The position numbers and the translations under genes were made by a program. A stretch of DNA of 64,000 bases from positions 97 to 64,096 of the forward strand of contig JAPOKG010000001.1 of assembly GCA_029977785.1 (NCBI GenBank), read 5' to 3'. Shown here in pieces: positions 1-64,000 of the stretch (position 1 is its first letter; each line of letters begins with the position of its first letter). The notes under the pieces are model-generated. The model did no database searches and was not told where the DNA came from. It saw only the letters and a list, made by a program, of their open reading frames with translations. This stretch comes from Actinomycetota bacterium (GTDB taxonomy: Bacteria; Actinomycetota; Actinomycetes; Nanopelagicales; Nanopelagicaceae).

Positions 1-655
1 TGTCATTTGTTGAAGTGCACCCGTCAGAATCAATGCGGTTATAGGTGCGATCAGCCACACGTGTGAAAATCTCTTGCGCGCTATCAGGCAATAACGCATC
101 GGTCATAACAACCGAGAGCATCGTGGCCAGAGCTGGAGCCAACATTCCAGCTCCCTTAGCGATACCTGCAAACTCAACGCCTTGGATTGAAACGGTCGCA
201 ACCTTCGGAACACTATCTGTAGTCATAATCGCGCGAGATACATCATCAAGTGAATCAGTTGTAAGGTTTGCTGCAATTGATTCAAGCCCGGCCAGAATCC
301 TCGGCATTGGCAAAAGTTCGCCAATCAGTCCGGTTGAACAGACGACTACTTCACCTGCTGAAACTCCTAGAAGTTCTCCGACCTTTTCTGCAGTCTTATG
401 AGTATCGGCAAATCCTTTGGGGCCGGTGCAGGCATTTGCACCACCTGAATTTAGGACCGCGGCACGAACTTGCCTTCCCTTCGTTACTTCACGAGACCAG
501 ATAACTGGAGCAGCAACGACTTTATTGGATGTATAAACGGCCGCTGCATCAAAGTGTGGCCCTAGATTCTCAATGATTGTGAGGTCGAGTGCACCTGTTG
601 ACTTAAGCCCTGCTGCAATAGCTGCGCCGCGAAAGCCCTTGGGTAGGGATTTCAT
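1..655 (-). CDS. argJ: Bifunctional glutamate N-acetyltransferase/ornithine acetyltransferase, 5' part (runs off the window edge)
   Basis: Manual translation from ATG at 655 (ATGA overlap with the argC stop): MKSLPKGFRGAAIAAGLKSTGALDL...GIAKGAGMLAPALATML...TYNRIDSDGCTSTND, which are ArgJ motifs. Absent from the ORF track because it is truncated. Confidence 0.93.
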   Translation of the reverse strand, partial: MKSLPKGFRGAAIAAGLKSTGALDLTIIENLGPHFDAAAVYTSNKVVAAPVIWSREVTKGRQVRAAVLNSGGANACTGPKGFADTHKTAEKVGELLGVSAGEVVVCSTGLIGELLPMPRILAGLESIAANLTTDSLDDVSRAIMTTDSVPKVATVSIQGVEFAGIAKGAGMLAPALATMLSVVMTDALLPDSAQEIFTRVADRTYNRIDSDGCTSTND

Positions 656-1671
656 ACTCCCAACCCATCAAAGGCAAGTCCTGCAGCCTCATCGAAACCA
701 CACATAAGGTTTGCATTCTGTATTGCCTGCGCCGCAGCGCCTTTTCCAAGGTTATCCAGTGCCACAGATACAACTAAACGAGAAGTGTGTCCATCGACTG
801 CTACCTGTATCTGCACATGATTTGAACCAGTAAGGGAAGCAGTCTTAGGCATACTTCCGACTGGAAGAACTGTCACGAATTGTGAATCTGCAAAGTATTT
901 TGTGTAGAGAGCGTGCACCTCTTCGGTAGACATCTTCTTCATCATCTTTGCTGTGATTGTTGCAAGGATTCCACGTGGCATCGGGGCGAGGATTGGCGTA
1001 AAGGAAATCTTCGCGGCAGTTCCCGAAAGCTTGGTCAACGCCTGTTCAATCTCAGGAGTATGTTGATGAACTCCCCCGAACTTGTAAGAGGTAAGCGATC
1101 CCGCAATTTCACTTGCAATCAGGTTGATTTTGGCACTTCTTCCCGCACCTGTTGTTCCAGAGGCGGCTACCACCACGACATCAGAGAGATCAGCGATTGA
1201 AGCTGCCGGTGCTGCACCCAATGCGATTGATGTTGCATAGCAACCTGGATTAGCTACCTTTATGGATTTTGAAATCAAAGATTTGAAAGGCTCAATATCG
1301 GCAAGGCCATATGTCCACACTCCGGCATAATCCCCACCGTAATACTTATTCCATTGCTCGGCGCTCTCTAATCTGTAGTCAGCCCCAAGATCAACAATCT
1401 TGGCGCTCGTCGGCAAGGTAGCGATAACTTTTGCTGATTCTCCATGAGGGAGGGCTAAGAAAATTAGATCACAATCTTTAAAATCTACGGCAGAGAATTC
1501 GTTAAATCGCTTTCCGGCATAGTTCTGCAAATGTGGGTGAACGGAAGTGATCTGCTCCCCCGCATTGGAGTGAGCTGTAATGGCAGTTACTTCGAAATGG
1601 GGATGGGATGCCAATAGACGCAGCAGTTCGCCCCCTGCATACCCGCTAGCTCCTACGACACCGATTTTCAT
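652..1671 (-). CDS. argC: N-acetyl-gamma-glutamyl-phosphate reductase
   Basis: GASGYAG Rossmann motif, ANPGCY catalytic motif, DNLGKGAA; upstream of argJ. Confidence 0.97.
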   Translation of the reverse strand: MKIGVVGASGYAGGELLRLLASHPHFEVTAITAHSNAGEQITSVHPHLQNYAGKRFNEFSAVDFKDCDLIFLALPHGESAKVIATLPTSAKIVDLGADYRLESAEQWNKYYGGDYAGVWTYGLADIEPFKSLISKSIKVANPGCYATSIALGAAPAASIADLSDVVVVAASGTTGAGRSAKINLIASEIAGSLTSYKFGGVHQHTPEIEQALTKLSGTAAKISFTPILAPMPRGILATITAKMMKKMSTEEVHALYTKYFADSQFVTVLPVGSMPKTASLTGSNHVQIQVAVDGHTSRLVVSVALDNLGKGAAAQAIQNANLMCGFDEAAGLAFDGLGV

Positions 1672-1680
1672 GGTCCCAGG

Positions 1681-1718
1681 ATAGCATATTTATGCACCAC
1701 TTTGCATATTTATGCAGT
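1681..1718. promoter_or_regulatory. Tandem ARG boxes (ArgR operator) over the argC promoter
   Basis: Two 18-bp imperfect palindromes atagcatatttatgcacc (1681-1698) and tttgcatatttatgcagt (1701-1718), 2-nt spacer, directly upstream of argC; -10-like TATCCT lies 6 nt before the ATG. Confidence 0.85.
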
Positions 1719-4166
1719 ACGGAGAATAGCTCCTGTGGCCTTGACTGCCGCAGCCACCGCCGCCTCGCGCATTTCGGTTACTTCTGCGCCAGTCAGAGTT
1801 CGATCCGGAGCGCGGAAAACTAGCGAGAATGCGAGTGAGATCTTTCCATCGCCTAGCTTGTCGTAGCGATCAAAGAGGGTAATTGACTCTAGGAGTTCAC
1901 CCGCACCTGCACGCAAAGCGCTCTCAACCTGAGAAGCGCTCACATCAGAGTTGACGATAAGTGCAACATCCTGAAGAGCTGCTGGCATAGTTCCTACTCT
2001 TGTTGGTCGGACAAGGGCTGAATCTGGAAGAGCGCTTAAGCCCACCGCAAATGCGACAGAGCGTTCAGGTAGTCCGTACTTGGCCACAATTCGCGGATGT
2101 AGCTCACCTGCATGAGCTACAGCCTTTCCATCAACAACCAGTTCAGCACATCGCCCTGGATGCCAAGGTGCGAAGTCAGAGCGCTTGATTGTCCAATCAA
2201 GGTTGCAGAGCTGCAAAATATCTTGTGCAAATGCGATTGCATCCTGCCAGTTGTAGTCACGGGCTTTGCCTTGCCAATCTTCGTTCTCAACTTTGCCAAC
2301 CAGGAGCCCTGCTACGTGATAGGCCTGAGGTGGAACGCTGGCAAAGATCTCATCAATCACCTTCTGAGTAGGTCTTTTAGATAAATCAGGAGAGATAAAA
2401 GGAACTAGCTTCTGTGAGCTACGGAAGATTGAACCCATCTCGAAGATTGCGAAGTCTTTTGCGCCACGGCTGATGTTGCGCTGCGCAACTTCAATCAACC
2501 CTGGAACGAGATGAACTCGCATCAGTGGAAACTCTTCAGACATTGGATTCGCGATTCGGTAGGTCGCAGCGCGTTCGCCCACAAACCCCATGAAATCAAT
2601 AGTCTCTTGATTCGTGAATGGGAAAGTCTGAACTTCAGCGAGGCCGCGGCTTGCCAACATCGCACTTATCGCGCGGCGGCGCTTCTGGGTTGGGGTAAGT
2701 GATGCATGCTTTGGACGAGGAGGCAAAACCGATGGAATCTTGTCATAGCCAATCATGCGAGCGACTTCTTCGGTGAAATCTGCCTGAGTCAAAAGATCTG
2801 ATCGCCAAGCAGGAGGATCCACCTCGAAAGTCTTCTCATTCACGTCACAGCCGATAGTTCGCAGAACCGCTGCAATCTTCGCTGGCGAAATTTCTATCCC
2901 TAGTATTCGAGATATGTAAGTAGGGTCAACCTTTACGATCGGAGAAAATCGAGGCTTCCCATCAACGATAGTTGCGACATGTTTTGCGGAACTGTTCTCG
3001 GTCAATAGCTGTACAAAGCGTGCAGAAGCGAACTCTGCAAGAGATGGGTCAACGCCGCGCTCTAGCCGGCGAGATGCTTCTGATGACAATTTATGGCGAC
3101 GTGAATTCCTAGCGACGCAGACCGGATCAAAGCGCACTGCCTCAAGTGCGATATCAGTTGTCGTCTCAGAGATTTCAGATGAAGCGCCACCCATCGTTCC
3201 GGCTAGCGCAAGAGGTTGCTCGTCATCACAGACCATGAGGTCATCTGGATCAAGTTGGCGTATTTGACCGTCGAGAGTTGTGAATGGTTGCGCCTTACCT
3301 GCGCGCTTAATGGTGAGCCCACCTTTGATCTTTGACTTATCGAAAGCATGGAGTGGTTGGCCAAGTTCGAGCATGACGTAGTTGGTGACATCAACCACGA
3401 GAGAGATTGAGCGCATCCCCATCTTTTCAATGCGGCGGCGCATCCAGAGCGGAGTAGTTGCAGATGGATCAAAATTTGAGAGGGTACGAAGGTAAAAGAC
3501 TGATGCCGTTGTTGGGTCAGCTATCTTTGCAGGAACACCCTTACCGGTATCGGCAAATGTCAGACCGCGCAGCGCATCAACTGGATCCTTAAAGGGTAGA
3601 CCAAGTGAACCTGCCACCTCTCGCGCGATACCGCGAATACTGAGGGCATAGCCTCGATCAGGGTTTACTGCGATATCGAAGATGACATCGTTGATCATCA
3701 ATCCAGTGATTGCATCGTCACCAATCTTTACTGTGCCTTCGGCAAAGGTCATAATTCCTGAGTGATCATCTCCTAACCCGAGCTCGCGGGCAGAGCAGAT
3801 CATTCCGTTAGATGTCTTGCCATAAGTTTCGCGCGCACCGATAGCAAAATCCCCTGGCAATACAGCACCTGGAAGCGCCGCCACAATCAGGTCGCCGACG
3901 ACAAAGTTAGTGGCGCCACAAATGACATACCTTGTCTCTTTCTCGCCACAATCGAGCCCAACGTAACGCACAGGTTTCTTAAACTCAGTGAGCTCTTCGA
4001 TGCTCAGAACTTTTGCGAATACGAGAGGGCCAGTTAGGTCGGCACCCTGCTTAATGATCTCTTCGACTTCGAAACCCACACGGATAAGCGCATCAGAAAT
4101 CTCTTCTGCAGTAATTGCTGAAGGAATCTCAACGAATTCTTGAATCCACGATAAAGGTGCGCGCAT
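1710..4166 (-). CDS. pheT: Phenylalanine--tRNA ligase beta subunit
   Basis: 818 aa; tRNA-binding OB domain (VICGATN, GMICSAREL), NYVMLELGQPLHAFD, C-terminal FDX-ACB domain; follows pheS. Confidence 0.97.
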   Translation of the reverse strand: MRAPLSWIQEFVEIPSAITAEEISDALIRVGFEVEEIIKQGADLTGPLVFAKVLSIEELTEFKKPVRYVGLDCGEKETRYVICGATNFVVGDLIVAALPGAVLPGDFAIGARETYGKTSNGMICSARELGLGDDHSGIMTFAEGTVKIGDDAITGLMINDVIFDIAVNPDRGYALSIRGIAREVAGSLGLPFKDPVDALRGLTFADTGKGVPAKIADPTTASVFYLRTLSNFDPSATTPLWMRRRIEKMGMRSISLVVDVTNYVMLELGQPLHAFDKSKIKGGLTIKRAGKAQPFTTLDGQIRQLDPDDLMVCDDEQPLALAGTMGGASSEISETTTDIALEAVRFDPVCVARNSRRHKLSSEASRRLERGVDPSLAEFASARFVQLLTENSSAKHVATIVDGKPRFSPIVKVDPTYISRILGIEISPAKIAAVLRTIGCDVNEKTFEVDPPAWRSDLLTQADFTEEVARMIGYDKIPSVLPPRPKHASLTPTQKRRRAISAMLASRGLAEVQTFPFTNQETIDFMGFVGERAATYRIANPMSEEFPLMRVHLVPGLIEVAQRNISRGAKDFAIFEMGSIFRSSQKLVPFISPDLSKRPTQKVIDEIFASVPPQAYHVAGLLVGKVENEDWQGKARDYNWQDAIAFAQDILQLCNLDWTIKRSDFAPWHPGRCAELVVDGKAVAHAGELHPRIVAKYGLPERSVAFAVGLSALPDSALVRPTRVGTMPAALQDVALIVNSDVSASQVESALRAGAGELLESITLFDRYDKLGDGKISLAFSLVFRAPDRTLTGAEVTEMREAAVAAAVKATGAILRTA

Positions 4167-5174
4167 TTAGAGCCCTACTCCAAACTGGCGAGTGAAACGA
4201 AGATCGCCTTCGACAATGTCGTGCATATCCGTAATTCCGTGGCGAACCATCAAGGTGCGTTCAAGGCCCATGCCAAATGCAAAGCCTGTGTAAATATCGG
4301 TATCGATCCCACAGGTGGTAAGAACTCTGGGATTGACCATGCCGCAACCGCCCCATTCGATCCAGCGACCATTGAAGAAGATATCTACTTCAGCGCTCGG
4401 TTCGGTAAATGGGAAGAACGAAGGGCGAAGTCGAGTAACAACATCAGGCCCAAACATGTGACGCGCGAAGTTATCGAGCGTTCCTTTCAGATGAGCCATC
4501 GTGATGCCCTTGTCGATAACGAGACCTTCAACTTGATGGAAGACAGGGCTATGTGTGGCATCGAGTTCATCAGCGCGGAAGGTGCGTCCTGGGCAGATCA
4601 TGTAAATAGGGGGCTCTTGCGTCAGCATCGAACGAATCTGTACCGGTGAAGTCTGTGTGCGAAGAACTACACCTGATTCGATAGGTTCGATAAAGAAAGT
4701 ATCTTGCATGGTTCGTGCAGGGTGATCTGCTGGAATATTGAGAGCGTCAAAGTTGAGCCAACCTGATTCAAGCTCTGGCCCTTCTTCAACTGCATATCCC
4801 TGTTCGATAAAAAAGTCAGAGATCTCGTTCTTAATAATTGTTATTGGGTGTAGCCCCCCGCGGTGGCGTCGAGATACTGGCAGGGTAATGTCGACTACCT
4901 CTTCGAGAAGTACCTTTGCATCTCGTTCGGCTTCTAACTTCTCGGTAGCAACAGCCAGCGCCTTAGCAATCTCAGCCTTGGCATCGCCTATAAGTTTTCC
5001 AACGGATGCTTTCTCATCGGGTGCAAGTGAGCCAAGGGCGCGGCTGGCAAGAGAGATAGGAGCTTTATCTCCAGTGTGTGCAAGGCGTGCAACTTTGAGA
5101 GTTTCAAGATCATTTGCGGCAGAGAAAGCCTTCTGCGCATCGCTTATCCACGATGCAATATCTGCCGGATTCAT
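4167..5174 (-). CDS. pheS: Phenylalanine--tRNA ligase alpha subunit
   Basis: HPARTMQDTF, FHQVEGL, FPFTEPSAE, GFAFGMGLER motifs. Confidence 0.98.
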   Translation of the reverse strand: MNPADIASWISDAQKAFSAANDLETLKVARLAHTGDKAPISLASRALGSLAPDEKASVGKLIGDAKAEIAKALAVATEKLEAERDAKVLLEEVVDITLPVSRRHRGGLHPITIIKNEISDFFIEQGYAVEEGPELESGWLNFDALNIPADHPARTMQDTFFIEPIESGVVLRTQTSPVQIRSMLTQEPPIYMICPGRTFRADELDATHSPVFHQVEGLVIDKGITMAHLKGTLDNFARHMFGPDVVTRLRPSFFPFTEPSAEVDIFFNGRWIEWGGCGMVNPRVLTTCGIDTDIYTGFAFGMGLERTLMVRHGITDMHDIVEGDLRFTRQFGVGL

Positions 5175-5184
5175 GGCGCTAATT

Positions 5185-5970
5185 CTAACCTGCGACCTTT
5201 GAAGAAAGCGTGAACATTACGATAGAGGCGGCGGCCGATAAGTTCAGACTCTCGGCTCGTCCTGCCATAGGAATTGTTACTTCGGTAACTGCTGCGCCAA
5301 GTGCTGCGGCATCTACTCCCCTGGCCTCATTGCCAAAGATTGCAATGCAATCACCCGAAATTGAGAGATCGAGAATTGAGGTTTTTGCATGAGATGAAAG
5401 GAGTAACTTTTGAGCAGCAGGGAATTGAGAGGCAACACGGTCGAAAGAGATGCCTTCGTATACCGGGACGTTCCATAACGAACCTGCTGTAGAACGAACT
5501 ACTTTTGGAGAATACATATCAACAGAATCTGGTGAAGTAATCACAGCTGAGATTCCCATCGCATCAGCTGTGCGAAGAATTGTTCCAGCATTACCGGGAT
5601 CTTGAATCTCGTGAAGATAGATGAATCGTGAAGAGCCTGTCGCCTTTAGCTCTGAAATATCTAACTCAGGTTTGTAGCAGAGTGAGATGAGCCCCTGCGG
5701 TGAGACGGTATCTGACATAGCTTTCATGACAGCCTCAGATACTTCGACTATCTCAATTGAATTGAGATCGAGTTCAGAGATCTTTGAGAGACCGCTTTCG
5801 GTTGCATAGAGAATTTTTAGTTCCGGGCCTTCGTGGGAAGCAAGGGCTTCTCGAGCACATTGAACGCCTTCGGCAACGAAGAGACCTTGTTCTCGTCTTT
5901 CCTTTGCCCCTTTAGAGCCAATAAGAGCCTTCACTCGCCCAATATGCGGCGAGTGAAGGCTCTCAATCAT
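5185..5970 (-). CDS. TrmH/SpoU-family RNA methyltransferase
   Basis: SPOUT motifs IQDPGNAGTILRTA, FGNEARG, IPMAGRAESLNLS; usual position between rplT and pheS. Confidence 0.92.
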   Translation of the reverse strand: MIESLHSPHIGRVKALIGSKGAKERREQGLFVAEGVQCAREALASHEGPELKILYATESGLSKISELDLNSIEIVEVSEAVMKAMSDTVSPQGLISLCYKPELDISELKATGSSRFIYLHEIQDPGNAGTILRTADAMGISAVITSPDSVDMYSPKVVRSTAGSLWNVPVYEGISFDRVASQFPAAQKLLLSSHAKTSILDLSISGDCIAIFGNEARGVDAAALGAAVTEVTIPMAGRAESLNLSAAASIVMFTLSSKVAG

Positions 5971-5983
5971 TGATATCTATTAC

Positions 5984-6343
5984 TTATGCTGCTGGAAGGT
6001 TCTTACGTGAAACATCCACGAGAACCTTAAATGCAGCTGGATCGTTGGTTGCGATATCTGAAAGAACGCGACGATCGATCTCAAGACCAGATGCCTTGAG
6101 GCCCTGGATGAAACGGTTATATGTCATTCCATTTTCGCGCGCTGCAGCGTTGATACGCTGAATCCAGAGCTGACGGAAATCGCCCTTCTTATCTTTACGA
6201 TCGTTGAAGGCATAAACCATTGAGTGCGTAACTTGCTCCTTCGCCTTTGTGAAAAGACGTGAACGTTGTCCGCGATATCCGCTGGCACGTTCTAAAGTTG
6301 TGCGACGCTTCTTTGCTGCGTGTACTCCGCGCTTGACTCTCAT
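5984..6343 (-). CDS. rplT: 50S ribosomal protein L20
   Basis: MRVKRG...GYRGQRSR...[14 protein letters not shown]. Confidence 0.98.
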
Positions 6344-6357
6344 TTAGTCACGCTCCC

Positions 6358-6555
6358 TTACTTCAAACCAAGCATGCGCTTGGCTGTCATTGTGACGGTT
6401 GACTTTGCTGATGACTCTTGGCTCAAACGACGAGTAACGCGTGATGACTTGTGCTCCAAAAGGTGGCGCTTGCCTGCACGCTCGTGCATGATCTTTCCGG
6501 TACCTGTGACGCGGAAGGTCTTCTTCGCACCACTGTGGGTTTTCATCTTTGGCAT
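6358..6555 (-). CDS. rpmI: 50S ribosomal protein L35
   Basis: [21 protein letters not shown]. Confidence 0.98.
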
Positions 6556-6597
6556 TTATCTTCTCCTGTTACTTCGTCGTTGTGAAAATCTCTAAAA

Positions 6598-7188
6598 CTA
6601 TTGTGCGGCTGCTTCTTCTTCAGCAGCCTTCACTTTGGCAGCTCGCGCCGCCTTCTGCTCTGCTACCGCTTCGGTCTTCTTCTTCGTTGGCCCTAGGACC
6701 ATCGTCATCTGTCGACCTTCTTGCTTAGGAGCGAACTCCACGAATGCAATCTCTTTTACATCTTCTGCAAGACGTTGTAAGAGTTTGTACCCGAGCTCTG
6801 GACGTGTTTGTTCACGGCCGCGGAACTTCATCGTTATCTTCACCTTGTCTCCACCTTTGAGGAACTTCTCGACTGCAGAACGCTTGGTTTCGTAGTCGTG
6901 ATTTTCGATTTTCGGTGTCAATCGCACTTCCTTCACCACAATGTGGGTCTGGTTCTGACGCGCTTCGCGAGCTTTCTGTGCTTCCTGGTACTTGTACTTG
7001 CCGAAGTCCATAATCTTGCACACTGGTGGATTTGCATCAGGTGCGATCTCAACGAGATCGAGTCCGATTTCATCTGCCATTGCTAGCGCTGCTTCGATAT
7101 CTACAACTCCAACTTGTTCACCGGTGTAATTGATGAGACGAATCTGGGGTGTGCGGATACGGTCGTTGATGCGCGGTTCTGTTGTGAT
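6598..7188 (-). CDS. infC: Translation initiation factor IF-3 (probable non-canonical ATC start at 7188; the ORF track extends it to 7242)
   Basis: [42 protein letters not shown]; SD AGGAG (7194-7198) lies 5 nt before an in-frame ATC. Confidence 0.95.
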
Positions 7189-7369
7189 TTCTGCTCCTAT
7201 GTTCGGTTCTTGAGTATCCAAGTCGCTACAAAAAGCGCGCACCGCATAGAGAGAGTAAAACTCGAATCAGTTTTACTACCGACTAACCAATCCGCCGAAG
7301 CGAAAGAGGTGGGAGCGGTGAGCTCCTCTTGCAGCAGCCTGGGCTACTGGTCTGGCGTAAGGATACCTG
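7189..7369 (-). promoter_or_regulatory. infC-rpmI-rplT promoter and long structured 5' leader
   Basis: -10-like TATCCT (in caggtatcctta, 7358-7369), followed by about 165 nt containing several hairpins (AAGAGG/CCUCUU, a UUCG-capped stem, AGUAAAACU/AGUUUUACU). Confidence 0.55.
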
Positions 7370-7398
7370 TGAGGGGGTTAAATCAAAAATCCGGGTAT

Positions 7399-7485
7399 TT
7401 ATGCGCCCATTCCATACGGGGCGATAACTCTAGTTATGCGCCCATTCCATACGGGGCGATAACTCTAGTTATGCGCCCATTCCAT
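7399..7485. repeat. Tandem repeat, 35-bp unit x2.5, containing the last 17 bp of fabI
   Basis: ttatgcgcccattccatacggggcgataactctag at 7399-7433 and 7434-7468, plus ttatgcgcccattccat at 7469-7485. Confidence 0.95.
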
Positions 7486-8236
7486 GTAGTCCGCCATCTA
7501 CATGGATGATCTCAGCCGTTGTCTTTGGGAACCAATCACTCAAGAGCGCAACTGCCGCCTTTGCTGCAGGCACCGGATCGGTCACATCCCACTCAAGAGG
7601 ACTGCGTTCATTCCAAACCTTTTCAAATTCATCAAAACCTGGAATGGATTTTGCGGCCATAGTTCTAATAGGACCTGCTGCAACTAAGTTGATTCGTACA
7701 TTTTCGCTTCCTAAATCACGTGCCAGATATCGCGATGTGGATTCAAGAGCAGCTTTTGCAACTCCCATCCAGTCGTACTTAGGCCAGGCCACCTGTGCAT
7801 CGAAATCTAGCCCAACAATTGATGCTCCACCTTTAAAGGTTGGTCGGCATGCCATGGCAAGTGATTTCAGAGAATATGCAGAAACATGAACCGCTGTAGC
7901 AACATCTTCCCAGGAAGTATTGAGAAAGTTTCCGCCCAAAGCCGCCTCAGGCGCAAAGCCAATTGAATGAACTACTCCATCAAGATGAGGGACATGCTTT
8001 GCTACTTCACTGGCCAACCCATCGAGATGCTCTTGGTTAGTGACATCAAGTTCGATGATGGGCGCTGCTTGAGGAAGCCGACCAGCAATGCGAGTAGTCA
8101 AACTAAGTGCGCGACCGAACCCAGTTAAAAGAACTGTTGCGCCTTCTTCTTGTGCAATCTTGGCAATATGAAAAGCTATTGACCCATCAGTGAGTACACC
8201 TGTAACGAGAATATTTTTTCCTTGCAGAATCCCCAT
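7469..8236 (-). CDS. fabI: Enoyl-ACP reductase (InhA/FabI type)
   Basis: LDGVVHSIGFAP, YDWMGVAKAALES, NLVAAGPIRT: InhA-like; downstream of fabG. Confidence 0.95.
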   Translation of the reverse strand: MGILQGKNILVTGVLTDGSIAFHIAKIAQEEGATVLLTGFGRALSLTTRIAGRLPQAAPIIELDVTNQEHLDGLASEVAKHVPHLDGVVHSIGFAPEAALGGNFLNTSWEDVATAVHVSAYSLKSLAMACRPTFKGGASIVGLDFDAQVAWPKYDWMGVAKAALESTSRYLARDLGSENVRINLVAAGPIRTMAAKSIPGFDEFEKVWNERSPLEWDVTDPVPAAKAAVALLSDWFPKTTAEIIHVDGGLHGMGA

Positions 8237-8238
8237 AG

Positions 8239-8952
8239 TTAATGCCCCATTCCTAATCCACCATCGACCGGAATAATCGCCCCGGTGATATAGCTAGCCT
8301 TATTCGATGCAATGAACGAAACTACTTCTGCAATTTCTTCGGCAGAACAGAAACGTCCAAGTGGAACCTGAGCTGCGATATCGCTCCGGCGTTTCTCATC
8401 AAGGGATGCCGTCATATCCGTTTCTACAAATCCAGGCGCAACTACATTTGCAGTAATTCCACGGCTGCCAAGTTCGCGGGCAAACGATCGCGCCATCCCA
8501 ACCAGGCCAGATTTAGATGCTGAGTAATTCACTTGTCCAGCTGCGCCCACAGAGCCCACAACAGAACCGACAAATATCAGGCGGCCACGCTTCAGTTTGA
8601 GTAAACCCTTCGTGGCACGCTTTGCAACGCGGAAAGCTCCGGTGAGATTGGCGTCTATCACGCTCTCAAAATCTTCATCAGACATACGCATCACTAATGT
8701 GTCTTTGGTAATTCCGGCATTTGCCACGATGATTTCGGGTTGACCTATCTCGCTTTCAATTTTGGAGAAAGCGGCTTCAACGCTCTGCCCATCTGTGACA
8801 TCCATCTGTACGGCGTCAAAACCTTCAGGTGGCGTGCCACTGCGAAAAGTGATGACGACTCGATGACCTTCTGATTTCAAGGAGCGAGCTATCGCCAAAC
8901 CGATGCCACGGTTTCCACCTGTAACTAGTGCGATGGAAGTCGAGTCGCTCAT
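8239..8952 (-). CDS. fabG: 3-oxoacyl-ACP reductase
   Basis: SDR motifs TGGNRGIG, NAGITKD, NYSASK, VAPGFVETDM; paired with fabI. Confidence 0.93.
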   Translation of the reverse strand: MSDSTSIALVTGGNRGIGLAIARSLKSEGHRVVITFRSGTPPEGFDAVQMDVTDGQSVEAAFSKIESEIGQPEIIVANAGITKDTLVMRMSDEDFESVIDANLTGAFRVAKRATKGLLKLKRGRLIFVGSVVGSVGAAGQVNYSASKSGLVGMARSFARELGSRGITANVVAPGFVETDMTASLDEKRRSDIAAQVPLGRFCSAEEIAEVVSFIASNKASYITGAIIPVDGGLGMGH

Positions 8953-8979
8953 GAGAGAAAACTACCCTACTGTTGCTCC
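8953..8979. promoter_or_regulatory. Back-to-back leaderless-type promoters for fabG and the DUF3099 gene
   Basis: 27-bp spacer: minus strand TAGTTT-6nt-ATG; plus strand TACTGT-6nt-ATG; no SD on either side. Confidence 0.6.
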
Positions 8980-9252
8980 ATGGCTAAAGAAGATGACGTT
9001 TTCGACATCACGAGTGCGCCTAAAGGTTTATCTACTGATCAGTCGGCTCGTCAGCGTCGCTATTTCATCTCAATGATGATTCGCACCGCCTGTTTTATCC
9101 TCACCGTCGTTCTTCCCAGCCCATATCGTTGGTTCGCACTTCTTGGCGCGGTTACTCTCCCGTACATAGCAGTTGTCGTTGCCAATGCGGGTCGTGAGAC
9201 AGTGATTCCGGGGGCCGCGATTTTGAAGAAGAGGCCGCGAGGAATTGAGTAA
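8980..9252 (+). CDS. DUF3099-family small membrane protein
   Basis: ITSA...RQRRYFISMMIRTACF...LPYIAVVVANAG pattern; conserved actinobacterial position divergent from fabG. Confidence 0.85.
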   Translation: MAKEDDVFDITSAPKGLSTDQSARQRRYFISMMIRTACFILTVVLPSPYRWFALLGAVTLPYIAVVVANAGRETVIPGAAILKKRPRGIE

Positions 9253-9964
9253 GAAGAAAGAATCTTATTCGCTAGTAAAGAGCGCTGTTGCACTGCTTCT
9301 GATTTGTTTATGTTTATGGGCAGCGCAGTGGCAATTTAATCGCGGTCTCGATAGGCAAGCACGCAATGACGCCATTGAAGAGAACACTGCGCGTCCCGTC
9401 CAGCCTCTGATTGATTTGGCAAGTGATGTCGCCGCACATGAATGGCAGACAACAAGCGCCACGGGGTCATTTGATACAACCCAACAAATTCTTCTTCGCA
9501 ACCGATATTTTGAGGGCGTATACGGTTTTCAACTGCTCACACGTTTTGAAACCCAAGATGGAAAGAGTTTCTGGGTTGATTGTGGATGGATAAAAGCTGG
9601 CCCAAACGCTCTAACTCCGCCCGTTATCCCTGAACTACCCAGCAAACAAGTCACGATCGAAGGACGCCTGCGCCTTGATTCTTCACTTCCACGAGGTGCT
9701 TTCTTTGCCCTTCCTAGCGATGGATCTAGCGGTCTGATCTCACAAGCAAATGCTCAGTCACAATCAAAAGTTTCTGAAAATTTTTATATTGATTTGCTTC
9801 GAGGCAGCCAGCCAGAGCTCACACCTGCTGTTGCAGCAGAACTTCCTGAGTTATCTGATGGCCCGCACATGGCATATGCGCTGCAGTGGGTCTTCTTCGG
9901 TGGGTTAGTGATCTACGGGCGAATACTAATTCGTCGTGATGTCTTGTCGCATAAAGAGCTCTGA
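9245..9964 (+). CDS. SURF1-family (cytochrome oxidase assembly) protein
   Basis: N-terminal TM with WQFNR, VDCGWI, C-terminal GPHMAYALQW + TM. Confidence 0.9.
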   Translation: MSKKKESYSLVKSAVALLLICLCLWAAQWQFNRGLDRQARNDAIEENTARPVQPLIDLASDVAAHEWQTTSATGSFDTTQQILLRNRYFEGVYGFQLLTRFETQDGKSFWVDCGWIKAGPNALTPPVIPELPSKQVTIEGRLRLDSSLPRGAFFALPSDGSSGLISQANAQSQSKVSENFYIDLLRGSQPELTPAVAAELPELSDGPHMAYALQWVFFGGLVIYGRILIRRDVLSHKEL

Positions 9965-11791
9965 GTAAAGTCCACCTCGAGCGATTAGCTCTTCATGTCT
10001 TCCTCGCTCCTTAATTTCGCCTTTTTCTAAGACAAGTATCTGATCAGCTTCCATCACTGTACTTAAGCGGTGGGCGATCACGATTGAGGTGCGACCACGC
10101 AGAGCAACCTTGAGGGCTTCATGAACGAGAGATTCATTCTCGGAATCTAAGTGCGCAGTCGCTTCATCGAGAATGACAATCGCTGGGGCTTTGAGTAGAA
10201 GACGGGCGATAGCTAAACGCTGCTTTTCGCCTCCCGAAAGTCTGTGGCCACGTTCTCCCACCATAGTGTCGAAACCATTGGGAAGTGACTCAATCAAGTT
10301 CCAGATTTGAGCTGCTTTACATGCCTCAATCATCTCTGATTCGGTTGCATCCTCCTTTGCATAGCGAAGATTCTCAGCGATGGTTTCGTGAAAGAGATGA
10401 GCATCTTGCATCACTACACCGATTGAGTCGCGTAAAGATTGGACAGTGAAATCCCTAATATCTACTCCATTAATTTCGATTGCGCCTTGAGTAACGTCAT
10501 AAAGCCTGGGCAGAAGAGCGCTCATAGTCGTCTTGCCCGCACCCGATGGTCCAACAATGGCTGTCATAGTTCCGGTCTCGGCTATGAAAGAAATTCCTTT
10601 AAGCACTTCACCGCTATCAACGGTCTCTGGTTTTGCAGCAGATTCGAGTGATGCGAGTGATATTTCTTCGGCTCTTGGATATGCAAACTTTACGCTCTTA
10701 AACTCAACAGTTGCGCGCTTATCTTTGAACTCAATTGCATCTGGTTTATCAGTAATCATCGGTTGTAGATCGAGAACTTCAAAGACTCGCTCAAAGGATA
10801 CAAGCGCTGTCATTACATCAATGCGTACATTTGAAAGAGCAGTCAGTGGACCATAGAGGCGTGCCAACAAGGCTGTGATCGCTAAGAGGGTTCCAACTGT
10901 CAAAGTTCCTGAGATTGCTAAATGTCCACCGATTCCATAGGCGAAGGCGGTGGCAATAGCCGCCACGCTCGTTATTCCAACAAAGAAGACGCGATTGAGC
11001 ATCGCTGTATGGATGCCGATATCTGCAACTTTGCGGGCGCGAGTTCTAAAGAAGGTCTCTTCCTTCTTTGGTTTCCCGTAAAGCGCTACCAAGAGGGCAC
11101 CCGAAACATTGAAACGCTCGGTCATTGTGCTCGACATAGTCGCATTGAGATTAAAGGAATCCCGCGTCAAAGCTTGGATTCGTTTGCCCACCCACTTAGT
11201 AGGAAGCAGAAAGACTGGCAACAGCAGGAGCGATACGACAGTGATCTGCCAAGAGAGAATGAGCATCGTCGTTACGACCAGGATCAGAGATACAACGTTG
11301 CTGACGACCCCCGATAGCGTTCCGGTGAATGCCTGCTGCGCACCCATCACATCTGAATTGATTCGCGAAATCAGCGCGCCAGTTTGAGTTCGGGTGAAGA
11401 AGGCGATTGATTGGCGTTGAATATGCGCAAAAACTTGAGAGCGAAGATCATAGATAAGGCCTTCACCGATGCGCGCTGAGTACCAACGTCCAAAGATATT
11501 AAAGCCAGCGTCAACGACCGCAAGCAACCCCACAAGAAGAGCCAGTTGAGTAACAAGCTTTCCGTTTTGAGGGATAACGCCTTTATCTATGAGTTCGCGC
11601 AACAATAATGGCGTTGAGATTATCAGGAGCGCCTCAATGACTACGGTGATAAGAAAAATCGAAATCTGTCTCTGATAAGGCTTTCCGTAAGAAAATATTC
11701 GGCGGACTGTCCCCGGCTTTAACTTCTGTGATTTAACAGATGGGTCTGCAGTCATAGACCGAAAGGTCATCCACACTGCGTGTTGCGACAT
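9926..11791 (-). CDS. ABC exporter, fused permease/ATPase (ABCB type)
   Basis: Six-TM N-terminal domain; GPSGAGKT, LSGGEKQR, ILDEATAHLD, IAHRLST. Confidence 0.93.
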   Translation of the reverse strand: MSQHAVWMTFRSMTADPSVKSQKLKPGTVRRIFSYGKPYQRQISIFLITVVIEALLIISTPLLLRELIDKGVIPQNGKLVTQLALLVGLLAVVDAGFNIFGRWYSARIGEGLIYDLRSQVFAHIQRQSIAFFTRTQTGALISRINSDVMGAQQAFTGTLSGVVSNVVSLILVVTTMLILSWQITVVSLLLLPVFLLPTKWVGKRIQALTRDSFNLNATMSSTMTERFNVSGALLVALYGKPKKEETFFRTRARKVADIGIHTAMLNRVFFVGITSVAAIATAFAYGIGGHLAISGTLTVGTLLAITALLARLYGPLTALSNVRIDVMTALVSFERVFEVLDLQPMITDKPDAIEFKDKRATVEFKSVKFAYPRAEEISLASLESAAKPETVDSGEVLKGISFIAETGTMTAIVGPSGAGKTTMSALLPRLYDVTQGAIEINGVDIRDFTVQSLRDSIGVVMQDAHLFHETIAENLRYAKEDATESEMIEACKAAQIWNLIESLPNGFDTMVGERGHRLSGGEKQRLAIARLLLKAPAIVILDEATAHLDSENESLVHEALKVALRGRTSIVIAHRLSTVMEADQILVLEKGEIKERGRHEELIARGGLYSELFMRQDITTN

Positions 11792-11820
11792 AGAAAGAGT
11801 CTAAAGGTGATTGAGGTTAA

Positions 11821-12132
11821 TTAGACAGTAAAGCCGAGAGCGCGCAATTGCTCGCGTCCATCGTCACTGATCTTATCTGGCCCCCAAGGTGGCATCCAGA
11901 CCCAATTAATCTTCACATCATCGGTAAATGGTGCAAGCGCCTGTCGAGTTTGGTCCTCAATAACATCCTGTAACGGGCATGCGGCAGAAGTCAGGGTCAT
12001 GTTAAGAACGGCGATGTTGTTGTCATCGACCATCATGTCGTAGATCAGACCTAAATCAACGACGTTAATACCAAGTTCAGGATCGACAACATCCTTCATT
12101 GCCTCATTGATATCTTCTATTTTTGCGACCAT
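11821..12132 (-). CDS. sufT: Metal-sulfur cluster assembly factor (DUF59/SufT)
   Basis: VVDPELGINVVDLGLIY, MTLTSAACP, PPWGPD; last gene of the suf operon. Confidence 0.92.
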   Translation of the reverse strand: MVAKIEDINEAMKDVVDPELGINVVDLGLIYDMMVDDNNIAVLNMTLTSAACPLQDVIEDQTRQALAPFTDDVKINWVWMPPWGPDKISDDGREQLRALGFTV

Positions 12133-12153
12133 CTGCTTATCCTACTTTCTTAT

Positions 12154-12597
12154 TCACTGATTCTTCGCCAGCGCTTGCACGCTCGCATCTTTGAAAGCCA
12201 TCCACCCCAGAAGAGCGCATTTAATACGAGCTGGATATTGAGAAACTCCCGCGAGAGCTACCGCATCTTCGAGAAGGTTCTCATCCCCCGTCTGTGTTCC
12301 CTTGCTCTGCATCAGCGCCATAAATGAATCTGAGATTTCCTGCGCCTGCGCCAGAGTTTTACCAAGAACTAAGTCAGAGAGAATCGACACGCTCGCCTGC
12401 GAAATAGAACAGCCGACTCCATCCCATGAAACATTAGCCACAGTTTCGCCTGAGAGAGTGACGTTGAGAGTGATTTCATCGCCGCAGCTTGGATTGATGT
12501 GATGAACCTGAGCGTCGTAAGTAGGGCTTAACTTCTTATGTTGTGGGTTCTTATAGTGATCAAGGATCACCTCTTGATAAAGGTTATCGAGCTGCAT
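12154..12597 (-). CDS. sufU: SUF Fe-S assembly protein, NifU-like
   Basis: LYQEVILDHYKNP, NPSCGD, GCSISQAS, RIKCALL. Confidence 0.95.
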   Translation of the reverse strand: MQLDNLYQEVILDHYKNPQHKKLSPTYDAQVHHINPSCGDEITLNVTLSGETVANVSWDGVGCSISQASVSILSDLVLGKTLAQAQEISDSFMALMQSKGTQTGDENLLEDAVALAGVSQYPARIKCALLGWMAFKDASVQALAKNQ

Positions 12598-13841
12598 TAT
12601 CCGAAATATTTCTGTGCGCTTCTGATGCCGTCGACAAGTACATCGATATCAGCGGTGGTGTTGTACAGATAGAACGAAGCGCGCGTGGTTGCTGGAACGC
12701 CTAGCTTGCGCGTCAATGGCCATGCGCAATGGTGCCCCGTGCGAACTGCCACTCCTTGGCTATCTAAGTACTGCCCTAAATCATGAGGGTGGATATCTCC
12801 AACGGTGAAGGAGAGTGTTCCACCACGCATCTCTAAATCTGTCGGTCCAACGATCGAAAGATCAGGAATGTCTAAGAGCGCCGACATTCCGTACTTCGTG
12901 AGCTCTTTCTCGTGAGAAAAGATCTGATCCATTCCAATTCTCTGCAGATATGTAAGAGCTGCACCTAAACCAACTGCTTGGGCCATATTTGGCACACCAG
13001 CTTCAAACTTCTTCGGCGCCTTTGCCCAGGTCGCTGATGTCATCGTTACGTTCTCAATCATCGAACCGCCAGTGAGAAAGGGAGGAAGTTCATTGAGGAA
13101 ATCTTCTCTCCCCCACAAGATGCCAACGCCAGTTGGGCCAACAGCTTTATGTCCTGAGAAAGTCAGAAAATCAACTTCAAGTTCTCTCACGTTAATAGGC
13201 ATGTGTGGAACTGATTGACAGGCATCGAGTACGACAACTGCGCCTGCTGCATGTGCGCGTTTCACAATTTCAGGAAGTGGATTAATCGTTCCTAGGACAT
13301 TTGATTGGTGCGTGAGAGCGACGACTTTGGTCTTTGAAGTGATGAACGAATCAATATTGCTGAGATCGAGACGCCCTTCGGGAGTTACTTCAAACCACTT
13401 AAGAGTTGCTCCGGTGCGTGCGGCTAATTGCTGCCACGGTATGAGATTTGCGTGGTGCTCCATCTCAGTAATAACAATTTCATCACCTGATGTGAGGTGG
13501 AAGCGATTGCCAGCTGGAGCGTTACCCATTGCATAAGCCACAAGGTTGAGTGATTCAGTCGCGCTCTTGGTGAAGATAATTTCATTGACTGATGCGCCAA
13601 GAAATTGCGCAACGATTGATCGAGCTCCCTCGTAGGCATCGGTGGCCTCTTCCGCCAATTGATGCGCACCGCGATGCACGGCAGCGTTATGCATACGATA
13701 GAAATTGCTCTCAGCGTCGATAACTTCGGTTGGTTTCTGGCTAGTTGCCCCAGAATCTAAATAGACAAGGCGTTTGCCATCGCGAACTGTCCGAGAAAGA
13801 ATCGGAAAATCCGCGATGACCGCGCCTGCGTTAAATGACAT
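12597..13841 (-). CDS. sufS: Cysteine desulfurase (likely start 13841, MSFNAG...)
   Basis: YLDSGATSQKP, EHHANLIPW, SGHK, RTGHHCA; the longer ORF-track start (13937) would overlap sufC. Confidence 0.95.
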   Translation of the reverse strand: MSFNAGAVIADFPILSRTVRDGKRLVYLDSGATSQKPTEVIDAESNFYRMHNAAVHRGAHQLAEEATDAYEGARSIVAQFLGASVNEIIFTKSATESLNLVAYAMGNAPAGNRFHLTSGDEIVITEMEHHANLIPWQQLAARTGATLKWFEVTPEGRLDLSNIDSFITSKTKVVALTHQSNVLGTINPLPEIVKRAHAAGAVVVLDACQSVPHMPINVRELEVDFLTFSGHKAVGPTGVGILWGREDFLNELPPFLTGGSMIENVTMTSATWAKAPKKFEAGVPNMAQAVGLGAALTYLQRIGMDQIFSHEKELTKYGMSALLDIPDLSIVGPTDLEMRGGTLSFTVGDIHPHDLGQYLDSQGVAVRTGHHCAWPLTRKLGVPATTRASFYLYNTTADIDVLVDGIRSAQKYFG

Positions 13842-13842
13842 A

Positions 13843-14595
13843 TTAAGCGGTGACGTACTCCGCGTAACCCTGCGCTTCAAGCTTGTCAGCAAGCTCTGGT
13901 CCGCCTTCTTCAACAATGCGTCCATTTGCAAAGACATGTACGAAGTCAGGTTTGATGTACTTCAAGATTCTTGTGTAGTGAGTAATCAAGAGGATGCCGT
14001 GGTTATTGGCTTCCTTAGCTCGCACTACTCCTTCAGAAACGATGCGGAGCGCATCAACATCAAGACCAGAATCTGTCTCATCGAGGATGGCGAACTTTGG
14101 CTTGAGGAGTTCGAGTTGCATGATTTCATGGCGCTTCTTCTCGCCGCCAGAGAATCCTTCATTGACATTTCTTTGAGCAAATGATGGATCCATCTTCAGT
14201 GACTCCATTGCGCTCTTTACTTCGCCTACCCATTCACGCAACTTTGGAGCTTCGCCACGAAGAGCGGTAGCTGCAGTACGTAAGAAGTTAGAGACAGATA
14301 CGCCAGGTACTTCTACCGGGTACTGCATCGCTAGGAATAGTCCTGCCTTAGCGCGCTCATCGACAGACATTTCAAGGACATCTTCGCCATCGAGCGTGAC
14401 TGTGCCTTCGGTGATGGTGTACTTAGGATGGCCTGCAATTGAGTAAGCCAGGGTAGATTTACCTGAACCATTTGGGCCCATGATTGCATGAGTTTCGCCT
14501 GACTTAATGGTCAGATCTACTCCCTTAAGAATTTCTACTGCGCCTTGCTCGGTCTCGACAGATACTTTCAATCCGCGAATTTCTAGAGTGCTCAT
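13843..14595 (-). CDS. sufC: Fe-S cluster assembly ATPase
   Basis: GPNGSGKST, NEGFSGGEKKR, LDETDSGLD. Confidence 0.97.
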   Translation of the reverse strand: MSTLEIRGLKVSVETEQGAVEILKGVDLTIKSGETHAIMGPNGSGKSTLAYSIAGHPKYTITEGTVTLDGEDVLEMSVDERAKAGLFLAMQYPVEVPGVSVSNFLRTAATALRGEAPKLREWVGEVKSAMESLKMDPSFAQRNVNEGFSGGEKKRHEIMQLELLKPKFAILDETDSGLDVDALRIVSEGVVRAKEANNHGILLITHYTRILKYIKPDFVHVFANGRIVEEGGPELADKLEAQGYAEYVTA

Positions 14596-14606
14596 ATCTA
14601 TCTCCG

Positions 14607-14903
14607 TTACATCTCTACCGTGACGGAGTCTCCGTCGACAGTTACTGAATAGGTTTTAATGGGTGCTACTGCTGGAGGCGTTAACGCCTCTCCAGTGCGA
14701 AGATCAAATTCAGCTCCATGGAGCCAGCATTCGATCTTGAAATCTGTGACATCACCTTCTGAAAGAGATGCATCTGAGTGGCTGCAGACATCATTGACTG
14801 CGAAGACCTGGTCGCCCACGCGGGTAACACAGATGGATTCGCCGTTCTTCTCAATGCGAACAGGCTTACCTGCTTGAAGTGATGAAAATGCAAGATCAGA
14901 CAT
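14607..14903 (-). CDS. Rieske-type ferredoxin subunit
   Basis: CSH...CWLHGAEFDLRTG Rieske motif within the suf operon. Confidence 0.92.
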   Translation of the reverse strand: MSDLAFSSLQAGKPVRIEKNGESICVTRVGDQVFAVNDVCSHSDASLSEGDVTDFKIECWLHGAEFDLRTGEALTPPAVAPIKTYSVTVDGDSVTVEM

Positions 14904-15995
14904 TTACTTACCAGCCTTTGCAAGTTCGCCATCAATACGAGCCATGATTCGTTCCTGAATCGCTTCAATACCAATTTCAGAGACGATTTCATTGAAGAAT
15001 CCGCGCACAACCAGGCGACGAGCATCATCCATATTGATTCCACGCGACATTAAGTAGAAGAGCTGCTCATCATCAAAGCGTCCTGTCGTAGATGCATGTC
15101 CCGCGCCTACGATTTCACCGGTTTCGATCTCAAGGTTTGGAACTGAATCAGCTCGCGCCCCATCTGAGAGCAACAAGTTTCGATTGAGTTCATATGTATC
15201 TGTGCCCTCAGCTGCAGCGCGAATAAAGACATCGCCAATCCAGACTGTATGGGCCTTATCTCCAGCAAGTGCCCCCTTGTAGTTCACGCGAGACTTTGCA
15301 TTTGGAACCTTGTGATCGACAAACATGCGGTGTTCGAAGAACTGGCCGGCAGTTGCAAAGTACACGCCAGATAGATCGCATGATGCACCTGGTGCGATGA
15401 AATCAACGGTAGGAAGTAGGCGAACTACATCTCCCCCGACGGTGACAACAATTGACTTAAATGTTGCATCGCGATCAACAATCGCGTGATGGCGCGCAGC
15501 ATGAATCGTCTTGCTTCCCCACTCTTGTAGAGCGATAAGAGTCAGATGAGCACCCGGTTCAACAACGATCTCTAAATCTTCTGCAAGGTGAGTATCGCCC
15601 GTGTTTTCAATGACCACGACAGACTTGGAATGGTTACCTGCCTTGATGAGAACTCGTGAGAATTCAGCAGAGTCAGTTCCAAAGGAGGATCGATTGAGCA
15701 TGATTGGCTCAGCAATCTCTGCGTTAGGTGCAATTGATAGCACCGCACCCTTGCTGGTGAACTGACGAACACGATTGACGATTACATCATCAGTCTGCGT
15801 TACGGCCTCAATCTCTTGGTGAGAAAAAGTCACACCCGTTGCAAGTGAGCCCTTTACCGCAAGTGAATTGCGCTCTACCGCAGTGGCAGAACCGTCATGC
15901 ATTCCACCTAAGCGTTTGAGTGGTGTAAAGCGCCATGCTTCCTCACGCCCCGTAGGGGTGTGATTTTCTAGAACATTTGATTGCAATGAAGACAT
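14904..15995 (-). CDS. sufD: Fe-S cluster assembly protein SufD
   Basis: [31 protein letters not shown]. Confidence 0.95.
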   Translation of the reverse strand: MSSLQSNVLENHTPTGREEAWRFTPLKRLGGMHDGSATAVERNSLAVKGSLATGVTFSHQEIEAVTQTDDVIVNRVRQFTSKGAVLSIAPNAEIAEPIMLNRSSFGTDSAEFSRVLIKAGNHSKSVVVIENTGDTHLAEDLEIVVEPGAHLTLIALQEWGSKTIHAARHHAIVDRDATFKSIVVTVGGDVVRLLPTVDFIAPGASCDLSGVYFATAGQFFEHRMFVDHKVPNAKSRVNYKGALAGDKAHTVWIGDVFIRAAAEGTDTYELNRNLLLSDGARADSVPNLEIETGEIVGAGHASTTGRFDDEQLFYLMSRGINMDDARRLVVRGFFNEIVSEIGIEAIQERIMARIDGELAKAGK

Positions 15996-17404
15996 TATCC
16001 AACTGCGCCTTCCATTTGAAGTTCAATCAGACGGTTGAGCTCCAGCGCGTACTCCATAGGAAGTTCACGAGCGATTGGCTCAATAAACCCGCGGACGATC
16101 ATCGCCATCGCTTCATCTTCATTGAGTCCGCGAGACATCAGATAGAAGAGCTGATCATCTGAAATCTTGGAGACGGTCGCTTCGTGGCCCATAGATACAT
16201 CATCTTCACGAATATCAACATACGGATATGTATCTGAGCGCGAGATTGTGTCAACGAGAAGAGCATCGCACTTCACAGTACTTGCTGAATGGTGTGCACC
16301 TTCCTGAACCTGAACAAGTCCGCGGTATGAAGTGCGACCTCCACCACGAGCTACAGATTTAGAGATAACGGAAGACGATGTGTAAGGAGCTGCGTGCACC
16401 ATCTTTGCACCAGAATCTTGATGTTGGCCAGGGCCTGCAAATGCAAGTGAAAGAGTTTCTCCCTTTGCGTGTGGGCCCATCAACATGACAGCTGGATACT
16501 TCATGGTGACCTTCGAGCCGATATTTCCATCGACCCATTCCATGGTTGCACCTTCGGCACATGTTGCGCGCTTGGTTACCAAGTTGTACACATTGTTAGA
16601 CCAGTTCTGGATTGTCGTATAGCGAACGCGCGCACCCTTCTTCACAATGATTTCAACAACTGCTGAGTGCAGTGAGTCAGATTTGTAGATAGGGGCAGTA
16701 CAGCCTTCAACATAGTGGATATATGAATCTTCATCGGCGATTATCAAAGTGCGCTCGAACTGACCCATATTCTCGGTATTGATGCGGAAGTAAGCCTGTA
16801 GTGGGATATCTACATGAACACCCTTAGGAACATAGATAAATGATCCGCCAGACCAAACGGAGGTATTAAGTGCTGCAAATTTGTTATCGCCCACTGGAAT
16901 AACAGAACCGAAGTACTCTTTAAAGAGCTCCGGATGCTGCTTTAAACCACTGTCGGTATCAAGGAAGATGACGCCCTGCTTCTCGAGGTCTTCACGGATT
17001 GAGTGATAGACAACCTCTGATTCGTATTGGGCTGCAACGCCAGATACCAGACGCTGCTTTTCAGCTTCTGGAATGCCGAGACGATCGTAGGTATTTTTAA
17101 TATCGTCTGGTAGGTCGTCCCATGTTGTAGCTTGCTTCTCGGTAGAGCGGACAAAGTACTTGATTGTGTCGAAGAAGATTCCTGACAGATCAGATCCCCA
17201 TGATGGCATTGGCTTCTTGTAGAAGAGGTCTAAACCTTTAAGGCGAAGGTCGAGCATCCACTGTGGCTCGCTCTTCTTGGAAGAGATATCGCGAACGACT
17301 TCTTCACTTAAGCCACGTTTGGCATTAGATCCCGCATCATTACTATCTGACCAGCCGTATTCATAGTTGCCGAGGCCATCGAGTTCAGGATGTGCAGTTG
17401 TCAT
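15995..17404 (-). CDS. sufB: Fe-S cluster assembly protein SufB
   Basis: [33 protein letters not shown]. Confidence 0.98.
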
Positions 17405-18099
17405 TTGGTCGCCTTTCCAGCGGTTATCGTTCTTGATGTTTGTGAGATTTTCGTCTTTGTTATTACTCGAGAAGTATCTGGAATGTACGTAGTGCAGACG
17501 CCATCACCGTGTGCGATTGTGGCCAGACGTTGCACATGCGTACCTAAAATCTTTGAGAATGCTTCAGTCTCTGCCTCACAGAGCTGTGGGAACTCAGCTG
17601 CAACGTGTGCGATTGGGCAATGATGCTGACAGAGTTGATCCCCTGTCGGCTTGCTCTCAATGCTGGCGGCGTAACCTTGCTCTGTAAGGAAAGTAGCAAG
17701 CGCCTGATTTTTCTGAGACTTCTTGCCCATAAATGTAACTGCTTTGCGCTCGATATCATCTGCGCGCGATTGTGCGAAAGCTTGAACAAGTTGGCCACCC
17801 GATTGCGCTGACATAAATTTCAGAGCAGCCACTGCTAAGTCATCGTATGAGTGCTCAAACTTCTCTCGACCACCATCGGTCATCACAAAAACTTTTGAAG
17901 GTCGGCCGCGACCACGACTGAGAGCCTGATGCGGCTCGCGCGCTTCCAGAATTCCATCAAGTACGAGGAGATCGAGGTGGCGGCGAATACCTGCCGGAGT
18001 GAGGCCGAGGCGCTCCCCCAGGGTGACAGCTGTCGACGGGCCATTTTCCAGCACAGAGCGAGCGATAGCCTCGCGGGTGCTTAGGTCGTCGATTTTCAC
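17401..18099 (-). CDS. sufR: SufR-type HTH transcriptional regulator of the suf operon (likely GTG start at 18099)
   Basis: w[15 protein letters not shown]...GRGRP; C-terminal Cys motif CQHHCP...LCEAE...VCTT. Confidence 0.88.
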
Positions 18100-18111
18100 A
18101 ACACTATTGTG
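18097..18111. promoter_or_regulatory. Inverted repeat CACAA-N5-TTGTG over the sufR start and -10 region (candidate SufR operator)
   Basis: cacaacactattgtg at 18097-18111; on the minus strand CACAAT lies 6 nt before the GTG. Confidence 0.5.
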
Positions 18112-18179
18112 TCTTAATTCCCTAACCCCTGCCAGTTGAAGAGAGGCGCGGCGAACGGCAAAGGTCATAGGCTACGAGC

Positions 18180-19058
18180 GTGAGTAAAACGCGCACCATT
18201 GCACGCCGAGTTCTAGGCCCGATAACTGGACTACTCCTCTTCCTACAAGCGGCCCTCGTCCTCACCGGAGGCGCTGTCCGCCTCACAGGTTCTGGAATGG
18301 GATGCCCAACGTGGCCAGAGTGCGTCCCCGGTTCCTATCTACCTGTTGAAGGTCAGGCAGAGGGCGCCTTGCATGCGTGGATTGAATTTGGGAATCGACT
18401 TCTTACCTTCGCACTCTTCTTCGCAGCTGTTGCCACTTTAATAGCGGTCCTACGAAGTGGTCGTCGCGATCTCCGTTTTCTTGCAGCAACACAAATCCTT
18501 GGAATTCTGGGGCAAGGAGTTCTTGGTGGAATCACTGTACTCACCAATCTCAATCCACTATCTGTCGCATCGCACTTACTTCTCTCAATCATTTTGATTG
18601 CAGCTGCAACATCGCTACATTCTCGTCGTCATCATCCGCAGGTGCGAACTTCATCTCCTCAAGTGAGAATTTCTCGCATTTCACTAGCACACATCGTTGT
18701 GGCATTCATTGCAATCGCTCTTGGAACTCTAGTTACTGGAAGTGGTCCACATGCAGGAGATGTTGACGCTCCTCGCCTCGACTTCGATATCTCAGCCATT
18801 ACTCGACTTCACAGCAGTTCTGTCTGGACCTTGTTAATAATCACCTTTATTTTTTATCGCTCTAAAGATCTCCGTTTTGAAACGAAGAAATGGCTAAATA
18901 TTTTTATTTTGCTAGCCATCGCACAAGGTGCCCTTGGCTACATCCAATACTGGTTAGCAGTACCTGAACTGCTTGTTGGCTTTCATCTTTTAGGTTCAGT
19001 CTTAGTGTGGATCGCAGCGTGGCGTATCCGTCTTTCAGTTGTAAGAAAACCCGCTTAA
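18180..19058 (+). CDS. ctaA: Heme A synthase (COX15/CtaA)
   Basis: GGAVRLTGSGMGCPTWPEC, IEFGNR, multiple TMs with conserved His; TAGGCT-6nt-GTG upstream. Confidence 0.92.
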   Translation: MSKTRTIARRVLGPITGLLLFLQAALVLTGGAVRLTGSGMGCPTWPECVPGSYLPVEGQAEGALHAWIEFGNRLLTFALFFAAVATLIAVLRSGRRDLRFLAATQILGILGQGVLGGITVLTNLNPLSVASHLLLSIILIAAATSLHSRRHHPQVRTSSPQVRISRISLAHIVVAFIAIALGTLVTGSGPHAGDVDAPRLDFDISAITRLHSSSVWTLLIITFIFYRSKDLRFETKKWLNIFILLAIAQGALGYIQYWLAVPELLVGFHLLGSVLVWIAAWRIRLSVVRKPA

Positions 19059-19067
19059 GGAGTAGAA

Positions 19068-21113
19068 ATGACAAAGATCGCTGGTTGGAGTGAGTTAGAC
19101 GATAAGGCAGTCGCTATCGCGCGTGCGCTTGCAATGGATGCAGTACAGAAGGTTGGCAATGGCCATCCTGGAACGGCAATGTCGCTAGCGCCAGTTGCCT
19201 ACAATCTCTTTCAACGCCACCTCGTTCATGATCCAGCAGATCCACATTGGCTCGGCCGTGACCGTTTTATTCTCTCCTGCGGCCACTCATCGCTGACCCT
19301 CTACACCCAACTCTTCTTTAGTGGTTATGGACTTGAAATGGAGGACATGCAGTCATTTCGTACTTGGGGATCGCTAACGCCGGGACATCCTGAGTATGGC
19401 CACACGGCAGGCGTTGAAATGACCACAGGTCCATTAGGCGCAGGCGTTGCAACGGCAGTTGGCTTTGCGATGGCAGCGCGCTACGAGCGAGGGTTACTTG
19501 ATCCCCACGCTCCTGTGGGTTCATCAATTTTTGATCACTCGATCTGGGTGCTCTGCTCCGATGGCGATTTACAAGAAGGCGTATCTGGAGAAGCTTCCTC
19601 ACTTGCCGGAACGCAAGAGCTTGGCAATCTAAATCTGATCTATGACGATAACCGCATCTCTATCGAAGGTGATACCCACGTTTCCTTTACCGAAGATGTT
19701 GCAGCGCGCTATCGAGCCTATGGCTGGCATGTTCAAGAGGTTGAAGCACTCGCTGATGGAAATATTGATTTAGCTTCACTCGATGCTGCGATGCTGGCGG
19801 CAAAGGCGGAGACAAGAAAGCCATCCTTGATTCGTATGCACTCAGTGATTGCCTGGCCCGCCCCAAAGTTGCGCGGCACAGCAAAATCACATGGGTCAGC
19901 GCTCGGTGATGAAGAGATTGCGGCCACAAAGAAGGAGTTAGGCCTTAACCCTGACGAAAAGTTTGCAATGCCAACAGAAGTTTTTGCACATGTGCGTTCA
20001 GTCAAAGATCGTGGCGCGGCAGCACACGCGGCATGGAATAAGAAATTTGATGCATGGAGCGCCGCAAATCCTGAACGCGCGCAATTGCTCAATCGTCTGC
20101 AAAAGCGCGAACTTCCAACAGGTTGGGATTCAGCTCTTCCCGTCTTTGAAGGTGGAAAGGATTTAGCTACTCGAGCAGCATCTGGCCATGTCATCAACGC
20201 CATTGCAAAGGCGCTACCTGAATTCTGGGGTGGATCGGCAGATTTGGCCGAGAGCAATAACACGACAATCGAAGGCGGTAAATCCTTCCTTCCGGCCAGC
20301 AGTCAGATGAAAGATGCAGACCCTTACGGTCGCATTATTCACTTCGGTATTCGAGAACACGCAATGGGATCGATTCTCAACGGAATTACCCTGCATGGAT
20401 TAACACGAACATTCGGTGGAACTTTTGCTGTCTTTAGCGATTACATGCGCCCTGCAGTTCGCCTGGCAGCCCTGATGGATATTCCATCAACTTTTATTTG
20501 GACCCACGATTCCATTGGTCTCGGTGAAGATGGTCCAACTCACCAACCAATCGAACACTTTGCAGCGTTACGCGCTATCCCTAACTTTGCTGTTATTCGA
20601 CCAGCAGATGCCAATGAAGTCGCACAAGCTTGGCGTTCAATTTTGAAGCGCCAAAAGCCAGCAGGCCTCTTGCTCTCAAGGCAGAACCTGCGCACAGTTG
20701 ATCGCTCGACCCATGGCGCAGCAAGTGGTGTCGATAAGGGCGCATACATCTTGAAAGATGCTTCAACTGCTCCCCGAGTCGTCATCATTGCAACAGGTTC
20801 TGAAGTTGGAATCGCACTCGATGCACAGATTGCTCTTGAAGCAGATGGCATCGCAACTCGCGTTGTGAGCGCTCCTTGCCTGGAATGGTTTAACGAAGAG
20901 ACAGAGAGCTACCGCTCCTCCGTAATTCCAACTACAGCGCTACGTGTAAGCGTTGAAGCTGGTATCGCACAAGGTTGGCGCGAATATGTAGGAGATAAAG
21001 GAATTGTTATCTCACTCGATCACTTCGGGGCATCCGCTGGCGCAGGCAAACTTTTCGCTGAGTTTGGATTTAGCGCTGAAAGAATTGTTGGCGATATCAA
21101 GAAAGCGCTCTAA
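19068..21113 (+). CDS. tkt: Transketolase
   Basis: GHPGTAM, TPGHPE, SDGDLQEG, FGIREHAM, GEDGPTHQP; SD AAGGAG. Confidence 0.98.
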   Translation: MTKIAGWSELDDKAVAIARALAMDAVQKVGNGHPGTAMSLAPVAYNLFQRHLVHDPADPHWLGRDRFILSCGHSSLTLYTQLFFSGYGLEMEDMQSFRTWGSLTPGHPEYGHTAGVEMTTGPLGAGVATAVGFAMAARYERGLLDPHAPVGSSIFDHSIWVLCSDGDLQEGVSGEASSLAGTQELGNLNLIYDDNRISIEGDTHVSFTEDVAARYRAYGWHVQEVEALADGNIDLASLDAAMLAAKAETRKPSLIRMHSVIAWPAPKLRGTAKSHGSALGDEEIAATKKELGLNPDEKFAMPTEVFAHVRSVKDRGAAAHAAWNKKFDAWSAANPERAQLLNRLQKRELPTGWDSALPVFEGGKDLATRAASGHVINAIAKALPEFWGGSADLAESNNTTIEGGKSFLPASSQMKDADPYGRIIHFGIREHAMGSILNGITLHGLTRTFGGTFAVFSDYMRPAVRLAALMDIPSTFIWTHDSIGLGEDGPTHQPIEHFAALRAIPNFAVIRPADANEVAQAWRSILKRQKPAGLLLSRQNLRTVDRSTHGAASGVDKGAYILKDASTAPRVVIIATGSEVGIALDAQIALEADGIATRVVSAPCLEWFNEETESYRSSVIPTTALRVSVEAGIAQGWREYVGDKGIVISLDHFGASAGAGKLFAEFGFSAERIVGDIKKAL

Positions 21114-21116
21114 CCA

Positions 21117-22652
21117 ATGAAGATCTCTGGTCCTAGCCTGGCGCACGTTGATCGCTCATCAGATCTCTATCGCCTTCTAGAACAAGCGCATGAACGAATC
21201 GCAGTTAAAGATGCAACAACGTGGGGAAACAAGGCTGCAGCAGAGGCAGCCATTCGACTCAACTGGGTCGACCTACCCGAGACATCTCAGGCACTTCTCC
21301 CCCACATCGCCGAAGTTGTCGCACGCTTTAAAGAGCAGAGCCGAGTTGTGCTCTGTGGCATGGGTGGATCTTCCCTTGGCCCAGAAGTCATCTCGCTCAC
21401 TTATAAGAAAGATATTTTCATCTTCGATTCAACGGATCCAAATTATGCCAAGCACGCACTCAGTGGAGATCTTGCGAAGACAGTCGTAGTTGTCAGTTCT
21501 AAATCTGGTTCCACCATTGAAACTTCTGCGCAGAGATCTCTCTTTCAAGCCGCTTTTACTGCTGCGGGCTTAAACCCAATAGAACACATTCTCTTTGTCA
21601 CGGACCCAGGATCTCCACTCGACATTGAAGTGCGCGATGCAGGATTTAGCGTCATTAATGCGGACCCCCACGTTGGAGGTCGCTTTAGCGTCTTAAGCGC
21701 ATTTGGGTTAACACCAACAGCTCTCGCAGGAGCTCCGATTGAGCAACTGTTGCACGATGCGCAGAACGAGAAGTCTGAGTTTCTCGCCCATCCGCAGACA
21801 ATTCTCGATACCGCCTATCTCTTAGTAGCGCGCGCATCTCAGTACATTGCCTTTACAGATGCTGGTTCGGCAGTTCCCGGTCTTTCGGATTGGATTGAGC
21901 AGTTGATCGCTGAATCCACTGGTAAGGACGGAACAGGTCGACTTCCCATTGCGACAGAGAACGCAAAAGTTGCTGCTATCGGAGGCGCCTTCACCGTGAG
22001 TTATGGTGGTATCGGTACCGATCTGATTGTTGAAGGCTCACTTGGGGCCCACTTCATCTTCTGGGAGTGGGTCACTGCTCTTATGGGAGCTGCTCTTAAA
22101 ATCGATCCATTTAATCAACCAAATGTCACAGAAGCCAAGGAAGCTACTTCGGCGATTTTGGCTGAATGGAATAACCGACTTCCCGTTCTTGCACCCACAT
22201 GCTCTGATAAATCTGTCGAAATTTTTGGAGATGGGCAATCTCTACAGGATGCACTTGCTACATTTATTGAGGATGTTAAAGATGGTGGATATATAGCAAT
22301 CATGGCTTATCTTGATAGACGTGATGATGCCAAGATTGCAGAGTTGAGAGAAATTCTCTCAGAGAAATCAGGTAAACCAACTTCATTTGGATGGGGCCCA
22401 CGATTCTTGCACTCCACTGGCCAATTTCATAAGGGTGGACAGAAGAACGGTTCTTTCTTGCAGATTACCGGTGAAACTAGCATCGACTATCAGATTGAAG
22501 GAAAGCCATTCTCACTACGCACGCTCTTGATGGCACAGGCGATCGGAGATAACCGCGCCCTTGCAATGCGAAAATACCCGCTCCTTCGTCTGCATCTGCA
22601 GAGTAGAAGTGCGGGTATTGACGAAATAATTGCTGCGGCGAAGAGACTTTGA
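21117..22652 (+). CDS. pgi: Glucose-6-phosphate isomerase (actinobacterial type)
   Basis: GMGGSSLG, SSKSGSTIET, GGRFSVLS, EQLIAESTGK, PFNQPNV, GPRFLHSTGQFHKGG. Confidence 0.92.
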   Translation: MKISGPSLAHVDRSSDLYRLLEQAHERIAVKDATTWGNKAAAEAAIRLNWVDLPETSQALLPHIAEVVARFKEQSRVVLCGMGGSSLGPEVISLTYKKDIFIFDSTDPNYAKHALSGDLAKTVVVVSSKSGSTIETSAQRSLFQAAFTAAGLNPIEHILFVTDPGSPLDIEVRDAGFSVINADPHVGGRFSVLSAFGLTPTALAGAPIEQLLHDAQNEKSEFLAHPQTILDTAYLLVARASQYIAFTDAGSAVPGLSDWIEQLIAESTGKDGTGRLPIATENAKVAAIGGAFTVSYGGIGTDLIVEGSLGAHFIFWEWVTALMGAALKIDPFNQPNVTEAKEATSAILAEWNNRLPVLAPTCSDKSVEIFGDGQSLQDALATFIEDVKDGGYIAIMAYLDRRDDAKIAELREILSEKSGKPTSFGWGPRFLHSTGQFHKGGQKNGSFLQITGETSIDYQIEGKPFSLRTLLMAQAIGDNRALAMRKYPLLRLHLQSRSAGIDEIIAAAKRL

Positions 22653-22653
22653 C

Positions 22654-22995
22654 CTAGTCGAGATCATCTCCACGTAACTTGCGAAGTGCATCTTCCAGAA
22701 TCTTGGCACCCTCTGCATCGGTACGACGTTCCTTTACGTAGGCCAAGTGAGTCTTGTAAGGGATGTTCACGACTGCACTCGGTGGATTGTTGCGATCGCG
22801 CCCTGCTGGTAGACCGCACTTAGGACAATCCCATTCAGCTGGAATAACTACCGTCTCTTCTACTGCAAATGATGGACGAACTTCGTGTCCATTTGCGCAC
22901 CAGTATGAAACTGTGGCGCGTTCGATTTGATCTCCGCGCTCAGCTTCGCCCATTGGGCCGGCGCCAACGCGACTTCCACGAATTGCACTTGCCAT
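22654..22995 (-). CDS. rbpA: RNA polymerase-binding protein RbpA
   Basis: AIRGSRVG, YWCANGH, WDCPKCG, KTHLAYVKERR; downstream of secG. Confidence 0.93.
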   Translation of the reverse strand: MASAIRGSRVGAGPMGEAERGDQIERATVSYWCANGHEVRPSFAVEETVVIPAEWDCPKCGLPAGRDRNNPPSAVVNIPYKTHLAYVKERRTDAEGAKILEDALRKLRGDDLD

Positions 22996-22998
22996 TGA

Positions 22999-23229
22999 TT
23001 AACCCTTCAAAACAAGAGAGAGGCCGACGACGCCAGCGAACCAGAGTCCACCAACCACGATAGTGAGTCGATCAAGGTTACGTTCCACAACTGAAGACCC
23101 ACCGTAGTTTGAAGACACTCCGCCACCAAAGAGATCAGAGAGTCCAGAACCCTTGCCCTTGTGGAGCAGAACCAAGAGGATCATCACGATGCTCGAGATT
23201 ACGAGAAAGATTGATAACGCTAAAGCCAC
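22999..23229 (-). CDS. secG: Preprotein translocase subunit SecG
   Basis: LLHKGKGSGLSDLFGGG...ERNLDRLT; SD AGGAG. Confidence 0.95.
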   Translation of the reverse strand: MALALSIFLVISSIVMILLVLLHKGKGSGLSDLFGGGVSSNYGGSSVVERNLDRLTIVVGGLWFAGVVGLSLVLKG

Positions 23230-23288
23230 TGTAAAACTCCTCTAGAGATAGGGGATAAGGATACCTGAGCGGGCGCTCTTGCTTCGAC

Positions 23289-24062
23289 TTAAACCTGAGC
23301 GTAAAACTTGGAAATCTTTGCGAGCTCTTCTGGGTCGAGGCTGGCTCCACCGATAAGGGCGCCATCGACATCGGCCTGCTTCATGATTTCAACGATATTG
23401 GCAGATTTAACTGAACCGCCGTAGAGGATGCGCATATTCGCTGCAATCTCTGCCGAGCCAATCTGTTCAACCTCTTCACGGATAGCCGCGCAGACTTCTT
23501 GTGCATCTTCAGGGGTTGCAGTCTTTCCAGTTCCAATTGCCCAGACAGGTTCGTAGGCGATGACAATCTTCTTCAACTCTGGTTTATGGAAACCTTCAAG
23601 CCCTGCGCGCACCTGACGGATGACATGAGAGACATGAGTTCCGGATTCGCGGATGGCAAGCTCTTCGCCTACACAGAAAATCGGTGTTAGCTCATTTGCT
23701 AGCGCCGCCTTGATTTTACGATTTATAAGAGCGTCATCTTCTTTATGGATTGCGCGACGCTCTGAGTGGCCAATGATTACAAAGGTACAACCAAGCTTGG
23801 CCAGCATTGAACCTGAAATGTCACCTGTAAATGCTCCCGAACTTTCGGGAGATAAATCCTGAGCTCCGTACTGCAAGCGCAAGCGATCGCCATCGACCAT
23901 AGTCTGAATAGAGCGAATATCCGTAAAGGGCGGGATGATTGCAACATCAACGGCGTCGTAATCTTTATCATCTAGTGAGTAGACAAGCTTCTGTGCAACT
24001 GCAATAGCCTCGAGGTGATTGAGGTTCATTTTCCAGTTTCCAGCCATCAACGGTTTACGCAT
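23289..24062 (-). CDS. tpiA: Triosephosphate isomerase
   Basis: [28 protein letters not shown]. Confidence 0.98.
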
Positions 24063-24092
24063 TACTTGCTCCTTACAAACGATTAAATTGAA

Positions 24093-25279
24093 TTAAAGAT
24101 CGAGCGCTTTCAAACCAGGTAATTCTTTACCCTCTAGATATTCAAGAGATGCTCCCCCGCCAGTTGAGATATAGCCAAAGGCTGAATCTGCAAAGCCAAG
24201 TGCACGTACTGCCGCAGCTGAGTCTCCTCCACCAACAACAGATATTCCTGAAACTTCAGTCAGAGCTTGAGCAACAACCTTTGTTCCGGCTGCAAAGTTG
24301 GGGAACTCAAAGACGCCCATCGGTCCATTCCAGAAGACAGTTTTGCAACCCTTGATTGCATCTGCAAAGGCGCGCGCAGTCTCAGGTCCAATATCTAGCC
24401 CCATCTGATCTGCTGGGATGTTATCTGCGCTGACCAACGTTGGAGACGCATCTGCTGCAAAAGTTGGAGCAACGACGATATCGGTCGGAAGAAGAAGCTT
24501 TACCCCAGAAGTTTCGGCCTGGTGGATTAACTCTTTTACGGTGTCAATCAGATCGCGTTCGACGAGAGATGAACCAATCTCTTTTCCTTGGGCAGCTAAG
24601 AAGGTGAAGAGCATTCCGCCACCGATAGCCATGACATCAACTTTGCCAAGCAGATTTGAAATCACGCCAATCTTGTCGGAAACTTTGGATCCTCCAAGTA
24701 CAACGCCGTAAGGTCGCGATGGATTGACGGTCAACTTCTTGAGTACTTCAACTTCAGCAGCAACGAGAGTTCCGGCGGCATGTGGAAGCAACTTAGGCAG
24801 ATCAAAAACTGATGCATGTTTACGATGAACAGCCCCAAATCCATCGCCAACATAGACATCTGCGAGCTTGGCTAGTTCGGCAGCGAGGGATGCGCGCTCA
24901 GATTCATCTTTGGAGGTTTCAGCTGCACTAAAGCGAATGTTTTCTAGGAGAAGTACTTCACCAGCAGCCAACGCTTCTGCCTTGGCGGTTACATCTGCGC
25001 CAGTAATTGCTCCAGCGAAAGTGACAGGCTTTCCAAGAAGTTCTGCCAAGCGAATAGAGACAGGACCTAACGAAAGTTCAGGCTTTGCTTCACCTTTTGG
25101 TCGACCTAGATGGGCCGCGATAACAATGCTCGCGCCCTTTGCAAGGAGCGCGTTAATTGTCGGAAGCGAAGCGCGAATACGTCCATCATCTGTGATCTTT
25201 CCATCCTTAATGGGGACGTTGAGATCGCAACGAAGAAATACGCGCTTACCTGCTACATCTAGGTCAGCCAATGATGTCA

Positions 25280-25280
<1 letters not shown>
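24093..25280 (-). CDS. pgk: Phosphoglycerate kinase
   Basis: [37 protein letters not shown]. Confidence 0.98.
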
Positions 25281-26329
<1,049 letters not shown>

Positions 26330-26391
26330 TTACACCACAACGTTGGGGGCCTGGCGGAGAGTCTATCAGTTACACGCAGGCTACCGACCGG

Positions 26392-27375
26392 TTAGGAATC
26401 CCCGAGTAAATCTGGTGAGAGCCCAGCCTCAGTATCAGGAATACCGAGTTCTCCTGCGCGCTTATCGGCCATCGCGAGCAATCTACGAATTCGACCCGCG
26501 ATTGCATCTTTTGTCATCGGTGGCGTTGCAAGAGATCCTAGTTCTTCCAAACTCGCCTGCCCATGTGCGATACGAAGCTCACCCGCCTCTTTGAGATGGT
26601 CAGGAATTTCTGGACCAAGAATCTCCATGGCGCGCTGTACTCGCGCAGCCGCTGCTACTGCCGCGCGCGCTGATCTGCGCAAGTTTGCATCATCAAAGTT
26701 TGCTAGCCGATTTGCAGTAGCGCGAACTTCGCGACGCATGCGTCGCTCTTCCCATGCAAGGACACTTTCATGTGCACCCAGGCGAGTGAGAAGAACTCCG
26801 ATTGCATCTCCATCTCGGATAACAACGCGATCTACTCCACGAACCTCGCGCGCCTTAGCGACGATGTTGAGGCGGCGGGCTGCTCCTACGAGAGCAAGCG
26901 CTGCTTCAGGACCAGGACACGTGATTTCAAGAGATGAAGATCTTCCCGGTTCTGTGAGTGATCCATGCGCAATAAACGCGCCACGCCATGCCGCTTCTGC
27001 ATCGCAGACATTTGCAGCAACTACTTGCGGTGGAAGTCCACGAACCGGTCGACCATTGGCATCGATCAGACCCGTCTGACGAGCCAGAGCATCTCCTGCT
27101 TCAACTACGCGAACTACGTAGCGTGAACCTTTACGGAGTCCACTTGATGAAAGAACTGCTAAATCTGAGTCATGCCCATAGATATCAGCGATATCTTTCT
27201 TGAGGCGGCGGGCGCTCTGTGAAGTGTCTAATTCAACTTCGATGAGAACTTTGCCCGCGGCGATATGAAGCCCGCCTGCAAAGCGAAGCAAGGACGAGAC
27301 TTCAGCTTTTCGACAACAAGGTTTGGTAACTGCAAGACGACTGAGCTCATCCTTAACTGCTGCTGTCATTGCCAT
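26392..27375 (-). CDS. whiA: DNA-binding protein WhiA
   Basis: [44 protein letters not shown]. Confidence 0.97.
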
Positions 27376-27380
27376 GGGGG

Positions 27381-28322
27381 TTATCCAACCAGTTTTTCAG
27401 TGGCAATGTGTGCAAAAAGTTGTCCCAATTTTTTTACATCGTGATGCAGAGGAGCGCCAGAACTGCGTAGATCGGCTACCAATAACTCTGAACCTATGGT
27501 TGAAAGATACGAATGTAGCTCAGATGCTCCCTCTGCCGAGCTATCAAGGATTACCAAATCAAAATGAAGCCCAGGCGCGTAACGCTGCAAAATCTGAAGA
27601 TGCTCAAGTGGTGAATAACCGGCGTATTCACCCGCGGATTTATCGGCAGAGTCTAGATTTAAAAGCAGGATTTTCTTCGCCTCAGTCTCGATGAGAGCAT
27701 CTCTTAAGGATGGCACCAATAAATGTGGGATGACGCTAGAAAACCATGAGCCTGGACCCATTGTGATCCACTCGGCATCTTTAATAGCAGCTAACGCTTC
27801 TGGTTGCGCAGCAGGTACTTCTGGGATTATTCGTAGAGTCTTTAACTTTCCTTTTGTGGTGGCAACCTCTGCTTGTCCTCGCACAATCTGAGTACCGATT
27901 GAATTCTCGAATGTTGCCTCAATATCGAGCGGTTGAGCTGCCATCGGCAAAACTCTGCCAACCACTTTGAGAAGAGCGCCGACTCGATCGAGCCCTGCAA
28001 CAGTGTCTTCATCGCGATCCCAGAGCGCTGCTAACAGGAGGTTACCAACTGCATGGCCATTGAGCGGTCCCTCACTTGTGAAGCGATACTGCATTATCTG
28101 CGCCCAACTGCGACCCCATTCATCATCGCTACAAAGAGCTGCAAGAGCCATACGTAAATCACCAGGCGGGAGTATCGGAAACTCTTCTCGCAGGCGACCA
28201 CTAGAGCCACCATTATCAGCGACGGTCACAATGGCTGTGATATCTGAAGTAAGGCTACGAAGTGCAGTCAAGGTTGCAGCTAGCCCATGTCCCCCACCGA
28301 GTGCGACAACTTTCTTACTCAA
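27381..28322 (-). CDS. yvcK: YvcK/GlmR (UPF0052) family protein
   Basis: [38 protein letters not shown]; lies between rapZ and whiA. Confidence 0.92.
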
Positions 28323-28323
28323 C

Positions 28324-29190
28324 TTATTCGCGTCCTACATCTCGATGCGTTGCGTGAGCCGAAATTTCGAGGTCAGCTGATGTGGAGGACAATTGCTTCG
28401 CAATTTCTTCAGCAATAGCGACAGATCGATGCTTGCCACCTGTGCAACCAATGGCAATGGTGACGTATTTTTTCCCTTCACGCATATAGCCAGGAATCAT
28501 CTGCTGCACAACACCAACATAACTCTTCACGAAGTCAGCAACTCCTTCACTGCCCAACACCTTGGCCGACACTGGAGCATCTAGCCCATTGAGTGGTCGT
28601 AGTTCGGGAATCCAGTGAGGGTTGGGAATGAAGCGGCAATCAAGGACTAAATCTGCGTCCACTGGGATTCCGTACTTGTATCCAAAGGAGAGCACGTTAA
28701 TGCGAAGGGATGCCAACATACCAGCGGCAAAGATTTCGGAGGTGCGCTTTTCTAACTGATGAACATTGAGGTTAGAGGAGTCAATGACAACATCAGCCTG
28801 GGCGCGAATCTCTTCTAACTTCGCTCGCTCACGCTCTATACCATCGACAATGCGATCCTTGGCCTGCAACGGATGGGGTCGGCGAGTTGATTCAAAGCGC
28901 TGGACTAGCGCTTGATCAGATGCATCCAAGAAGAGCAAGCGATAAGGAACCGAGGCTGACTTTAGCTTCGCTAGTGAATTGTTAAGTTCATCGAAGAATT
29001 TTCCGCCACGAACATCTACAACAACCGCCATAGCTGCATGAGTTTCAAGAGTTTGTTCAGCAAGAGATGGAAGTAGAGCAGGTGGCAAGTTGTCGACCAC
29101 ATACCAACCTAGATCTTCGAGAGCATGCGCAACGGTCGATCGACCAGCGCCAGACATTCCCGTAAGAATCAAAAGTTCTTTAGTGGCCAT
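28324..29190 (-). CDS. rapZ: RNase adapter RapZ (YvcJ) P-loop NTPase (likely start 29190)
   Basis: TGMSGAGRST, VDNLPP, SFGYKYGIP, IGCTGGKHRSV. Confidence 0.95.
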   Translation of the reverse strand: MATKELLILTGMSGAGRSTVAHALEDLGWYVVDNLPPALLPSLAEQTLETHAAMAVVVDVRGGKFFDELNNSLAKLKSASVPYRLLFLDASDQALVQRFESTRRPHPLQAKDRIVDGIERERAKLEEIRAQADVVIDSSNLNVHQLEKRTSEIFAAGMLASLRINVLSFGYKYGIPVDADLVLDCRFIPNPHWIPELRPLNGLDAPVSAKVLGSEGVADFVKSYVGVVQQMIPGYMREGKKYVTIAIGCTGGKHRSVAIAEEIAKQLSSTSADLEISAHATHRDVGRE

Positions 29191-29205
29191 GGCTCTCATT
29201 CTGCC

Positions 29206-31134
29206 TTAGGTGTCAAGTATCTCGCCTGTGGCCATATCTACCTTCATCTCTGTAGCGGTTGAGAGTGACTGTAGATATTCAAAGATAATTCCTGCGATGG
29301 TTGCACCAATTCCTGGAGTAGCAGCGAGTTCATCACGGGATGCTTTACGCATCGCCGTCACAGAGCCAAAGCGAGCCATGAGTGCGCTTCTCCGTGATTC
29401 TCCAAGTTGTGGGATGTCATCCAGAAGCGACTCAAGCATCACCTTGGATCTGCGGGAGCGATGGAAGGTGATTGCAAAACGATGAGCCTCGTCACGAATA
29501 CGCTGCAGAAGATACATTCCCTCACTTGTGCGCGGGAGAATCAATGGGTCCTTATCCCCTGGCATCCAGACTTCTTCAAGGCGCTTTGCAAGTCCGCAGA
29601 GTGCAACATCGGTGATACCGAGCTCATCAAGTGCTCTCTGTGCTGCTGCAACTTGGGGCGCCCCACCGTCTACAACAATGAGTTGTGGTGGGTAGGCAAA
29701 TTTACTGACTTTGCCACCAGTTTCCGCAATCTCACTTGGATTGACCTGACGATCAGCAAGTAAACGTTTCATACGGCGAGTAATTACTTGATGCATCGCG
29801 CGGGTGTCATCTTGTGCCGTGTCTGTGTCGATGATGAATCTGCGGTACTCGCTCTTCTTCGCCAAACCATCTTCAAATACCACCATCGATGCAACGACCG
29901 TTGTACCTGAGATATTTGAGATGTCATAACACTCGATACGCAAAGGAGTTCGCGCCAGTTGGAGCTCTTCTTCCAGCTCTAGCAGAGCCTTTCCCGACAC
30001 AGCAGCATCAGTGGCACGTTTACTTAAGTATTGAACCAGTGCGTAGTGCGCATTTCGTTCGACAGTTTGGAGTAGTTCTACCTTCTCGCCACGTTGCGGA
30101 ATTCTGATGGAAACCTTCGCTCCCCGTAATTGGGTGAGCCACTCTTCCAGAGCGCTCTGATCAAGTGGTGCTTGATTGAGATAAATCTCTGATGGAATAT
30201 CTGTTGGTGCGCTCTGGCTATAGATTGAGAAGAAGAGTGAAGCCACCTGGTCATCGCCTTCTAGCGCCCGCTCTTGATCAACTATCCAAGAACGTGATCC
30301 CTTAATCGAACCACGTCTTACAACAAAGATAGAACCGGCAGCGTGCAACCCTTCTTCATGGATGGAGATGAAGTCCCCGTCTAAATCATCAGAGAGATTT
30401 CCTTGAGTAGAACGTTGCGCCTTTTCAAAAGATTCAATTTGATCACGCAGACGTGCGGCTCGCTCAAACTCTTCACGCTCTGATGCCTGCTCCATTTCGC
30501 TGCGCAGCGTAGGCAGTAAATTCTCCATTCCTTTTTCCATAAAAGCATCTAGCTTGTGGGCAATCTCTTTGTGCTCTTCTGGGCTGACCCAACCGACACA
30601 AGGAGCAGCACATTTACCAATATCCCCCAAAAGACACTGACGTTTGGTGCGTTGCGCTCTCTGAAAGTTGCCAGCGCTACATGAACGAACCGGATAAACC
30701 TTGAGCAGAACTTCATAGGTATTCCGAAGCGCCCAAGCATTTGTATAGGGGCCAAAATATTTAAGCCCAGGACGCTTCTCCTTGCGAGTAATAAAAATGC
30801 GCGGAAATTCATCGTTCATTGATATCGCTAAATAGGGATACGACTTATCATCCTTAAATTGCACGTTATACGTTGGATGAAACTGCTTGATCCAGCTAAA
30901 TTCAAGAGCCAAAGCTTCAAGCTCTGTTGCAACAATGGTCCAATCCACTCGAACTGCTTCGTGGACCATTCGGTAAGTCTTCTGCGCCAGGTTGGATCCA
31001 AAATATGTAGTTAAACGATTCTTTAGGTTCTTCGCCTTTCCGACATAGATGACTTTGTCTTCAGCGTTAAAGAAGCGATATACACCTGGCTCTTCAGGAA
31101 TCTCCTTGGGGCGATAACTCGCAGGTTGCGCCAT
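29206..31134 (-). CDS. uvrC: Excinuclease ABC subunit C
   Basis: GIY-YIG (PGVY...IYVGKAKNL), RIECYDIS, RDEAHRFA, HhH. Confidence 0.98.
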   Translation of the reverse strand: MAQPASYRPKEIPEEPGVYRFFNAEDKVIYVGKAKNLKNRLTTYFGSNLAQKTYRMVHEAVRVDWTIVATELEALALEFSWIKQFHPTYNVQFKDDKSYPYLAISMNDEFPRIFITRKEKRPGLKYFGPYTNAWALRNTYEVLLKVYPVRSCSAGNFQRAQRTKRQCLLGDIGKCAAPCVGWVSPEEHKEIAHKLDAFMEKGMENLLPTLRSEMEQASEREEFERAARLRDQIESFEKAQRSTQGNLSDDLDGDFISIHEEGLHAAGSIFVVRRGSIKGSRSWIVDQERALEGDDQVASLFFSIYSQSAPTDIPSEIYLNQAPLDQSALEEWLTQLRGAKVSIRIPQRGEKVELLQTVERNAHYALVQYLSKRATDAAVSGKALLELEEELQLARTPLRIECYDISNISGTTVVASMVVFEDGLAKKSEYRRFIIDTDTAQDDTRAMHQVITRRMKRLLADRQVNPSEIAETGGKVSKFAYPPQLIVVDGGAPQVAAAQRALDELGITDVALCGLAKRLEEVWMPGDKDPLILPRTSEGMYLLQRIRDEAHRFAITFHRSRRSKVMLESLLDDIPQLGESRRSALMARFGSVTAMRKASRDELAATPGIGATIAGIIFEYLQSLSTATEMKVDMATGEILDT

Positions 31135-31136
31135 GG

Positions 31137-34013
31137 CTACTTCTGCTTTGCGGTCTTTCGGGCTGGAACCTGTCGGTTAGTAGCAAGCATCTGCGCCAAA
31201 AATTCTCCGGTATAACTTCCTTTTACCTTTGCAACTTCTTCAGGCGTTCCTTCAGCAATTACTGTGCCACCCCGGAATCCTCCTTCTGGACCCATATCAA
31301 TGACCCAATCAGAAGATTTAATGACGTCAAGATTGTGTTCGATGACGATGACAGTATTTCCTGATTCAACCAGGCGTTTGAGAACTCCCAGCAACTTACT
31401 GACATCCTCGAAGTGAAGTCCTGTGGTTGGCTCATCAAGAACATAGATAGTGCGACCTGTTGAGCGCCGTTGGAGTTCTGTTGCCAGCTTTACACGTTGC
31501 GCTTCTCCTCCTGAAAGTGTCGGTGCTGATTGACCAAGACGCACATATCCCAGCCCTACATCACAGAGCGTCTTGAGATATCGAGCAATCGTTGGTACGG
31601 ATTCAAAGAATGTGTGCGCTATCTCAATTGGCATATCAAGGACTTCAGCGATTGTCTTGCCCTTGTAATGAACTTCCAGGGTCTCGCGGTTGTAGCGAGC
31701 TCCATGGCAGACCTCGCAGGGGACATATACATCGGGAAGGAAGTTCATCTCGATTGTGATGGTTCCATCGCCTGAACAGTTCTCGCAGCGACCACCTTTA
31801 ACGTTAAAGGAGAAACGGCCTTGCTGATAACCGCGCACCTTAGCTTCGGTAGTTTCAGCAAAGAGCGCGCGGACCTTGTCGAAGACTCCGGTATATGTTG
31901 CAGGATTAGAACGCGGTGTGCGACCAATTGGTGATTGATCAACGTGCACAACCTTATCGAGCTGATCGATGCCAGTAACGGTGCGATGGCGTCCCGGCAC
32001 AAGACGAGCCCCATTGAGTTTGTTGGCAAGAGTTGTATAGAGAATGTCATTTACCAACGTTGACTTACCTGATCCTGATACGCCAGTAACTGATACGAAA
32101 AGCCCCAATGGAATAGAGACTTCAATATCCTTCAAGTTATTCTCTTTAGCGCCTTTAATAACTAATTGACGTTTTGGATCAACAGGACGCCGCGCCTTCG
32201 GAATATCGATTGCTTTGCGGCCCGAGAGATATGCGACAGTAATTGATTCTTCTGATGCGATGAGCTCTTCATAGGAACCAGAGACGACAACGCGACCACC
32301 ATGTTCGCCAGCGCCCGGCCCGATATCAACTATCCAATCGGCGGTTCGAATAGTCTCTTCATCGTGTTCGACCACAATCAGGGTGTTGCCGAGGTCGCGC
32401 AGTCGAGTGAGGGTATCGATCAGACGTCGGTTATCACGTTGGTGAAGTCCAATTGATGGTTCATCCAAAACGTAGAGAACTCCAACAAGTCCAGAGCCAA
32501 TCTGGGTTGCTAAGCGAATGCGCTGGGCTTCTCCGCCAGAGAGCGTTGCAGCTGGACGATCGAGAGAAAGGTAATCAAGACCCACATCAAGTAGGAAGCC
32601 GAGGCGCGCATGGACCTCTTTCATTACTCGTTCGGCAATTTGTGCTTCACGCTTATTGAGCTTTACCTCTTTAAGGAAAGCAGCGCAGTCATCTATGGAG
32701 AGCGCACAAACTTCAGCGATGCTCTTTCCGCCAAGCGTTACAGAGAGAACCTCTGGCTTTAAGCGCGCACCTTTACATGCAGGGCATGGAGTCTGGCGCA
32801 TATACGCCTCGTACTTATCGCGGCTGTAATCGCTATCAGTTTCACTATGTCGGCGATGAATGAAAGGGATGACGCCTTCAAATCCTGTGGAGTAATTGCG
32901 TACGCGACCGTAGCGATTCTTGTACTTAACGTGTACTTCGTAGTCGAAGCCATTCAGGATCGCCTCTTTAGCTTTTACCGAAAGCTTCTTCCAAGGATTA
33001 TCGAGTGAAAACTTCAACTCTTTAGCGAGAGCCTCAAGAAGTCGTAGGAAGTATTCGGAGGATTGCCCTCCTGCCCAAGGAGCAATCGCTCCTTCATTAA
33101 TGGAGATGGCATCATCAGGAATAATGAGCTCTTCATCAACTTCTAGACGCGTTCCAATACCTGTGCACTCAGGGCATGCGCCAAAGGGCGAGTTAAATGA
33201 GAACGAACGCGGCTCCAGCTCTTCAAAAGAGAGATTGCAGTCATGGCAAGCCATATGCTCGCTATAGGTATGCTCTTTTTCTCCCGCTTTAGCATCGACA
33301 AAATCTAGAATTACTAGTCCATTTCCTAACTTGAGCGCTGTCTCAATTGAGTCAGTTAAACGAGATTTACTCTCTGCCTTTGCAGTCAAGCGATCGATAA
33401 CCACCTCAATGGTGTGCTTCTCTTGCTTCTTTAGCTTTGGCGGTTCGGTAAGTTGAATGGTTTCGCCATCGACTCGTGCACGCGAATAGCCCTGCGTGAC
33501 AAGTTCTGCAAAGAGATCGACGAATTCGCCCTTACGTTCACGAATTACTGGAGCTAGTACTTGAAACTTCGTAGTAGCCGGCATTGTGAGAATTTGATCA
33601 ACAATTTGCTGTGGACTCTGGCGAGAAACTGCTTTGCCGCATTGTGGACAGTGTGGCCGGCCAGCGCGGGCGAAGAGGAGGCGGAAGTAGTCATAGACCT
33701 CAGTGATAGTTCCAACAGTTGACCGAGGATTGCGATTGGTAGATTTCTGATCAATAGAGACTGCCGGTGATAGGCCTTCAATAAAATCCACATCTGGCTT
33801 ATCCATCTGTCCCAAAAATTGACGGGCGTAGGCTGATAAAGATTCAACGTAGCGGCGCTGGCCTTCTGCGAAGATTGTGTCGAAGGCCAAACTTGATTTA
33901 CCTGAACCTGATAGCCCGGTAAAGACAATGAGCGCTTCACGCGGAAGTTCAAGGGAGACATCCTTGAGGTTATGTTCGCGGGCACCACGAACAACTAACT
34001 TATCGATACTCAT
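31137..34013 (-). CDS. uvrA: Excinuclease ABC subunit A
   Basis: Two ABC cassettes ([24 protein letters not shown] x2) and Zn fingers. Confidence 0.98.
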
Positions 34014-36085
34014 GTACCTGCCTCATCCATTCCTCGAAGTTCGCGCTTAAGTTCACGAAGTTCATCGCGCAGACGGGCTGCCAATTCGAAGGCTAGTTCA
34101 TCTGCAGCGCTACGCATCTGCTCGGTGAGTGAGCCTATCAACGCAATCAATTCTTGGCGCGGCATTGAATCTGTTGGCTTTGATGAGAATGGCAGGATGG
34201 CAGAAGATTTCTTACCCTTTGTTGAGGCCATGATGTCGTCGGTATCGTCGCTCTCTTGGGCGATGAGATCAGTGATATCGGAGATCTTCTTACGCAAGGG
34301 CTGTGGGTCTACCCCACGTTCTAAGTTGTAGGCGACCTGCTTTGCACGTCTACGATTTGTTTCATCAATCGCCTTAGCCATAGATGCTGTGATGTTGTCA
34401 GCATACATATGAACTTCACCAGAAACGTTACGGGCTGCGCGACCGATTGTTTGAATAAGAGATGTGGCAGAGCGAAGGAAGCCCTCTTTATCAGCATCCA
34501 AGATAGAAACGAGGGATACCTCAGGCAAATCAAGTCCCTCTCGCAAAAGGTTGATCCCGATAAGGACGTCGTATTCTCCACTCCGTAATTCCCGTAAAAG
34601 CTCAACGCGGCGCAAAGTGTCGACCTCAGAGTGCAGATAGCGGACTCGCACTCCCTTTTCTTGCAGATAATCCGTAAGATCTTCTGACATCTTCTTAGTG
34701 AGCGTTGTAACAAGTACTCTCTCGTTCTTTGCCGCTCTGATATTTATCTCGTGGAGCAGATCATCAATCTGACCCTTGATGGGCTTAACGATTATTTGTG
34801 GGTCTACCAAACCGGTTGGGCGAATAACCTGCTCGACGACATCACCATCGACCTTAGCCATCTCATACTTTCCGGGGGTTGCAGAGAGGTAAACCTTCTG
34901 CCCTGTGCGCTCAAGAAATTCTGGCCACTTCAAAGGTCTGTTATCAAGGGCGCTTGGAAGACGAAATCCATGTTCAACAAGGGTTCGTTTACGGGCTGCA
35001 TCGCCTTCGTACATGGCACCTATCTGTGGAACTGTCACATGGCTTTCGTCGATAACCACTAAGAAATCTTCAGGGAAATAATCTAAGAGACAGTTAGGAG
35101 GCGAACCTGGTTCACGGCCATCGAGGTGTCGCGAATAATTCTCAATTCCAGAACAGAAACCAAGTTGCTCCATCATCTCAAGATCAAAAGTTGTACGCAT
35201 ACGCAAACGTTGTTCTTCGAGTAACTTGCCCTGTTTTGTAAACAAGTTGAGCTGCACTTGCAGTTCATCCTGGATGTCGCTCATGGCGCGCTTCATTGTT
35301 TCAGGACCTGCGGCATAGTGAGTAGCTGGGAATATATAGATTTCGGTTTCATCGTTAACAATTTCACCTGTCAGCGGATTGAGAGTCATAATCTTTTCTA
35401 TCTCATCGCCAAACATCTCGATACGGACCGCTAGCTCTTCATACATAGGAATGATTTCGACAGTATCTCCGCGCACCCTGAATGTGCCGCGCTCGAAGGC
35501 CATATCGTTTCTCTTGTATTGCACATCCACAAACTTGCGTAGTAGCGCATTTCGTTCTATCTCATCCCCTACTTTAAGACGAATCATTCGGTCTATATAT
35601 TCCTGTGGCGTGCCAAGACCATAGATACATGAAACTGTTGCAACGACTATGACATCTCGTCTAGTCAGTAGCGAGTTGGTTGCCGAGTGGCGCAGCCGCT
35701 CAACCTCATCATTAACGCTGGAATCCTTTTCGATAAAGGTATCTGTCTGAGGAACGTAAGCTTCCGGTTGGTAATAGTCGTAGTACGAGACGAAGTACTC
35801 AACAGCATTGTTTGGTAACAATTCGCGAAATTCATTTGCTAATTGCGCTGCCAAAGTCTTATTGGGAGCTAGAACTAGCGTTGGGCGTTGTAACCGTTCG
35901 ATGAGCCACGCCGTCGTGGCTGACTTTCCAGTTCCGGTAGCACCCAGGAGAACAACATCTTGAACACCAGCGTTAATACGCCGTGCAATCTCTTCAATTG
36001 CAGCGGGCTGATCTCCAGCAGGTACGTAGTCGCTGATAACCTCAAAGGGAGCAACTTTTCGCTGCAGGTCGGTTACGGGGCGCAC
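34010..36085 (-). CDS. uvrB: Excinuclease ABC subunit B
   Basis: [31 protein letters not shown]; TAGGAT-6nt-GTG upstream. Confidence 0.98.
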
Positions 36086-36089
36086 CTGC

Positions 36090-36686
36090 TTATCCTAAAG
36101 AGAGAGGCTGGAGAACGCCCTCCCAAAGATTCTCGACCTGGCGCAGGAGTGAATCCTCATCCCCATCATTTCGAATGACTTTATCGGCAATTGCTTCACG
36201 CGCTTCAGGAGTTACCTGCGAGGCCATCCGCTTTTCAATCTGCGAGATATAGAGACCCTTTTTGAGTAGTCGAGCCTTACGAAGTTCGATATTTGATTCA
36301 ACGGTAATGATGTAGTCAAACTTGGCAGCAGCTCCTGTTTCTACCAAGAGTGGAATTTCATAAATCAAGATGTCATCAATATCGAGATCTGCAACAGCTT
36401 CTGCAAAGAGGGCCTGCACGCGTGGGTGGATGATTGCCTCTAAATCTTTACGGGCTTGTGGATCTGAGAAGACAATCTCAGCGAGCTTCTTACGATCGAT
36501 ATCACCGTTAACGATGACCTCATCCCCAAAGCGGAGCATGACATCTGCAAAACCATCGCTTCCACGCTCTATCGCCATACGCGCCAACTGATCGGCATCG
36601 ATAACGAGAGCTCCAAGTTCAGCGAAGAATTGGGCTACCGTCGACTTTCCTGCGCCGATTCCACCAGTAAGCCCGACTACCAACAT
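36090..36686 (-). CDS. coaE: Dephospho-CoA kinase
   Basis: [27 protein letters not shown]. Confidence 0.96.
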
Positions 36687-36730
36687 GTACTCACCCTATC
36701 TCGGAAGAATCTGCTGTTGCCAAAATTTGG

Positions 36731-36795
36731 AGAAAGAAAATCCGGCTGAGCAACGCGAGGTTAAGGAGCAGCTCGCGGCCCAGCCGGATTTTCTT
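36731..36795 (-). terminator. Long hairpin (probable intrinsic terminator) after rpsA
   Basis: 15-bp perfect inverted repeat aagaaaatccggctg (36734-36748) / cagccggattttctt (36781-36795), inner cgcgag/ctcgcg stem, U-rich 3' end on the minus strand. Confidence 0.8.
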
Positions 36796-36801
36796 ATTGA
36801 A

Positions 36802-38133
36802 TTATTCGGCTACAACAGCGGCTTCTTCAGCTGCCTTTGCCTCTGACTTCTGCTTCTTATGAGCAAGGAAGCGCTCTTGAGCAACAGCGTATTGACGCTC
36901 CCACTCTTCGCGCTGTGAGTCATATCCTGGCTTCCATTCCTGAGTATCAGGATCGAAACCTTCTGGATAGATGAAGTTTCCTTCTGCATCGTAGCGAGCA
37001 GACATTCCGTATTGAGTTGGATCGAATGCTTCGATTTCAACTTCATGACCTTCATTTGCTTGCTTCAATGAGAGTGAGATACGACGACGCTCTAGGTCGA
37101 TATCGATAATCTTTACGAATAGTTCATCTCCAACAGAGACAACCTGCTCTGGAATTTCAACGTGGCGTTCAGCCAACTCTGAAATGTGAACAAGTCCTTC
37201 AATGCCTTCGTGAACACGGATGAAAGCTCCGAATGGAACAAGCTTGGTGACCACACCTGGAACCACAGTATTAATTGTGTGGGTGCGAGCAAATGCCTGC
37301 CATGGATCTTCCTGTGTTGCCTTAAGTGAGAGCGACACACGCTCGCGCTCGAAATCAACTTCAAGAACCTCAACGGTTACTTCGTCGCCAACTTCAACAA
37401 CTTCACCTGGGTGATCGATGTGCTTCCATGAAAGCTCAGAGACGTGAACGAGGCCATCTACGCCACCAAGGTCAACGAATGCACCGAAGTTAACGATAGA
37501 TGAAACAACACCGGTGCGAACCTGGCCTTTTTGGAGCTGGTTCAAGAATTCAGTGCGTGACTGTGACTGTGTCTGCTCGAGGAACGCACGACGTGAGAGA
37601 ACTACGTTGTTGCGATTCTTATCGAGTTCGATAATGCGAGCTTCAACCTGCTTACCGATGTAAGGAGTGAGGTCGCGAACGCGACGCATCTCAACAAGGG
37701 ATGCTGGCAAGAAGCCGCGGAGTCCGATGTCGACAATAAGCCCACCCTTAACAACTTCAATAACTGTTCCAACGACAACTTCGTCGCGTTCCTTCTTGCC
37801 TTCAATTTCGCCCCATGCGCGCTCGTACTGCGCACGCTTCTTGGAGAGAATGAGGCGACCTTCTTTATCTTCTTTCTGAAGAACAAGAGCTTCGACCTTA
37901 TCGCCAACTTTGACGATGTCATTTGGATCTGCATCATGGCGGATTGAGAGTTCGCGTGACGGAATAACACCTTCTGTCTTGTAACCGACGTCAAGGAGTA
38001 CTTCTTCGCGATCAATTTGAACGACTGTACCGACGACTAAATCTCCGTCGCTGAAATTTCTGATTGTGCCTTCGATTGCGGCTAGAAAATCTTCTGCTGA
38101 TCCAATGTCATTTACTGCAATTTGTGTAGTCAA
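36802..38133 (-). CDS. rpsA: 30S ribosomal protein S1 (TTG start)
   Basis: Repeated S1 domains (GYKTEGVIP, FGAFVDLGG, GLVHISEL); SD GGAG before the TTG. Confidence 0.98.
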   Translation of the reverse strand: MTTQIAVNDIGSAEDFLAAIEGTIRNFSDGDLVVGTVVQIDREEVLLDVGYKTEGVIPSRELSIRHDADPNDIVKVGDKVEALVLQKEDKEGRLILSKKRAQYERAWGEIEGKKERDEVVVGTVIEVVKGGLIVDIGLRGFLPASLVEMRRVRDLTPYIGKQVEARIIELDKNRNNVVLSRRAFLEQTQSQSRTEFLNQLQKGQVRTGVVSSIVNFGAFVDLGGVDGLVHVSELSWKHIDHPGEVVEVGDEVTVEVLEVDFERERVSLSLKATQEDPWQAFARTHTINTVVPGVVTKLVPFGAFIRVHEGIEGLVHISELAERHVEIPEQVVSVGDELFVKIIDIDLERRRISLSLKQANEGHEVEIEAFDPTQYGMSARYDAEGNFIYPEGFDPDTQEWKPGYDSQREEWERQYAVAQERFLAHKKQKSEAKAAEEAAVVAE

Positions 38134-38251
38134 GATGCTCCGTAGGGATAGAAAGTAGTAGGGATAGGACGGGCTAAGAGTACGGGTGAGGGGTAAATGC
38201 CGGCAAATCCCCGCTTAAATATCGCCTCCATCGCAGTAGGATTCACAAATA

Positions 38252-39478
38252 ATGAATCGTTATGTCGAACTATTCCGAATTCCAAATGTCTGGGTGCTAG
38301 TACTCGCCTGCTTTCCAGCTCGAGTTGCCTACGGAATGGTCAGTCTCTCGATCTTCTTCAAGGTGGAACAATCGACAGGTTCCATTTCAAGTGCAGGTCT
38401 TGCCCTAGGGCTAAATGCTGCCTCCGGCGCGCTCACTGCTGGAATTCGCGGGTCCATCATGGATAAATACGGCCAAAAGTGGCCGCTGCGGATCATGGTT
38501 CCAACATATGCAGCGTTGACGATAGCGCTCAATCTTGCAGATACAAAGGTTGCGATGTTGACTCTTGCATTTGTCATGGGGTTGAGCGCTCCCCCAATAA
38601 ATCTTTCTGTTCGCCCGTTATGGAAGATTGTGGTTCCAGAAAAAGACCTACGCACTGCATATGCAATCGACTCATCAATTATGAACTTTGCCTTTGTTGT
38701 AGGCCCAGTCATCGCAACCTCTCTGGCGCTCTCTAGATTTTCTTCTTCGCCTTTATATATTTGTGCAGCACTGATGCTCCTCGGTGGGATTTCACTTGGC
38801 ATGACAAAGGTTTCGCGTAATTGGATCCCCGAAACAAAGGGCGCTGATTATCAACCGCTTTGGAAGCATAAGCCTCTGCAACTGCTCATGATTGAAGGGT
38901 GCTTCATCGGATTTGGTTGGGGCCTCTTTGATGTCGCTGTTCCCGCATTCACAACGATAGAGAAGGTTCCTCACATGACTGCCTGGATTTTTGGAGCTAT
39001 GTGAGTATCAAATGTAATTGGAGGGCTCTTAGCGGGGCTCGTTTCAAAGAAAACCTCTTCCCTTAAAGCGATGCGTCGTACCTACGGAGTGTGGTTTCTC
39101 GTTTCAATTCCAATGGCGCTTTCCTATCCAAATTGGACGATGATCATTGCCGGTGCGTTTTTAGGTTTAGTAGGTGGAGCAATTCAAGTCTTCTATTGGG
39201 AAGTTATGGAAGCAATCCGCCCACTAGGTTCACCAACTGCGATGATGGGTTGGCTCTGGTCTGTGGAAGGCACGCTGATGGCAGTTGGTTCCATGGCAGG
39301 TGGATTTATCTCAGAACATTCATCTCCTACCATCGCTTTGAGCATCACAGCGCTCTGCATAGGCGCTGGCTATTTAATTCTGGCGCTTGGTAAGTCGCGC
39401 TTGATTGCCGCCGATCGCATCCCGACAGATGATGAAGATTTAGCTGCGATGAAAGATAACGCCAACACCAATCAATAG
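38252..39478 (+). pseudogene. MFS transporter interrupted by a single in-frame TGA at 39002-39004
   Basis: ORFs 38252-39004 and 39071-39478 are in the same frame; the intervening codons read *VSNVIGGLLAGLVSKKTSSLKA (a TM-like segment). Full length would be 408 codons, typical for an MFS protein. Confidence 0.8.
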
Positions 39479-39484
39479 CGCCTT

Positions 39485-42097
39485 TTAGTGAGCTGCTTCG
39501 TTCCAACTCTTTCCGATTCCCACCGATACATCCAGTGGTGCACGTAGCGGATAAGCGCTACCCATCTGAGTACGGACTAATTCTGAGACTGTTTCAACTT
39601 CATTGGTGACAACTTCGAGAATGAGCTCATCGTGAACTTGTAGTAAAAGTCGCGACTTGTAATTTCCAGCTACAAGTGCGCCTTGCACATTGAGCATTGC
39701 TTGCTTGATGATGTCGGCAGCCGAGCCTTGAATCGGAGCATTCAGGGCCATGCGCTCGGCAACTTCTCGACGTTGGCGATTATCATGCATCAGATCTGGG
39801 AGATAACGTCGACGTCCCATAACAGTTTCGGTATACCCCACCTTGCGAGCATCTTCGACAACTGTCTTGAGATAGTCGCGAATACCGCCGAAGCGTTGGA
39901 AATATCTATCCATTAAATCTTGCGCTGCAGGTGGTGTGAGATCTAATTGCACAGCAAGTCCGTATGAACTAAGTCCATATGCCAAGCCATATGACATCGC
40001 CTTTATCTGGCGGCGCATCTCAGGATCAACATCTGCTTGCTTTACTCCGAAAACAAGAGCTGCAACTGTGGCATGCAAATCTTCTCCAGATTCAAATGCT
40101 TTCAATAGACCTGTATCGTTCGATAAGTGCGCCATGATGCGCATTTCAATCTGACTGTAATCGGCAGTCAGTAGTGCGTCATATCCATCGCCTGCTATGA
40201 AACAGTCGCGAATCTTTCTTCCCTCTTCGGTGCGAACCGGAATGTTCTGCAGATTAGGCCCTACAGATGAAAGGCGACCTGTAGCTGCCACAGTCTGAGC
40301 AAAGTGGGTATGAATTCTTTTATCTGCTGCAATCTCAACTAAGAGACCTTCAATAGTTGTTGCCAGCTTCTTCGTCTCACGAATTCGTAATAGCGCGGCA
40401 AGGACAGGGTGCTCAGTCTTCTCAAATAGCCAGTTGAGCGCATCTGCATCAGTTGTATATCCGGTCTTAATTTTCTTTGTTTTAGGAAGGCCCAGCTCAT
40501 CGAAGAGCACTGTTTGAAGTTGCTTGGGTGAGGCCACATTGAATTCGTGCCCCGCGGAGGTATGGGCAACTTTGGTTTCGCGAGTGACTTCAGCCTCAAA
40601 GAAGGCAAGTAACTTTTCAAGCGCTTTCTTATCAACTGCAATTCCTCGGTTCTCCATCGTGGCAAGTAAGTGCGCAACAGGAAGTTCGAGTTCATAGAAG
40701 AGCTTGCTCAGCCCACGGGATTCAAGCTCTTGCGTGAGTGAACCTCGCAATGCAAAGAGCGCACAAGCAGATGTGAGAAGAGTCTGCTCGGCGGATGAGG
40801 TATCGATTGCAACACCGCTCCCCCAACGATCGAGAAGGTCTTGAAGTTCTTGCGCTCGTGTTCCTGGATTTACGAGGTAGGCAGCAAGTTCGGTATCAAA
40901 GACAACTCCTTGCATGCCATTGATTCGTGCCAAAGATTTTGCACCATGAGCTATCTTCTCGACTGAGCTATCAAGTACCCAACTTCCCATTTCGGCTGAA
41001 TGAACCAAATGCGCTTGTTGTGCCGAAAGTGCCACTGCATAACGATGAAGTGAATTCTCGTGAATTTCGAACGCTAGGGCAATCGGTCCGTGATGCCCAG
41101 CAATCATCTCTGACATCTGCACGGGCGTTAATACAGATGACTCAATATCTGCAGCAAAGAGCGAGAGCTCTGGTTCAGAGTTCTTTGTTGCACTCTCTTC
41201 AGGAGTTACTGCAATTGTCTTGAGGCGATCTTTGAGCGTCCTGAACTCTAACTTCTCAAAGAGCGCGGTGAGATCACCTGCTGCCACACCACTCCAAGCA
41301 AGTGCGTCTATTGACAGCTCAATCGGAGCATCGTGGATAAGTTGAGTCAGCTCTCGATTACGACGTACGCTTTCAAGATGAGCTCGTAGCGCATCTCCTA
41401 CCTTTCCAGAGACTTTATCGGCCTGCGCCAAGAGATCAACGAGTGATCCATATTCAACAATCCATTTAGCAGCAGTCTTTTCACCAACACCCGGAATAGA
41501 TGGCAGGTTATCGCTGGGGTCTCCACGAAGGGCAGCAAAATCTGGATATTGCGCAGGCGTCATTCCGTATTTTTCAATGACGGCAGCAGGTGTCATGCGC
41601 GCTAGTTCTGATACGCCACGCTTTGGATACAACACAGTTGTCTGATCGGAAACTAGCTGGAAGCTATCTCGATCTCCCGTACAAATCAGAACCTCTGCTC
41701 CTTCTTTTTCGGCCCTCTTAGTAATCGTTGCAATGATGTCATCGGCTTCAAAGCCTTCAACTTCAAATTGGGTAATTCCAAATCCAGTCACCAAGTCGTG
41801 AAGATAAGACATCTGAGAACGGAATTCATCAGGGGTCTTAGCCCGATTAGCTTTATATTCTGGAAAGATTTCAGTGCGAAATGTTTTGCGCGATACATCA
41901 AAAGCGACAGCGACGTGCGTTGGCTTCTCCTCTTTTAATAGTGAGATGAGCATGGTGGCAAATCCATAGATTGCATTGGTGTGTTGACCTTGTGCAGTCG
42001 TAAAATTTTCAGCGGGAAGCGCAAAGAAGGCGCGATAGGCCATGGAATGGCCATCAATGAGCAGAAGTCTCTTCTTGTGATTCGCATTACCGCTCAT
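39485..42097 (-). CDS. polA: DNA polymerase I (likely start 42097)
   Basis: 5'-3' exonuclease (LIDGHSMAYRAF, EADD, LRGDPSDN) and Pol A motifs (DYSQIEMR, KAMSYGLAYG, QVHDEL); TATGAT-7nt-ATG. Confidence 0.98.
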   Translation of the reverse strand: MSGNANHKKRLLLIDGHSMAYRAFFALPAENFTTAQGQHTNAIYGFATMLISLLKEEKPTHVAVAFDVSRKTFRTEIFPEYKANRAKTPDEFRSQMSYLHDLVTGFGITQFEVEGFEADDIIATITKRAEKEGAEVLICTGDRDSFQLVSDQTTVLYPKRGVSELARMTPAAVIEKYGMTPAQYPDFAALRGDPSDNLPSIPGVGEKTAAKWIVEYGSLVDLLAQADKVSGKVGDALRAHLESVRRNRELTQLIHDAPIELSIDALAWSGVAAGDLTALFEKLEFRTLKDRLKTIAVTPEESATKNSEPELSLFAADIESSVLTPVQMSEMIAGHHGPIALAFEIHENSLHRYAVALSAQQAHLVHSAEMGSWVLDSSVEKIAHGAKSLARINGMQGVVFDTELAAYLVNPGTRAQELQDLLDRWGSGVAIDTSSAEQTLLTSACALFALRGSLTQELESRGLSKLFYELELPVAHLLATMENRGIAVDKKALEKLLAFFEAEVTRETKVAHTSAGHEFNVASPKQLQTVLFDELGLPKTKKIKTGYTTDADALNWLFEKTEHPVLAALLRIRETKKLATTIEGLLVEIAADKRIHTHFAQTVAATGRLSSVGPNLQNIPVRTEEGRKIRDCFIAGDGYDALLTADYSQIEMRIMAHLSNDTGLLKAFESGEDLHATVAALVFGVKQADVDPEMRRQIKAMSYGLAYGLSSYGLAVQLDLTPPAAQDLMDRYFQRFGGIRDYLKTVVEDARKVGYTETVMGRRRYLPDLMHDNRQRREVAERMALNAPIQGSAADIIKQAMLNVQGALVAGNYKSRLLLQVHDELILEVVTNEVETVSELVRTQMGSAYPLRAPLDVSVGIGKSWNEAAH

Positions 42098-42128
42098 GTG
42101 GGACATCATAGGTATAAACTCCGTTGCT

Positions 42129-42536
42129 ATGACTGAACCTGATTACTTAGCAATCATTAAAGAACGCGGCCAAGGAGCTCTCGACCTCAAGATGGGCATA
42201 GAGATGCTAGAAGTATCACCGCAACGTTTAGTCGCGCGTATGCCTGTTGAAGGCAATACTCAACCAATCGGCCTATTGCATGGTGGTGCGAATGTTGTTC
42301 TCGCTGAATCACTCGGCTCTATCGGAACTCAACTACACGCCGGTCCTGATCGAAAAATTGTTGGAGTTGATATCAATGCGACCCACCATAAATCAGCAAC
42401 CAGCGGATATGTCACAGCAGTTGCAACTCCGATATCACTCGGTCGCACGCTCTGTGTATATGAGATCGTAATAACAAACGAGGCAGGTCAGCGAACTTGT
42501 ACCGCTCGCATAACCTGCCTCATTCTTAATCCGTAA
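42129..42536 (+). CDS. PaaI-family hotdog thioesterase (likely start 42129)
   Basis: NTQPIGLLHGGA...LAESLGS, INATHH; divergent from polA. Confidence 0.9.
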   Translation: MTEPDYLAIIKERGQGALDLKMGIEMLEVSPQRLVARMPVEGNTQPIGLLHGGANVVLAESLGSIGTQLHAGPDRKIVGVDINATHHKSATSGYVTAVATPISLGRTLCVYEIVITNEAGQRTCTARITCLILNP

Positions 42537-42541
42537 GTTAC

Positions 42542-43261
42542 TTAGTGGGCACCTACTCCAAGGTATGCCTCACGTACTGCTGGATCATTGAGCAAGTCTG
42601 AAGCCTTTGCTTCCTTTGTCACATTTCCAGTCTCAAGAATGTAAGCACGGTGTGCGCGTTGCAGCGCCTGCTGAGCATTCTGTTCTACCAGCAAGATGGT
42701 GACGCCCTGCTTATTGATTTCAGTAATAATGCGGAAGATATTTGCAATCATCTGGGGTGCAAGTCCCATTGATGGTTCATCGAGCAGAAGAACCTTTGGG
42801 CGAGCCATGAGCGCGCGACCCATCGCCAACATCTGCTGTTCTCCACCTGAAAGTGTTCCACCTGCTTGAGAGGTACGTTCTTTCAAACGTGGGAAGAGGG
42901 TGTAGACGCGATCTAGATCTTCAGCCATTTCATTCTTACGATCCTTGCGGTTGAACTTACCCATCTCGAGGTTTTCAAGAACGGTCATTCCAGCGAAGAT
43001 ACCACGGCCTTCAGGTACTTGTGAGATTCCTAAATCAACGCGTTCGTGGGCCGGAATCTTGTTGAGATCCTGCCCATCGAAGCTTATAGAACCGCTGGAT
43101 ACTGGTCGTAGTCCAGAGATAGTTTTCAAGATTGTTGTCTTACCGGCACCGTTGGCACCGATAAGTGTGACGATTTCACCTTCGTTAACGACTACTGAAA
43201 CGCCTTTGATTGCTTCAATCTTGCCGTAGTGAACGCGAAGATCCTTAATTTCAAGACGCAT
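42542..43261 (-). CDS. livF: Branched-chain amino acid ABC transporter ATPase
   Basis: GANGAGKT, VPEGRGIF, LSGGEQQMLAMGRALM, LVEQN. Confidence 0.93.
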   Translation of the reverse strand: MRLEIKDLRVHYGKIEAIKGVSVVVNEGEIVTLIGANGAGKTTILKTISGLRPVSSGSISFDGQDLNKIPAHERVDLGISQVPEGRGIFAGMTVLENLEMGKFNRKDRKNEMAEDLDRVYTLFPRLKERTSQAGGTLSGGEQQMLAMGRALMARPKVLLLDEPSMGLAPQMIANIFRIITEINKQGVTILLVEQNAQQALQRAHRAYILETGNVTKEAKASDLLNDPAVREAYLGVGAH

Positions 43262-44027
43262 CTGCTGGCACTCCTAGGTAAGCCTCGATAACACGAGGGT
43301 CGTTTTGTACAACTGAAGGAAGATCATCTGCAATCTTCTGTCCAAAGTCGAGAACTGCAACACGGTCAGAGATTCCCATAATGAGCGACATATCATGCTC
43401 AATCAAAAGCACTGTGTACCCCTTATCACGAATCTTCTTAATGGTTTCTGCCAGTGCAACCTTCTCAGCTGGATTGAAGCCTGCCGCCGGTTCATCAAGG
43501 AGAATCAATTGCGGTTCTGTTCCGAGCGCACGTGCGATTTCAAGTCGGCGCTGATCTCCGTAAGGAAGATTCTTGGCCAACTGATCTGCTCTGTGGTCGA
43601 TTCCCATGAATTGCAAAAGCTCGAGGGCGCGTTGACGACTCTCTTTCTCTTCACGTCGGTTGAGCGGAGTTCCAAAGAGCGCACGCAAAAGACCTGTCTT
43701 TTTATGAACATCAGTTGCTGTCAGAACATTTTCAAGTGCCGTCATGTCGCCAAAGAGACGGACATTCTGGAAGGTGCGTGCAAGGCCCATCTTTGTTACT
43801 TGATGGCGCTTCTTTCCTGCAAGGTTTTCACCTTTGAAGAGGATTTCGCCAGAAGTAATTGGGTAGACGCCTGTGACAACATTGAAGACTGTCGTCTTTC
43901 CGGCACCGTTAGGGCCGATAAGTGCACAGATTTCACCTTTGTTGACATGAAAGTTAACTTCACTAAGTGCGGTGATTCCACCGAACTTAATTGTTGTGTT
44001 TTTGAGTTCAAGAAGTTTCTCTGGCAT
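43251..44027 (-). CDS. livG: Branched-chain amino acid ABC transporter ATPase
   Basis: GPNGAGKT, ARTFQN, LPYGDQRRLEIARAL, VIEAYLG. Confidence 0.93.
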   Translation of the reverse strand: MPEKLLELKNTTIKFGGITALSEVNFHVNKGEICALIGPNGAGKTTVFNVVTGVYPITSGEILFKGENLAGKKRHQVTKMGLARTFQNVRLFGDMTALENVLTATDVHKKTGLLRALFGTPLNRREEKESRQRALELLQFMGIDHRADQLAKNLPYGDQRRLEIARALGTEPQLILLDEPAAGFNPAEKVALAETIKKIRDKGYTVLLIEHDMSLIMGISDRVAVLDFGQKIADDLPSVVQNDPRVIEAYLGVPADAS

Positions 44028-45073
44028 TACATCGTCCTCTTCTCTTCTATCTTCTCGCGTTTCTTTCGCGGCAATAAACCATCAGGTCTGAGGTTCATCA
44101 TGATGATAAGCACCAAACCAAAGATGATCTGTCGCTCATCGGCGATGAAGCGGATTCTTTCTGGAAGGTAGGCAAGAATCGATGCGCCAAGAGCGACGCC
44201 CCAAATATTTCCCATTCCGCCGAATACAACACATGCCAAGATCAAGATTGAGACTTCGAACTTAAACATATCTGGTGAGATAACCATGACCTTTGATGCG
44301 TACACAACACCAGCTGCGCCACCGATTGCAGCACCAATCACAAAAGACCAAAGCTTGTAAATTAGGGTGTTGACTCCCATGAGGGCTGCAACATCTTCAT
44401 CTTGACGAATTGCTTCCCACGCACGGCCTGGGCGACGCACCGTGAAGCGGCGAATCATCCAGATTGTAAGAAGAATCATGGCAAGAACTAACCAGAAGAA
44501 ATGCTCCGGGAACATCAGATTAAATTCAAATCCGAAGATTGTTGGAGGATTTGGAATACCTGCAATTCCATTAGGTCCACCGGTAACTGACAGGTTAAGT
44601 GCAACGATTCGAATAATTTCACCAAAACCAAGAGTGATGATTGCCAAATAATCCCCGCGAACACGTAGCGCTGGTAAGCCGAGAATTACTCCCGAGATCA
44701 TTGCAAGTCCCATTCCAACAGGTAGAGCTTGCCAAGTGTTCCATCCATATAGCGTTGAGAGAATTGCTTGGCTGTATGCACCAATTGCGAAGAAGGCGAT
44801 GTAACCCAAATCTAGAAGTCCAGACTTACCAACAACGATATTCAGACCCAAGGCCATCAGTACGAACATACCCACTGGATAAACGAGTACGTTCTCAAAC
44901 GAAGTGATTGGTGTATTTAGGAAACTCGTAGGACCCCATGATGGAGCGAATGGAAGGAGACCAACGAGCAGTACGAAGGTTATGACAAAGACAGTACGAA
45001 CTGGGCGGTTCCAGCCTGCCCAAATCTCTGCACCTTTATCACGAAGATTGAAGTTTCTGAGTGCGCTCATCAT
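44027..45073 (-). CDS. livM: Branched-chain amino acid ABC transporter permease
   Basis: GLNIVVG.SGLLDLGY, LRVRGDYLAIITLGFGEIIR, GGMGNIWG. Confidence 0.92.
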   Translation of the reverse strand: MMSALRNFNLRDKGAEIWAGWNRPVRTVFVITFVLLVGLLPFAPSWGPTSFLNTPITSFENVLVYPVGMFVLMALGLNIVVGKSGLLDLGYIAFFAIGAYSQAILSTLYGWNTWQALPVGMGLAMISGVILGLPALRVRGDYLAIITLGFGEIIRIVALNLSVTGGPNGIAGIPNPPTIFGFEFNLMFPEHFFWLVLAMILLTIWMIRRFTVRRPGRAWEAIRQDEDVAALMGVNTLIYKLWSFVIGAAIGGAAGVVYASKVMVISPDMFKFEVSILILACVVFGGMGNIWGVALGASILAYLPERIRFIADERQIIFGLVLIIMMNLRPDGLLPRKKREKIEEKRTM

Positions 45074-46023
45074 GTCCTCGTCTTCTGAACAGCTTCACCA
45101 AAGAGGCCGTTCGGTTTGAATAGGAGAATAAGAACTAAAATCACGAAGACTGTTACAGCCTTCCATTGGGAACCAAGGACAGCTGAAGCAAATTGCTCCA
45201 TCATTCCCAGGGCCAGACCGCCGTAGAACGCACCTCGAATGTTTCCGATTCCCCCGAGAACCGCAGCAGTGAAGGCAGCGATTCCCATGTTGAATCCAAC
45301 GTTAAAGACGGTGTTTTCGTAGACAGTTGTGTAGAGGAATGCCGCTGCACCTGTTGTGAGGCCACCGATGAGGAACGTCAACGAAATAACGCGGTTGATA
45401 TTGATACCCATCAATTTGGCATTCTCTTCCGAGAGTGAGACAGCACGGATTGCCTTTCCAAGTCGTGATCGGTTTACGAACTGGTCAAGGATTACGAAAA
45501 TGACAATCGGAGAAATAATGGCAAGCACAGTATCAATACGGAAATTTGCTCCTGCAATCTCTCCGAAACTCCACTTATCAAGCAAACGCGGAGCTGTCTG
45601 GGGGCGTGATTCTGTGAACATACGCATGGTCTCCATGAGGAAGATGGAGACACCAATTGCGGAGATGAGTGAGGATAGCGGCGCCGCACCCCGCGCTCGG
45701 AGTCGTCGGTATGCGACTAACTCAACGAGAACAGCAAGAACGGCACAGGCAATCATCGAACCAACAAGGGCAATAACTAATGTATATACCAATTCAAAAC
45801 CAGCGAGTGGTTTTGCGGTAACTGGATGACCGAGTACTTCAATTTCAACCCAAAGCACTGCAAAAGTTCCGAGCATAAATACCTCAGAATTTGCAAAGTT
45901 AATGAGTCTGAGCACTCCGTAGACCATCGTGTAGCCCAGGGCTACCAAAGAATAGATGAGGCCGAGCGCTAGCCCTTGTAATACAAGTGACCAGAACTGG
46001 GTCGTGATAACTGAAAAATTCAT
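45070..46023 (-). CDS. livH: Branched-chain amino acid ABC transporter permease (likely start 46023)
   Basis: ALGYTMVYGVLRLINFA, GKAIRAVS, AAVLGGIGN, PNGLFG. Confidence 0.92.
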   Translation of the reverse strand: MNFSVITTQFWSLVLQGLALGLIYSLVALGYTMVYGVLRLINFANSEVFMLGTFAVLWVEIEVLGHPVTAKPLAGFELVYTLVIALVGSMIACAVLAVLVELVAYRRLRARGAAPLSSLISAIGVSIFLMETMRMFTESRPQTAPRLLDKWSFGEIAGANFRIDTVLAIISPIVIFVILDQFVNRSRLGKAIRAVSLSEENAKLMGININRVISLTFLIGGLTTGAAAFLYTTVYENTVFNVGFNMGIAAFTAAVLGGIGNIRGAFYGGLALGMMEQFASAVLGSQWKAVTVFVILVLILLFKPNGLFGEAVQKTRT

Positions 46024-46061
46024 AGCAACCGATCTATGCAAACTGAGTGAGTGTTATGAAA

Positions 46062-46097
46062 CGTGGCCACTCCCGCATTTCTGCGGAAGTGGCCACG
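46062..46097 (-). terminator. Intercistronic hairpin between the binding-protein gene and livH
   Basis: cgtggccactcccgca / tgcggaagtggccacg inverted repeat, followed by UUUC on the minus strand. Confidence 0.7.
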
Positions 46098-46137
46098 CCT
46101 TACTACATATTGAAAGTATTTCTACAAATTACGCTAA

Positions 46138-47289
46138 TTATGCAATTGCGTCGTAGACAATCTTTCCATTCTTTACAAGGTAACCACCGACGTCAGCTCC
46201 ACCGATGATGTCTCCATAACGGTTGAACTTAATCTTTGATCCACCAGCACCTGTGAAGGTTGTGTTCTTTACGCAGATCTGGATCGCTGGGCGTGTTAGC
46301 TTGCCCTGTTCGATACATGTAATGAATACCTGAGCTGCGTTGTATGCAGTTGCTGAGTAGAGACCAGGAACCTTTACGCCTGTGATCTTCTGGAATGAAG
46401 CAAGTTCTGCTGCAGTCAGAAGTGAGTCGAAAGGAACATCAGCTGCTGTGAGGCGAACGCCGTCAGCTGCCTTACCTGCGAGATCTGGGAAGTCTGATGT
46501 GTTAACACCGTCTCCAGCTGCAAGGATGCCTGTGTATCCACCATCGCGAAGAGCCTTGAAGAACTTAGCTGCTTCTGCGGTGTAACCACCGTAGATAACA
46601 ACGTTAGCGCCTGAAGCCTTCACCTTTGATGCAACTGAAGTCCAGTCTGCAGTTCCGCGTGGAACTGAATCTGTTCCTGCAACACCGATCTTCTTAGCTG
46701 GTGCAATTGCGTACTTGATGAGACCTGCGCCGTATGTGGTCTGGTCGTCAACGAGATAGATCTTTGGTGATGTAACACCCTTAGTTGCATAGCGAACTAG
46801 TGCAGGTGCCTGGAATCCATCGTGTGCTACGACGCGGTGGAAGATTGGGAATCCACGGTCTGGAGCCTTTGGATCTGTGAGTGATACAGCTGATGCTGAT
46901 GGTGCAACCATTGTTAGACCAGCAGCCTTGTATGCAGGGAATGAGTTACGTGCTTCACCTGAACATGATGTTCCGATAACGCCGATAACTGCCTTGTTAG
47001 CAGCAACACCTGGTGCGATGTTTGCAGCAACTGTTCCGTCGCACTGTGAGTCAGCCTTAATAAGGTTGATCTTTACAGCTGGGTTCTTTGCGTTGTAAAG
47101 CGCAATCGCCCATTCTGCGCCAGGGAACTGATCCTGACCAAGCTGTGCATCTGGACCAGTTAGTGGGCCCTGAAATGCGAGAGTTACAGATTTCTTAGCA
47201 GCAGCGTTTGCTGGTGATGAAACAACTACGCCAAGGGCGAGAGTTGTAGCAGCAGCAATAGCAAGACCGCTTACGATCTTCTTATTCAT
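46138..47289 (-). CDS. Branched-chain amino acid ABC transporter substrate-binding protein (LivJ/K family)
   Basis: Signal peptide; GPLTGPDA, DSQCD...SCSG, DDQTTYG, AYNAA; first gene of the liv operon. Confidence 0.9.
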   Translation of the reverse strand: MNKKIVSGLAIAAATTLALGVVVSSPANAAAKKSVTLAFQGPLTGPDAQLGQDQFPGAEWAIALYNAKNPAVKINLIKADSQCDGTVAANIAPGVAANKAVIGVIGTSCSGEARNSFPAYKAAGLTMVAPSASAVSLTDPKAPDRGFPIFHRVVAHDGFQAPALVRYATKGVTSPKIYLVDDQTTYGAGLIKYAIAPAKKIGVAGTDSVPRGTADWTSVASKVKASGANVVIYGGYTAEAAKFFKALRDGGYTGILAAGDGVNTSDFPDLAGKAADGVRLTAADVPFDSLLTAAELASFQKITGVKVPGLYSATAYNAAQVFITCIEQGKLTRPAIQICVKNTTFTGAGGSKIKFNRYGDIIGGADVGGYLVKNGKIVYDAIA

Positions 47290-47459
47290 GTATTGCCTTC
47301 CTGTTTTTCATGCTTTAAGTCCCGGGACAGGGAGGCATGAAGCGTAATGCTCAACCTACACTTGAGACAAGGCGAAGGCCTGGATTTCTTGGCGTAGGAG
47401 ATTACTTTTTGGTTACGAAATCACCGGGCTGAACAGTTCAGATAGGCGGCCGCAGAGGG

Positions 47460-48068
47460 CTATTTATCGAGGGCGGCCTCTGGGGAGATAACGGCATGGG
47501 CGACCTCTTTCATGGTCAGCCTTCTATCCATTGCAGCTCGTTGAATCCATGAAAATGCCTCTGGCTCAGAGAGATTGAGCGCCTTCATCAAGATTCCCTT
47601 AGCCCTATCGATAATCTTTCGAGTCTCAAGGCGCTCATGTAAATCGGCGACCTCTTCAGCCAAAGATCTCATCTGGGTATGTCGGCTGATGGCTATCTCA
47701 ATAGCGGGTACGAGATCGCCGATAGTAAATGGCTTGACCACATATGCCATCACACCAGCATCACGAGCACGTTCAACTAATTCTCGTTGGCTAAATGCAG
47801 TCAACATCAGAACTGGCGCTATCGAAATGATTTTTTCAGCTGCAGAAATTCCATCAAGGATTGGCATCTTTACATCCAAGATAGCTAAGTCTGGTCGATG
47901 CTCAGTGGCAAGTGCGATTGCTTCTTCCCCATTGGTCGCTTGTGCAACTACTGTGTAACCGGCCTCCTGCAACATCTCAACTAAATCCATGCGAATGAGC
48001 GCTTCATCTTCCGCGACCAGAATTCGCACAGGTGTAGAACCAATCTGTGCTGATGCGTCGATGCTCAT
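47460..48068 (-). CDS. ANTAR-domain response regulator (PdtaR-like)
   Basis: REC domain (VAEDE, LDVKMP, LTA, YVVKPF) plus ANTAR (LETRKIIDRAKGILM...EAFSWIQRAAMDRR). Confidence 0.93.
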   Translation of the reverse strand: MSIDASAQIGSTPVRILVAEDEALIRMDLVEMLQEAGYTVVAQATNGEEAIALATEHRPDLAILDVKMPILDGISAAEKIISIAPVLMLTAFSQRELVERARDAGVMAYVVKPFTIGDLVPAIEIAISRHTQMRSLAEEVADLHERLETRKIIDRAKGILMKALNLSEPEAFSWIQRAAMDRRLTMKEVAHAVISPEAALDK

Positions 48069-48069
48069 G

Positions 48070-48142
48070 TGCCTCGAGTCGGATTCGAACCGACACTATG
48101 CAGTGTTTGAGACTGCCCTCTCTACCGTTGGAGTACCGAGGC
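48070..48142 (-). tRNA. tRNA-Leu(CAA), 73 nt, short variable loop, CCA not encoded
   Basis: Cloverleaf: acceptor GCCTCGG/TCGAGGC, anticodon arm GCAGT-CTCAAAC-ACTGC, T arm GTCGG-TTCGAAT-CCGAC, discriminator A; -10-like TAGGAT 8 nt upstream. Confidence 0.93.
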
Positions 48143-48210
48143 GTGCCCCAATCCTAAGGCACCTCTCTCAAATAAGAAAAAGGAGAGTGCGAGAAAAGAG
48201 GTGGTTGGCT

Positions 48211-49650
48211 TTATCGATAAGCAGCGGCTACACCATTTACGGCATCGCCAACTTTATGTACACGCATCGCATTGGTAGATCCAGGAATTCCAGGAGGCGA
48301 ACCGGCAACGATCATCACAAGTTCGCCCTCAGCGGCACGCTTACCGTCGAGAAGCATTTTATCTGCCTGCAGAACCATCTCATCTGTGTGCTTAACCATT
48401 GGAGTAACCAAAGATTCCACTCCCCATGAAAGTGCCAAGCGATTGTAAGTGCCGTCTTCTGGAGTGATTGCCAGAATTGGAATAGGTGAACGTAAACGGC
48501 TGATGCGACGCGCAGAATCGCCTGATTGCGTGAAAGTCACGAGGAATTTTGCACCGACTATCGCACCAACTTCTGCAGCTGCCTTGGTGATTGCTCCACC
48601 CTTAGTTCGTGGTGAGTTCATAAGTGGGCGAATACGTTCAAGGCCCAATTCTTCAGTTCGTTCAATGATGCGCGCCATAGTTTTTACTGATTCGATTGCG
48701 AATTCACCAACTGAGGTTTCGCCAGAGAGCATCAAGGCATCTGCGCCATCCAGCACGGCATTTGCACAGTCTGTGGCTTCAGCACGAGTTGGACTTGAGT
48801 TTGTAATCATGGAATCAAGCATCTGCGTTGCGACGATGACTGGCTTTGCAGCATCACGCGCTAGTTCAACACAGCGCTTTTGCACCATAGGGACATCTTC
48901 AATTGGAAGTTCTACGCCAAGATCGCCACGAGCAACCATGATCCCATCAAATGCTTCAACGATTTCAACAAGATTGGCGACAGCTTGAGGCTTTTCAATC
49001 TTTGCAATAACTGGAATGCGGATACCAACCTCATCCATAATCGCATGTACATCTTTAATATCTGCCGCGTTTCGTACGAATGAGAGCGCAATGAAATCTG
49101 CACCAGCCCGAAGTCCCCAACGAAGATCATCCTCATCTTTTTCAGACATCGCAGGAACAGATACAGCAACTCCAGGGAGATTTATTCCTTTGTTATTACT
49201 GACAAATCCTGGCTGGATGCACTTCGTGACAACATCGTTGCCCTTAACTTCAACCACTTCAACAGTGACCTTGCCATCATCGATAAGAATGCGATCTCCA
49301 GCTTTGCAATCCCCAGGTAGGCCTTTATAGGTAGTTCCAACGCGCTCTTTAGTTCCAGGAACTTCATCAGTGGTAATTGTGAAAATATCGCCGCGAGCTA
49401 ATTCATGTGGACCATTTTCAAATCGCGCCAAGCGAATTTTTGGGCCTTGCAGGTCAACAAGGACTGCAACTGCCTTGCCTGCCTCTTTTGCAGCTTCACG
49501 TACGCGATTTAGGCGACCTTGGTGCTCATCATAGGAACCATGAGAAAGGTTAAGGCGCGCCATATTCATTCCAGCCGCAATAAGTTCACGAACTTTTTCG
49601 GGAGATTCAACGGCAGGTCCAAGTGTGCAAACTATTTTCGCGCGGCGCAT
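48211..49650 (-). CDS. pyk: Pyruvate kinase
   Basis: KIVCTLGP, DLQGPKIR, IAKIEK, MVARGDLGVE, ATQMLDSM. Confidence 0.98.
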   Translation of the reverse strand: MRRAKIVCTLGPAVESPEKVRELIAAGMNMARLNLSHGSYDEHQGRLNRVREAAKEAGKAVAVLVDLQGPKIRLARFENGPHELARGDIFTITTDEVPGTKERVGTTYKGLPGDCKAGDRILIDDGKVTVEVVEVKGNDVVTKCIQPGFVSNNKGINLPGVAVSVPAMSEKDEDDLRWGLRAGADFIALSFVRNAADIKDVHAIMDEVGIRIPVIAKIEKPQAVANLVEIVEAFDGIMVARGDLGVELPIEDVPMVQKRCVELARDAAKPVIVATQMLDSMITNSSPTRAEATDCANAVLDGADALMLSGETSVGEFAIESVKTMARIIERTEELGLERIRPLMNSPRTKGGAITKAAAEVGAIVGAKFLVTFTQSGDSARRISRLRSPIPILAITPEDGTYNRLALSWGVESLVTPMVKHTDEMVLQADKMLLDGKRAAEGELVMIVAGSPPGIPGSTNAMRVHKVGDAVNGVAAAYR

Positions 49651-49689
49651 ATGCCTACCTTATCTATAGAGAGTATGTACTAACGAGTT

Positions 49690-51144
49690 CTAGACCATCA
49701 GTGGTCGAGTAGTAGGTTCGATTGGTGCATGGAGTTGAGTTTCTCCGGTCAGGTAGCGATCCACAGCAGCCGCTGCTGAGCGCCCCTCAGCGATAGCCCA
49801 GACAATCAGTGACTGCCCGCGCCCTGCATCCCCTGCAACAAAGATTCCCTCTTCACTGGTTTGGAAATTTTCATCACGTGCAATATTTCCGCGATCATCG
49901 AGTTTTACTTCAAGCTGATCAAGGAGCGCCGACTTCTCAGGACCGGTAAAGCCCATCGCAAGAAATACAAAGTCAGCAGGGATTTCTTTCTCAGTACCAG
50001 GAACAGGTTCAAACTTTCCGTTCTCAAACTTTGTTTCAACTATCTTGAGAGCCTTGAGATTTCCTTTACCGTCTCCCACGAATTCTTGAGTGCTGACAGA
50101 GAAGACACGATTATCAAGCTCTTCGTGCGCACTAGAAACGCGGTAAATCATTGGATACGTTGGCCATGGTTGCGAAGATGGTCGTTCTTCAGTTGGGCGA
50201 GGCATAATTTCAAGTTGCGTCACGCTGGCTGCACCTTGGCGAACAGATGTACCTAAACAATCCGCACCAGTATCTCCACCACCCAAGATGATGACGTGCT
50301 TTCCAGCAACGTTTATTGGCGGTTGTTCAATCTCACCGAGCGCTTGCTTATTTCCCCACGGTAAGAACTCCATCGCTTGATAGATTCCTTTGTTCTCACG
50401 ACCAGGAATTGGAAGATCGCGCCACTGAGTAGCGCCAACAGCCAATACGACTGCATCGTACTTAGCGCGTAAATCTGAACCGGTGAGTTCAACGCCGACA
50501 TTTACACCAGGACGGAATCGAGTTCCCTCCTGCTCCATTTGAGTGAGGCGACGATCGAGGATGTGCTTCTCCATCTTGAATTCAGGGATTCCATATCGAA
50601 GCAGCCCACCAATTTTCTCAGCGCGGTCATACACAGCAACAGTATGTCCGGCTCGTGTCAGTTGTTGAGCAGCAGCAAGACCTGCAGGACCCGAACCAAT
50701 GACAGCGACAGTCTTTCCAGATAAGCGTTCTGGCGCTAGCGGCTTTACATTATTGGCATCAAAAGCCTCTTCAATAGTGCGAAGTTCAACTTGCTTGATG
50801 GTTACCGCATCGCGATTGATTCCAACAACACATGCAGTTTCGCACGGCGCTGGGCAGAGGCGACCAGTGAACTCAGGGAAGTTATTGGTTGCATGAAGGC
50901 GGTCGATAGCTTCAACTTTATCTCCACGGTAGATGAGGTCATTCCACTCAGGAATGAGATTGCCCAGTGGGCACCCTGAGTGGCAGAACGGAATACCGCA
51001 ATCCATACAGCGACCAGCCTGTTTCTGCAGGTGCTCAAAAGACTGTGGTTCGTAGACCTCTTTCCAATCTTTGATACGGACATCAACAGGTCTGCGCTTT
51101 GGGGTTTCGCGCGGTGTGGTCATAAATCCTTTTGGATCAGCCAT
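49690..51144 (-). CDS. gltD: Glutamate synthase small subunit
   Basis: [44 protein letters not shown]. Confidence 0.97.
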
Positions 51145-54100
51145 TTGCTACTACCTCCATTACATATTCATCCACTGGTAGACCCTCACGGTTTGCTTTC
51201 TCAATTGCTGCAAGTACGCGTGCATAGTCACGTGGCATGATGAGTGAGAAGCGAGTCACCTCAGTATCCCAGTTCTTCAATAAGTTCGCTGCAACTTCTG
51301 AACCAGTTTCAACGTGGAAGGTTGAAATAATTGAGCGAAGAACTTCACGTTGATCTGCTGGAACAGCGAGCACATCAACCATTTCAGTATTAACAATTGC
51401 TGTATCTAGATCAAGCACAAAGGCGCGACCACCAGACATACCTGCTGCAATGTTGCGACCTGTTGGGCCGAGAATCACTGCAGTTCCACCAGTCATGTAT
51501 TCAAGTGCGTGGTCACCTACTCCCTCAACAACTGCAGTTGCTCCAGAATTTCGAACACAGAAACGTTCTCCAACTAGGCCACGAATAAAGATTTCACCTG
51601 AAGTTGCGCCATAACCGATCACATTTCCGGCGATCACATTCTTTGCAGATGGGAAGGTTGCCTTCTCATCTGGGCGAACAATGACTCGGCCTCCGGAAAT
51701 TCCCTTACCGACATAATCGTTGGAATCGCCATAGAGTCGCAGCGTTAAACCTTGCGGAATAAAGGCGCCAAGAGATTGTCCGGCAGAACCATGCAGAGTG
51801 ACATCGATGGTTCCAACTGGTAGCCCTGCAGCTCCATAGCGTCGAGTGATTTCAGCACCCAACATTGTTCCGACTGTGCGATTAACGTTACGCACAGGAA
51901 GATCAATGCGAACAGGCTCCTTTTTCTCGAGCGCCAGCTTTGCGAGATCAATCAAGGTGTTATCAAGGGCTGCAGCTAAGCCATGATCTTGTGTTGTGGT
52001 CTGATGAAGCGGTGATTCAACATCAGGACGTACAAGAAGTGGAGAAAGATCTAGGCCGCTTGCCTTCCAGTGATCAATGGCAGCCTTGGTATCGAGATAT
52101 TCAACATGGCCAACAGCTTCAAGCAAGGTACGAAAGCCAAGGGAGGCCAAGATTTCGCGAACTTCTTCAGCAATGTACTCAAAGAAAGTCTCAACAAACT
52201 CTGGCTTTCCGGTGAATTTCTTTCGCAGCTCTGGGTTCTGTGTCGCAACACCCACTGGACAGGTATCCAAATGGCAGACGCGCATCATGATGCAACCCGA
52301 AACCACAAGTGGCGCTGTTGCAAATCCATACTCTTCAGCACCGAGCAGCGCCGCAATTACAACATCGCGGCCTGTCTTTAGCTGACCATCTGCTTGAACA
52401 ACGATGCGATCACGTAGCCCGTTGAGTAGAAGTGTCTGCTGCGTTTCTGCAAGACCTAGCTCCCAGGGCGCACCAGCATGTTTCAATGAAGTCAAAGGCG
52501 ATGCACCAGTTCCACCATCGTGTCCTGAAATAAGAACAACATCAGCATGAGCTTTAGAAACACCGGCAGCCACAGTTCCGACTCCAACCTCGGCTACCAA
52601 CTTCACATGCACGCGGGCATCTTTATTGGCATTCTTCAGATCATGAATCAACTGAGCCAAGTCTTCAATGGAATAGATATCGTGATGAGGCGGTGGCGAA
52701 ATCAGACCCACACCTGGTGTTGAAAAGCGCGCCTTAGCAATCCACGGATAAACCTTATTTCCAGGTAGCTGTCCGCCTTCGCCCGGCTTTGCGCCTTGTG
52801 CGATCTTGATCTGAATATCAGTGGCATTTATCAAGTAGTTGCTTGTCACGCCAAATCGTCCTGAGGCAACCTGCTTGATTGCAGATTTCTTCGAATCTCC
52901 ATTTGGTAGAGGGGTATAGCGCACTTCATCTTCGCCACCTTCACCAGTATTTGATTTGCCACCCAAGCGGTTCATAGCGATTGCCAACGTCTCATGGACT
53001 TCTTGTGACACAGAGCCATATGACATCGCACCTGTTGAGAAACGTTTCACAATTTCAGAGATTGGCTCAACTTCATCAATTGAGATTGGTGCACGTTCTC
53101 CTTCCTTAAATTCGAAGAGTCCGCGCAAGGTCATCAAGGTCTTACTCTGATCATTGACCTTAGATGTATAACGCTTAAAGATGTCGTAACGCTTATTGCG
53201 GGTTGAGTGCTGCAAAGCAAAGACTGTCTCAGGGTTAAATAGATGGGGCTCACCATCGCGACGCCATTGGTATTCGCCGCCAACGGCAAGGCGCTTTGCT
53301 CCTGGAATTTCGCCGCCTACTGGGTAAGCGAAATGATGACGTTTAATAGTCTCTTCAGCGATGACATCGAGGTCTACTCCACCAAGTCGTGAAGTTGTGC
53401 CGACAAAGAATTCGTCGACTACATCTTGTGCTAAACCAATTGCTTCAAATACCTGTGCTCCCGTGTATGAGGCAATTGTTGAAATACCCATTTTGGACAT
53501 TACCTTCAGAACGCCCTTGCCGAGACCCTTAATAACATTGCGAACTGCCTTTTCAGGGGTGATGCCGGTGATAACGCCTTGATTAACAAGATCTTCAGCT
53601 GTCTCCATAACCAAATATGGATTTACCGCTGCAGCTCCGTAGCCAATCAAGAGCGCGACATGGTGCACCTCGCGGACATCTCCAGCTTCAACAACTAGAC
53701 CCACCTTCGTGCGTGTCTTTTCGCGGATTAAGTGGTGATGAACAGCTGCTGTCAGCAATAGTGATGGGATTGGGCAATCTTCAGCATCGCCATCGCGATC
53801 AGAGAGCACAATGATGCGCGCACCTTTAGCGATTGCATCTGAAACTTCGCGCTTGATTTCTTCTAAGCGAATACGAAGAGTGTTTCCGTCTCCTGAAACC
53901 GGAAAGAGACCACGAACAACATAAGCCTCAAGTCCTGGGTAATCATCATCCGCGTTAACGTGAATAATCTTGGCCAGCTCATCGTTATCGATGACAGGAA
54001 ATGCCAAAGAGATTTGTTTGCATGATTCAGGGCCAGGATCGAGCAGGTTATGTTCTGGGCCTAGTGATCCGCCCAAACTAGTTACTAACTCTTCTCGAAT

Positions 54101-55654
54101 TGCATCGAGTGGTGGGTTTGTAACTTGCGCAAAAAGCTGTGTGAAGTAATCAAAGAGAAGTCTTGGCTTCTGTGAAAGCGCCGCGATTGGGGTATCCGTA
54201 CCCATCGAACCGAGCGCTTCTCCCCCGCTCTTTGCCATTGGAGTAATGATGATTTTGATTTCTTCTTCGGTATAGCCAAACGCTTTCTGGCGGCGAATTA
54301 CAGATTTATGTGGGTAGACAATGTGTTCGCGTGAAGGAAGATCAGAGAGTTTGATCATTCCATCTTTGAGCCACTGTCCATAAGGGGCTGCATCAGCGAG
54401 TGAATCCTTAATCTCATCATCTTCAATGATGCGGCCCGCTTCAATATCAACAAGGAACATCTTGCCTGGTTGCAGGCGACCTTTGCGAACAATCTTCTCT
54501 GCCGGGAAATCTAGTACGCCAACTTCTGATGCAAGTACAACAAGACCATCATCAGTAACCCAGAAACGAGATGGGCGAAGGCCATTGCGATCGAGCACTG
54601 CACCTACTTGATGGCCATCGGTAAATGTCACACACGCAGGCCCATCCCAGGGTTCCATAAGTGAGGCATGGAACGCATAAAAATCACGACGCTTCTGAGG
54701 CATCGTTGCATGGTTTTCCCATGCTTCAGGAATCATCATTAACACTGAATGTGGAAGTGAACGCCCACCAAGATAGAGAAGTTCAAGCACTTCATCAAAT
54801 GATGCTGAGTCAGAGCCTGACATTTCAACAATTGGAAAGAGGCGCTTGAGGTCTCCCCCGATGAGATCGCTAGCAAGGAGCGATTCACGCGCGCGCATCC
54901 AGTTACGGTTTCCCTTTACAGTATTGATTTCACCGTTGTGAGCGATAAAGCGATATGGGTGCGCCAGTGGCCATGATGGGAAGGTATTTGTTGAAAAACG
55001 TGAGTGAACCAGGGCAAGCGGTGAGACCACTCTTACATCGCTGAGATCAGGGAAGAACTCTTCTAGTTGTCCAGTTGTGAGCATTCCTTTATAAACGATT
55101 GTCTGAGAAGAAAGTGATGCGAAGTAAAGATCCAGAGTGTGTTCAGCTCTCTTGCGAAGTGCAAACGCCAATCGATCGAGCGCCAGACCTGCTTCGTTCT
55201 TTTTTCCTGCAACGAAGAGCTGTTCAAACTTTGGCATCACAGAGAGCGCTGTCTTACCGAGAGATGATGGGTTAATCGGTAATTCGCGCCACCCTAGAAC
55301 TGTAAGTCCTTCTTCATCGGCAATCTTGGCAATCTCGCTCTGAACATCTGCGCCCTGTGCAATAAATGCAATACCAGTTGCATATGAACCTTCTGCAGGA
55401 AGTGCTAAATCAGTGACAGCTTTGTAGAAGGCATCAGGAACGCGGATGAGAATTCCCGCACCGTCACCACTATCGGGTTCAGCACCGGATGCGCCGCGGT
55501 GTTCAAGATTACGAAGTGCGGTAAGCGCCTTCTCGACAATTTCATGTGTGGCAACTTTATTGAGGGTGGCAACCATGGCAACGCCGCATGCATCATGCTC
55601 TTGTGCGGGATCGTAGAGACCCTGGCGTGCGGGATAGTTCGATGAGAGTGCCAT
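51137..55654 (-). CDS. gltB: Glutamate synthase large subunit
   Basis: [51 protein letters not shown]. Confidence 0.98.
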
Positions 55655-55750
55655 AACCCGTTGTCCTTTTTTCGTAAAACAAAAGGGACAACTTTGGCCC
55701 GTGAGCGGTAAGTAATGGTGCTCCTACCCGCTTCAGTAGCGAAAGAGTAG
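55655..55750 (-). promoter_or_regulatory. gltB promoter and structured 5' leader with an SD-sequestering stem
   Basis: -10-like TACTCT near 55744-55749; inverted repeat gttgtccttttt (55660-55671) / aaaagggacaac (55681-55692) covers the purine-rich RBS. Confidence 0.6.
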
Positions 55751-55763
55751 CAACCTAGGTGGT

Positions 55764-56477
55764 TTAGATGCCACTTATATGCAGCGCCTGCCCGATTCCA
55801 GCGGTGATGGCCATACCCAGGCAGCCACCGGCTATGACTCGCACGGTGGGAGTAAGCAACTTAGATCCTGCGATTCGGGCGCTCAAAATCCCAGTGAAAG
55901 TTAGGCCGATGAGGGTGAAGGCGACGATACTCCACGCGGCTTTTCCGGGTGTCGGAGCAAATGCCCCAACAAATGGAATGAGACCACCTGCAGTAAAGCT
56001 AAGTGCCGATGCAATTGCTGCTTGTACGGGACGAGCCTTGGTGTGAGGGTGTTGGCCTAACTCGTCACGAAGATGTGCAGCGAGTGGATCTTTCTGATGC
56101 ATCGCTTCGGCAACATGTACTGCTAAATCTCGTGAAAGACCGCGCTGCATATAGATTTGAACCAGCTCTTCTAATTCGCCCGCAGGGTCTATTGCAAGAT
56201 GTTCAATCTCTAACAGGCGATCAGATTCTTCAATGTCATTTTGAGAACGAACTGAGACGTATTCACCAACGGCCATTGACATAGCACCTGCTGCAATTCC
56301 AGCGGCTCCTGCTGTGATGAGGAAACTCTGTTCGCCGGCGCGCGCTGCAGCAACACCAATCATCAAACTTGCAGTCGAAACTAAACCGTCATTGGCGCCA
56401 AGGACGGCGGCACGTAACCAACCAGCGCGATGAGTGCGATGGCTGAGATTACGTTGATAGACATCCTCTAAACCCAT
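55764..56477 (-). CDS. VIT1/CCC1-family Fe/Mn transporter
   Basis: LRAAVLGANDGLVS, GAMSMAVGEYVSV, H.RDELG. Confidence 0.93.
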   Translation of the reverse strand: MGLEDVYQRNLSHRTHRAGWLRAAVLGANDGLVSTASLMIGVAAARAGEQSFLITAGAAGIAAGAMSMAVGEYVSVRSQNDIEESDRLLEIEHLAIDPAGELEELVQIYMQRGLSRDLAVHVAEAMHQKDPLAAHLRDELGQHPHTKARPVQAAIASALSFTAGGLIPFVGAFAPTPGKAAWSIVAFTLIGLTFTGILSARIAGSKLLTPTVRVIAGGCLGMAITAGIGQALHISGI

Positions 56478-56486
56478 CTTGCAAGC

Positions 56487-57290
56487 CTACCTGTCTGAGC
56501 GCTTGAATTTGATAAAGGCAGCACATGCCAGTGAAAAAAGAGTAAGTGCAACATATTGATTCAGACGCATCCCACCCCATACATATGCCTGATCGATACG
56601 AATTCCTTCGATAAAGAAGCGCGCAAGCGAGTAGCCCGCGACATAGAGTGCGAAGATTGAGCCCGCTGGGTAGCGAGTGCCGAGGGCAATCAAAAGAAGA
56701 GCAAGGCTTGCGGTGGCGATAGCTTCATACGCGAAGGTGGGATGAAAGGTAGTGAAATTTTCATAACCAGAGGGGCGAAGGTTTGCGGGGATTTCTAGCG
56801 CCCACCAAGTATTGAGTGGTCTGCCAAAAAGTTCTCCATTAAACCAATTTCCAAATCGACCAATAGCCTGCGCAAAAAGTAAACCTGGAGCTACAGCATC
56901 AGCAAAGTGAGCAAAGCTCGGCAGTTCGATGCGACGTGCGATTCTGCGATACGCGATATATGCACCAAGCGCACCCAGTCCGATGGCGCCCCAAATTCCA
57001 AGGCCACCTTTCCAAATCTTGAAAATATCAGCAAAGTTTGCGCCAGGGCCAAAGTAAAGTTCCGGTGAAGTAAGCACATGGTAAAGACGCCCACCAATAA
57101 CTCCGCTCGGTACAGCGACGATAGCTACATCAGATAGAACTGTTTGAGCTCCTGGAAAGGTTGCCACAAAGCGCTTATTTCCGACCCAGATCGCCACTGC
57201 TACTCCTGCAATGATGCAGAGTGCGTAGAAATGAATGGTGAATGGCCCTAGCGCAACTACCGATGTACTCGGAGTTGGAAAGGCTTGCAA
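56487..57290 (-). CDS. lgt: Prolipoprotein diacylglyceryl transferase
   Basis: FYALCI, GGRLYHV, GGLGIWG, QAIGRFGNWFNGELFG, HPTFAYE. Confidence 0.95.
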   Translation of the reverse strand: MQAFPTPSTSVVALGPFTIHFYALCIIAGVAVAIWVGNKRFVATFPGAQTVLSDVAIVAVPSGVIGGRLYHVLTSPELYFGPGANFADIFKIWKGGLGIWGAIGLGALGAYIAYRRIARRIELPSFAHFADAVAPGLLFAQAIGRFGNWFNGELFGRPLNTWWALEIPANLRPSGYENFTTFHPTFAYEAIATASLALLLIALGTRYPAGSIFALYVAGYSLARFFIEGIRIDQAYVWGGMRLNQYVALTLFSLACAAFIKFKRSDR

Positions 57291-57295
57291 AGTAC

Positions 57296-57967
57296 TTATC
57301 CGCGCTCTACTGCAGCTTTGAACTTAGCAGCGTCAAAATATTCGCTTGCATTGCGGTCAATTTCTTTACCATTAACGAAGACAGTTGGCGTTGAATTTAC
57401 ATTTGCCTTTGCACCGGCTGCCGCAACATTGCTCACCCAACCTAAGTAATCGCCCTTGTTAACGCAGCTACTAAATTTTTGGCTGGTTATTCCGGCTGTT
57501 TGTCCGAGAGTTGCGAGGAAACCATTATCCCAAGCACCTGAATTTTCTTGCTTCTGGTTCATCATAAGCAAGCGGTGATATTCGAGGAATTTACCTTCAT
57601 CTGCAGAACAAGCCGCTGCATTAGCAGCGTTGACGGATTCAGGTCCCAAGAACGAGAGCGTGTGATAAACAACAGTTGCCTTCTTTTCAGCAATCAGAGA
57701 TTCGATATATGCGCCATTGAGTTGCTCGAACTGAGCACAGACCGGGCATTGAAAATCTTCATAGATATCAATGACAGGAACTCCGGTCAGTTCGCCATTA
57801 AAAACCACTCCGTAACCACGATCGGCTGAAACGTTCGCCGGAATGCTGGCTGAAGAATCGGTTTGTCGTGATAGAAGTGTCGGTACCAACATGATGAGGA
57901 GAACGCCTACGACGACTGCAATAACGAGATTGCGAGTGAAGTTATCTTTTCCTGGTTGTTTAGCCAT
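57296..57967 (-). CDS. Membrane-anchored DsbA-family thioredoxin-fold protein
   Basis: N-terminal TM; YEDFQCPVC active site; STPT cis-Pro loop. Confidence 0.9.
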   Translation of the reverse strand: MAKQPGKDNFTRNLVIAVVVGVLLIMLVPTLLSRQTDSSASIPANVSADRGYGVVFNGELTGVPVIDIYEDFQCPVCAQFEQLNGAYIESLIAEKKATVVYHTLSFLGPESVNAANAAACSADEGKFLEYHRLLMMNQKQENSGAWDNGFLATLGQTAGITSQKFSSCVNKGDYLGWVSNVAAAGAKANVNSTPTVFVNGKEIDRNASEYFDAAKFKAAVERG

Positions 57968-58448
57968 TGTTGCTTTCTCCTAGTTGTGTCGCAGGCGCTG
58001 GTGTTTTGTCCAGGCCAAATTTAGTGTGTGGGAAGAGAGTTAAGTAAATTGCCAAGAGCGCTAGGCCCGTGTCGCGCAGAAGAGGAGTGAGATAGTTCGC
58101 TTCACCCTCAGGAACTTGTCCCCCACCTCCGAAACATCCGCAGTCGATAGAAAGTCCGCGAGCCCAGGCTTGGGAGATAGCGATCATGAAACCAATCATT
58201 AAGAGCGCACTGAGTGCACCAGTAATACGCACAGCCGCTCCGATGACCAGGAGAATTCCTACCGCTAATTCAAAGAAAGGCACGACGATTCCGAGGAAGT
58301 TCGCAAGTGAAATCGGAAGCATCTCATAGGCTCGAACTGCCATCTGCGATTTATCGAGTTCATCAAATTTGAGATAGCCAGCAGCAATTAACGTTCCACC
58401 AAGGACGAGTCGAGCGACAAGCCCTAGCCATGGCTGAATAGTCTTCAT
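57960..58448 (-). CDS. MauE/DoxX-family redox-associated membrane protein
   Basis: Several TMs; AVRAY, ELAVG, RGLSIDCGCFG motif. Confidence 0.88.
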   Translation of the reverse strand: MKTIQPWLGLVARLVLGGTLIAAGYLKFDELDKSQMAVRAYEMLPISLANFLGIVVPFFELAVGILLVIGAAVRITGALSALLMIGFMIAISQAWARGLSIDCGCFGGGGQVPEGEANYLTPLLRDTGLALLAIYLTLFPHTKFGLDKTPAPATQLGESNNG

Positions 58449-59248
58449 CGTCCTTCACGCACTCCCAATGAAAGTTGTTGCGCTAACTCTCTCACAGATT
58501 TCAATCCCTCTGCCTCATTTGTAGCATCCTGCATCGCCTTTATAAATGCCGATCCCACAATGACTCCGTCTGCATATCCTGCAACGCCCTTAGCTTGCTC
58601 GCGAGTTGAAACTCCAAGCCCAACTCCAATAGGCAAATCTGTTGTTTCTCTAATGCGTGCAACAAGGTCAGGTGCTCCTGATGACACTGACGACCGTGTT
58701 CCGGTTACCCCCATGAGACTTGCTGCATAAACAAAGCCACCGCATCGTGATGTCACTTGTGGCAGACGTTGTGCAGATGTGCTTGGTGCAACTACATAGA
58801 TTGGATTGATTTCGCTCTTCTCGACAGCTGACTTCCATCCAGCAGATTCTTCGATGGTCAGGTCGGGAGTAATTACTCCCGATCCACCATTTGCTGCTAT
58901 GGATTGGGCAAACTTCTCAACTCCATATTTTTCAATAGGGTTCCAGTACGTCATCACAACTGCAGGAACACCTGAATCAGTTGCAACTTTAAGCGCATCA
59001 AATACATCGGCTGCGTTTGTTCCCTGTGAGAGTGATTGATCCGCGGCTGCTTGGATAGTTGGACCATCCATCACGGGATCGCTATACGGAAAGCCAATTT
59101 CGATGGCATCAACGCCACCTTCAACAAAGGCTTGGATTACTTTCTTGCAACCTTCAATAGTTGGAAATCCAGCGGGGATATATGCAATAAGCGCCGCTCT
59201 ATTTTCAGCACGTACTTTTACAAAGAGGTCATCAAGCGGTGTGGACAT
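58445..59248 (-). CDS. trpA: Tryptophan synthase alpha chain
   Basis: IEIGFPYSDPVMDGPTIQ, MTYWNP, GVTG, DGVIVGSA. Confidence 0.98.
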   Translation of the reverse strand: MSTPLDDLFVKVRAENRAALIAYIPAGFPTIEGCKKVIQAFVEGGVDAIEIGFPYSDPVMDGPTIQAAADQSLSQGTNAADVFDALKVATDSGVPAVVMTYWNPIEKYGVEKFAQSIAANGGSGVITPDLTIEESAGWKSAVEKSEINPIYVVAPSTSAQRLPQVTSRCGGFVYAASLMGVTGTRSSVSSGAPDLVARIRETTDLPIGVGLGVSTREQAKGVAGYADGVIVGSAFIKAMQDATNEAEGLKSVRELAQQLSLGVREGR

Positions 59249-60442
59249 TTACAGAGGAATTCCAAAATACTGCGCCGCAGTCTGAACATCTTTATCGCCA
59301 CGTCCCGATAGATTGATGAGCAATATCGCCTCAGGTCCGAGCTCATTACCAATTTGAAGCGCGCCTGCAAGTGCATGTGCAGTTTCGATTGCAGGAATGA
59401 TTCCTTCTGTCTTACAAAGAAGTGCAAATGCGTGCATCGCCTGCGCATCAGTAATCGCGCGATATTCAGCGCGACCAATGTCATGAAGGTAGGCATGCTC
59501 TGGACCAACACCTGGGTAATCAAGTCCAGCCGAAATTGAATGGGATTCGATTGTCTGACCGTTCTCATCTTGCAGAACATAGGTGCGATTTCCGTGCAGC
59601 ACGCCCGGGCTTCCCCCAGTGATGGTTGCAGCGTGTCGTCCAGTTTCAACGCCGTCACCTGCTGCTTCAAGTCCGATCAAGCGAACTTCAGGGTCAGAGA
59701 TAAAGCGATGGAAGATTCCGATGGCATTGGATCCTCCTCCGACACAGGCAAGAACTGCAGTTGGAAGTTTTCCGGTCAGCGCCAATACCTGTTCGCGAGA
59801 TTCTTCACCGATAATTTTATGGAAGTCGCGAACCATGGAAGGGAATGGGTGCGGACCGGCAACTGTGCCGAGCATGTAGTGCGTAGTTTCAACATTGGTC
59901 ACCCAATCACGCATCGCTTCATTAATCGCATCCTTCAAGGTGCGTGAACCCGAAGTTACAGGAATTACTTCTGCGCCCAATAACTTCATGCGAGCAACGT
60001 TAAGCGCCTGGCGCCTTGTATCTTCTTCGCCCATGTAGACAACACATTCAAGGCCCATCAGCGCTGCAGCAGTTGCCGATGCGACTCCATGTTGGCCAGC
60101 ACCAGTTTCAGCGATGATGCGCTTCTTGCCCATACGTTTTGTGAGGAGCGCTTGACCAAGAACATTATTTATTTTGTGGCTACCAGTGTGGTTGAGATCT
60201 TCGCGCTTCAAGAGAATGCGTGCACCACCAGCATGTTCTGCGAAACGTTTTGCCTCGGTCAGAGCGCTGGGACGACCGGTATAGGTGCGATGCAGCGCCG
60301 CCAACTCTGCGATAAATGTGGGATCAGTCTGCGCCTTGATGCGCGCAGCATCGAGCTCTTCGAGGGCTCCAATCAACGCTTCCGGAACAAAGCGCCCGCC
60401 ATATTGGCCAAAGTGGCCTGCAATCTCATCGAGAGTGGTCAT
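59249..60442 (-). CDS. trpB: Tryptophan synthase beta chain
   Basis: [47 protein letters not shown]. Confidence 0.98.
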
Positions 60443-60452
60443 AGCTGTAAGC

Positions 60453-61226
60453 CTACCCGTGACCTAGTAGTTCACGCATTGCAGAAATAGGATCACCAGA
60501 TTTCACGAGGGATTCACCTACAAGAATTGCAGTTGCCCCCGCCTTTTGCGCCTGAGCGACATCCGCGTGGGTTGAAATCCCTGATTCTGCAACACGAATC
60601 ACAGATGATGGAATTGCTGGGATGAGCTCTTCAAATACTGATGCGCTGACTTCAAGTGTCTTGAGGTTTCGCGAGTTAACTCCAACAATGCGAGGTGAGA
60701 TATCCATCGCGCTCTCTAGCTCAGATTGCGTATGTACTTCAACGAGAGAGGCCATGCCTAGTTCGGTAGCTAGATCATAGAAATCTTTCAGTTGGCTCTT
60801 GGAGAGAGCTGCCACAATTAACAAGACAATATCGGCGCCATGAGCACGCGCTTCCAGGAATTGATATTCATCAACCATGAAATCTTTTCGTAAAACAGGA
60901 ATCTCGATGCGAGAACGAACGGCGTCAAGATCAGCCAGCGAACCACCAAATCTGCGTTGTTCAGTCAGAACGCTGACAGCTGCAGCGCCTGCTTCTTGAT
61001 ACTTTTCTGCAAGGGCTGCCGGGTCTGTAATTGGGGCGAGGTCTCCCTTTGATGGCGATGAGCGTTTTACCTCTGCGATTACATTCATCTCATTTCGAGA
61101 TAGAAAGGTGTGTGCATCTAGCGCTGGTGCTTGCGCATCAATGCGCTCATGCAAGGCTCCCATAGAGCCACGGCGCGCTGCTAAATCTTCGCGGACGCCT
61201 TCAATAATCGAGTCAAGCACGCTCAC
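60453..61226 (-). CDS. trpC: Indole-3-glycerol phosphate synthase
   Basis: [31 protein letters not shown]. Confidence 0.97.
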
Positions 61227-61378
61227 TTGTTCTCCTCTGTTGGATCAATACCTTTATCGAGCGCAGTCCATGTATTAAGTTCACGTGGAGCTCTCTCGTA
61301 GCGAGCAGATAGTCGTAGACGTCGGCTGATTGAAATAGCAATGACTGCTACAAAGAAGAGAGAGATCGCTAGCTTCAT
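61223..61378 (-). CDS. 51-aa mini membrane protein resembling the C-terminus of the actinobacterial Trp-biosynthesis-associated membrane protein
   Basis: [51 protein letters not shown]; ATGA overlap with the trpE stop and GTGA overlap with the trpC start; below the ORF-track size cut-off. Confidence 0.85.
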   Translation of the reverse strand: MKLAISLFFVAVIAISISRRLRLSARYERAPRELNTWTALDKGIDPTEENK

Positions 61379-62859
61379 GGACGCTGCAATTCGTGAGCTG
61401 CGCTAATCGCGCCGAGAACGGCCGCCGCCTTATTGAGAGTCTCTTCATTTTCAGATGCTGGATCTGAATCAGCTACAAGTCCGGCCCCTGCTTGCACATA
61501 GGCAGTACCACCATGAAGGAGAGCGGTTCTAATTGCAATACATGCATCGATATTGCCGGTGAAATCAAAGTATCCAATCGCGCCGCCGTACAACCCGCGT
61601 CTTGTTGGTTCGAGCGATTCAATGATTTCCATAGCGCGTGGTTTGGGCGCTCCTGAAAGAGTTCCTGCTGGAAAGACTGAGAAGAGCGCATCAATAGGAG
61701 TTGAGGAAGGATCCAACTTTCCAATCACGGTCGAAACAATATGCATGACATGTGAGTAACGCTCGATATGCATAAAGTCGATTACTTCTACCGAACCTGG
61801 AGCACACACTCGACCTAAATCATTGCGACCTAAATCAACTAACATCAAATGCTCAGCGCGCTCTTTGGGATCTGCCAACAGCTCTTCACCTAGGCGAATA
61901 TCTTCTTCAACTGAGGCAGAACGTTTACGAGTGCCAGCGATTGGGTGCACCATGACTTCATCGCCAGTAACTTTCACGAGAGCTTCTGGGCTGGAACCGA
62001 CAATCTCAACGCCATCTTCGAAGCGGAATAAATACATATACGGGCTTGGATTGTTAAGGCGCAACATTCGATAGACATCGAGAGCATCTGCAGTACATGG
62101 CATGGCAAATCTTTGCGATAAAACAATCTGAAAAGCTTCTCCGGCTCGAATTTCTTCTTTTGCTATCTCAACCTTGGCCATAAATTCATCAGCAGTCATA
62201 TTGCGAGAAAATTGTGGCGCCTTCTTTGAAGGAATTGTTGTGACATCTCCAGCAAGAGGGGCAAGAAGTTGCGCTTGCATGCGATCAAGGCGAGAAACTG
62301 CATCTGCATAAGACTCATCGATACGTTCGTCAGAGCCATCCCAATTGATTGCGTTGGCAATAAGGGTGATTGTTCCTTCACCATGATCCATCACCGCTAA
62401 ATCACTCGTCAACATAAAGGCGATTTCAGGAAGTGCAATATCTTTCTGAGCAAGCTCTGGAATCCGCTCCAAACTGCGGACGCAGTCGTAACCCATATAT
62501 CCAACTAAGCCACCGGTCAGAGTAGGAAGCCCCGCAATCTTTGGAGATTTCAGATGCGAGACCGATTTACGGAGCGCTTCCAGTGGACTCATATTGACCG
62601 GAACACCTGCCGGAGGTGTGCCTAACCAGAAAGCTGCTCCATCTTTCTCTGTCAAAGTGGTCTGGCTATGAGCCCCGATAAATGAATAGCGCGACCAGAC
62701 TCCCCCATGTTCTGCCGATTCCAACAAGAAGGTTCCAGGAAGATTCTTGGCTAACTTCTTGTAGACATTCAGCGGAGTTTCGCCATCGGCGAGGAGCTTT
62801 CGGTAGACCGGGATGACGTTATGGTTTTTGGCAAACTCACGGAATTCTTCGAGCTTCAT
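61375..62859 (-). CDS. trpE: Anthranilate synthase component I
   Basis: [51 protein letters not shown]. Confidence 0.97.
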
Positions 62860-63200
62860 CGCGCCAACTCAATATTTGTATGGAAGCAGGAGCGATCGCC
62901 GGTATGGCAGGCAGCACCGCTCTGTTCAACTTTAAGTAACAAGGCATCGCCATCGCAATCTAAAGAGATGGAGTGAACCATCTGCGTATTTCCCGAAGTG
63001 GCGCCCTTCTCCCAGAGTTCGCTACGACTACGCGACCAATAGGTGGCGCGTCCTGTCTGGATAGTCAAAGCTAAAGATTGAGTATTCATATATGCCAACA
63101 TCAAAACTTCACCGCTTGTGGCATCTTGGGCAATCGCTGGAATCAGAGTTGATGGATCTTTGAGTAGCGCAAGAATTGCCTCGGGAAGTTGGCTGCTCAT
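62856..63200 (-). CDS. hisI: Phosphoribosyl-AMP cyclohydrolase
   Basis: [33 protein letters not shown]. Confidence 0.96.
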
Positions 63201-63215
63201 AGAGCCTATTCTGCC

Positions 63216-63989
63216 TTACGAAGCCTGTGCGTTGCGAACTGAATAACCCTGGCCTTGCAAGTACTTCTTCACATCAGGAATACGGTGAATCCCAAAGTGA
63301 AAGACGCTTGCAGCCAAGAGCGCATCTGCGCCGGCATCGAGGGCAGCAGAGAAATCTTCTAGCGTTCCCGCCCCACCACTTGCAATCAGTGGCACTCGCG
63401 AGACAGCGCGCACCGCAGTGATCATTCCAATGTCATAACCAGCACGAGTTCCATCGGCATCCATAGAATTTAAGAGAATCTCGCCAACGCCGAGCACACA
63501 TGCTTTCTCAACCCACGCAAGTGCGTCTACACCTGCGCTCTGCCTTCCACCATGGGTAGTAACTTCAAATCCTGATTCAGTGCGCGCGCGGCGTGCATCC
63601 ACTGAGAGAACGAGAACTTGTGAGCCAAAACGATCGGCAATTTCAGCGATTAACTCAGGTCGTGCTAGCGCTGCAGTGTTGATAGAGACTTTATCTGCAC
63701 CTGCACGCAGTAATTGATTCACATCATCAACGGTACGTATTCCCCCACCAACTGTCAGAGGAATAAAGACTTGCTCTGCAGTTTTTCGAACTACATCAAG
63801 TGTTGTTTCTCGCCCTGCAGCACTTGCTGATATATCGAGAAAGGTGAGTTCATCTGCTCCTTCACGTCCATAAAGCGCAGCCATCTCAACGGGATCTCCA
63901 GCATCGCGAAGATCTGTGAAGTTAACTCCCTTGACTACGCGACCATCTGTGACATCCAGACAGGGAATGATGCGAACGGAAAGGCTCAT
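63216..63989 (-). CDS. hisF: Imidazole glycerol phosphate synthase cyclase subunit
   Basis: [40 protein letters not shown]. Confidence 0.98.
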
Positions 63990-64000
63990 TGTTTGGTTAA

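Follow-up and report, generated by a model that had tools for sequence, protein, structure and literature searches.

The window, which here means the whole stretch of 64,000 nt analysed from contig JAPOKG010000001.1 of an Actinomycetota bacterium of the Nanopelagicaceae, carries the gene of the glutamate synthase large subunit, gltB, on the minus strand at positions 51137–55654 of the ORF list. The ORF list and Pfam placed gltD (49690–51144) after gltB and pyk (48211–49650) after gltD. The gene order of the region was trpA, MauE/DoxX, DsbA-like, lgt, VIT1, gltB, gltD, pyk, a tRNA, a REC-ANTAR regulator (47460–48068, minus strand) and a liv-type binding protein. The N-terminus of GltB was matched in 60 of 61 relatives. 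By-eye inspection of the liv leader, which lies downstream of the ANTAR gene, revealed no ANTAR-type hairpin.

A spacer of 109 nt separates gltB from the VIT1-family gene, which ends at 55764. Read 5' to 3' on the minus strand, it contained a -10-like box, a non-conserved hairpin, a hairpin designated P1, a variable stretch, GGACAAC, GGGUU and the gltB start codon ATG (55654–55652). Consensus comparison assigned the -10-like box to a putative extended promoter element, TTGC-TACTCT (TGnTAnnnT; 55744–55753, minus strand), from which the transcription start of gltB was predicted at about 55740–55736; P1 would accordingly lie inside the transcript. The TGnTAnnnT element was located 6–50 nt upstream of GGGCC in 48 of the 63 leaders of the order. 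High-GC relatives had TAnnnT, often preceded by TG (TGTAACCT, TGTACAAT), approximately 10–17 nt upstream of GGGCC, mostly 13–17 nt. Because the -10-like element is so near GGGCC, P1 is predicted to lie near the mRNA 5' end and to be transcribed first. The likely Shine-Dalgarno (SD) sequence AAGGA was read at 55664–55668 (minus strand), within the 3' arm region of the long helix described below. No terminator-like site was found by a terminator scan of 55400–56100.

Leaders upstream of gltB were collected with the first 300 residues of GltB as search handle from 30 same-genus genomes, all 13 genera of the order (a single family), other Actinomycetia and other classes of the phylum, giving 140 distinct gltB leaders. 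The tallies of gltB relatives, per-genome motif counts and ANTAR presence include the unpublished genomes G042, G050, G059, G255, G261, G461, G601, G617, G645, G680, G708, G730, G752, G792, G802 and G814; none of the individual claims depends on these genomes.

The P1 hairpin (55685–55700, minus strand) consisted of the 16 bases GGGCC-AAAGUU-GUCCC and was conserved among the leaders. Its stem had four Watson-Crick pairs and a conserved C-U mismatch at the second pair from the loop, and its hexaloop had A at position 1 (A1, 55695) and G at position 4 (G4, 55692), as the original prediction had it. Comparison of 70 distinct leaders gave the general form GGGCC-ANNGNY-GUCCC. The bases of the 5' arm were found in 68 (G), 70 (G), 70 (G), 70 (C) and 70 (C) leaders and those of the 3' arm in 70 (G), 69 (U), 70 (C), 70 (C) and 67 (C), so that the arms were near-invariant, with at most three of 70 leaders differing, at the outermost pair. 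In the loop, A1 was present in 67/70 and G4 in 69/70; positions 2 and 3 used all four bases about equally, position 5 was variable and position 6 was a pyrimidine. Families f19, f22, f30, f34 and f48 had G at loop position 1 (GACGUC, GAUGUC, GACGCC, GACGAC), always together with C at position 6. Such G1/C6 loops could close to a tetraloop, which counts against an ANTAR reading; G4 was retained in all family variants.

P1 was present upstream of gltB throughout the order, in each of its 13 genera, and also in many other Actinomycetia and Acidimicrobiia. The 16-mer was unique in the window's own genome even when one mismatch was allowed, a covariance model likewise gave a single match there, and all 31 genomes of the order tested had one 16-mer match per genome and zero control matches. 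P1 and the long stem described below were accordingly taken to exceed chance expectation. A search for GGGCCANNGTCGTCCC across the genomes of 185,579 species returned at least 120 matches, at least 49 of them directly upstream of gltB. Among the matches listed, all 49 gltB-leader records with a taxon name were Actinomycetota; the taxa included Streptomyces, Kitasatospora, Nocardioides, Saccharothrix, Nonomuraea, Micromonospora and Nocardiopsis, as well as a Bifidobacterium MAG and several Acidimicrobiia MAGs. The remaining matches listed, many of them in other phyla, had no gltB downstream.

The second structure of the leader was a long helix (state B; 55660–55692, minus strand), which was supported by the minimum-free-energy (MFE) structure, by pairing in alignments and by compensatory changes. 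Its 5' arm GUUGUCC (55692–55686) is made of loop positions 4–6 and the GUCC of P1, its 3' arm is GGACAAC (55666–55660), and a distal extension is formed by CUUUUGU/ACGAAAA. The stem GUUGUCCCUUUU/AAAAAGGACAAC, with 11 of 12 pairs at 55692–55660, formed the core of the MFE fold. Since GUCC is common to both, P1 and the long helix are mutually exclusive; the 3' arm and loop positions 4–6 of P1 are the 5' arm of the SD-proximal helix, which is the kind of overlap with a ribosome-binding region known from ANTAR-RNAs. The long stem, the exclusive alternative with P1 and the sharing of nucleotides had all been claimed in the original prediction, and all three were borne out. Its further claim, that the long stem buries the ribosome-binding site, held in the window, where the stem contains this site; the SD of many relatives (AGGAG or GGGAG) was directly 3' of the 3' arm of the long helix or overlapped it. 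Because the SD abuts the long helix in many taxa and is not inside it, how strongly translation would be affected is uncertain. The long stem is followed by GGGUUAUG with no U run, and hence does not have the form of an intrinsic terminator or attenuator.

The general pairing of the long helix was GUYGUCC with GGACRAC, at or in the SD region. Leaders with GUUGUC had the exact complement GACAAC downstream in 24/35 cases and GACGAC in 0, and leaders with GUCGUC had GACGAC downstream in 49/79 cases and GACAAC in 2; in a paralogue, GCAGUC was matched by GACUGC downstream. In an alignment of 25 leaders, which is subject to selection bias as they were chosen for alignable apical loops, the 8-pair long helix was paired in 93.5% of cells, compared with 26–58% with slid partners. 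Three pairs had changed on both sides (e.g., U-A/C-G/A-U at loop position 3), and the covariation score was reached by 0 of 500 shuffles. A covariance model built from this alignment aligned 67 of 100 diverse leaders. In the resulting alignment, which is biased towards the model to which it was fitted, the long helix was 86% paired, compared with 30–40% with slid partners, and G-U pairs were present. The 33 unmatched leaders came largely from genera in which GUCC(C) appeared, by eye, to pair elsewhere, with alternative SD-containing arms such as GGAGCGAUC, UCGGGAG or GGGAC-GGCCC. The apical region varied in length between a few nt and about 100 nt. These results showed that the long helix is a real RNA structure.

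The four standard pairs of P1 were 99% paired in the 25-leader alignment and displayed no covariation in it; because the arms of P1 barely vary, covariation can neither support nor refute this hairpin. The covariation across leaders that the original prediction had called for was thus obtained for the long helix, with three compensated pairs, and not for P1. Its loop A and G and the alternative stems, which might have proved unconserved, were conserved in the figures given above. The complementarity and the invariance of its arms indirectly suggest that P1 is a helix. A further indication came from the pair formed by G4 and C in the long helix, which was constant among the 67 leaders (65 GC, 0 of other standard types, 2 unpaired) though its neighbours covaried. 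A recognised hexaloop hairpin accounts for three features that the long helix leaves unexplained, namely the unvarying G4-C pair, the purine at the first loop position and the invariant GGGCC.

The imperfect inverted repeat GGGCC-N6-GTCCC could instead be a DNA operator for a transcription factor of gltBD, as it has invariant half-sites and lies just downstream of the -10. Its conserved centre is asymmetric, however, with A at position 6 and G at position 9 of the 16-mer and variation at the mirror positions, and the covarying downstream arm contains G-U pairs, which can function only in RNA of the same strand. The distance to the -10 ranges from 6 to 50 nt, and to our knowledge the known nitrogen boxes of actinobacteria (GlnR, AmtR) are unlike the 16-mer, which also counts against an operator. 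This explanation was considered highly improbable and was rejected as the main one.

A leader that has two states, precedes a central gene of nitrogen assimilation and is conserved across much of the phylum would also suit a riboswitch for a small metabolite such as glutamine, glutamate or 2-oxoglutarate. Only two unpaired positions were conserved outside the helices, though, and there was no junction or pocket-like core; the variable apical region argues in the same direction. Rfam 15 gave no match to the window leader at E up to 10, and no Rfam match at E up to 1 was obtained for the gltB-leader examples of Streptomyces, Microbispora, Nocardioides, Bifidobacterium and Acidimicrobiales, so that the leader was not placed in any known cis-regulatory family of Rfam, the glutamine riboswitches included. 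As the main explanation a metabolite riboswitch was likewise rejected, its probability being very small. The gltB leader resembles the translational riboswitch platforms that sequester the SD in its anti-SD/anti-anti-SD logic, in which the SD-proximal GGAC/GGGA is followed by GUCC and then by GGGCC as successive partners; it differs from them in having no evident aptamer, the anti-anti-SD hairpin being the proposed protein site.

Folding calculations showed that P1 alone was worth only -3 to -4.5 kcal/mol. Enforcing P1 cost 7.1 kcal/mol on average over the 140 leaders, and the unconstrained MFE fold paired GUCC downstream in 104 of them. Given the weakness of P1 and a cost of about 7 kcal/mol, P1 would therefore need a stabiliser or a kinetic window. 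The same values, together with the position of P1 near the predicted mRNA 5' end in most taxa and the lack of covariation in P1, fit a leader that does not switch, in which a 5'-terminal hairpin protects the mRNA and an SD-proximal hairpin fixes a low translation of a large and costly enzyme. A merely stabilising hairpin, however, needs neither invariant arms, a conserved mismatch nor a conserved G4, and the two structures cannot serve at once because they share nucleotides. The motif is also gone where PdtaS/PdtaR was lost though gltB stays (see below). A leader without switching was accordingly regarded as quite unlikely.

P1 was compared with the features of ANTAR-RNAs. It had a hexanucleotide loop on at least three base pairs, with the C-U mismatch and low stability as caveats, and its loop had the G at position 4 and the A at position 1. 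The published search definition of ANTAR-RNAs requires two stem-loops (Ramesh 2012; Mehta & Ramesh 2021, PMC8164766), and two stem-loops with a linker of 2–25 nt were absent from the window and from nearly all relatives. A second hexaloop hairpin was sought upstream, downstream and in the apical region, and none was conserved in most taxa; many high-GC taxa had the -10-like hexamer too near P1 to leave room for an upstream hairpin. The original prediction had proposed tandem ANTAR-like loops, the second being P2 (GAC-AACGG-GUU, with a loop of 5 nt, located 19 nt 3' of P1). The sequence of P2 was indeed there, and the relatives had GGACAAC-AGGAG without it; P2 was thus ruled out as a conserved feature, and the window has a single conserved hairpin. 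The AGCGG...CCGCU hairpin predicted further upstream, outside the conserved element, was present at 55704–55732 (minus strand). Among the relatives' leaders it was seen only in the two closest, with an identical CCGCU arm in one (L002) and in altered form in the other (L003), and the other same-genus leaders were wholly different at this site; it was likewise discarded as a conserved feature.

A tandem hairpin with a 6-nt linker was found directly before gltB in two Actinomycetota MAGs, L182 (CAWCHF010000009.1) and L197 (CAWCGJ010000042.1). This is the canonical dual-hexaloop layout of ANTAR targets, and the long helix was overlapped by the second copy only. In ANTAR-containing families without the motif, gltB-type leaders had a candidate other hairpin, (G/C)AGC-AA(C/U)GGC-GCU(C/G), with a covarying stem and a loop (AACGGC) closely resembling the high-GC AACGUC. 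In three of five loci (L248–L250), a G+C-rich inverted repeat and a U run came after it. Both the tandem copies and this other hairpin speak in favour of the ANTAR reading, as does the retention of G4.

The proposed effector is the REC-ANTAR response regulator of 202 residues encoded three genes downstream of gltB, which the original prediction had named as a candidate on grounds of its location. Pfam assigned PF00072 (Response_reg) and PF03861 (ANTAR) to it, and PDB matches identified it as an orthologue of PdtaR (Rv1626): it matched 1s8n (M. tuberculosis Rv1626/PdtaR) at E 7.9e-71 over residues 11–195. The partner kinase PdtaS (GAF_PdtaS, HisKA_2, HATPase) was encoded on contig C22 of the same genome. 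The protein at 47460–48068 thus combines a REC domain, a C-terminal ANTAR domain, orthology to Rv1626 and a PdtaS partner, and its candidacy as effector is plausible. It also matched EutV (PDB 6wsh) at E 4.7e-39 in an ungapped alignment, in which the RNA-contact residues R142, K143, K149, E160, M172 and R175 of EutV were kept, Tyr164 was replaced by Phe, and R168, N173 and R177 differed. In the EutV study, each ANTAR domain binds one hexaloop as the minimal site; Tyr164 stacks with the flipped-out G4, the loop is plugged by Met172, no contact is made to A1, and the stem is touched via the backbone only (Walshe et al., 2022, PMC8934654). Single-hexaloop sites are foreseen in the same paper where no polymerase time limit applies. 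In all complete genomes of the order with both coordinates listed, some 8 kb separated the ANTAR gene from the start of gltB, and linkage of gltB and ANTAR was seen in several other families (e.g., G254, G043, G054, G087).

Co-occurrence analysis found ANTAR in 387 of the 401 sampled Actinomycetia. The 14 ANTAR-less genomes were 11 of the 12 genomes of family f32 together with G302, G326 and G404, and the remaining f32 genome had one weak ANTAR match. The gltB gene was absent from ten f32 genomes and from G404, in which ANTAR, PdtaS and gltB were all lost. Two f32 genomes, G283 (100% complete) and G306 (96% complete), kept gltB, and both the motif and PdtaS were absent from them. G302 (91% complete) and G326 (96% complete) are drafts that had the motif without an ANTAR match, next to pyk or elsewhere. 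Since these drafts are incomplete and both still encode PdtaS (E about 1e-120), their ANTAR regulator is probably unassembled, and they were set aside as counterexamples. In other classes, nine ANTAR-less genomes with gltB had no motif; because most ANTAR-containing genomes checked there also lacked it, including same-genus or same-family partners of three of the ANTAR-less ones, the comparisons outside Actinomycetia carry no weight. The Mycobacterium-like family f40 had many ANTAR proteins and no motif at the main gltB, and in the one f40 genome checked (G375) the main gltB was unlinked to the best-scoring ANTAR gene. The motif was therefore found only in sampled genomes with the PdtaS/PdtaR system, but not in all such genomes; an ANTAR protein accompanied it as expected of an ANTAR-RNA, the motif genomes being a subset of the ANTAR-containing ones. 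This phyletic link comprises only one or two independent losses.

These results were interpreted as follows. In the RNA alone, the long helix would form and ribosome access would be reduced. P1 would emerge first during transcription, and a PdtaR-type regulator, phosphorylated in response to a presumed physiological signal of PdtaS, would bind its hexaloop, recognising the flipped-out G4. The bound PdtaR would hold GUCC in P1, the ribosome site would be left open, and translation of glutamate synthase would be on. A translational ON switch of this type, in which phosphorylated PdtaR lends stability to the weak 5' hairpin and so makes the ribosome site accessible, was given a probability of roughly 55%.

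The two-state switch may also be real with an effector other than ANTAR. This could be a small RNA or a different RNA-binding protein, or the switch could depend solely on temperature or on the kinetics of co-transcriptional folding. The structural evidence is silent on the identity of the effector, the element is gltB-specific with no visible regulon, neither the G1 variants nor the C-U mismatch fits the textbook ANTAR hairpin, and family f40 retains PdtaR without the motif. Against this, the A1/G4 signature, the tandem versions and the loss of the motif with PdtaS/PdtaR all favour ANTAR, and no other candidate factor emerged; a non-ANTAR effector was judged unlikely, with an appreciable chance left to it.

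The proposed action of PdtaR may be set beside several known systems. In NasR/nasF of Klebsiella and AmiR/amiE of Pseudomonas, ANTAR proteins exert nitrogen-related antitermination, and A1 and G4 of the leader hairpin loop matter. NasR and AmiR sense their ligands via other domains (NIT in NasR, the AmiC partner in AmiR) and act on terminators, whereas the gltB leader would use a two-component REC-ANTAR protein acting on translation. The dual-hexaloop antiterminator of EutV/eut in Enterococcus faecalis likewise combines a REC-ANTAR protein with A1/G4 hexaloop hairpins (Ramesh et al., 2012; PMC8934654). As in the eut RNAs, the gltB hairpin shares nucleotides with a stabler competing helix, and binding would redirect folding. 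Unlike in eut, the competing helix of gltB is SD-proximal and has neither an intrinsic terminator nor a U run, the leader has mostly one hairpin, its stem is invariant with a C-U mismatch, and the target genes of eut are those of ethanolamine.

The actinobacterial ANTAR RNAs described are dual stem-loops covering the ribosome-binding site, and binding represses translation (PMC8164766). The gltB leader is like the RNAs bound by PdtaR/Rv1626 (Mehta et al., 2020, as cited in PMC8164766) in having an orthologous regulator, control at the level of translation and hairpins near the ribosome-binding site. It is unlike these published targets in that its hairpin lies upstream as a competitor of the helix that sequesters the site, so that activation is predicted. 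Nitrogen genes have been shown to be under ANTAR control in the cases of AmiR, NasR, EutV and Geobacter regulators (PMC8164766). The terms "gltB" and "glutamate synthase" were absent from the available text and supplementary ANTAR-RNA tables of that paper, and a literature search found no gltB leader motif in Actinobacteria and no link between PdtaR and gltB. Nitrogen-assimilation genes were reported to be down in a pdtaS mutant of M. smegmatis (bioRxiv 10.1101/615575).

The gltB leader is best filed as a putative variant of the ANTAR-target RNAs, with a single hexaloop and translational anti-sequestration; it is gltB-specific and widely distributed among Actinomycetia and Acidimicrobiia. Its membership in this class is incomplete because the dual hairpin is missing and binding is putative. 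If the proposed switch is true, it would represent a natural mode of ANTAR action in which a single hairpin serves to activate translation, a mode predicted from structure and previously undescribed. The 140 leaders form a clean seed for a new RNA family, and the near-invariant 16-nt hairpin before gltB is a concrete candidate target of PdtaR.

In S. coelicolor, the gltB gene is presumably SCO2026. The PdtaR of this species is SCO2013 (PMC9739842). In Streptomyces, PdtaS/PdtaR influences development and the production of antibiotics, and in M. tuberculosis it influences responses related to virulence; no RNA targets of the system are known outside mycobacteria (PMC9739842). Tentatively, and at slightly less than even odds, a conserved core job of PdtaS/PdtaR in most Actinomycetia and Acidimicrobiia, Streptomyces included, may be to turn on the translation of glutamate synthase via a single-hexaloop anti-sequestrator near the 5' end of the gltBD mRNA. 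If so, a kinase sensing cytoplasmic redox, metal or c-di-GMP would be tied to nitrogen assimilation, in which glutamate synthase is the main entry of nitrogen into biomass, in a phylum that includes antibiotic producers and abundant freshwater plankton.

Two uncultured Actinomycetota metagenome-assembled genomes carried two tandem copies of the gltB hairpin, separated by a 6-nt linker (L182, 4528–4565, minus strand; L197, 838–875), which gives the canonical ANTAR layout of two hexaloops. The main gltB of a Mycobacterium-like genome (G521) was without the motif, and the second gltB copy of this genome had, at L271, 2425–2485, a variant hairpin, GGGCC-GCUGCA-GUCCC, with a 3' arm, GGACUGC, that matched the variant and was doubly compensated. 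In the leaders of g28, a genus of the window's own order (L048–L051), the downstream arm was GGGA(N)C-GG(C/A)CC, so that the entire 16-mer, including GGGCC, could pair downstream with the hexaloop as a bulge. The gltB start codon in this genus appeared to be UUG.

At the REC-ANTAR gene of the window, a tRNA gene was located at 48142–48070 on the minus strand (Rfam tRNA, 54 bits), and the REC-ANTAR ATG (48068, minus strand) began one base past its end (48068–48142 for the junction). There is no room between the tRNA and the ATG for a leader or Shine-Dalgarno (SD) sequence of the gene's own, and the regulator gene may share a transcript with the tRNA, from which tRNA processing would release it. 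Directly 3' of the ANTAR gene was a liv-type binding-protein gene, and inspection of its leader (47290–47459, minus strand) by eye revealed no hexaloop hairpin with A1/G4. This leader had a candidate SD-sequestering pairing of its own, CCUCCCUGU with ACAGGAAGG (8 of 9 pairs), and the palindrome GUCCCGGGAC was also present.

The gltB-like genes of other ANTAR-containing Actinomycetota families had a second leader type, with the hairpin (G/C)AGC-AA(C/U)GGC-GCU(C/G), whose hexaloop carried A1/G4 and whose stem covaried. This hairpin was located at 1432–1445 in L248, 1384–1397 in L249, 1293–1306 (minus strand) in L250, 1369–1382 in L269, and 1404–1417 in L270, and in L248–L250 it was followed on the 3' side by a G+C-rich inverted repeat and then a U run. 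The second-type leader had no Rfam match; it looks like a single-hairpin ANTAR antiterminator.
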